The notes under the pieces are model-generated. The model ran no database searches and was not told the DNA's origin. It saw nothing but the letters and a program-made list of their open reading frames with translations. Made by a program: the position numbers and the translations under genes. From a virus (Duplodnaviria; Caudoviricetes): a stretch of 34,553 nt of DNA. This document shows, piece after piece, positions 1 to 34,553 of the stretch (the stretch's first letter is position 1; each line of letters begins with the position of its first letter). The DNA lies in the IMG/VR virus record IMGVR_UViG_3300017766_002912, positions 1 to 34,553 of that record; one strand, given 5' to 3'.

Positions 1-7
1 CCGACCG

Positions 8-190
8 ATGACCTTCCCCGACCTGATCGCTGAAATCACCAATCCTGAGAACGGGACCATCTATTGGATTGAAGCGGCACACGCTGCCAGGCAGCACGGT
101 CTGTGGGATGACTTCCGCACCGACTACGGCACGACCTCTGCCTTCGGCGGGGTCGACGCTGGCGAATTCCTGGTGTGGTTGGGGTATTGA
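8..190 (+). CDS. Hypothetical early protein, 60 aa
   Basis: ATG in the CCGATG context shared with the next two genes, GC3-rich codons, and a stop overlapping the -35 box of the next promoter. Confidence 0.75.
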   Translation: MTFPDLIAEITNPENGTIYWIEAAHAARQHGLWDDFRTDYGTTSAFGGVDAGEFLVWLGY

Positions 191-217
191 CCCCTGCCCC
201 CTGACCCTGTAGAATTC
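181..217 (+). promoter_or_regulatory. Sigma70-type early promoter with hairpin over the -35 box
   Basis: TTGACC (187-192), 17-bp spacer, TAGAAT (210-215). Inverted repeat GGGGT/ACCCC (181-185/190-194). Confidence 0.85.
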
Positions 218-244
218 TCTCAGTTCACACCCCCACCTGAACCG

Positions 245-433
245 ATGACCGAAGCATACGCCATCTTCACCACGGGCAACGACTACTACGACCGCCCCGA
301 ACTGTTCGGACTCTACGCCTCCGCTGAGAAGGCAGAGGCAGAGGCAGCGGTGCTGCGAGAGCAGATGGACGACTTCAATACCGACGAACCCCTCTACGTT
401 GAAGTGAGCGTCGCCTACGTTCCGATCCGCTGA
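245..433 (+). CDS. Hypothetical acidic early protein, 62 aa
   Basis: ATG about 30 nt after the -10 box. The ORF fills the space between two promoter repeats. Confidence 0.8.
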   Translation: MTEAYAIFTTGNDYYDRPELFGLYASAEKAEAEAAVLREQMDDFNTDEPLYVEVSVAYVPIR

Positions 434-440
434 ACCCTAC

Positions 441-480
441 GGGGCGGGTTGACCATCCGCCCCCTGACCCTGTAGAATTC
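441..480 (+). promoter_or_regulatory. Sigma70-type early promoter with the -35 box in a stem-loop
   Basis: TTGACC (449-454), 18-bp spacer, TAGAAT (473-478). Stem GGGGCGG (441-447)/CCGCCCC (457-463) encloses the -35 box. Confidence 0.85.
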
Positions 481-502
481 CAAAGCAACCGCAACCGATC
501 CG

Positions 503-688
503 ATGGCAATCTACTCCGCCTGCTCGAACCTGGAAACCCGTGAGATCATGTGGGTTGCCCGCAAGACTGATGATGCCCCCCAGTTCCGCTTCGCTGGACA
601 GATCAACCCCTCTGAGGGTTGGTGGTTGGCGGGCATCTACTCCGATCGCTTCGCCTCCGACGTTCGTGGCATTCAGTGGGGTGAGTGA
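503..688 (+). CDS. Hypothetical early protein, 61 aa
   Basis: ATG in CCGATG context 24 nt after the -10 box. Ends just before the next hairpin/promoter. Confidence 0.78.
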   Translation: MAIYSACSNLETREIMWVARKTDDAPQFRFAGQINPSEGWWLAGIYSDRFASDVRGIQWGE

Positions 689-698
689 CCCCGTTCGT

Positions 699-731
699 GG
701 GGGTGGGCACCGCCTGCCCCCGTGCTACAAT
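699..731 (+). promoter_or_regulatory. Extended -10 promoter preceded by a GC hairpin
   Basis: TGcTACAAT (723-731). Hairpin GGGGGTGGGC/GCCTGCCCCC (699-721, with G-U pairs). The -35 box is poor. Confidence 0.7.
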
Positions 732-757
732 TCCATCGTTCACCACCACACCGCACA

Positions 758-1003
758 ATGGCAAAGGCAATCGGCAACGTTCGTTCCACCGACAGCAACG
801 GCAAAGGGCAGGCGCTTCGCTGCAGCAGCGGCGGCGGGATGACCTTCACCCGTGCCCGTGGGTTGGGCGCCTGTATGGTGGCAGACCTTGACGCCGCCAT
901 CGCTGCAGCAAAGGCACAGTATCGTGCCGACCGCATCGCCGCCGCCCGTGATCGACTGGCAGAGGGCAGCGTGATTCACTCTCACCTGGCAGTTCGTTTC
1001 TGA
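758..1003 (+). CDS. Hypothetical Ala/Gly/Arg-rich early protein, 81 aa (MAKAIGNVR...)
   Basis: Start moved from the track's 722 to ATG 758 because 722 overlaps the promoter. The C/A-rich leader resembles those of the upstream genes, and a terminator follows. Confidence 0.75.
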   Translation: MAKAIGNVRSTDSNGKGQALRCSSGGGMTFTRARGLGACMVADLDAAIAAAKAQYRADRIAAARDRLAEGSVIHSHLAVRF

Positions 1004-1009
1004 CACTGA

Positions 1010-1036
1010 GGGGGTGGCAATCGCCGCCCCTTTTTT
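1010..1036 (+). terminator. Rho-independent terminator
   Basis: Stem GGGGTGGC (1011-1018), loop AATC, GCCGCCCC (1023-1030), then T6. Confidence 0.9.
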
Positions 1037-1248
1037 ATGTCTACCGTGTGCCTTCGTTCGTGTTTGGCAGTGCCCGTATTATGCGGTGGTTTGTTATAGC
1101 GGGGCGTGTTTTAAAATCCAAAGGTACCCCTAAACTATAAAGTGTTACCCAAGCGAGAGAAATATTACACAAGACTCAAAAAAATTCCGGATATAAAAAA
1201 TACCTCAAAAAGGACGATTTGATATATAATAAAAAATATGTAGAAATT

Positions 1249-1425
1249 ATGAGAAAAAAACCCGATGACACTAAGATATTCCTTCAAGTTGATCCATTAA
1301 ATGGCGAGTATTATATCAGAATACCTGAGTGGATGATCAATGACCTTTCATGGTATGAAGACACTCAGATAAAGGTAACTTTAGATAACGACGAAATTAT
1401 ACTTTCAGAATATGAAGATGAGTGA
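1249..1425 (+). CDS. AbrB/MazE-like swapped-hairpin DNA-binding protein, ~58 aa
   Basis: GEYYIRIPEWMINDLSW...IKVTLDNDEIILSE fits the AbrB/MazE/SpoVT pattern. ATG 1249 is preferred over TTG 1219. Confidence 0.65.
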   Translation: MRKKPDDTKIFLQVDPLNGEYYIRIPEWMINDLSWYEDTQIKVTLDNDEIILSEYEDE

Positions 1426-1588
1426 AGAAAAATATGACATATATTTAAACGGCAAAAAGATATATGATAAGTTAGAAGAAGAGGAATTTAATAATACCTG
1501 GAAGATGATTCAAAATTTTCTGAGTATTACTGAATCGCCCGTATGTAGAGAAGATCTAACATATAGAAAATCGCAGATTGACATCTAA
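1418..1588 (+). CDS. Hypothetical protein, 56 aa (MSEEKYDIYLNGKKIYDKLEEEEF...), not in ORF track
   Basis: Open frame translated by hand. It overlaps the previous stop, fills the gap, and resembles 2389-2550. Confidence 0.8.
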   Translation: MSEEKYDIYLNGKKIYDKLEEEEFNNTWKMIQNFLSITESPVCREDLTYRKSQIDI

Positions 1589-1606
1589 TACATAATCAAG
1601 TATGAT
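1578..1606 (+). promoter_or_regulatory. Near-consensus sigma70 promoter for the glycosyltransferase cluster
   Basis: TTGACA (1578-1583), 17 bp, TATGAT (1601-1606), 22 nt upstream of ATG 1629. Confidence 0.85.
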
Positions 1607-1628
1607 ATTGACTTAAAACATTCAACTT

Positions 1629-2384
1629 ATGGCTAAAGGATTTACAGTAAAAGCAAAAACGCCGATCGCCACTCAGGAACAGGAGTGGGACTACGATAAG
1701 GCAAGAGAGATGGTAAGGGGAAAATCAATCGTATTTTGTCTACCTGGTAGAGGAGTCTCTTATACTTACTTAAAGAACTTTGTACAACTGTGCTTCGACT
1801 TGGTACAGTCTGGCGCCAGTATCCAAATTTCGCAAGATTATTCATCAATGGTTAATTTTGCAAGATGTAAATGTTTAGGAGCAAATGTTCTCAGAGGGCC
1901 AGATCAAATTCCCTGGGACGGAAAATTAAATTATGACTGGCAGCTCTGGATTGATTCTGATATTGTCTTTAACAGTGAGAAATTTTGGCAACTAGTTCTC
2001 ATGGAAAAAGATATCGCAGCGGGTTGGTATTGTACCGAAGATGGGGTCACCACCTCAGTCGCCCACTGGTTAGAGGAGGACGATTTCCGCAATAATGGTG
2101 GTGTGATGAATCACGAAACTCTGGAGAGTATTTCCAAGCGTCGTAAACCCTTCACAGTTGATTATACTGGATTCGGATGGCTTCTTATCAAGAACGGTGT
2201 CTTTGAGCATTCTGAAATGAAGTATCCTTGGTTCGCGCCCAAGATGCAAGTCTTTGAATCAGGTGAAGTTCAGGATATGTGTGGAGAAGATGTAAGTTTC
2301 TGCCTGGATGCAAAAGAGGCAGGATTTGAAATTTGGTGTGACCCTCGTATTAGAGTCGGTCACGAAAAGACAAGAATCATTTGA
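1629..2384 (+). CDS. GT-A fold (GT2-like) glycosyltransferase of T4-like cyanophages
   Basis: DxD motif WIDSDIVF, TGFGWLLIK, GEDVSFC and C-terminal VGHEK, all typical of GT2-like enzymes. Confidence 0.8.
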   Translation: MAKGFTVKAKTPIATQEQEWDYDKAREMVRGKSIVFCLPGRGVSYTYLKNFVQLCFDLVQSGASIQISQDYSSMVNFARCKCLGANVLRGPDQIPWDGKLNYDWQLWIDSDIVFNSEKFWQLVLMEKDIAAGWYCTEDGVTTSVAHWLEEDDFRNNGGVMNHETLESISKRRKPFTVDYTGFGWLLIKNGVFEHSEMKYPWFAPKMQVFESGEVQDMCGEDVSFCLDAKEAGFEIWCDPRIRVGHEKTRII

Positions 2385-2388
2385 TTTT

Positions 2389-2550
2389 ATGGCAGAAGAA
2401 AGGTACAACATCCTCTGTAACGGCAGAAAAATATACTCTCATCTTACAGAGGATGAATACTTTGACATTATGGAAGATCTTGCGCTACAATACTATCAGA
2501 CAGGATCTCCGAGTCCTGATGAACTTGAAACTGAAATTACTGGAGAATAA
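2389..2550 (+). CDS. Hypothetical protein, 53 aa (MAEERYNILCNGRKIY...)
   Basis: ATG 2389 just after the glycosyltransferase stop (the track start 2308 overlaps that gene). Paralogous to 1418-1588. Confidence 0.8.
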   Translation: MAEERYNILCNGRKIYSHLTEDEYFDIMEDLALQYYQTGSPSPDELETEITGE

Positions 2551-2552
2551 GT

Positions 2553-2699
2553 ATGGCAAAAGCAAAAGTCGGTCTCAATAAGAGCTCTTATATTCCTGGG
2601 CCTCCTAAGAAATCTCGTCAAGGAGATGGGGGTGGCACTAAGTACGCTGCATCTTCTCGTAATGGGGCACGTAAGAAGTATAGAGGGCAAGGAAAGTAA
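2553..2699 (+). CDS. Small basic protein, 48 aa, ending SRNGARKKYRGQGK; not in ORF track
   Basis: GGAG Shine-Dalgarno upstream, open frame filling the gap exactly, 13 Lys/Arg versus 1 Asp. Confidence 0.85.
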   Translation: MAKAKVGLNKSSYIPGPPKKSRQGDGGGTKYAASSRNGARKKYRGQGK

Positions 2700-3311
2700 A
2701 TGTACCACTTAGACGTTAATGATGAGTGGAATGCAATTCATCATGACGATCTTTGGATTTATAATAAATTACAATTAAGTCGGGTTTTGGGATATAAATG
2801 TGGTCCAATTGGTACCACTGTCCCAAGGCCCGATTTTTACATTGTCCGTCCGTCTATCAATTTTCTCGGTATGGGAAGATATGCTGAGATAAAATGGATA
2901 GAAAATAGTACAGATCACTTATATCCATCTGATTTTTGGTGTGAAATTTTTAAAGGAGATCATTTAAGTGTAGATTTTTACAATCAAGAATCAAAATTAG
3001 TTGTAAAAGGATATAAGGATGATAGTGATCCTCTTTATAAATGGAAAAAATGGGAAAAAATTGATAAAAATGTTGAATTTCCTATTATTTTAACAAAATT
3101 AAAGGGCAATTATGACTGGATTAACTGCGAATTTATAGATGGAAATCTAATTGAAGTTCATGTTCGCCAAAATCCAGATTTTAGGTATGATAATCAGGTA
3201 GCAATTCCAAACTGGGATGAAAATATAAATGAAGATGTGTCAAAAAATGCCGTCTATATTCAAGATTTGGAGTACAATACCTATGGAAGGAAGGGAATTT
3301 TTGTCAAATAA
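2700..3311 (+). CDS. Hypothetical protein, probable minimal ATP-grasp fold
   Basis: Motifs in ATP-grasp order: YIVRP..GMG, FWCEIFKGDHLSVD, INCEFIDGNLIEVHVRQNP. Confidence 0.55.
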   Translation: MYHLDVNDEWNAIHHDDLWIYNKLQLSRVLGYKCGPIGTTVPRPDFYIVRPSINFLGMGRYAEIKWIENSTDHLYPSDFWCEIFKGDHLSVDFYNQESKLVVKGYKDDSDPLYKWKKWEKIDKNVEFPIILTKLKGNYDWINCEFIDGNLIEVHVRQNPDFRYDNQVAIPNWDENINEDVSKNAVYIQDLEYNTYGRKGIFVK

Positions 3312-3314
3312 ATA
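3307..3314 (+). promoter_or_regulatory. Possible T4-type late promoter AATAAATA upstream of speD
   Basis: Matches NATAAATA, about 20 nt before the speD start. The AT-rich background weakens this call. Confidence 0.5.
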
Positions 3315-3334
3315 AACTTTTACAAATTCAGACG

Positions 3335-3676
3335 TTGAAACAGATATCAATGGGAAGACACCTCTTATTGGAGGTATATGATGTTGAATTTGATCTTTTA
3401 AATGATTCAATATCTCTACAAGAGGTTATGGAAAATGGAATAGAACGTGCAAATATGACGATTTTAAACATTTTTCAGCATTGTTTTTACCCACAGGGGT
3501 GTACTATTGTAATTGCACTTGCAGAAAGTCATGTTTCTTGTCACACTTGGCCAGAAAATGGGTGTATTGCCATTGATGTTTATACTTGTGGTGATGGAAA
3601 TCCAAAATTAATTGCTTTAGAAATATTAAAATATCTAAATTCTTCTAAATATACTTTAAGGGAAGTTGAAAGATAG
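3335..3676 (+). CDS. speD: S-adenosylmethionine decarboxylase proenzyme (auxiliary metabolic gene)
   Basis: MGRHLL, FYPQGCT, pyruvoyl self-cleavage motif LAE|SHVSCHTWPE, IDVYTCG. Start is TTG 3335 or ATG 3350. Confidence 0.93.
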   Translation: MKQISMGRHLLLEVYDVEFDLLNDSISLQEVMENGIERANMTILNIFQHCFYPQGCTIVIALAESHVSCHTWPENGCIAIDVYTCGDGNPKLIALEILKYLNSSKYTLREVER

Positions 3677-3678
3677 AC

Positions 3679-3734
3679 AAGGAGATAGCAACCTCCTTTA
3701 TAAAAGTTCTGTTTTATATCTTAAAACAGGAGCT
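3679..3734 (+). promoter_or_regulatory. Two-hairpin structured leader occluding the RBS of the next gene
   Basis: Stem 1 is AAGGAG/CTCCTT (3679-3684/3693-3698). Stem 2 is CTGTTTTA/TAAAACAG (3709-3716/3722-3729), extendable over the Shine-Dalgarno AGGAG (3728-3732). Confidence 0.55.
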
Positions 3735-3737
3735 AAA

Positions 3738-3983
3738 ATGTCAAACTTACCAGTTGATAGAGACAAAGATTATATGTACCAAATGTGGGGTACAAAAAGT
3801 CTTGTTACTGATTATGAAAATAATTCATCCGAAAGAATTATTCAAGAAATTATGCATGATCCCGCACCAAAAAAACATCTTCTCAAAAAACAAACTGAAT
3901 TGCACGAAAAAATAAGAAATGATGATGATTATGATGATTGGGAGTATGGCACTGAGGCCAACTATGGTTTTTCTTGGAAGTAA
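3738..3983 (+). CDS. Hypothetical protein, 81 aa, with acidic C-terminus (DDDYDDWEYG)
   Basis: ATG 3738 with AGGAG 5 nt upstream. The track start 3666 is unlikely. Confidence 0.8.
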   Translation: MSNLPVDRDKDYMYQMWGTKSLVTDYENNSSERIIQEIMHDPAPKKHLLKKQTELHEKIRNDDDYDDWEYGTEANYGFSWK

Positions 3984-3984
3984 A

Positions 3985-3992
3985 TATAAATA
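3985..3992 (+). promoter_or_regulatory. T4 late (gp55) promoter TATAAATA
   Basis: Exact consensus, intergenic, 18 nt upstream of gp25. Confidence 0.85.
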
Positions 3993-4010
3993 GAAAAAAA
4001 TCTTCGTCCA

Positions 4011-4412
4011 ATGGAAATTACAAGGATATCTAGAGCATTTAAAGATATTAGTTTATCTTTTGATCCTCATCCTGTAACCAAAGATTTGCCAATTCTGAAA
4101 AATGAGGCGGCAATTCGTAGATCAATTAGAAATTTAGTTGAAACCTTACCAACAGAAAGATTTTTTAACTCTATTTTAGGGTCAAATGTTAGATCTAGTC
4201 TATTTGGATTTGTTGATGTTGGAACTTCATCGATAATTTCTGATCAGATAAAAACAACAATAAAAAATTTTGAAACTAGAGTTACTAACGTTAAAGTGAT
4301 TGTAGATCCACAACCAGATCTAAATTCATTTGATATAACCGTAAATTATGAGATCATTGGACAAGATTTTCCCATTCAGCAATTTAATTTCATATTAGAG
4401 GCAACAAGATAA
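4011..4412 (+). CDS. gp25: Baseplate wedge subunit gp25
   Basis: FKDISLSF, AIRRSIRNLV, ERFFNSILGS and FETRV motifs; positioned before gp6. Confidence 0.92.
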   Translation: MEITRISRAFKDISLSFDPHPVTKDLPILKNEAAIRRSIRNLVETLPTERFFNSILGSNVRSSLFGFVDVGTSSIISDQIKTTIKNFETRVTNVKVIVDPQPDLNSFDITVNYEIIGQDFPIQQFNFILEATR

Positions 4413-4413
4413 A

Positions 4414-6345
4414 ATGCCTTTTACTAAATTTACAAATCTAGATTTTGATCAGATAAAGACTTCAATAAAAGATTATCTTCGTGCAAATTCAAATTTCACG
4501 GATTTTGATTTTGAAGGATCAAACTTTTCTGTGCTCATAGACACATTAGCATATAATACGTATATTACAGCATTTAACTCTAATATGATAGTTAATGAAT
4601 CCTTTTTGGATTCTGCAACTTTAAGAGAAAATGTTGTTTCATTGGCCAGAAACGTCGGATATGTACCTCGGTCTAGAACATCCTCTAATGCTGAGGTATA
4701 TTTTACAGTATCGACAACAAGCACTAGTCCAACATTAACACTTCAGGCAGGTGTTGTATGTGTAGGATCAATAAATGAAACGACATATATTTTTTCAATA
4801 CCAGAAAATATAACTACAACAATAAATGATGGTGTTGCCCAATTTGGATCTGCAGATAGTCCTATTTTGATATACCAGGGCACACTGCTTTCTAAGCAAT
4901 TTACCGTAGATGGATCATTAGATCAGAGATTTATACTCGACAATTCATTTATTGATTCATCAACAATCTCAGTTTATGTTAGAGGAGCATTAGAAACTGG
5001 TGGTTTAGGAGAAAAATATACTAAAGTTGATAATATTTTAAACACTGGATCAATTTCTGAAATATATTTCATTCAAGAAGTTCAAGATGAGAAATATGAA
5101 TTACTATTCGGTGATGGATATTTCGGTAAAGAATTAGAAAATAATTCTGTAGTAAATGTAAGTTATATTGTTACTGACGGAAAATTAGGAAATGGATGCT
5201 CAGTATTCTCATTTGTAGGCACTTTTAAAGATTCTGAAGATAATACAGTCATTCCAACAGAATCAGTGTCTGTTAATACTATTACATCATCAAAAAATGG
5301 AGGAGATATTGAATCGTTATCTTCTATTAAATATTATGCTCCAAAACTATATTCTTCACAATATAGAGCGGTTACATCTAGTGATTATGAAGCAATTATA
5401 AAACAAATATATGCAAATGCAGAATCTGTTTCAATAGTTGGAGGTGAAGAGTTATCTCCACCAAGATATGGTAAAGTTTTAATTAGCATTAAACCTAAGA
5501 ATGGAGATTATGTTTCAGATTTTGATCAAGAACTTATACTCAATAGACTAAAGAATTACTCTGTTTCTGGAATAAATCAGGAAATTGTACCTCTTAAAGT
5601 TCTTTATGTTGAAATTGATACTTCTGTTTATTATAATATAAATCAAGTTGCTAGTGTCGATAATTTAAAAACTCTTATATACAATACATTATATCAATAT
5701 TCAAAAACTCCTAACATTAATAAATTTGGTGGTAGATTTAAATACAGTAAAGTAGTTCAACTGATTGATAATGTTGATGATTCTATTACTTCTAACATTA
5801 CTAAAGTTAGAATTAGAAGAAATTTAAAAGCACTTATAAATCAGTTTTCACAATATGAATTGTGTTTTGGAAATAAATTCCATATTAATCCATATGGATA
5901 CAACATTAAGAGCACTGGGTTTTATGTTGATGGAATTGATGCACCAGTTTATTTGACTGATGTTCCAAATAAATCTGCGGATAATATGTCCTTGGATGGA
6001 TCTGGAAAAGGATCTGTATCTATAGTCAAAAAGAATTCTGATGGCACTTATGGTGTTGTGGTAAAATCTGCTGGAATTGTTGATTACAATTCTGGAGAAA
6101 TTAATATTAATGGAATCGTTATAACTAGTACAATAAAGGAAAATAATATTGTAGAAGTGCAAGCTATTCCAGAATCTAACGATGTAATTGGGTTAAAGGA
6201 TTTATATTTAGAATTTAACCTTGAAAATAGTAAAATAAATATGAAGAGAGATGTAATTTCTTCAGGAGAAGACACTTCTGGAGTCAACTTCACTAATAAT
6301 TATTACACTTCAAGTTACTTTAATGGGGATATAGAGAGGAAATAA
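4414..6345 (+). CDS. gp6: Baseplate wedge subunit gp6
   Basis: LDFDQIK, DFDFEGS, LAYNT, ESFLDSATLRENVVSLA..GY.P, FGDG, RAVTSSDY. Confidence 0.95.
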   Translation: MPFTKFTNLDFDQIKTSIKDYLRANSNFTDFDFEGSNFSVLIDTLAYNTYITAFNSNMIVNESFLDSATLRENVVSLARNVGYVPRSRTSSNAEVYFTVSTTSTSPTLTLQAGVVCVGSINETTYIFSIPENITTTINDGVAQFGSADSPILIYQGTLLSKQFTVDGSLDQRFILDNSFIDSSTISVYVRGALETGGLGEKYTKVDNILNTGSISEIYFIQEVQDEKYELLFGDGYFGKELENNSVVNVSYIVTDGKLGNGCSVFSFVGTFKDSEDNTVIPTESVSVNTITSSKNGGDIESLSSIKYYAPKLYSSQYRAVTSSDYEAIIKQIYANAESVSIVGGEELSPPRYGKVLISIKPKNGDYVSDFDQELILNRLKNYSVSGINQEIVPLKVLYVEIDTSVYYNINQVASVDNLKTLIYNTLYQYSKTPNINKFGGRFKYSKVVQLIDNVDDSITSNITKVRIRRNLKALINQFSQYELCFGNKFHINPYGYNIKSTGFYVDGIDAPVYLTDVPNKSADNMSLDGSGKGSVSIVKKNSDGTYGVVVKSAGIVDYNSGEININGIVITSTIKENNIVEVQAIPESNDVIGLKDLYLEFNLENSKINMKRDVISSGEDTSGVNFTNNYYTSSYFNGDIERK

Positions 6346-6348
6346 GAC

Positions 6349-9300
6349 ATGATTGAAACTAGCTTTGATACAAGAGTAAAGATTCATCAAATTGTTTCAA
6401 ATCATCTTCCTGAATTTTTACTTGAAGAATCGCCTAAAACGGCAGAATTTTTAAAACAATACTACATTTCGCAAGAATTTCAAAGTGGAACAGTAGATAT
6501 TGTTGAAAATTTAGATCAATATCTTAAATTAGATAATCTAACTCCAGAAATTATTGACGGCACTACATCTTTGCTGTCAGATATTCAAATTGATTCTGAC
6601 ACAATTGTAGTATCTTCAACAAAGGGATATCCATCTGAGTATGGATTACTTCAGATTGATGATGAAATAATCACATATACTGGATTAACAACTAATACAT
6701 TCACTGGATGTATTAGAGGATTTAGTGGTATAACAAAATATTCTAATAAGAATACCACTTCACTATATTTAACGCAAGATAATTATAAAAATGATCTAGT
6801 TTTTTCAACCTCATCTAGTTCTACTCATAGTAGTGGATCTACAGTAATTAATCTTAGTACCTTATTCCTAAAAGAATTTTATAATAAATTAAAGTATTCT
6901 TTAGCACCTGGATTGGAAAATTCAGATCTGGCTAATGGTCTAAGCATTAATAATTTTATAAAATCCGCAAGAAGTTTTTATCAATCTAAAGGAACAGAAG
7001 AATCTTTTAGGATATTATTTTTAGTTCTATATGGAATAGAACCTAAATTAATAGATTTAGAAAATTATTTAATTAAACCATCTTATGCTAGGTTTATAAG
7101 AAGAGAGATTGTAGTTGCAGAGTTAGTTTCTGATGGAGATCCTCTCAATTTAATAGGACAAACAATAAAAACTAGTTACGATTCTACATCACAAGCATCA
7201 GTTTCTGAAGTTGAAATACTTACACGTCGCGGAAAAACATATTATAAAATTTATCTGTTTATTGGTTATGATGAAAATGACCTCATAGAAGGTGAATTTA
7301 GAATTTCAGGTAAAACTAAGGTTTTAGATAATGTTTCTGTAGGATCTTCAGTCATCTCTGTTGATTCCACAATAGGATTTCCTTCTTCTGGAGTTTTAAT
7401 ATCTGGAAATAACAATATCAATTATACTTCTAAAAATATTAATCAATTTTTTGGATGTTCTGGTATAACTGAAGAAATATCCACAACATCTGATATAAGA
7501 TCTAGTGATATAATTTATGGATATGAAAACGGAGATACAACAAAAAAAGTAGAACTCAGAATTACTGGATCTCTTTCAAAAATTGAAAATGCAGAAAGTA
7601 TAGTGCTTTCGGAGAAAGGTGATATTATTAAAGTAAAGAATCTTGGACAAAAAATACTAAATCCCTCTGGAGATAGATCTTTTAAAGAAATAATAGCAAA
7701 TTCGTTCTTATACAACACAAGCACTAGACATAATGTTATCAGTATAACAGGTTCAACTTTTAAACTTGGACATACAATAGACAAAAGTAGTCTAAAAGTT
7801 GGCGATAAAGTTGATATTTTAGTTAGAGGAAGTACTAATACTATAGTAGTTTCTGGAGCATCAATTTATGATGTTAATTTGCAAAATAATGAAGTTATTT
7901 TAAATAATCTTCAGGGATTTATTCCAGAAGTATCAAAAAAATATGATATTAGAAGAAAAATTAATTATGCAAAAAGTTTAAATACCTCATTAGAATATGG
8001 AAATGATAACACTGTTTCAGACGTTGGAAATCTATATTCAGATAATGATAATGTCTACGTAGCATCAAATTCTCTACCTTCTTACACTATTGATAAAAAA
8101 TTAGTATATTCTTCAATACCAACATCATATAACACATTAGTTTCGGAATATTTTCAATTTGTAGTAACTAATCCATCTTCTTCAAATTATCAAAAATATT
8201 CAGTAATATCTTTTGATGAAAATGTTCCATTTATAACTGGAGATGAAGTTGTATATCTAGCAGAAAACACAGAACTTCCTGGATTATCATCTGGTTCCAC
8301 TTACTATGTTGAAGTTATAGATGATAAAAAAATAAGATTATATGAGTCTAGATCTTTTATTACTGGAGAAGAAAATCCAAATTTTGTTGGATTTGAACCA
8401 ATTTTAGGATTAAATGAGTCTCATACTTTTGTATTAGCAAAAGATGCACCTAAGAAAATTAGTCCACAAAATATTCTAAGAAAATTCAACACTACTCAAA
8501 ATATTTCAGAAAATGAAAAACAAGAAACTGATACTGGCAATATTGGAATTTTAGTCAATGGTGTTGAAATTAATAGTTTCAAATCAAATGACAAGATATA
8601 CTATGGTCCTCTAAATGAGATAGAAGTTATAAATGGTGGAAGAGATTATGATGTAGTTAGACCTCCTATTGCTCAAATACAAAATCCACCAGGAATTGGG
8701 AATACAGCAGCTTTAGCAACTATAACCGTCGAAGGAAATCTCAAATCTATATTAGTAGATCCCCAAGAGTTTGATATTGAAGGTGTGGTTTCTGTTGTAA
8801 TTAGTGGAGGAAATGGCAAAAACGCAATAATTAATCCAGTTATTGAAAAAAGATACAGAGAAGTTGAATTTGATGCAAGATTTTTAATAGATAATGGTGG
8901 AATAGATCCAAGCACTGATGAAACGATAACTTTTGTTTCAAATCACTACTTTAGTAATGGTGATAAAATAATCTATGATAGTAATGGAAATACTGAAGTT
9001 GGTATTGGTACTTTTCTTGGTTCCAATGCAACAACAAATACATTAAGCAATGGATCTTATTATTATGCCCAAGTAGTTAATCCTAAAACGGTAAAACTTT
9101 ATTCAACTCTCGGTGATTATAAATCTGGAATTAATACCATAGGATTTAGCACTGCAGTCAGTGGAGGAATTCATAAATTTAGAACAACAGAAAAAAAAGT
9201 TATATCTAAAATAACAGTTTTAAATCAAGGAGAAGGATATTCCAATCATAAAATATATGTAAAATCTTCAGGAATATCTACAAGTTTTAATAATATATTT

Positions 9301-12300
9301 TTCAAATCCCACCATTTTAATGATGGTGATATTGTTGTATATGAAAATACTGGAACTCAAATACCAGGATTAACAACATCAAATTATTATTTTGTTAGTA
9401 AAATAGATGATGACTATTTTAGAATATGTGATGCTGGAACTGACAAGTACAATCCCAATAAAGAAAATTTTGATAGGAAAAAGTATGTAGGATTAACTTC
9501 TACGGGATCCGATTATCATATTTTTAAATATCCAAAAATTGAAGTTGATGTAATTGTTTCATATGGATCTAGCTTTACCAATCTTAGTAATATAGTATCC
9601 ACTCCAGTTGTCACTGGACCAATAAAATATTTAAATTTATATGAAAATGGAACTTCCTATGGATCCGATGTTGTTAATTTTGAGAAAAAACCAGGTATAA
9701 CAATAAAGACGGGAGAATATGCTCAAGTATCTCCATATGTTAAAGATGGAAAAATAATAAAGGTAAATGTTCTTTCCACAGGACAATTTTATTATTCAAC
9801 TCCAAATCTAAAAATAAATGGAGAAGGTACTGGTTGTATTTTACGTCCAGTAATTGTAAATAACAAATTAAAAAGTGTAGTTATAATAAATCCAGGTATT
9901 GGATATGTTCAAGAAACCACTACTATAAATGTAGTTCCTGCGGGAAGTGGAGCAATATTGAATTCTAAAGTAAGATATTTAACTTTGGATAATCACTATA
10001 GATTTGGTGATGAATTTTTATATAAAACTTTGAATAATTTAGAATATACCCTAATATCATATACTCAAACTTTAGCATCCCATTTAAATGATGATGGAAG
10101 CAAGCATTCTCCAATAGTTGGTTGGGCATATGATGGAAATCCAATATATGGACCATATGGTTATTCCGAACCTTATAATTCAAACTCCACAGTAAAACAG
10201 TTAGTTTCTGGATATATTTTAAATTCTGGTAATGTTTATAATAGACCTGAATTTTTAGGTGGATTCTTTATTGAAGATTATGAATTTACTGGATCTGGAG
10301 ACTTAGATCAATATAATGGAAGATATTGTAAGACTCCAGAATTTCCTAATGGAATATATGCATATTTTGTTTCTTCTACTTCAGATGAGGAAACCTCATC
10401 ATTTAAATCTACATATCCTTACTTTATAGGACCATACTATAGATCTAAAAAAATTGATGATAATTGGAGTTTAACTCAAGATTTTGATTTTAATAACTCC
10501 AATCTTATAAGAAATACTTTCCCATATCAAATAAATGAAAAAAATTCAGATTATGAATTTTATACTGAGTCTAATGAAATAAGTAAGCAATTAACAGAAG
10601 TTAAATCGACTGCTAAAGGTAAAGTAAGTTCATTTAATATTATTGATCCAGGTAAGGATTATAAAGTTGGTGATGCTTGTTATTTTGAAGTTTCTGATGT
10701 AGAGAGTGGACAATTTACTACCACCATTTCTAAAATAACTGGTAAAGATATCTATAGTTTAGAAATATCTACAGAAAAATATGAAAATGTTGTTCTTGAA
10801 TGGTCTTCAAATTATGTTGTTGGATATTATGAACCATATGTTAGTTTATTAGATTATGATAGAGTAACATTGACTGGAATTGGAACTTACATATCTTCTT
10901 TAAATGGCGAAAAGATATGTAACGTTAAGAGAGACCAAACTACTCTCTTAAGCGATATGACTTCAAATGTCACACCGCAGGAAGTGGAAGATATTTATGT
11001 CTCCAAAATACCACCAACTGTTTCTGTTGGAAGTACTATAAGTATAGGAAATGAATTACTTTCAGTTTTAAATATATTTGAATCAGGATCAATTTTGAGA
11101 GTAAGGAGATCTGATGTTGGATATGCTCATACTGCATCAGATATTATTACCGTTTTACCTAATAAATTTACAATTCAATCAAATACGAATTATTTTAATT
11201 CTAAAATTAACAGTAAAATTTATTTCAACCCAGCTCAATCTGCAGGAATTGGCACAACCTCTGGAATTGGAATAGATCTTCAACAAACTGTTGGTGGGGT
11301 AACTAAAGACATATCTGTTCCAACTCAATCTATTCGTATAGAAAATCATCCATTTAAAACTGGAGATTCTGCTATTTTAAGAAAAGTAGCGACTAGATCT
11401 CCAATAATAGTTTCAAATACTCCAAGTTCTGCATCTTTTAGTTTATTATATGGGGCAACTTTAGAAGAAAATGTTTATATTATTAACAAATCCAAAGATC
11501 TGATAGGAATAACCACAACTTTAGATAATGCATTTACAACTAATGGACTATTTTTACTTGGTCCAATACCTATAGAATATGATTATTCTATCGAAACTGA
11601 TTATCCTCAAATAAAATGCGAAATTCAAAAAATTGTAGGTAAAATTTACACTACTGAAGATCATGAATTAACTTCTGGAGATCTAATTGATTTAAATTTA
11701 ACATCAAACGATAGTGTTGGTATAGGAACTAGTTCATCAGTTAAAATTAGTTATGATCCATTGTCTAAAACTTTATTAACAAATACTACTAACTTCAGTT
11801 CAAGTAATGTTAATCTTTCCGAGAATTGTATTAATATAGATGGTCATAGTCTTAAAACGGGGAATAAGGTTTTTTATTCCTATAGCGATTCACCCATAAG
11901 TGGTTTATCATCTACTGGATATTTTGTATATAAAATTGATGATGATAATATTCAACTTGCCGAAACGTACTACGATACGCAAAAGCAATATCCAAATATC
12001 ATAAAGTTTTTATCGACAGGTGGAAGTTATCAAAGAATAAGTTTAATTAATCCTGAAATAATAACAGAAAGAAACAATACAGTATTATTTGATGTTTCGG
12101 ATTCCAGTTTAGATGGATATCAATTAAAACTTTTTTATGATTCCGAATTTAATAAAGAATTTATTTCTGTTGGATTATCGACCGAAATAAACTTTACTGG
12201 AGTCGGAACACCAGGTGTAGCAGTTAATGCTACATATACACTAAAATATTCTTCTAATATTCCAGAGAAACTTTATTATAATTTAATTAAAGATGGATAT

Positions 12301-15300
12301 CCAATCAATAATGACGATAGTGTTATAAGCGCATCTTCAATTAGATTTATCAATAATGCTTGCAATGGATCTTTCTCAGTTTCTGGAATAGGATCTACAG
12401 AATTTACATTTAATTTACCATCTTTACCAAGTAAACTATTCTATTCTGGGCAAAATTGTGATGTTTTAAAATATTCAACTAGTTCAAAATCTGCCAAGGG
12501 TGGAATTGATAATTTAAAAATTTTAAATAATCAATTTAAATATAAAGAATTGCCTAGTTTTGTAGGTTCTAATTCTAATTCTGGAACAGATGCAAATATT
12601 ATCATCAATACTGACAATATAGGTGGGGTTAACGAATACCTAATATTGGATCAGGGATTTGATTATGCTTCAGATAAAACTTTAAGACCAGAAGCTTCTA
12701 TTCCTTCTGTAATATTCACAAGTAATTCTAGTGAAATAAAGGATTTCTCAATAACTGATGGTGGATTTGGATATTCCTCAAACCCATCTGTTCTATTGAA
12801 AAATCCATATACTAATGAGATTGTTAATAGTGGTAATTTATCGTGTGAAGTAAATTCTGGAACTGTTAGTAAAATAAACATAGATTCTCCAGTAAAAGGT
12901 TTACCTGCAATAAATCATGAGCTTGTCTTTATTAATAATTCAAACGGTATAGGTATAAATTCCATTCAAAGTTCATCTGGAGGAATTGTAACTTGTACTT
13001 TAGTAACTCCGATCGTTTCTGGATTTATAAATCCACCATTTGAAGTTGGTGATGATATATTTGTTGAAAATATTGAAAAAGATAGTGTTTTTGGGGATGG
13101 TCTTAATTCCGCAGATTATGGATACAGTTTCTTTAAAGTAACATCTTTTGTCAATACAAATCCAGCTGTTTTAGAATATAACTTATCTGGTGTAACAACA
13201 GATCCAGGAATAGCAAAAACAAGTCAATTAGGATATGCAATTATTGTAAATAAAAAGAATTATCCAAACGTTATTACTAATCAAATTTTTTCCAGGTTCA
13301 AAAAAGGTGAAAAACTTTTCTGTAATTCGGGAAATGGTTTTACCGAATTCGATTTAATCGTAGAAGATAGTAAAGATTCATACCTTAAAGTATCTGGACC
13401 AGATTTATATAAAGTGAAAAAAGGTAATATTTTAAGAGGAAAAGAATCTGGAGTATTATCTACCGTAGTCACTACGGTATTAAATGAATCTAAATTTGAG
13501 GTAAATTATTCAAATACATCTTCTCTTGGATGGTCTAATGATATTGGAAAATTAGATGAATTATTCCAGGTAGTTCAAGATAATGATTATTATCAAAATC
13601 TATCTTATAGTATTAAGAGTCCAATAGAATATAATGAATTTATTAATCCAGTTAATAATTTGGTTCATATCTCTGGATTAAAAAATTTCGCAGATACCCA
13701 AATTGAATCTAAATCAAGTTTTGTTTCTTATGGCGGAACTTCAAGTCAAATTATTGTGGTAGATGTTTTATCCGAATCGAGGATTGATGTCAATAAAAAT
13801 TACTCATATTCGGTAGACTATGATGTTTTAAATGATAAGTCTAGATATTTGAAATTTAATAATTTAACATTAACAGATTATATTAGTTGTTCCTCAAATA
13901 GAGTTTTAAAGGTTGATGATGTTAGTAAAAAATTCTCAAATAAGTCTAACGATAGAGATTTATTTACAAACATATACACATACTTAGAGGATACGCTATT
14001 TTCTAAGTATATAATACAAATAAATGATGTCACTAATAACACTTACCAATTAAGTGAAAATGTTGTTTTATTCTATGATAATAATATTTTCTCTTTTGAG
14101 AAGACTTCTTTAAAGAATTCTGAAACTAGATTGGGTGAAATTACAGGAGAAGTTGATGACTACAATACAAAAACTCTTAGATTTACCCCTCAAGATCCAT
14201 TTGATACTGATTATGATGTTAAGTATGTTCAAACTTATTTTGATAATTTAGATCCTAAGAAAATAGGAATCAATACAGAATCAATAGGTTGTATTGATTT
14301 AATAGGTGTTAGTACATCCGTAGGAGTAGGAACAACTTCCACTTTAATAACTTTCCCAGTTACTAAAAATAATGGTTTAGTTGCAAGTGTATTTGTTTTT
14401 GATACAGTAAGATTTAATTTTAACTTTGTTGAGGTTATTGTAGATTCCGATAAATCAAATACTTATCTTGCAGAATATTATTTTGATGATACTGTTGGAT
14501 TATCAACAAATTATATTGCAACCTTTGATTCCACAATTCAATCTGGAATTTTAAATCTAAAAGTAACTAATAATATAAACACTAAAATCTTAGTAAATGC
14601 TAATATAGTTGGATTTGGTTCGACAGCATCTGGAATAGGTACCTACAGATTTAGATATGATGGACAACCTGAGGGAAGTGAAAGATCCGCACGATTTGAA
14701 TCTAATTATGTAGTTTCTTCTGGAATTTCAACTGTATTTAAATTTAAAACCAACGAAATAACAGGGTCAAAATCTTTGATTAGAGTTTCTTGCGGAAAAA
14801 CAAGCTCTATACATCAGTTACTTTGTCTTCAGGATAATTATAATTTATATACAACTCAATATCCATTCATTTCTTCAAATTCAGAAACAGGTATAGGAAC
14901 ATTTGGAGCACAATATTCTGGAGAATATACTGTAGTTTCTTTCTATCCAGATAATAATATCACTGGAATAGTAACTATACAAAGTTATAATCAGTTACTC
15001 TATACTTTCAATGATTTTGAAAATGAATCTTTGGCAACCAATAACACCTTAAACTATGGAAATGTCGTTGAATCAGTCAAGTTAGCAGCTTATGATGGTC
15101 TAAATGGACCTAGGGCAAATAAAGTTGATTTTGATCTCAAATATAATGGAACTCCAATCTTTAGAAAAGTATTTAATCCAAGTGATTCTTCTATTTTAGA
15201 TAAGGAAACTGGAATAATATCAATTAAAGATCACTTCTTCAATACTGGAGAAAGATTAATATATGAGGCAAAATCTACTTTTGTTGGTGTTGGAGAATCT

Positions 15301-18300
15301 TCAGTCGGAATAGGTTCTACTACAAATTCAGTCGGAATTGTTACAAATATACTTCCATCAGAAGTATATGCTATTAAGATAGACGATGACCAATTTAGAT
15401 TATCTACAAGAAGAGATTACTCTCTTGCAGGAATATATGTAACATTCACTTCTACTGGAGAAGGGAATGCACATTCCCTTGAAATGTATAAACAATTTGA
15501 AAAATCAGTTATTTCCATAGATGGTGTTGTACAAAAACCATTATCATACACTCCATTATATTTCCAACTTGCAAATAATGGTGGGCAAATAGGATTTACA
15601 ACTAACTATTTTGCTTTGAGTGGAATTTCATCAATAAGTTCTGGTGATGTGCTTAAAATTGATGATGAATATGTTCAGGTTATATCTGTTGGATTTGGTT
15701 TAACTTCTACAGGTCCAATAACTGAGTCTGGACCATATAACATAGTTTACGTCAATAGAGGTCATGTTGGTACAATAGCAACAACTCATACAGATTCCAC
15801 AGAAGTTAGAGTTTATAGAGGATCGTTTAACTTAAAATCTAGCAAGATATATTTTACTCAACCACCAAGAGGAAGTGCAAGGGAAAGAAGAGATTTTAGT
15901 AATCTACCTTACCCAACATCATCTTTCAGTGGAAGAGTTTTTCTTCGCAAAAATTATACCAATAACATATTATATGATGATATTTCAGACGGATTTACTG
16001 GCCTTGGATCTTCATACACATTGACAGTTCAGGGAATTAATACTACAGGAATTGAAACTGGAAGTGGCGTTCTGTTTATTAATGGAATATTCCAAACTCC
16101 GTCCACAAAAAATAACGTTGGAAACAATTATACTTATGAAGCTAGTGCTGGTATCACCAGTGTTATCTTTAGTGGTATAACATCCTCTAATGGGCAAACT
16201 ATTTACACTGATTTTGATGTAAATCAAAATCAACTACCTAGAGGAGGATTAATTGTTTCATTAGGATCAACTCCAGGACTTGGATATGCTCCTCTTGTTG
16301 GTGCATCAGTAACTGCAGTTTTAAACAATATCACTGGAGCGGTTGTTTCGGTTGGTCTAGGCACGACTGACATAATTGGATCTGGATATAGGTCTCCAGT
16401 TTCCATAGGCATTACAGATCCTCTGCACAGCGGGACAGCGGCAGTTATAACTGCTAATGTCGGATTGGGTGGAACACTATCATTCAACGTCGTTACTCCT
16501 GGTAGTGGATATGTTAGTCCTTCTATATTAGTTTCTGAACCATCATATGAAAATCTACCGACAACAGGGGTCTTTAGAAGAGGAATAGGTAATACATCAG
16601 AAACTGGAAAAAATCTTTTAGTAAGTGTTGAAGTTGGAGGGGTCGCAACAACAGGAATAGGATCTACTTATTTCCAAGTATCTAGTTTTAGAATTGCTAG
16701 ACCAGGATATGGTTTCCAAATTGGTGACATCATAAAACCAGTGGGATTAGTAACTGATAGAAGATTAAATTCTCCTATTAGTGAATTTAACATAACTGTT
16801 TTGGATACATTCTCAGATTCATTTGCATCATGGCAATTTGGAGAACTAGATTATATTGATTCAATCAAAAATTTACAAGATGGTAATAGAAGGAGATTCC
16901 CATTATATTATAATGGTAGTTTATTAAGTTTCCAAAAAGATGAAGAAACTGGTGTGGATATTGATTTAAATTCAGTATTAGTAATCTTTGTAAATGGTGT
17001 TCTTCAAGAACCTGGGGATGCATATCAATTTGAGGGTGGATCATCTTTTATATTTACCGAACCACCAAAGTCTTCAGCAAATGTTTCTATATTTTTCTAT
17101 AGGGGTACTCGTAACGAAGATAGTAGTTTTGTGAATATATTTGAAACTATAAAAATCGGAGACACTGTTAGAGTTAATGGTACTAATTATTACGAAAATA
17201 GTGATTATCAAGATCCTAGAATAGTTGAGGATATTGTCCAATCTGACGTTATTCAAACAAATCTTTATTCTGGTCCAGGAATTGACCCAGATAACCTCAG
17301 ATATTTTGATTGGCAAAAACAAAAAGAAGATATATTGATCAATGGAGATTATGTATATAAGAGTAGAGATTCTATAGAATCTCAAGTATATCCAACTGCA
17401 AGAATTATAGGAGATTTTAATGAAAATAGTTCTGCCATTTTTGTTGATAATGTAGAATTATTTGATTATGAAGAAAATGATTTTGGTGTTAAGATTAATG
17501 GATATGACGTATTAATCGTAAATGGAACAACCCCAAGTGAAGCTAAAATAACTACTAATGTTTCTGCTGCTGGCACGATTAGTTCTCTTACTATAGTTGA
17601 TTCTGGAAGTGGATACACTCAAACTTCCCCATTACAAATTAAAATTTCCGCTCCAAAATATATTGGAGTTGGAATAGGAACTACCGCAGCAGCTAATGTC
17701 ACTATAACTAATGGGACTATTACTGGATATACAATTACAAATGAAGGTTTAGGTTATTCTCAAGTTAATCCACCTCAAGTTATTATTCCTCTACCAGAAG
17801 TTAATTATGATAAGATCACATTAGTTCGCCCAAATACTTTAACTCAAATATCTAGAGGATTCTCTGGAATTATTACAGGAATTACAACTTCTACTGGAAC
17901 AAGTGGAAATCCACTTGCACTAAAATTCTTTGTAAGAAGAAAAACTAGTGCATTAACTTTCTTTGATTTAAATGTTGGATATCCAATTTATGTCTTCAAT
18001 ACTAATGTTGGATCTGGATTAACATCAATTGATTCTTCCAATTCTTCTGTAGTTGCTATTGGAACTCAATATGTTGATAATATCTACTATGTACATAATA
18101 TTGTTAAGGATGGTCCAAATGCAGTAATAACTGCAAATATTAAATCCAATTCTAATGTTACAGGAATATCTACTTATGGACCGATAGAAAATCCTGTTGG
18201 TAATTTCTCATGGGGAATGCTCTCCAATATAGAAAGTAGATTAACAAACATTTCTATAGGAGTAACAGGATTGATAGTAGATTCTGGGTTATCAACTTTC

Positions 18301-18369
18301 CCAGCAATACAGAGAAGAGGTTATGGACTTAGGGAAAATGGATCCTTGAGAAAACAATTCACTATATAA
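6349..18369 (+). CDS. gp7: Giant baseplate wedge initiator, gp7-like, 4006 aa
   Basis: Lies between gp6 and gp8. FYQSKGTEESFRILF near the N-terminus, QDNDYYQNLSYSIKS...VHISG centrally, many beta-rich repeats. Confidence 0.8.
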   Translation: MIETSFDTRVKIHQIVSNHLPEFLLEESPKTAEFLKQYYISQEFQSGTVDIVENLDQYLKLDNLTPEIIDGTTSLLSDIQIDSDTIVVSSTKGYPSEYGLLQIDDEIITYTGLTTNTFTGCIRGFSGITKYSNKNTTSLYLTQDNYKNDLVFSTSSSSTHSSGSTVINLSTLFLKEFYNKLKYSLAPGLENSDLANGLSINNFIKSARSFYQSKGTEESFRILFLVLYGIEPKLIDLENYLIKPSYARFIRREIVVAELVSDGDPLNLIGQTIKTSYDSTSQASVSEVEILTRRGKTYYKIYLFIGYDENDLIEGEFRISGKTKVLDNVSVGSSVISVDSTIGFPSSGVLISGNNNINYTSKNINQFFGCSGITEEISTTSDIRSSDIIYGYENGDTTKKVELRITGSLSKIENAESIVLSEKGDIIKVKNLGQKILNPSGDRSFKEIIANSFLYNTSTRHNVISITGSTFKLGHTIDKSSLKVGDKVDILVRGSTNTIVVSGASIYDVNLQNNEVILNNLQGFIPEVSKKYDIRRKINYAKSLNTSLEYGNDNTVSDVGNLYSDNDNVYVASNSLPSYTIDKKLVYSSIPTSYNTLVSEYFQFVVTNPSSSNYQKYSVISFDENVPFITGDEVVYLAENTELPGLSSGSTYYVEVIDDKKIRLYESRSFITGEENPNFVGFEPILGLNESHTFVLAKDAPKKISPQNILRKFNTTQNISENEKQETDTGNIGILVNGVEINSFKSNDKIYYGPLNEIEVINGGRDYDVVRPPIAQIQNPPGIGNTAALATITVEGNLKSILVDPQEFDIEGVVSVVISGGNGKNAIINPVIEKRYREVEFDARFLIDNGGIDPSTDETITFVSNHYFSNGDKIIYDSNGNTEVGIGTFLGSNATTNTLSNGSYYYAQVVNPKTVKLYSTLGDYKSGINTIGFSTAVSGGIHKFRTTEKKVISKITVLNQGEGYSNHKIYVKSSGISTSFNNIFFKSHHFNDGDIVVYENTGTQIPGLTTSNYYFVSKIDDDYFRICDAGTDKYNPNKENFDRKKYVGLTSTGSDYHIFKYPKIEVDVIVSYGSSFTNLSNIVSTPVVTGPIKYLNLYENGTSYGSDVVNFEKKPGITIKTGEYAQVSPYVKDGKIIKVNVLSTGQFYYSTPNLKINGEGTGCILRPVIVNNKLKSVVIINPGIGYVQETTTINVVPAGSGAILNSKVRYLTLDNHYRFGDEFLYKTLNNLEYTLISYTQTLASHLNDDGSKHSPIVGWAYDGNPIYGPYGYSEPYNSNSTVKQLVSGYILNSGNVYNRPEFLGGFFIEDYEFTGSGDLDQYNGRYCKTPEFPNGIYAYFVSSTSDEETSSFKSTYPYFIGPYYRSKKIDDNWSLTQDFDFNNSNLIRNTFPYQINEKNSDYEFYTESNEISKQLTEVKSTAKGKVSSFNIIDPGKDYKVGDACYFEVSDVESGQFTTTISKITGKDIYSLEISTEKYENVVLEWSSNYVVGYYEPYVSLLDYDRVTLTGIGTYISSLNGEKICNVKRDQTTLLSDMTSNVTPQEVEDIYVSKIPPTVSVGSTISIGNELLSVLNIFESGSILRVRRSDVGYAHTASDIITVLPNKFTIQSNTNYFNSKINSKIYFNPAQSAGIGTTSGIGIDLQQTVGGVTKDISVPTQSIRIENHPFKTGDSAILRKVATRSPIIVSNTPSSASFSLLYGATLEENVYIINKSKDLIGITTTLDNAFTTNGLFLLGPIPIEYDYSIETDYPQIKCEIQKIVGKIYTTEDHELTSGDLIDLNLTSNDSVGIGTSSSVKISYDPLSKTLLTNTTNFSSSNVNLSENCINIDGHSLKTGNKVFYSYSDSPISGLSSTGYFVYKIDDDNIQLAETYYDTQKQYPNIIKFLSTGGSYQRISLINPEIITERNNTVLFDVSDSSLDGYQLKLFYDSEFNKEFISVGLSTEINFTGVGTPGVAVNATYTLKYSSNIPEKLYYNLIKDGYPINNDDSVISASSIRFINNACNGSFSVSGIGSTEFTFNLPSLPSKLFYSGQNCDVLKYSTSSKSAKGGIDNLKILNNQFKYKELPSFVGSNSNSGTDANIIINTDNIGGVNEYLILDQGFDYASDKTLRPEASIPSVIFTSNSSEIKDFSITDGGFGYSSNPSVLLKNPYTNEIVNSGNLSCEVNSGTVSKINIDSPVKGLPAINHELVFINNSNGIGINSIQSSSGGIVTCTLVTPIVSGFINPPFEVGDDIFVENIEKDSVFGDGLNSADYGYSFFKVTSFVNTNPAVLEYNLSGVTTDPGIAKTSQLGYAIIVNKKNYPNVITNQIFSRFKKGEKLFCNSGNGFTEFDLIVEDSKDSYLKVSGPDLYKVKKGNILRGKESGVLSTVVTTVLNESKFEVNYSNTSSLGWSNDIGKLDELFQVVQDNDYYQNLSYSIKSPIEYNEFINPVNNLVHISGLKNFADTQIESKSSFVSYGGTSSQIIVVDVLSESRIDVNKNYSYSVDYDVLNDKSRYLKFNNLTLTDYISCSSNRVLKVDDVSKKFSNKSNDRDLFTNIYTYLEDTLFSKYIIQINDVTNNTYQLSENVVLFYDNNIFSFEKTSLKNSETRLGEITGEVDDYNTKTLRFTPQDPFDTDYDVKYVQTYFDNLDPKKIGINTESIGCIDLIGVSTSVGVGTTSTLITFPVTKNNGLVASVFVFDTVRFNFNFVEVIVDSDKSNTYLAEYYFDDTVGLSTNYIATFDSTIQSGILNLKVTNNINTKILVNANIVGFGSTASGIGTYRFRYDGQPEGSERSARFESNYVVSSGISTVFKFKTNEITGSKSLIRVSCGKTSSIHQLLCLQDNYNLYTTQYPFISSNSETGIGTFGAQYSGEYTVVSFYPDNNITGIVTIQSYNQLLYTFNDFENESLATNNTLNYGNVVESVKLAAYDGLNGPRANKVDFDLKYNGTPIFRKVFNPSDSSILDKETGIISIKDHFFNTGERLIYEAKSTFVGVGESSVGIGSTTNSVGIVTNILPSEVYAIKIDDDQFRLSTRRDYSLAGIYVTFTSTGEGNAHSLEMYKQFEKSVISIDGVVQKPLSYTPLYFQLANNGGQIGFTTNYFALSGISSISSGDVLKIDDEYVQVISVGFGLTSTGPITESGPYNIVYVNRGHVGTIATTHTDSTEVRVYRGSFNLKSSKIYFTQPPRGSARERRDFSNLPYPTSSFSGRVFLRKNYTNNILYDDISDGFTGLGSSYTLTVQGINTTGIETGSGVLFINGIFQTPSTKNNVGNNYTYEASAGITSVIFSGITSSNGQTIYTDFDVNQNQLPRGGLIVSLGSTPGLGYAPLVGASVTAVLNNITGAVVSVGLGTTDIIGSGYRSPVSIGITDPLHSGTAAVITANVGLGGTLSFNVVTPGSGYVSPSILVSEPSYENLPTTGVFRRGIGNTSETGKNLLVSVEVGGVATTGIGSTYFQVSSFRIARPGYGFQIGDIIKPVGLVTDRRLNSPISEFNITVLDTFSDSFASWQFGELDYIDSIKNLQDGNRRRFPLYYNGSLLSFQKDEETGVDIDLNSVLVIFVNGVLQEPGDAYQFEGGSSFIFTEPPKSSANVSIFFYRGTRNEDSSFVNIFETIKIGDTVRVNGTNYYENSDYQDPRIVEDIVQSDVIQTNLYSGPGIDPDNLRYFDWQKQKEDILINGDYVYKSRDSIESQVYPTARIIGDFNENSSAIFVDNVELFDYEENDFGVKINGYDVLIVNGTTPSEAKITTNVSAAGTISSLTIVDSGSGYTQTSPLQIKISAPKYIGVGIGTTAAANVTITNGTITGYTITNEGLGYSQVNPPQVIIPLPEVNYDKITLVRPNTLTQISRGFSGIITGITTSTGTSGNPLALKFFVRRKTSALTFFDLNVGYPIYVFNTNVGSGLTSIDSSNSSVVAIGTQYVDNIYYVHNIVKDGPNAVITANIKSNSNVTGISTYGPIENPVGNFSWGMLSNIESRLTNISIGVTGLIVDSGLSTFPAIQRRGYGLRENGSLRKQFTI
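10105..10430 (+). other. YHYH-like domain embedded in gp7
   Basis: HSPIVGWAYDGNPIYGPYGY...GDLDQYNGR...PEFPNGIYAYF matches the C-terminal half of the YHYH family. Boundaries are approximate. Confidence 0.7.
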
Positions 18370-18378
18370 ACAACTTAA

Positions 18379-18386
18379 TATAAATA
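18379..18386 (+). promoter_or_regulatory. T4 late promoter TATAAATA
   Basis: Exact consensus, intergenic, 18 nt upstream of gp8. Confidence 0.85.
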
Positions 18387-18404
18387 GATAAAAAATTCTT
18401 TAAA

Positions 18405-19961
18405 ATGTCTGCAATTGTAACCAATCAGTTTAGAATATTAAATGCAAATAATTTTGTAGATTCTATTAATGATGCAAATAATTCATATTATCTATTCTTG
18501 GGCCTAGCAAATCCTTCTACAGTAGTTGGATTTGGTAGAGATGCTAATTGGGATTCTAATGTACCTAATCCAATTGATAGTTTTGATTATTTAAATCATG
18601 TTAAAGACACTATGTTATTTGGATCAAGAATAACTGGTGCAAATGTAAGAAGATTAGTAAAAAGAATTGATTGGGTGAAGGGAACAAAATATGAAATGTA
18701 TCGCCATGATTATAGCGTTTTAAATCCCTCCCCAATTACAAAATCTGCAAATTTATATACCGCTAATTATTATGTCGTAAATCAAGATTATAGGGTCTAT
18801 ATTTGTATAGATAATGGATCGACGGGAATAAACAGCACTGGAAATGCATCAAAAGATGAACCTTTATTTACAGATCTGGAACCATCCAAAGCAGGTGAAA
18901 GTGGGGATGGATATATTTGGAAGTACTTGTATACAATTTCGCCAAGTGATATTATAAAATTTGATTCTACAGAATATATAACTGTTCCAAATGATTGGGA
19001 AACTAGCACAAATTCACAAATAGAATCTATTAGAGATAATGGCAATTCTGATGTAAATGAAAACCAAATAAAAAAAGTTTATATTGATAATCCTGGAGCA
19101 AATTATTCTAATGTTTTGGGTCAAGAAGTAGATATACTTGGTGATGGGACTGGTGGTAAAGTACTGATTGATGTTGAAGGTGGAAAGATAGTTAATACTA
19201 CGGTTTCATCTGGAGGTAAGGGATATTCTTATGGAATAGTTGATCTTGGAGCACTAAATTTATCAACAACAGCAACTCCAGCAAAGTTAATACCAATAAT
19301 TCCACCATCAAAAGGGCATGGATATGACATATATAAGGAGTTAGGAACTGATAAAATATTAGTATATTCTAGATTTGATGATTCCAATAAAGATTTTCCT
19401 GTAGATACAAAATTTGCTCAGATAGGAATTGTAAAAAATCCAGAATCTTCAACTTCGGAGACTTTATTTACAGGTAATTATTTTTCGGCATTATATGCTA
19501 TGAAGTTTAACTCTATTACTGGAACACCAGAAATAGGAGAAAAAATAACTCAATTATCCGAAGATGGATCTAGTAAAGCAAAAGGATATGTTGCTTCATA
19601 TGATGAAGAAACAATGGTTTTAAAATACTTTACTGATCGTTCATTATATTATAATCAAACAACTCTAGATCAAACTGATTATATTGGAATTTCAACAATA
19701 TCAAAATATGTTGATTTTGAATCAAGTGCAAATCCAGTAACTTCCGATTCATTTTCCGCATCTATTGATACTACATTTACAGATAGTTCGGTCAATCCAA
19801 CTGGAACAAAAATAATAGATCTTGGAGTATCTTTTACTGCTGGATTGGCAATTCCAGAAATAAATAAAAGATCTGGTGAATTAATTTACGTCGACAACAG
19901 ACCTATTATTTCAAGAAATCCCCGTCAAAAAGAAGATATTAAAATCGTCCTGGAATTTTAA
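18405..19961 (+). CDS. gp8: Baseplate wedge subunit gp8
   Basis: YRVYICIDN, DGYIWKYLYTI, SGELIYVDNRPII.R..RQKEDIKIVLEF. Confidence 0.92.
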   Translation: MSAIVTNQFRILNANNFVDSINDANNSYYLFLGLANPSTVVGFGRDANWDSNVPNPIDSFDYLNHVKDTMLFGSRITGANVRRLVKRIDWVKGTKYEMYRHDYSVLNPSPITKSANLYTANYYVVNQDYRVYICIDNGSTGINSTGNASKDEPLFTDLEPSKAGESGDGYIWKYLYTISPSDIIKFDSTEYITVPNDWETSTNSQIESIRDNGNSDVNENQIKKVYIDNPGANYSNVLGQEVDILGDGTGGKVLIDVEGGKIVNTTVSSGGKGYSYGIVDLGALNLSTTATPAKLIPIIPPSKGHGYDIYKELGTDKILVYSRFDDSNKDFPVDTKFAQIGIVKNPESSTSETLFTGNYFSALYAMKFNSITGTPEIGEKITQLSEDGSSKAKGYVASYDEETMVLKYFTDRSLYYNQTTLDQTDYIGISTISKYVDFESSANPVTSDSFSASIDTTFTDSSVNPTGTKIIDLGVSFTAGLAIPEINKRSGELIYVDNRPIISRNPRQKEDIKIVLEF

Positions 19962-19966
19962 ACAAA

Positions 19967-22900
19967 ATGGCACAAAAATTTAATCTAAACATAAATCCAT
20001 ATTATGATGATTTTGATAAGGATGATAATTTTTATCGAGTTTTATTTAAACCAGGATATCCTGTACAAGCAAGAGAACTAACGACTTTACAGTCTATATT
20101 ACAGAACCAGATTGAATCCTTCGGAAGCCACATATTTAAAGAAGGATCTATGGTTATTCCTGGATCTATTACATATGATGACAAATATTTTTCAGTAATT
20201 GTCGACCCAACGCATTTTGGCACTGAAATTTCCTTATACATTTCAGAACTGATAGGTAAAAAGGTTCAAGGACAAACCTCAGGTGCAATAGGTGTAATTA
20301 AGAATTTCAGTCTCCCTCCTGATGATGGTGTTGATAATATAACTTTATACGTAAAATATATTTCTTCTGGAGATGATTTTACAACATCTCGGTTTATCTC
20401 TGAAGAATCTTTAGTTCTTTTGGAGGAGAATATTGTCTATAGTGGAATAACGATTAACTTCGGAAACACAGTTGCAACAGTTTCTTCAGGCAATTCAACC
20501 TATACTGGATCTGCAGTTAATCTTGATAAAGGTGTATATTTTATTAGGGGAATTTTTATTGAAGTCCCCAATTCTGTAGTTATTCTGGATCCTTATTCTA
20601 ATCTAACTAGTTATAGAGTTGGATTAACCATACAAGAAGAATTAATAAGTTCTTTTGATGACTCATCTTTGAATGATAATGCTAAAGGATTTTCAAACTA
20701 TGCCGCACCAGGTGCAGATAGATTAAAAATAACAGCATTTTTATCTAAAAAATTATTAAACGATTATGACGATAAGAATTTCATTGAGATTGTCAGAATA
20801 CAGAATGGAACTATTAAGAAAATACAAGATACTACAACGTATTCATTAATTAAAGATTATATTGCAAAAAGAACATATGATGAATCTGGAGATTATTCCT
20901 TAAATCAATTTGATATTGAAGTATTAGAATCATTAAACGATAGAATATCAAATAATGGTGTATACTACGAAAATGAGACAACACAATCTAATGGAGTTCC
21001 GTCTGAAGATAGCGTATGCATAAAAGTTTCTCCAGGTAAAGCTTATGTGAGAGGATATGATGTTACCGTTCCTTCTTCGGTCCTTATAGATGTTCCAAAA
21101 CCAAGAGATACTAAAACTAGAGATAATACTTTAGTTCCTTTTAATATTGGAACATTATTAAAGGTCAATAATGTTTATGGAAATCCATATATTAATCTAA
21201 CTGATTCAGATAATATAATTAATCTTTATAATCAAAGATCATCATCAACATCTTCAGGAACTGGAACATTAATAGGAAAAGCTAGAGTATATTCTTTCAA
21301 TTTAAGTGATGCCCCATACACAAACTCATCATCTTCTTGGGATTTATATCTATATGATATTCAAACTTTTACTAGATTAGTTATTAATGAAACGCCTGCA
21401 GATAATTTAGTAGTAGGTTCTTATATACGTGGATCTAACAGTGGAGCTTCTGGATTTGTAAACTCAATAAATGGCAAAGAAGTTTATTTAATTCAAACCT
21501 CTGGAAAATTTTCTGTAGGAGAAAGTTTTTATATCAATGAATCTTTGTTTAACTCTAGATCCATAGTTTATATACAAGATTATACTTCTGATGATATAAA
21601 ATCAGTGTGGCAGGATTGTACAACTATTTCATCTGGAGCTTTAGCGACAGATTTTGTTGCAGATACTATTTTAGGAAGTAAAATTTCTTATGGATTTAGT
21701 CTTAGCGATCAAATAACAATCACTCCTTCTGGAGTCGTTTCGTGCGCAGGAAGAAACTTTTTAGGTATTAGAAGCGATACAATAATTCAATACCAGATAC
21801 CAGGTAATACCTTAGAAACTTTTAATAAGGTTGTTTCAGTTTCTTCTGATGGTCTTTCTATGACTGTCACATCTTGCCCTAATGTGGCGAATGTATGTAA
21901 TGGAAGTCTACCTGGAATAACCACATCAATTCCTTTTAAGGTTGGAGTTACAGATATAAGGAATAATTCAAAATATCCACTATATTCACCATTATTTGAT
22001 AGAAATATTTCCGAAGTTAATTTATCTAGTGCAAATTTAGTAGTTACTTCTCAAATAGATTCATTATCTACAGATGCTAGCGGAACTTTAACATCTAATG
22101 TTACCAATACTGGTATTAGTAATTCATTCTTTGAAAATTTTGATGCAGATAGATACTCTCTCTTCTATTCAGATGGTACAGTTGAAGATTTGACATATGA
22201 TCAATTCTCATTAAACAATGACGGAACTCAACTTACCATTACTGGATTATCTCCAAATCAAACTTCTAATGTAAGTTTAAATGCAACATTAAGAAAATCT
22301 ACTGTACAAAATGCAGTGAAAACTTATGTTAGAAGTGAAACACTAATTGTCTCTAATACTGCTTCTGGTTATAATTCTAACGTAACTGGATTAACAAGTA
22401 GTTTCTGGTATGGTACAAGGGTAGAAGATTTAGAAATATCATTAAATGTTCCAGATGCAACTAATGTTGTTGCAGTATATGAATCTCTTGATGCCCAAAC
22501 ACCTTCTCTAGATTCTTTAACTATAGTTGCTAGTTTAGGTTTAGATACAAAGTCGGTTATTGGAGAGAAAATAATAGGATCTTCTAGTGGTGCAGTTGCT
22601 CAACTAGTGACTAGAGATTCTTCATCAAAAGTTAGTTTTGTATATTTAAATTCAAATATATTCCAAATTGGAGAAACAATAACCTTTGATGAATCTGGAA
22701 TAATAACTGAAATACAAATAATTGAAAAAGGAAATTATATTAATAGAACTAATAATTTTATATTAGATAAAGGACATAGACAAGAATACTGCGACTATTC
22801 AAGAATAGTCAGAAAAGATTCTTCAGGAGCACCTTCTAAAAAACTTTTAATTGTATTTAATTATTTTGATGTCTTAGGAAACAATGGTGGAGATGTTGTA

Positions 22901-25900
22901 ACTGCAAATTCTTATGATGTCCAAAGATTTTCTAATGATGTTCCAATTTTACCGAGTGGCATTAGATCTACAGATACATTAGATTTCAGACCAAGAGTGG
23001 TTAAGTATATTAGTGGTAGTGGATCTCCATTTGACTTTAATGAAAGAGTTTTTGAAACCTCAATATCACCATCAAGTATTAAATCTGGAGAAAGCTCTTT
23101 AATTGGATACAATTATTACTTACCAAGAATTGATAGGGTTGTCTTAAACAGTTTAGGGCAAGTTTCTGTTATCGCTGGAACATCATCAGACACTCCAAAA
23201 CTTCCAGTGAATGTTGAGGATGCTATGGATTTAGGTAGCATCGAATTTCCGGCATATCTATACAATGTGAGAGATGCTAAGGTTAAATTAATTGATAATA
23301 AAAGATATACTATGAGGGATGTTGGAAAGTTAGAAGATAGGATTAAGAATTTAGAGATAGTAACCTCCCTTTCTTTACTCGAGTTAGACACTAAAACATT
23401 ACAAATTCAAGATTCTGATGGACTAACTCGATTTAAATCTGGATTTTTTGTTGATGATTTTAAAACTAGATCTTTAGTAGATTTTAAAAATCCAGACACT
23501 AAGGTTGATATCGACACAAATAATAGGGAAATGTCTTCCTGTACTGATAATTGGTCAATGAAGGCAGAGGTTGCATCTCAACTTAATATTGACATCTCAG
23601 TATTAGATTTTTCACAAAATATACCATTAATAGATTCAAATACATCAAAAACTGGAGATTTAATAACATTAAATTATATTGAGGAGGGTTGGATAGAGCA
23701 ACCATTAGCATCTGATGTAGAAAATATTAACCCATTCAGCGTCGTTGAGTATATTGGTAATATCAAATTAAGTCCAGCATCAGATAACTGGGTTAGAAAC
23801 ATTTATACCACTGAAGGAAGACTAGTATCAACAGGTGCTGAAAATATTTCCGACTATGTTGAAAGTATTCAAATTAATAGTGATGTCGATCCTTATTTGA
23901 GATCTAGAAATTATTCTTTTGTAGCAGATTCTTTAAAATCTTTCACCCAGCATTACCCATCTTTAGATGATGTTAGTTCTATAGATGTAATTCCAAAACT
24001 TTTGGAAATAACAATGGTTTCTGGTTCATTTACTAGTGGTGAAGATGTTGAGGGTTTTATTGGTGATAGAAAAGTAATTGCTTTTAGAACAGCAGTTTCC
24101 AATCATAAATTTGGTCCTTATGATGAACCATTGAGAATTTATAATAAAAGTCCATATGATAGAAATGTTACGGTACCAACATCATATTCTGCATCATCAA
24201 CATTATTGAATATTGATATTGAATCTTTGACTGAAGAATCTCTAACTTTATATGGAGGTTACATAACAACAGAAGTTATATTGATTGGTAAAACTAGTAA
24301 AGCAAGTGCAAAGGTTTCAAATATCAGATTAATATCCGATGAGGTTGGATATATTGTTGGATCATTCTTTATTAGAGATCCAAATTTCAACCCACCATTT
24401 AAATATAAATCTGGACAAAAGTTATTTAAATTATCTTCCATTTCCCCAGGAACAACCGTATTACCTGGAGACATTACTCTTTCTAGTACAGGATTTGGTG
24501 TTTTCAATAGTACTGGTATCATACAAACTCAAACAACAAATGTTGTTCAAGTTAGATATGAACCAACAGAACTCCCACCACCGCCAGAGCAAGAAGTAAA
24601 TATTGAATATGTTTATGTTCCAACTCAATCTACTAGCACTACTACTCCCACTACCACTGTCACTCCAACTGTTACTTCAACAACTAAAAAAAATGATGTA
24701 ATATACGTAAATAGTAGAGGAACTGTGTATGGAGATTATAATCAGAATTTATTAGTCAATCTTTATTATGGAGATAATCCTAAAAATAAAGATATTAAAG
24801 ATTTAGCTAAAGCTGCTGGTATAAAAAATTTAGATATTGGATCTAATGGGAATATTAGTCAAAAGCAAGGTAATAAAATTAGGAATTTTGTTGCAGATAA
24901 AAGAGATCTTAATTTATCTAGTGTAGTATCAATAAAGAGTCCAAAATCATTAGGTGGGCAAGGTGCAAAGGTAGGTGATAAGATTGCTTTACCAATAGCA
25001 CAACAACTATTGGCATCAAATTCTGGATCAACGGCAGGTAACACTGCAACTACAAGATCTAATAACAATAGCAATAAACAAACTAACCAAAATAATACTT
25101 CCAATAATAATAAAAAATGTAAGAAAAATGATCCACTTTCTCAAACATTTACTACTGAACCTGGAAATGGATTTTTCTTAACATCTGTAGATCTATTCTT
25201 TGCAACTAAAGATCCAGTAGAACAAGTAACAGTACAACTGAGAACTGTAGAATTAGGAACTCCAACAGATCTGCTCGTTCAAGATTATTCTAAAGTTATA
25301 TTAGACTCTGAAGATATTGTTGTTTCTGATGATGCTTCTTTAGCAACAAAAGTTACTTTCCCGTCTCCAATATATCTTCAAGGTGATACTGAATATGCAA
25401 TAGTTCTATTATCACCTACTACGGACAAATATCAAGTTTGGACTGGAACTATGGGTAGAAAAACCATAGAATCTAAGAATTTACCTGATGTTGAAAGTGT
25501 TGTTATTGGAAGACAATATTTGGGCGGAAGTCTGTTCAAATCACAAAATGGAACTATTTGGAGTCCAAACCAATATCAAGATATGAAATTTAAGATCTAT
25601 AGAGCTAAATTTACATCTCAAAGAGGACAGGTTGTTTTCTATAATCCATCACTACCTTTCAGCGATCAACCTTTAGATAATAATCCAGTTACAGTTTTAC
25701 CAAGAAAACTCAAAGTTGGAATTAGTACAACCAATACTCTTGGTACTATTTTGACAGTTGGCAGAAAAGTCAGCGAGGGTCCAAACATTGGAAATCCTGG
25801 ACCATATGGATACATTGAAAAAATAGGAGGTCCTTTAGATTTAGGAGGTTCTGGAGTAAGCATTTCTAATATTGGTGTTGGATACTCCAGTGGAACATAT

Positions 25901-27598
25901 ACAAATGTTCCTTTATATTCTGTCTTTGGGTTTGGAACTGCGGCATTAGCAGATTTAACATTTAATGGTAGTGGAAATCTTTCTTCCGTTTCTATAGTTT
26001 CTACGGGAAATGGATATGCAATTGGTGACGTTCTAGGTATAACCACATCTTCTGTTGCTAAAGGAAGAAATGCGCTAATATCGGTCTCTTCTATAGGAAA
26101 TAATATTGATACTTTATACTTAACGAATGTTCAAGGTGAAGAATTTACTAATAGTTCTAAACTTCTTTATAGAAACAGTGGCGATACTGCATATGTTTTG
26201 GCTGGAACTGCAACTATTGTTGGTGGATCTTCTGTCATAAGCCCATTATATGAAGGAAATGTATTTAAAGTTTCTCAAAGAAATCATGGAATGCATGGAA
26301 ATGGCAATAAAGTTTCAATTAAAGACATAAATTCTGATTCTCCAGTGGTTTATTTGACTGCAGATTTTGGAGTAAATGATACGACATTATTTGTTTCTGA
26401 TGCTACTTCATTTACAACATTTGAGGGTGTAACTGTATCTACTGGATACATCAAACTTAATAATGAAATTATGTATTACAACAATGTTGATACTGGAACT
26501 AATACACTGTCAATAGGTACTAGAGGAGTTGATGGAACTTTAATTAGACCTCACTATTCCGGAAACTTTGCCAGAAAATATGAAATTGCTAATGTTTCTT
26601 TAAGAAAAATCAACAAAACTATAGATTTACCTACATCTTCAACAAATCCAACGTTAAAAAATGCCACGGATTTAGACTTTTATTATTTGGAATTTGATAG
26701 GGGAGATAGAGCTTCTGGAGATACTCAAATTAGTTTTAGTATTGAGAAGAATGTTGGTGGGGATATTGCAAAAATATCCCAAAATCATCAGTATAGTTCT
26801 ATTACACCTCAGTTTAATATCATTACACCTGGAACTGGCACGGCAGTTTATGGATCTTTAAGATCTGTAAGTGGAACTAGTGCTGGAGGAAACGAGGCTT
26901 CATTTATAGACCAAGGATTTGAAGATATTCAATTAAATGCAATAAATTACTTAAATACTCCAAGACTAGTTTGTTCACAAATAAATGAGTCTAATAGTCT
27001 ACCTAGTTTGCCAAAGAATAAATCCGTTTCTATCAATATTGTAATGGAGAGAGATGAGAATGATTATTATCTATCTCCAGTTATTGATTTACAAACAGCA
27101 TATATGACTTTTGGTAGAAACAGATTGAATAATCCTATTCTGGATTATGCATCTGATAGTAGAGTTAATCTTAATTATGGAGATCCTCATAGTTCGATTT
27201 ACATTTCAAATAGAATTGATTTAAAACAAACTGCAACTAGTCTAAAAGTTTTAGTTTCTGCATGTAGACCATATGGAGCTGACTTTAGAGTTCTTTATAA
27301 ATTATTTAAACCTGATTTAATTGGCGTTGATCCATCTTATGTTCTTTTCCCAGGATATACTAATCTTAGAGATACTAATGGTGATGGTTTTGGAGATGTG
27401 GTTATTGATCAGTATTTAAATGATGGACGCCCAGATGCAAAAGTTGGAGAAAGTTCTGATGGAGAATTTTTAGAATATCAATTCACTGCAGATAATTTAG
27501 ATCCATTTACTGGATTCGCAATTAAGATTGTGATGTCTTCTACAAATGAAGCATCTAAAATTAGATATAAAGATCTTAGAGTAATTGCTTTAGCATAA
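19967..27598 (+). CDS. Large virion structural protein, VrlC/DUF4815-like, 2543 aa
   Basis: PYYDDFD..F.RVLFKPG.PVQARELTTLQSILQ, APGADRLKI, YTMRDVGKLEDRI, GFFVDDF, DPLSQTF, GSLFKSQNG, C-terminal DLRVIALA. Confidence 0.85.
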   Translation: MAQKFNLNINPYYDDFDKDDNFYRVLFKPGYPVQARELTTLQSILQNQIESFGSHIFKEGSMVIPGSITYDDKYFSVIVDPTHFGTEISLYISELIGKKVQGQTSGAIGVIKNFSLPPDDGVDNITLYVKYISSGDDFTTSRFISEESLVLLEENIVYSGITINFGNTVATVSSGNSTYTGSAVNLDKGVYFIRGIFIEVPNSVVILDPYSNLTSYRVGLTIQEELISSFDDSSLNDNAKGFSNYAAPGADRLKITAFLSKKLLNDYDDKNFIEIVRIQNGTIKKIQDTTTYSLIKDYIAKRTYDESGDYSLNQFDIEVLESLNDRISNNGVYYENETTQSNGVPSEDSVCIKVSPGKAYVRGYDVTVPSSVLIDVPKPRDTKTRDNTLVPFNIGTLLKVNNVYGNPYINLTDSDNIINLYNQRSSSTSSGTGTLIGKARVYSFNLSDAPYTNSSSSWDLYLYDIQTFTRLVINETPADNLVVGSYIRGSNSGASGFVNSINGKEVYLIQTSGKFSVGESFYINESLFNSRSIVYIQDYTSDDIKSVWQDCTTISSGALATDFVADTILGSKISYGFSLSDQITITPSGVVSCAGRNFLGIRSDTIIQYQIPGNTLETFNKVVSVSSDGLSMTVTSCPNVANVCNGSLPGITTSIPFKVGVTDIRNNSKYPLYSPLFDRNISEVNLSSANLVVTSQIDSLSTDASGTLTSNVTNTGISNSFFENFDADRYSLFYSDGTVEDLTYDQFSLNNDGTQLTITGLSPNQTSNVSLNATLRKSTVQNAVKTYVRSETLIVSNTASGYNSNVTGLTSSFWYGTRVEDLEISLNVPDATNVVAVYESLDAQTPSLDSLTIVASLGLDTKSVIGEKIIGSSSGAVAQLVTRDSSSKVSFVYLNSNIFQIGETITFDESGIITEIQIIEKGNYINRTNNFILDKGHRQEYCDYSRIVRKDSSGAPSKKLLIVFNYFDVLGNNGGDVVTANSYDVQRFSNDVPILPSGIRSTDTLDFRPRVVKYISGSGSPFDFNERVFETSISPSSIKSGESSLIGYNYYLPRIDRVVLNSLGQVSVIAGTSSDTPKLPVNVEDAMDLGSIEFPAYLYNVRDAKVKLIDNKRYTMRDVGKLEDRIKNLEIVTSLSLLELDTKTLQIQDSDGLTRFKSGFFVDDFKTRSLVDFKNPDTKVDIDTNNREMSSCTDNWSMKAEVASQLNIDISVLDFSQNIPLIDSNTSKTGDLITLNYIEEGWIEQPLASDVENINPFSVVEYIGNIKLSPASDNWVRNIYTTEGRLVSTGAENISDYVESIQINSDVDPYLRSRNYSFVADSLKSFTQHYPSLDDVSSIDVIPKLLEITMVSGSFTSGEDVEGFIGDRKVIAFRTAVSNHKFGPYDEPLRIYNKSPYDRNVTVPTSYSASSTLLNIDIESLTEESLTLYGGYITTEVILIGKTSKASAKVSNIRLISDEVGYIVGSFFIRDPNFNPPFKYKSGQKLFKLSSISPGTTVLPGDITLSSTGFGVFNSTGIIQTQTTNVVQVRYEPTELPPPPEQEVNIEYVYVPTQSTSTTTPTTTVTPTVTSTTKKNDVIYVNSRGTVYGDYNQNLLVNLYYGDNPKNKDIKDLAKAAGIKNLDIGSNGNISQKQGNKIRNFVADKRDLNLSSVVSIKSPKSLGGQGAKVGDKIALPIAQQLLASNSGSTAGNTATTRSNNNSNKQTNQNNTSNNNKKCKKNDPLSQTFTTEPGNGFFLTSVDLFFATKDPVEQVTVQLRTVELGTPTDLLVQDYSKVILDSEDIVVSDDASLATKVTFPSPIYLQGDTEYAIVLLSPTTDKYQVWTGTMGRKTIESKNLPDVESVVIGRQYLGGSLFKSQNGTIWSPNQYQDMKFKIYRAKFTSQRGQVVFYNPSLPFSDQPLDNNPVTVLPRKLKVGISTTNTLGTILTVGRKVSEGPNIGNPGPYGYIEKIGGPLDLGGSGVSISNIGVGYSSGTYTNVPLYSVFGFGTAALADLTFNGSGNLSSVSIVSTGNGYAIGDVLGITTSSVAKGRNALISVSSIGNNIDTLYLTNVQGEEFTNSSKLLYRNSGDTAYVLAGTATIVGGSSVISPLYEGNVFKVSQRNHGMHGNGNKVSIKDINSDSPVVYLTADFGVNDTTLFVSDATSFTTFEGVTVSTGYIKLNNEIMYYNNVDTGTNTLSIGTRGVDGTLIRPHYSGNFARKYEIANVSLRKINKTIDLPTSSTNPTLKNATDLDFYYLEFDRGDRASGDTQISFSIEKNVGGDIAKISQNHQYSSITPQFNIITPGTGTAVYGSLRSVSGTSAGGNEASFIDQGFEDIQLNAINYLNTPRLVCSQINESNSLPSLPKNKSVSINIVMERDENDYYLSPVIDLQTAYMTFGRNRLNNPILDYASDSRVNLNYGDPHSSIYISNRIDLKQTATSLKVLVSACRPYGADFRVLYKLFKPDLIGVDPSYVLFPGYTNLRDTNGDGFGDVVIDQYLNDGRPDAKVGESSDGEFLEYQFTADNLDPFTGFAIKIVMSSTNEASKIRYKDLRVIALA

Positions 27599-27599
27599 T

Positions 27600-27800
27600 A
27601 TGATACCAGTAGAAGGAAACAAACATCTATTCAGAGATGAAAACAGTGGTGCTATTGTAAATATTGATACAATAGGTCATTCTCAATATATTAAAATGAG
27701 AGAAGATAAAAGAAAACAAAGAGAAGAAATTGATCAAATAAAAGATGACATTAACGAAATAAAATTATTATTAAAGGAGATTATAAATGGATCCAAGTGA
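27600..27800 (+). CDS. Conserved hypothetical T4-like phage protein with C-terminal coiled coil, 66 aa
   Basis: VEG..LFRD..SGAIVN motif. Tightly packed after the VrlC-like gene. Confidence 0.8.
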   Translation: MIPVEGNKHLFRDENSGAIVNIDTIGHSQYIKMREDKRKQREEIDQIKDDINEIKLLLKEIINGSK

Positions 27801-27957
27801 AATTGAATTGCATTCTATAGATGCTTTATTTGAATATGAAAAACATTCTAGAGTGATTGATAAATTAGATTCAGATGAATTGAAACTTTTTGCTAAACTA
27901 TATTATCGTTTATATTTGAAGCAACAAGAGACTATAAAAAATCTTGGAGTTATTTGA
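27787..27957 (+). CDS. 56-aa helical protein, possibly NblA-like; not in ORF track
   Basis: AAGGAG upstream. Translation MDPSEIELHSIDALFEYEKHSRVIDKLDSDELKLFAKLYYRLYLKQQETIKNLGVI. The CDS is well supported; the NblA assignment is tentative. Confidence 0.7.
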   Translation: MDPSEIELHSIDALFEYEKHSRVIDKLDSDELKLFAKLYYRLYLKQQETIKNLGVI

Positions 27958-27958
27958 A

Positions 27959-27966
27959 TATAAATA
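27959..27966 (+). promoter_or_regulatory. T4 late promoter TATAAATA
   Basis: Exact consensus, intergenic, upstream of 27994. Confidence 0.85.
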
Positions 27967-27993
27967 TTTTTTGGTTAGTCTATGGTTTCGTAA

Positions 27994-28335
27994 ATGGCAG
28001 CAACATATGTAGCCAACCTTGTCATTAATCAAAATGCAGATTTTTCTGAAATTTTTAATCTTGAAGACGTTAATACGGATTCTGCATTAAATCTAAGTGG
28101 ATATACTGTTTCTTCTCAGTTAAGAAAGCATTCTGCTAGTTCACATTATGTTTCTTTCAATGCTGAAATTTTTAATGACGTTAATGGGCAGATTAAAGTT
28201 GGACTAACAACTACACAAACATCTTCATTAAAGCCTGGAAGATATGTTTATGATGTTGTGGTAGTTGATGATCAGGGAGTTACTAAAAGAGTTGTTGAGG
28301 GTATGGTTTTGGTAAGAGAAGGGTCGACAAGATAA
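27994..28335 (+). CDS. Small beta-sandwich virion protein typical of cyanomyoviruses
   Basis: NL.I.Q.ADF, LNLSGYT..SQLRK, LKPGRYVYDV, RVVEG. Late promoter upstream. Confidence 0.75.
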   Translation: MAATYVANLVINQNADFSEIFNLEDVNTDSALNLSGYTVSSQLRKHSASSHYVSFNAEIFNDVNGQIKVGLTTTQTSSLKPGRYVYDVVVVDDQGVTKRVVEGMVLVREGSTR

Positions 28336-28374
28336 ATTGCAGTATATAAAGAACGGTAATTTAGGAGTAAAATA

Positions 28375-29205
28375 ATGGCAAAACCAGCATCCAGGCAACA
28401 ACTTATAGATTACTGTCTAAGGCGCCTGGGTGCCCCTGTATTGGAGATTAACGTTGATGATGACCAAATAGACGATTTAGTTGACGATGCCCTACAGTAC
28501 TTCCAGGAGCGTCACTTTGATGGCGTTGAGAGAATGTACCTGAAATATAAAATTACCCAGCAAGACATTGATAGGGGAAAGGCTGCTATTCCAAGTGGGA
28601 CGGGAATAGTAACTAGTACAGCAGTTTCAACAACTGGTCTTAGTTTTAATTGGTATGAAAGTTCAAATTATATACAGATACCAGATTCTGTAATTGGAAT
28701 AGAAAAAGTATTTAAATTTGATACTAGTTCTATCTCGGGAGGAATGTTTAGTATTAAATATCAGTTATTTTTAAACGATCTGTATTATTTCAATTCCGTT
28801 GAATTATTGCAGTATTCTATGGTTAAATCTTATCTAGAAGATATTGATTTCTTACTAACTACAGATAAGCAACTTAGATTTAATAAAAGGCAGAATAGAT
28901 TATATCTTGACATTGATTGGGGATCACAAAAAGAAGGTAATTTTGTAATATTAGATTGTTATAGAATATTAGATCCTAATAACTTTACTAATGTATATAA
29001 TGATAGTTTCCTCAAAAAGTACTTAACTTCACTAATTAAAAAGCAGTGGGGACAAAACTTAATTAAATTTAGAGGCGTTAAACTTCCAGGTGGAGTTGAG
29101 TTGAATGGTAGAGAAATGTATGATGATGCCGAAAGAGAATTAGATAAGTTAAAAGAAGTAATGGCATTAGAACACGAACTTCCACCATATGACTTTATTG
29201 GATAA
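28375..29205 (+). CDS. gp13: Neck protein gp13
   Basis: LIDYCLRRLGAPVLEINV, HFDG, QWGQNLIKF.GV.LPGGV.LNG. Confidence 0.95.
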   Translation: MAKPASRQQLIDYCLRRLGAPVLEINVDDDQIDDLVDDALQYFQERHFDGVERMYLKYKITQQDIDRGKAAIPSGTGIVTSTAVSTTGLSFNWYESSNYIQIPDSVIGIEKVFKFDTSSISGGMFSIKYQLFLNDLYYFNSVELLQYSMVKSYLEDIDFLLTTDKQLRFNKRQNRLYLDIDWGSQKEGNFVILDCYRILDPNNFTNVYNDSFLKKYLTSLIKKQWGQNLIKFRGVKLPGGVELNGREMYDDAERELDKLKEVMALEHELPPYDFIG

Positions 29206-30587
29206 TGGCACTTAATCCCTTTTTTCTAAACGGTTCTCCAGCAGAACAAAGATTCATACAAGATTTAATTAATGAACAACTTAAAATTTATGGTATAGAT
29301 GTAACGTATATACCAAGAAAATTTGTTCGGGAAGAAACAATTATTGAGGAAGTGACTTCTTCCAAATTTGATGATTCATTTTTACTTGAAGCATATATCA
29401 ATACTTATGAAGGATATGGTGGTTCTGGAGATATACTTACTAAATTTGGAATGAGTTTACGTGATGAATTAACTTTAATAATTTCAAAGGAAAGATTTGA
29501 AGATTTCATATCTCCATTTTTAAATGATATGGATGATATAGCAATTTCAAATCGCCCAAAAGAAGGAGATCTTGTATATTTTCCTTTAGGAGGAAGATTA
29601 TTTGAAGTTAAATTCGTTGAACATGAACAACCATTTTATCAACTAGGAAAAACTTATGTATATGAAATAAAGTGTGAACTCTTTGAATATGAAGATGAAA
29701 TCATTGACACTTCTATTCAGGAAATAGATGAGAAGATAGAAAATCAAGGATATATTACTACATTAGAATTAATTGGATATGGTTCACCAGCATATGCAAC
29801 TGCTGAAATAGGTACAGGATATATTAGGAAAATATATTTAAATAATGATGGTTACGGTTATAAATCTGCACCAACAGTTACAATAACTCCACCATCTGAT
29901 GGAGGAACAATTGCAACTGCTGTGGCATCTATTCGTAGAGTTGGAAATTCATATTCAATTGATGAGATTTTATTAAAAAATGCAGGAATTGGATACACCC
30001 AAACTCCAATAATAACAATTAGTGGTGGAGGAGGAACTGGAGCAGCTGCTACGTGTTCTATTGAAAAATATGAGTATGGTGTTGTAAGTATAAATGTCAC
30101 TGATGGTGGAGTTGGATACAGTACATTACCAACAATAACAATTACTGGAGCAGCAACTACTTCAGCAAAAGCAGTTGCCGTACTTGGTAATAACAATAAT
30201 ATTAATTCTATATTACTTGAAGATTGTGGATTGGGATATAATTCCGCTCCAGAAATTACTATAGCATCTCCACCAGTTATCACTGGAATAGGAACTTACA
30301 AATTTAATGAGGTTGTTGTTGGATCACAATCTCAAGTTGAAGCTAGAGTTAAAAATTGGGATTTGGATACTAAGACTCTTAAAGTTTCATTTGTTGCATC
30401 AAATAATCCCAATATTAGATTTTATCCAGGTGAGTCTATTATAGGTCAAACGTCTGGAGCAATTTATTCAGTAAGCTCCTACGAAACTATGGACTTGTAT
30501 GATAAATATAGTGAAAATAAACAAATAGAACAAGAAGCAGATCTTATTCTAGATTTTTCAGAATCAAATCCATTTGGTATTTACTAA
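29205..30587 (+). CDS. gp14: Neck protein gp14 with internal repeat insertion
   Basis: YIPR, LTKFG, RPKEGDLVYFP, LFEVKFVEHEQPFYQLGK, C-terminal DFSESNPFG. Confidence 0.93.
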   Translation: MALNPFFLNGSPAEQRFIQDLINEQLKIYGIDVTYIPRKFVREETIIEEVTSSKFDDSFLLEAYINTYEGYGGSGDILTKFGMSLRDELTLIISKERFEDFISPFLNDMDDIAISNRPKEGDLVYFPLGGRLFEVKFVEHEQPFYQLGKTYVYEIKCELFEYEDEIIDTSIQEIDEKIENQGYITTLELIGYGSPAYATAEIGTGYIRKIYLNNDGYGYKSAPTVTITPPSDGGTIATAVASIRRVGNSYSIDEILLKNAGIGYTQTPIITISGGGGTGAAATCSIEKYEYGVVSINVTDGGVGYSTLPTITITGAATTSAKAVAVLGNNNNINSILLEDCGLGYNSAPEITIASPPVITGIGTYKFNEVVVGSQSQVEARVKNWDLDTKTLKVSFVASNNPNIRFYPGESIIGQTSGAIYSVSSYETMDLYDKYSENKQIEQEADLILDFSESNPFGIY

Positions 30588-31384
30588 TGCTAGGAACTTA
30601 TTTCTACCACCAAATAGTTAGAAAGACTATAATTGCCTTCGGAACTTTATTTAATGAAATTTATATATTTCACAAAAGTGCAGATGGAGATAATATTAGT
30701 CAAATAAAGGTTCCCCTAGCGTATGGACCAACACAAAAGTTTTTAGCAAGAATTCAACAGCAACCTGATTTAAATAAACCAGTTCAAATAACATTGCCAA
30801 GAATGTCATTTGAGATGACTTCTATTCAATATGATCCAACTAGAAAATCAAATGTTACCCAATCCTTCAAAGCATCTGACGGGCAAAATTTTAAAAAGGT
30901 ATATTTACCAGTTCCTTATAATATTGGATTTGAACTTAATATTTTAACAAAATTAAATGATGATGCTCTACAAGTTGTTGAACAAATATTACCATTTTTC
31001 CAGCCATCATTTAATCTAACAGTTGATTTATTAGATTCTATAGGAGAAAAGAGAGATATACCAGTAACATTAAATAACATATCTTTCCAAGATGACTATG
31101 AAGGAGATTTTTCAACTAGAAGAGCATTGATATATACATTACAATTCACAGCAAAAACATATCTATTTGGTCCCATTGCAGAATCTACAGAAGGTCTTAT
31201 CCGCAAGGTTCAAGTTGATATGTATTCCAGTACTGATGTAACTACTGCAAAGAGAGAAGTTAGATACACAGTTGTTCCCGATCCAATTGATGCTGATCCT
31301 GGAGATGACTTTGGTTTTAGTGAAAATTGGGACTTCTTTGCAGACTCTAAAACTTATAGTCCAACTCAACAAACTGATATATAA
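30587..31384 (+). CDS. gp15: Tail sheath stabiliser / tail terminator gp15
   Basis: YFYH..RK....FGTLFN, VPLAYGP.QKFL, LPRMSFE, PVPYN, EQILPFFQP. Confidence 0.95.
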   Translation: MLGTYFYHQIVRKTIIAFGTLFNEIYIFHKSADGDNISQIKVPLAYGPTQKFLARIQQQPDLNKPVQITLPRMSFEMTSIQYDPTRKSNVTQSFKASDGQNFKKVYLPVPYNIGFELNILTKLNDDALQVVEQILPFFQPSFNLTVDLLDSIGEKRDIPVTLNNISFQDDYEGDFSTRRALIYTLQFTAKTYLFGPIAESTEGLIRKVQVDMYSSTDVTTAKREVRYTVVPDPIDADPGDDFGFSENWDFFADSKTYSPTQQTDI

Positions 31385-31401
31385 TAAAACGTAATAATCT
31401 T

Positions 31402-31812
31402 ATGGGTGAAGAAATAATCAATTCACTTGAAGTGGAAAGTAGTATTGTTCAATCTAAATCTAATGAATCTTTAGAAATAATCAATCCGATTAGAGATGAT
31501 TTAAAAAAAGATTATGAGTATACTCGTGCTAATTTATATTCCTTAATTGAAAAGGGACAGGAAGCAATTAATGGAATAATGGAGTTAGCTGGTGAAAGTG
31601 ATTCACCTAGAGCGTATGAAGTTGCAGGTCAATTGATTAAAAGTGTAGGGGACGTAACTGATAAATTGATAGATCTTCAGAAGAAATTAAAGGATGTTGA
31701 AGAAGAAACCGTAAAAACTACTAATAACGTAACAAATAATGCAGTATTTGTTGGATCAACTTCTGATCTTTCAAAACTTCTAAAGCAAGGTTTTCTAAAT
31801 AATAAAGAGTAA
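31402..31812 (+). CDS. gp16: Terminase small subunit gp16
   Basis: DYEYTRANL, ESDSPRAYEV, VFVGSTSDL. Confidence 0.93.
   Translation: MGEEIINSLEVESSIVQSKSNESLEIINPIRDDLKKDYEYTRANLYSLIEKGQEAINGIMELAGESDSPRAYEVAGQLIKSVGDVTDKLIDLQKKLKDVEEETVKTTNNVTNNAVFVGSTSDLSKLLKQGFLNNKE
31795..31801 (+). promoter_or_regulatory. Possible late promoter CTAAATA at the end of gp16
   Basis: TAAATA core 23 nt upstream of GTG 31825. Confidence 0.45.
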
Positions 31813-31824
31813 TACTTAATAGTA

Positions 31825-33075
31825 GTGCAAAATATAAAATCCCACAAAACAGTTGAACAAATTGCAAAGAAGCATCGTCTTGATGTTTCCTTTGTGAAGA
31901 AGCAACTTGAAATGGGAATTCCTATTGAGCACGAGCATACAAAAGACAAAGATTTAGCAACTGATATTGCTTTACAACATTTGGACGAAATACCAGATTA
32001 CTATACAAGACTTAAAAAAATGGAAGCATCTGCTAGAAAATCCCACAAAAAATATAAAGATGTATCTGAAGGAAAAAAAGGTCTTTGGGATAATATTCAC
32101 GCAGGTAGAGAAAAAGGTCTTCCACCTAAAAAACCAGGAGAAAAGGGTTATCCAAAAACTTTAGATATTAAAGAAGGTATAAAACAAGCACGTAAAAATG
32201 TTGGTGCTAGTAAGTGTTGGACTGGTAAAAAACTTGGAAACCCACCAACTAAAATGAAAGGTGGTAAAGAAGTTCCAAACTGCGTAGCAAAAGAAGAATT
32301 ATCTTCAGGTCTAAATTATGACTGGGATACTCCAATTCGTGAAAGACCAGATAGATATTGCCCCAAATGTGAAAAACTTGAAACAAGAAGTGAGTGCAAA
32401 TATGGACCAAGATACTGGGATATGTTTTCTATTCCGGCAGAAATAATTTCAAGTAAAAAAGACTATAATGTAACTATGCCTCATCCTGGAAATTTTCCAG
32501 AGTCATATGATCACGAATATTCTATGGCAAGGTCAGAAATTTCTACAATTATTTCTGCGGCAAAAAGATTAAAGAAAAAAATGAAGGGTGAGGGAAATAT
32601 TGAGGCGTGGGTACAATCAAAGATTACTAAAGCAGCAGATTATCTAGATGCTGCAGCAGATTATGTAGATAGTGGCGAAATGAAAGAAGAATCTGAGAGT
32701 CTTGTTCTACAAGATTTGAATGGTAATGATTTCGTAGAAATTATAGATGTGATCAAACCACACCCAATTAGAGTTAAAAAAGAACAGTTTTCTAACTGGA
32801 GAAAAGAACTCTCAGAAGACTGGCAATCAGCAAATCGTAAAGATAGAACTGATGGAATGAGTCGTGAAACAGTTAAAAAATATCGTGATGAAAATCCAGG
32901 ATCAAAACTTCAAACTGCAGTAACAGAAAAAAATCCAACAGGAGAAAGAGCAGATCGCCAGGATGCATTCTGCCGACGTATGAATGGAATGAAAGAGAGA
33001 CTCACATCTAAGAAAACCGCAAGAGATCCAGATTCAAGAATCAACAAAGCCCTACGCCGTTGGAGGTGCAGATAA
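31825..33075 (+). CDS. Modular Lys/Glu-rich protein (DUF5661-like N-terminus), putative capsid-internal polyprotein
   Basis: MGIPIEHEHT...IALQHLDEIPDYYTRL N-terminal module, followed by several short unrelated-looking modules. Confidence 0.7.
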   Translation: MQNIKSHKTVEQIAKKHRLDVSFVKKQLEMGIPIEHEHTKDKDLATDIALQHLDEIPDYYTRLKKMEASARKSHKKYKDVSEGKKGLWDNIHAGREKGLPPKKPGEKGYPKTLDIKEGIKQARKNVGASKCWTGKKLGNPPTKMKGGKEVPNCVAKEELSSGLNYDWDTPIRERPDRYCPKCEKLETRSECKYGPRYWDMFSIPAEIISSKKDYNVTMPHPGNFPESYDHEYSMARSEISTIISAAKRLKKKMKGEGNIEAWVQSKITKAADYLDAAADYVDSGEMKEESESLVLQDLNGNDFVEIIDVIKPHPIRVKKEQFSNWRKELSEDWQSANRKDRTDGMSRETVKKYRDENPGSKLQTAVTEKNPTGERADRQDAFCRRMNGMKERLTSKKTARDPDSRINKALRRWRCR

Positions 33076-33386
33076 TGAAAAGTTTTCAACAATTTTTATC
33101 AGAAAGTATTACCATTAACGGCGATTTTAATGGAACCCTAAATGTTGGTTCTTCGCAACCAGAACAAGCAACTGAATCTTTCTTTGCTGATGTAGTTTGG
33201 GAAGGAAAATTATATCGTATGGAAGTTGAGGGGAAGGAAATGACTAGAAATGAACTTGCAGAACAACTTCAAGGTGAATATCCTGGCGCAATTGTTCATA
33301 ACATTTATCCAGCACCTAACCAAGGTTCTTTAAAAATTAAAAACACACAAAGATATCAACCAGAAAAATTATCGTGGGGTGAGTGA
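33075..33386 (+). CDS. Hypothetical protein, 103 aa, with capsid-targeting-like N-terminus MKSFQQFLSE
   Basis: ATG overlaps the upstream TAA (TAATG), with GGAGG upstream. The N-terminus resembles the T4 internal-protein signal MKTYQEFIAE. Confidence 0.75.
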   Translation: MKSFQQFLSESITINGDFNGTLNVGSSQPEQATESFFADVVWEGKLYRMEVEGKEMTRNELAEQLQGEYPGAIVHNIYPAPNQGSLKIKNTQRYQPEKLSWGE

Positions 33387-33389
33387 TTA

Positions 33390-34553
33390 ATGGCACAGTG
33401 GAATAAGAATACACAGGACTTTCTAAACCAAGAAAGGACCCTTTTTGAAGTACCTATGATTGCCACAAAAGATGGCAGTCCAGTTTCTTTTGAGAACCCA
33501 TTTCCAGTATCTCTTGGAAGTTCAAATATTACAATTAATGGTGATGTGAGTATTGGAGCAACTGTGAATGTTGCAAGTTCTCCAGAAAATCCAGTTCATA
33601 ATCACATCACAGAAGTTGGAACAAGTGATATTCTCACAACTCCATATCTTCCTGTTGGTGTTGGAACAGTAAATATAAATCTTTCATATCTTCCAGTTGG
33701 CATTTCCTCATTACTGAATACTGTATCAATTTCCAATACAAGTTTTTATATTCTAAATCCTGTTACTTCTGTGACGGTAGGTGGAACTGTATCAATTGCT
33801 AATACAGTATCAATCTCAAATACAAGTTTTTATGTAACCAATCCAGTAACAACAGTAACCGTAGGAGGAACTGTATCAATTGCTAATACAGTATCAATCT
33901 CAAATACATCATTCTATATTACAAATCCAGTTACTTCTGTAACTGTTGGTGGAACGGTTTCTATTGCAAATACTGTAGCAATATCTAATACAAGTTTTTA
34001 TGTAACCAATCCCGTTACTTCTGTGACTGTTGGTGGAACTGTATCAATTGCTAATACAGTATCAATCTCTAACACTTCATTCTACATAACCAATCCAGTA
34101 ACAACAGTCGCAGTATCAGGTATTGGTTCTACTGTTACAATTCAAGGAACAGTAGGAATTGGAACAACGGGGCAAGTATCACTCAACCTTAATAGTGCTC
34201 CTGTAAGTTCCAGTAATCCACTACCAGTCACAGGAACAGTATCAATTTCTACAACATCATCAGCATCTGTTACATTTCCACCAATAGCAACCGATGCATT
34301 TGGTCGTTTAAGAACTTCAACACCACTTACACTTTTTGATAGTTCTCACAGATACAGGGACAATAATCTTTGGAGTGGTTTGGTTGTAGGAACTGGTTCA
34401 ACAGTTGGATTTGTAACAGCACAAGGTTTAGTCAATATTGGAATAGGAACTACTGCTGGATGTTCTGTGATTAGGGAAACCACAAAAGTATTCTCTTATC
34501 AACCAGGAAAATCATTACAGGTATTGAATACATTTGTAATGAACCCAGCAAAA
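33390..34553 (+). CDS. Partial fibre-like structural protein (runs off the window end); not in ORF track
   Basis: Open frame from ATG 33390 (MAQWNKNTQDFLNQERTLFEV...) to the end. Ser/Thr/Val-rich repeats, then DAFGRLRTS.P.TLFDS and FSYQPGKS motifs. Confidence 0.8.
   Translation, partial: MAQWNKNTQDFLNQERTLFEVPMIATKDGSPVSFENPFPVSLGSSNITINGDVSIGATVNVASSPENPVHNHITEVGTSDILTTPYLPVGVGTVNINLSYLPVGISSLLNTVSISNTSFYILNPVTSVTVGGTVSIANTVSISNTSFYVTNPVTTVTVGGTVSIANTVSISNTSFYITNPVTSVTVGGTVSIANTVAISNTSFYVTNPVTSVTVGGTVSIANTVSISNTSFYITNPVTTVAVSGIGSTVTIQGTVGIGTTGQVSLNLNSAPVSSSNPLPVTGTVSISTTSSASVTFPPIATDAFGRLRTSTPLTLFDSSHRYRDNNLWSGLVVGTGSTVGFVTAQGLVNIGIGTTAGCSVIRETTKVFSYQPGKSLQVLNTFVMNPAK
33717..34110 (+). repeat. 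In-frame 84-bp (28-aa) tandem repeat, about 4.7 copies
   Basis: Units start at 33717, 33801, 33885, 33969 and 34053. Consensus NTVSISNTSFYVTNPVTSVTVGGTVSIA. Confidence 0.95.

Follow-up and report, generated by a model that had tools for sequence, protein, structure and literature searches.

The degenerate site RGCY is purged by synonymous change, family-wide, from nearly all marine and freshwater T4-like phages (Kyanoviridae), the avoiders including phages of cyanobacteria, SAR11 and OM43, which represent three host phyla. The stretch of DNA analysed here (the window, 34,553 nucleotides) is a 34.5-kb record holding a fragment of a T4-like cyanomyophage, and the loss is peculiar neither to its GC-rich block nor to this phage. 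An origin of the avoidance in the host is not supported; it is probable that an RGCY nuclease is carried by the T4-like phages and is countered by site avoidance together with modification. No paper describing depletion of RGCY in T4-like cyanophages came up in a literature search that left most subscription papers outside its reach.

The window opens with a GC-rich block and stops short of the locus where the modifier genes described below lie. Its features are as follows.

1..1110, GC-rich block (60.7% GC) of small genes, a putative early region; no RGCY, CCGG or CGCG
8..190, + strand, small ORF without PHROG match
187..215, + strand, sigma-70-like promoter match (TTGACC-17-TAGAAT) belonging to a repeated element
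245..433, + strand, small ORF without PHROG match, its DNA homologous to S-PM2 p241 (206-448 is 81% identical to the S-PM2 small-gene region)
449..478, + strand, sigma-70-like promoter match (TTGACC-18-TAGAAT), copy 2 of the repeated element
503..688, + strand, small ORF without PHROG match
704..731, + strand, sigma-70-like promoter match with extended -10
758..1003, + strand, small ORF without PHROG match, its ATG at 758 lying within the listed frame 722-1003
1008..1033, + strand, terminator-like hairpin at the end of the GC-rich block
1128..1199, conserved non-coding junction 3' of the block, holding the first CCGG (1187); 83-92% identity in S-SRM01, S-CAM1, S-CAM3, S-RIM32 and S-H9-2
1629..2384, + strand, conserved 251-aa gene, glycosyltransferase-like (phrog_1574), the bait with which relatives were retrieved; the first RGCY (1631) overlaps its start codon
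1629..34553, + strand, AT-rich region of mainly structural genes (gp25, gp6, gp7, gp8, gp13-gp16)
4414..6345, + strand, gp6 baseplate wedge gene

In 1-1110 no RGCY is found against 20.6 expected (minimum 10 in 2000 dinucleotide shuffles), with a purine following 32 of 32 GGC and 13 of 13 AGC trinucleotides, and neither CCGG nor CGCG occurs against 9.1 and 8.1 expected (minimum 1 each, 2000 shuffles). An earlier note on this DNA had reported these three absences from manual counts, as well as the tolerance of GATC, GAATTC and GTCGAC, all of which do occur; the recount confirms both, the first CGCG lying at 2234. With synonymous codons shuffled, the four ORFs of the block hold no RGCY against 17.8 expected and the 19 downstream ORFs hold 48 against 107, bearing out the reported scarcity beyond the block, as does the recount of 14 RGCR to 2 RGCY in gp6. 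Across 1629-34553, 50 RGCY sites remain (O/E 0.45), and 47 of the 48 coding ones are synonymously avoidable. The zero in 1-1630 is unremarkable per kilobase, because the 1.5 RGCY per kb left in the remainder of the window would predict only 2.5 sites there; per opportunity it is remarkable, at 0 of 94 NGCN versus 50 of 593 in the rest (Fisher p=9e-4).

The choice of alanine codon depends on the preceding base. In GC-rich ORFs (n=103), GCY makes up 3.8% of Ala codons after a purine versus 86.8% after a pyrimidine, and in AT-rich ORFs (n=262) 10% versus 49%. RGCY is depleted in all three frames (O/E 0.09/0.14/0.05 in GC-rich and 0.20/0.16/0.25 in AT-rich ORFs) and on both strands, synonymous escapes are enriched, and all four RGCY words are the four rarest 4-mers of the AT-rich ORFs. 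Depletion in every codon frame marks this as selection, and the strong selection against a degenerate RGCY site proposed in the earlier note is supported. That note had named codon or dinucleotide bias, or missed sites, as what would overturn its reading; the recount is still zero, and although Ala codons in the structural genes of the window lean to GCA, the depletion persists in dinucleotide, codon and codon-plus-context shuffles and the neighbouring codon matters, so that bias alone is refuted as the cause. Mutational decay, in which a modified RGCY cytosine deaminates and the site erodes without selection, would account for the mild excess of RGTY and RACY (1.04-1.17), and the low GpC in phages carrying the GpC modifier CmoX (0.65-0.72) indicates that decay occurs there. 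However, depletion is equally strong in the frame where each of the two deamination products alters the amino acid, no C5 methylase was matched in six of six avoider records searched (PF00145; nor in the incomplete G001-G004), and GCR is in large excess after a purine (about 250 R|GCR to 86 Y|GCR), a pattern that deamination loss cannot yield. Decay is largely refuted by this codon and frame analysis and is very improbable as the explanation.

Among 80 related loci, RGCY O/E is 0.08 inside GC-rich blocks and 0.19 outside. CCGG (0.19 within blocks versus 0.86 outside) and CGCG (0.75 versus 1.01) are signals separate from RGCY that vary by lineage. The suggestion that avoidance is strictest in the earliest DNA holds in part: as a share of opportunities the block is stricter in 33 of 35 loci, but per kilobase the leading region and the rest do not differ (1.23 versus 1.11, p=0.47). 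The lower absolute site density that first-injected DNA of the T7/T5 type would show is not seen in the leading region of these 35 loci, and a first-injected reading of the block is not supported. T4-like genomes are usually circularly permuted.

The avoidance follows phage lineage. RGCY O/E is 0.10 in S-SRM01, 0.29 in S-PM2, 0.24 in Syn9, 0.21 in P-HM1, 0.29 in HTVC008M, 0.25 in part of P-SSM2, 0.35 in G001, 0.14 in G002 and 0.43 in Melnitz. In seven of seven unrelated phages of cyanobacteria or SAR11 it is 0.98-1.14, and the sharing of avoidance among such phages that a host-driven cause would produce is not found: the podovirus HTVC011P stands at 0.98, and the six non-T4-like cyanophages (1.05-1.14) are P-SSP7 (1.09), Syn5 (1.14), P60 (1.10), P-SS2 (part, 1.10) and, not clean as controls in that they carry C5 methylases, S-CBS2 (1.05) and S-TIM5 (part, 1.05). 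The host nuclease or defence that the earlier note had proposed as the source finds no support in these normal levels, and since unrelated phages of the same host kinds keep RGCY, the nuclease is likely virus-borne.

Host defence could still act if some cyanobacterial, SAR11 and OM43 strains carried a CviJI-like RGCY nuclease to which generalist T4-like phages are exposed and which they counter by avoiding and methylating RGCY, specialist podo- and siphoviruses escaping on one host. Podo- and siphoviruses have narrow host ranges, and host methylation may protect them. Every genome has in addition shed palindromes of host type (CCGG, GCGC, CGCG, 6-mers), from which it follows that host restriction acts on T4-like phages; an orphan methylase in a phage is classically a counter to restriction, and in 68 of 80 loci with the gene annotated 'dam' no candidate nuclease adjoins it; cells that resist generalist cyanophages do so by unexplained means inside the cell (PMC6708340). 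Against this, HTVC011P, whose recorded host strain is also that of the avoider HTVC008M, has no GGCC, CCGG, CGCG, GCGC, TCGA or GATC in its ORFs and yet retains AGCT, GGCT and AGCC at normal levels. RGCY depth is similar across three host phyla in fresh and salt water and never reaches zero, unlike host-driven sites, and of the 233 genomes in the available text of PMC8919816 no credible prokaryotic one shows RGCY modification, which appears in a single 'prokaryote' bin of 224 kb and 0% completeness. Host defence is accordingly an unlikely source. A speD scan of the genomes for host chromosomes gave four loci, all non-cyanobacterial.

Partial RGCY modification is described for wild marine myoviruses (17-69% in nine viral genomes) in the available text of PMC8919816, which assigns no enzyme to RGCY and mentions no depletion. 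Among the genomes seen there, the best match is a GGCC m4C methylase in seven of seven typed m4C and in neither of the two typed m5C; this methylase is likely the gene that cyanophages carry under the name 'dam'. Viral genome V10 of that text has a GGCC-type methylase and no detected motif. In the T4-like phages 'dam' lies between gp44 and gp62, beside the clamp-loader genes. It scores 78-82 bits, under the Dam cut-off of 114.85, and three of its seven best plasmid matches (one checked) are methylases adjoining HaeIII-family nucleases. Its closest characterised relatives are M.Ssp6803II / M.AvaVII (DmtB), which place a Dam-like D12 fold on cytosine to make GG(m4C)C (PMC6105098), and the HaeIII-family systems, from which 'dam' would differ in a wider site, RGCY, and, mostly, in lacking the HaeIII partner. 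We infer that 'dam' is an RG(m4C)Y methylase.

The slot is otherwise filled by a DruA/Mom-like gene or by CmoX. Syn9 and P-HM1 have 'dam' there, whereas S-SM2, S-SSM7, S-SRM01 and HTVC008M carry the DruA/Mom-like gene. 'dam' and the DruA-like gene occur together in 0 of 160 loci, and the latter, as a replacement, presumably modifies the same RGCY site. In all 160 'dam' or DruA-like loci the RGCY share of NGCN is at most 0.089 (neutral 0.25). Avoidance is mostly relaxed where the broad GpC modifier CmoX protects the site: the median share is 0.22 in 11 CmoA/CmoX loci, five of them one near-identical clade, and nine of the 11 exceed the maximum of the 160 others whilst two still avoid (0.04-0.05); this count leaves out five of 16 loci (L278-L282), which lack CmoA and show 23-34% identity. 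S-CRM01 (O/E 0.91) carries CmoA and a CmoX sharing 65% identity with its counterpart in S-B43, which according to the accessible part of PMC12783734 modifies about 75% of GC sites by GpC carboxymethylation; S-B43 itself is relaxed only in part (0.47).

These data bear on the idea that modification is itself the cost, RGCY being marked for replication, repair or packaging and selected against through McrBC- or BisI-like host nucleases or the burden of the mark. The modifier does lie inside the replication module (gp44-gp62-regA), modification is only partial, and an adjoining nuclease family resembles methyl-directed enzymes. Yet all-GpC modifiers relax RGCY avoidance rather than tighten it, and a modifier that invites cutting needs an extra benefit, none being in evidence; we regard this as improbable.

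Under the preferred reading, a phage-borne nuclease answered by avoidance and modification, the nuclease would be the phage's own or come from a co-infecting relative, and residual RGCY sites would likely be shielded by the phage-encoded cytosine modification. Partial modification would leave a small risk at each site, which is why sites would be thinned to about 1-1.5 per kb throughout, short of zero. Host DNA is degraded in infection, and few of the hosts' defences are restriction systems, these being uncommon (PMC6708340); avoidance plus modification would explain how self DNA is spared while host DNA is destroyed. More tentatively, and rather doubtfully as a whole, the ocean's most abundant T4-like phages may have inherited from their ancestor a common system that tells self from non-self by the RGCY cytosine, in which a phage nuclease cuts host and rival DNA at RGCY and a swappable clamp-loader-side cassette protects by one of three chemistries (m4C by the mis-annotated 'dam', an undescribed Mom-like GNAT mark, and GpC carboxymethylation).

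An RGCY nuclease, serving host-DNA degradation or rival-phage exclusion, should then exist. Comparison of genes across avoiders and of core genes found no nuclease common to all avoiders (absences in G001, which lacks the gp45-gp61 region, being left uncounted). Candidates occur in 82 of 160 modifier loci (26 PD-(D/E)XK-like, 56 of family F195), none universal, and in 26 of the 160 a small gene resembling a restriction nuclease sits immediately 5' of the modifier; loci with a candidate have no lower RGCY share, and one of ten whole or near-whole Kyanoviridae genomes searched has a candidate family (F195 in S-SRM01). By fold, the PD-(D/E)XK family is best matched by Eco15I, NhoI and DpnI, enzymes bound to methylated DNA (best E 1.2e-3, TM about 0.4), and on these modelled folds it may cut modified DNA instead. 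F195 has a confident model (pLDDT 88.8), no Foldseek match and only unnamed viral clusters in the Atlas; its VIA rows are weak (Z at most 3.9) and include the T5 SciA endonuclease on GCGC DNA (Z 3.2, rmsd 4.3, 99 aligned), SciA being unmentioned in the T5 preprint. Neither the cultured phages nor Pfam gave a match to F178.

A small SegE-type GIY-YIG gene (PF19835, labelled 'NAD synthetase', no PDB sequence match), a candidate for a host nuclease like T4 EndoII, is near-core in cyanophages (566 records). As sole cause it was rejected: the avoiders S-PM2 and HTVC008M lack it, and eight carriers outside the family, phages of other hosts, do not avoid (0.66-1.34). Within the family, carriers show 0.10-0.25 versus 0.29 in those two non-carriers, with the carriers S-B43 and Melnitz at 0.47 and 0.43. 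Genes in all avoiders but not S-CRM01 comprise shadow ORFs in nrdA, 2OG oxygenases and DUF7201, with no nuclease. Core genes of nine genomes include those labelled gp4, Cas4-like exonuclease, DUF6433, DUF7207 and DUF6267.

Like phage restriction-site avoidance in general, this loss removes a short palindrome synonymously in all frames; unlike it, RGCY is degenerate, is thinned rather than zeroed, is common to one family over three host phyla but missing in other phages of the same host kinds, and is relaxed with a broad GpC modifier. The chlorovirus CviJI restriction-modification system is likewise virus-encoded and acts on RGCY, but with a C5 methylase, for which the avoiders have no match. 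If the preferred reading holds, T4 offers a likeness, its hydroxymethylcytosine marking its own cytosines whilst endonucleases II and IV (denA, denB) cut unmarked DNA; the RGCY mark would differ in being post-replicative, partial, site-specific and backed by site loss. Cyanomyoviruses lack denA, ndd and denB, and a review calls it an open question by what means T4-like cyanophages break down host DNA when they have neither the T4 modified base nor its nucleases (PMC2984593). The RGCY modification of marine Myoviridae-like genomes shares motif and kind of virus, as far as the available text of PMC8919816 goes. CmoA/CmoX/CmoY of S-B43 cover the same cytosine, with orthologs in the clamp-loader region of S-CRM01 and several viral contigs, but sit mostly in non-avoiders, and the Results section of PMC12783734 draws no link to RGCY.

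If true, the RGCY system would supply what cyanomyophages have seemed to lack, a pathway that degrades host DNA, and the product of the Mom-like gene would create a DNA base not seen before. Target site, candidate methylase ('dam' in most annotations) and candidate new modification are testable in the cultured phages Syn9, P-HM1, S-SM2 and S-SSM7, with S-CRM01 and S-B43 as natural negative controls. The RGCY signature is also a cheap marker that assigns fragments to Kyanoviridae and flags members with hypermodified DNA.

RGCY (AGCT, AGCC, GGCT and GGCC) is absent from the GC-rich block of the window (1-1110), where 20.6 sites are expected from dinucleotide shuffles and 17.8 from codon shuffles, and downstream 48 sites are found against 107 expected (codon shuffle). 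The word counts of the earlier note were all reproduced on recount, and the absence it reported is real. CCGG and CGCG are also missing from the block, as it had claimed, which is a signal distinct from RGCY loss and varies among lineages. Between 1110 and 34553, CCGG occurs 3 times against 24 by codon shuffle, and TCGA, GTAC and CATG are low too; these four losses differ between lineages and look host-driven.

The loss of RGCY is family-wide and the block is not special. In 80 viral loci, taken as the best 80 of 600 matches and therefore related to each other, 119 RGCY sites lie inside GC-rich blocks against 1557 expected, and 754 outside against 3902. The proposal that avoidance is strictest in the earliest-expressed DNA stands per opportunity, the RGCY share being lower within the block in 33 of 35 loci, but not per kb, where block and non-block are equal; opportunities are doubled in the block and RGCY density is held equal to the rest.

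The window is a virus record of 34,553 bases. From 4011 onward, family matches of its ORFs are to T4-like baseplate, neck and small-terminase genes, and the 251-residue gene at 1629 has counterparts in Synechococcus and Prochlorococcus myoviruses, with identities of 85-91% (best match S-SRM01). S-PM2 DNA matches part of the block, whose small ORFs gave no matches in a family search. Three matches to a sigma-70-like promoter lie in the block, as does a terminator-like hairpin; across 1-1700 there are five such promoter matches against 1.8 in shuffles. This anatomy, with PMC2984593, suggests an early region. Two features in this part of the window were noticed:

191-230 and 454-493: repeated element around a −10 box with copies at 203 and 466, preceding two block ORFs
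1128-1199: brief non-coding segment, conserved at 83-92% identity in several cyanophages, where GC-rich sequence gives way sharply to AT-rich

The first is likely an early promoter motif, and the second possibly an origin or packaging-related site.

RGCY loss is selection against a single degenerate site. When 4-mers are ranked by frequency across the window and 81 loci, the RGCY words take the bottom four places in 262 AT-rich ORFs and four of the bottom five in 103 GC-rich ORFs, with depletion in all three codon frames. After a purine, 3.8% of alanine codons are GCY, against 86.8% after a pyrimidine. Mutation alone does not fit, since in this frame both deamination products of RGCY alter the amino acid and GCR is in excess after purines; the excess of RGTY and RACY is slight (1.04-1.17).

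Avoidance tracks phage lineage. Codon-shuffle observed/expected ratios (O/E) run from 0.10 to 0.35 across eight T4-like genomes or partial genomes, one of them HTVC008M, a phage of SAR11; Melnitz, a phage of OM43, stands at 0.43. Among unrelated phages, seven that infect cyanobacteria or SAR11, four of them sampled in part, give 0.98-1.14, and eight large phages of other hosts, all sampled in part, give 0.66-1.34, with GGCC or AGCT loss at most. The podovirus HTVC011P, which shares its recorded host strain with HTVC008M, has six palindromes including GGCC at zero and retains AGCT, GGCT and AGCC. As a caveat, two of the seven control phages carry C5 methylases, the search covering those other than HTVC011P; one of the two, S-TIM5, presumably methylates cytosines following purines. 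The main rival explanation is a host defence met by generalist phages only.

Remaining RGCY sites likely carry a modification. PMC8919816 reports RGCY modified (17-69%) in nine surface-water viral genomes, two Eurybiavirus and one Bellamyvirus among them; the best match is a GGCC m4C methylase in 7/7 m4C-typed genomes, and 0/2 m5C-typed genomes have such a match. In one of its genomes (V1, 248 kb), the 644 motif counts come, by hand calculation, to about 0.17 of the expected number, provided that they cover both strands. 'dam' lies between the clamp-loader genes gp44 and gp62 in Syn9, P-HM1, S-PM2 and one incomplete related genome (G002); its score falls short of the Dam cut-off, and among its best plasmid relatives are some that partner HaeIII-family nucleases. 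PMC6105098 shows that GG(m4C)C methylases occur among Dam-like proteins of this kind, and PMC3037559 counts an 'N6A-methylase' in 14/16 cyanophage genomes. The GGCC-type methylase gene of the modified genomes is very likely the cyanophage 'dam'. The S-PM2 'dam' (L107, 94098-94936) is split over two frames in its record; S-PM2 also carries another D12 methylase, a divergent one, at 1-888.

The content of the 'dam' slot is exchangeable. S-SRM01 gave no match to the three methylase families searched, and its slot is occupied by a 352-residue DruA-like protein (L121:14923-15978). A DruA/Mom-like gene replaces the methylase in 31 cultured-phage records, one annotated 'methylcarbamoylase mom', and HTVC008M also has one, after gp43; the protein is a candidate for an undescribed DNA modification. 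Among 160 loci with 'dam' or a DruA-like gene, none has both and all avoid RGCY. S-CRM01, the sole T4-like non-avoider, encodes CmoA in its slot region together with an ortholog of CmoX that has the key arginine. S-B43 CmoX modifies cytosine in GC at about 75% of sites (PMC12783734). S-B43 itself is partly relaxed (O/E 0.47) and patchy, with strong depletion persisting at 115-165 kb (L253-L256) and the remainder relaxed, possibly through mosaicism or recent CmoX gain. RGCY share exceeds the maximum of the other 160 in 9/11 CmoX loci, which represent about six or seven lineages, so that the p-value of this comparison overstates independence; one clear exception is L273/L274. In Melnitz (L246:3001-5185), a C5 methylase without the CmoX arginine precedes a gene that resembles, by eye, a 2OG-Fe dioxygenase, a possible methylcytosine oxidation pathway.

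The most likely mechanism combines a phage-borne nuclease, a partial cytosine mark and site thinning. A putative nuclease would cleave unmodified RGCY, presumably frequent in host DNA, and the phage would mark its own RGCY cytosines only in part, so that each site would carry a small cost and synonymous change would leave roughly one site per kb. With a broad GpC modifier that cost would disappear. Cyanomyoviruses are described as being without T4's host-degrading genes (PMC2984593), yet the DNA of their hosts is degraded all the same, and restriction by hosts is uncommon (PMC6708340). Directly upstream of the modifier, a small gene of PD-(D/E)XK-like type with invariant D and ExK is present in 26/160 loci (model pLDDT 88.7; nearest folds restriction endonucleases, none with E below 0.001), and 56/160 have F195, a candidate family whose fold has no assignment. 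Neither is universal among the 160, and avoidance is equal in loci without them; the cutting pressure could come from a core gene or from nucleases of co-infecting relatives. The literature covered already reports RGCY modification; it yielded nothing on RGCY depletion, on how this follows lineage, or on the modifier cassette.

Other observations concern individual genomes. Syn9 (L134-L142) is strongly depleted in GAAC/GTTC and GTAC (0.18-0.25), which suggests a GWAC-type target. The incomplete genome G001 has an N4/N6 methylase adjoining a ThaI-like nuclease (L087:1426-2899), a complete restriction-modification pair in a phage genome, and zero CCGG in its ORFs. Contigs in Flavobacteriaceae and Methanobacteriota genome bins (L082, L085) carry phage-type speD at 68-74% identity and are probably misbinned phage DNA.
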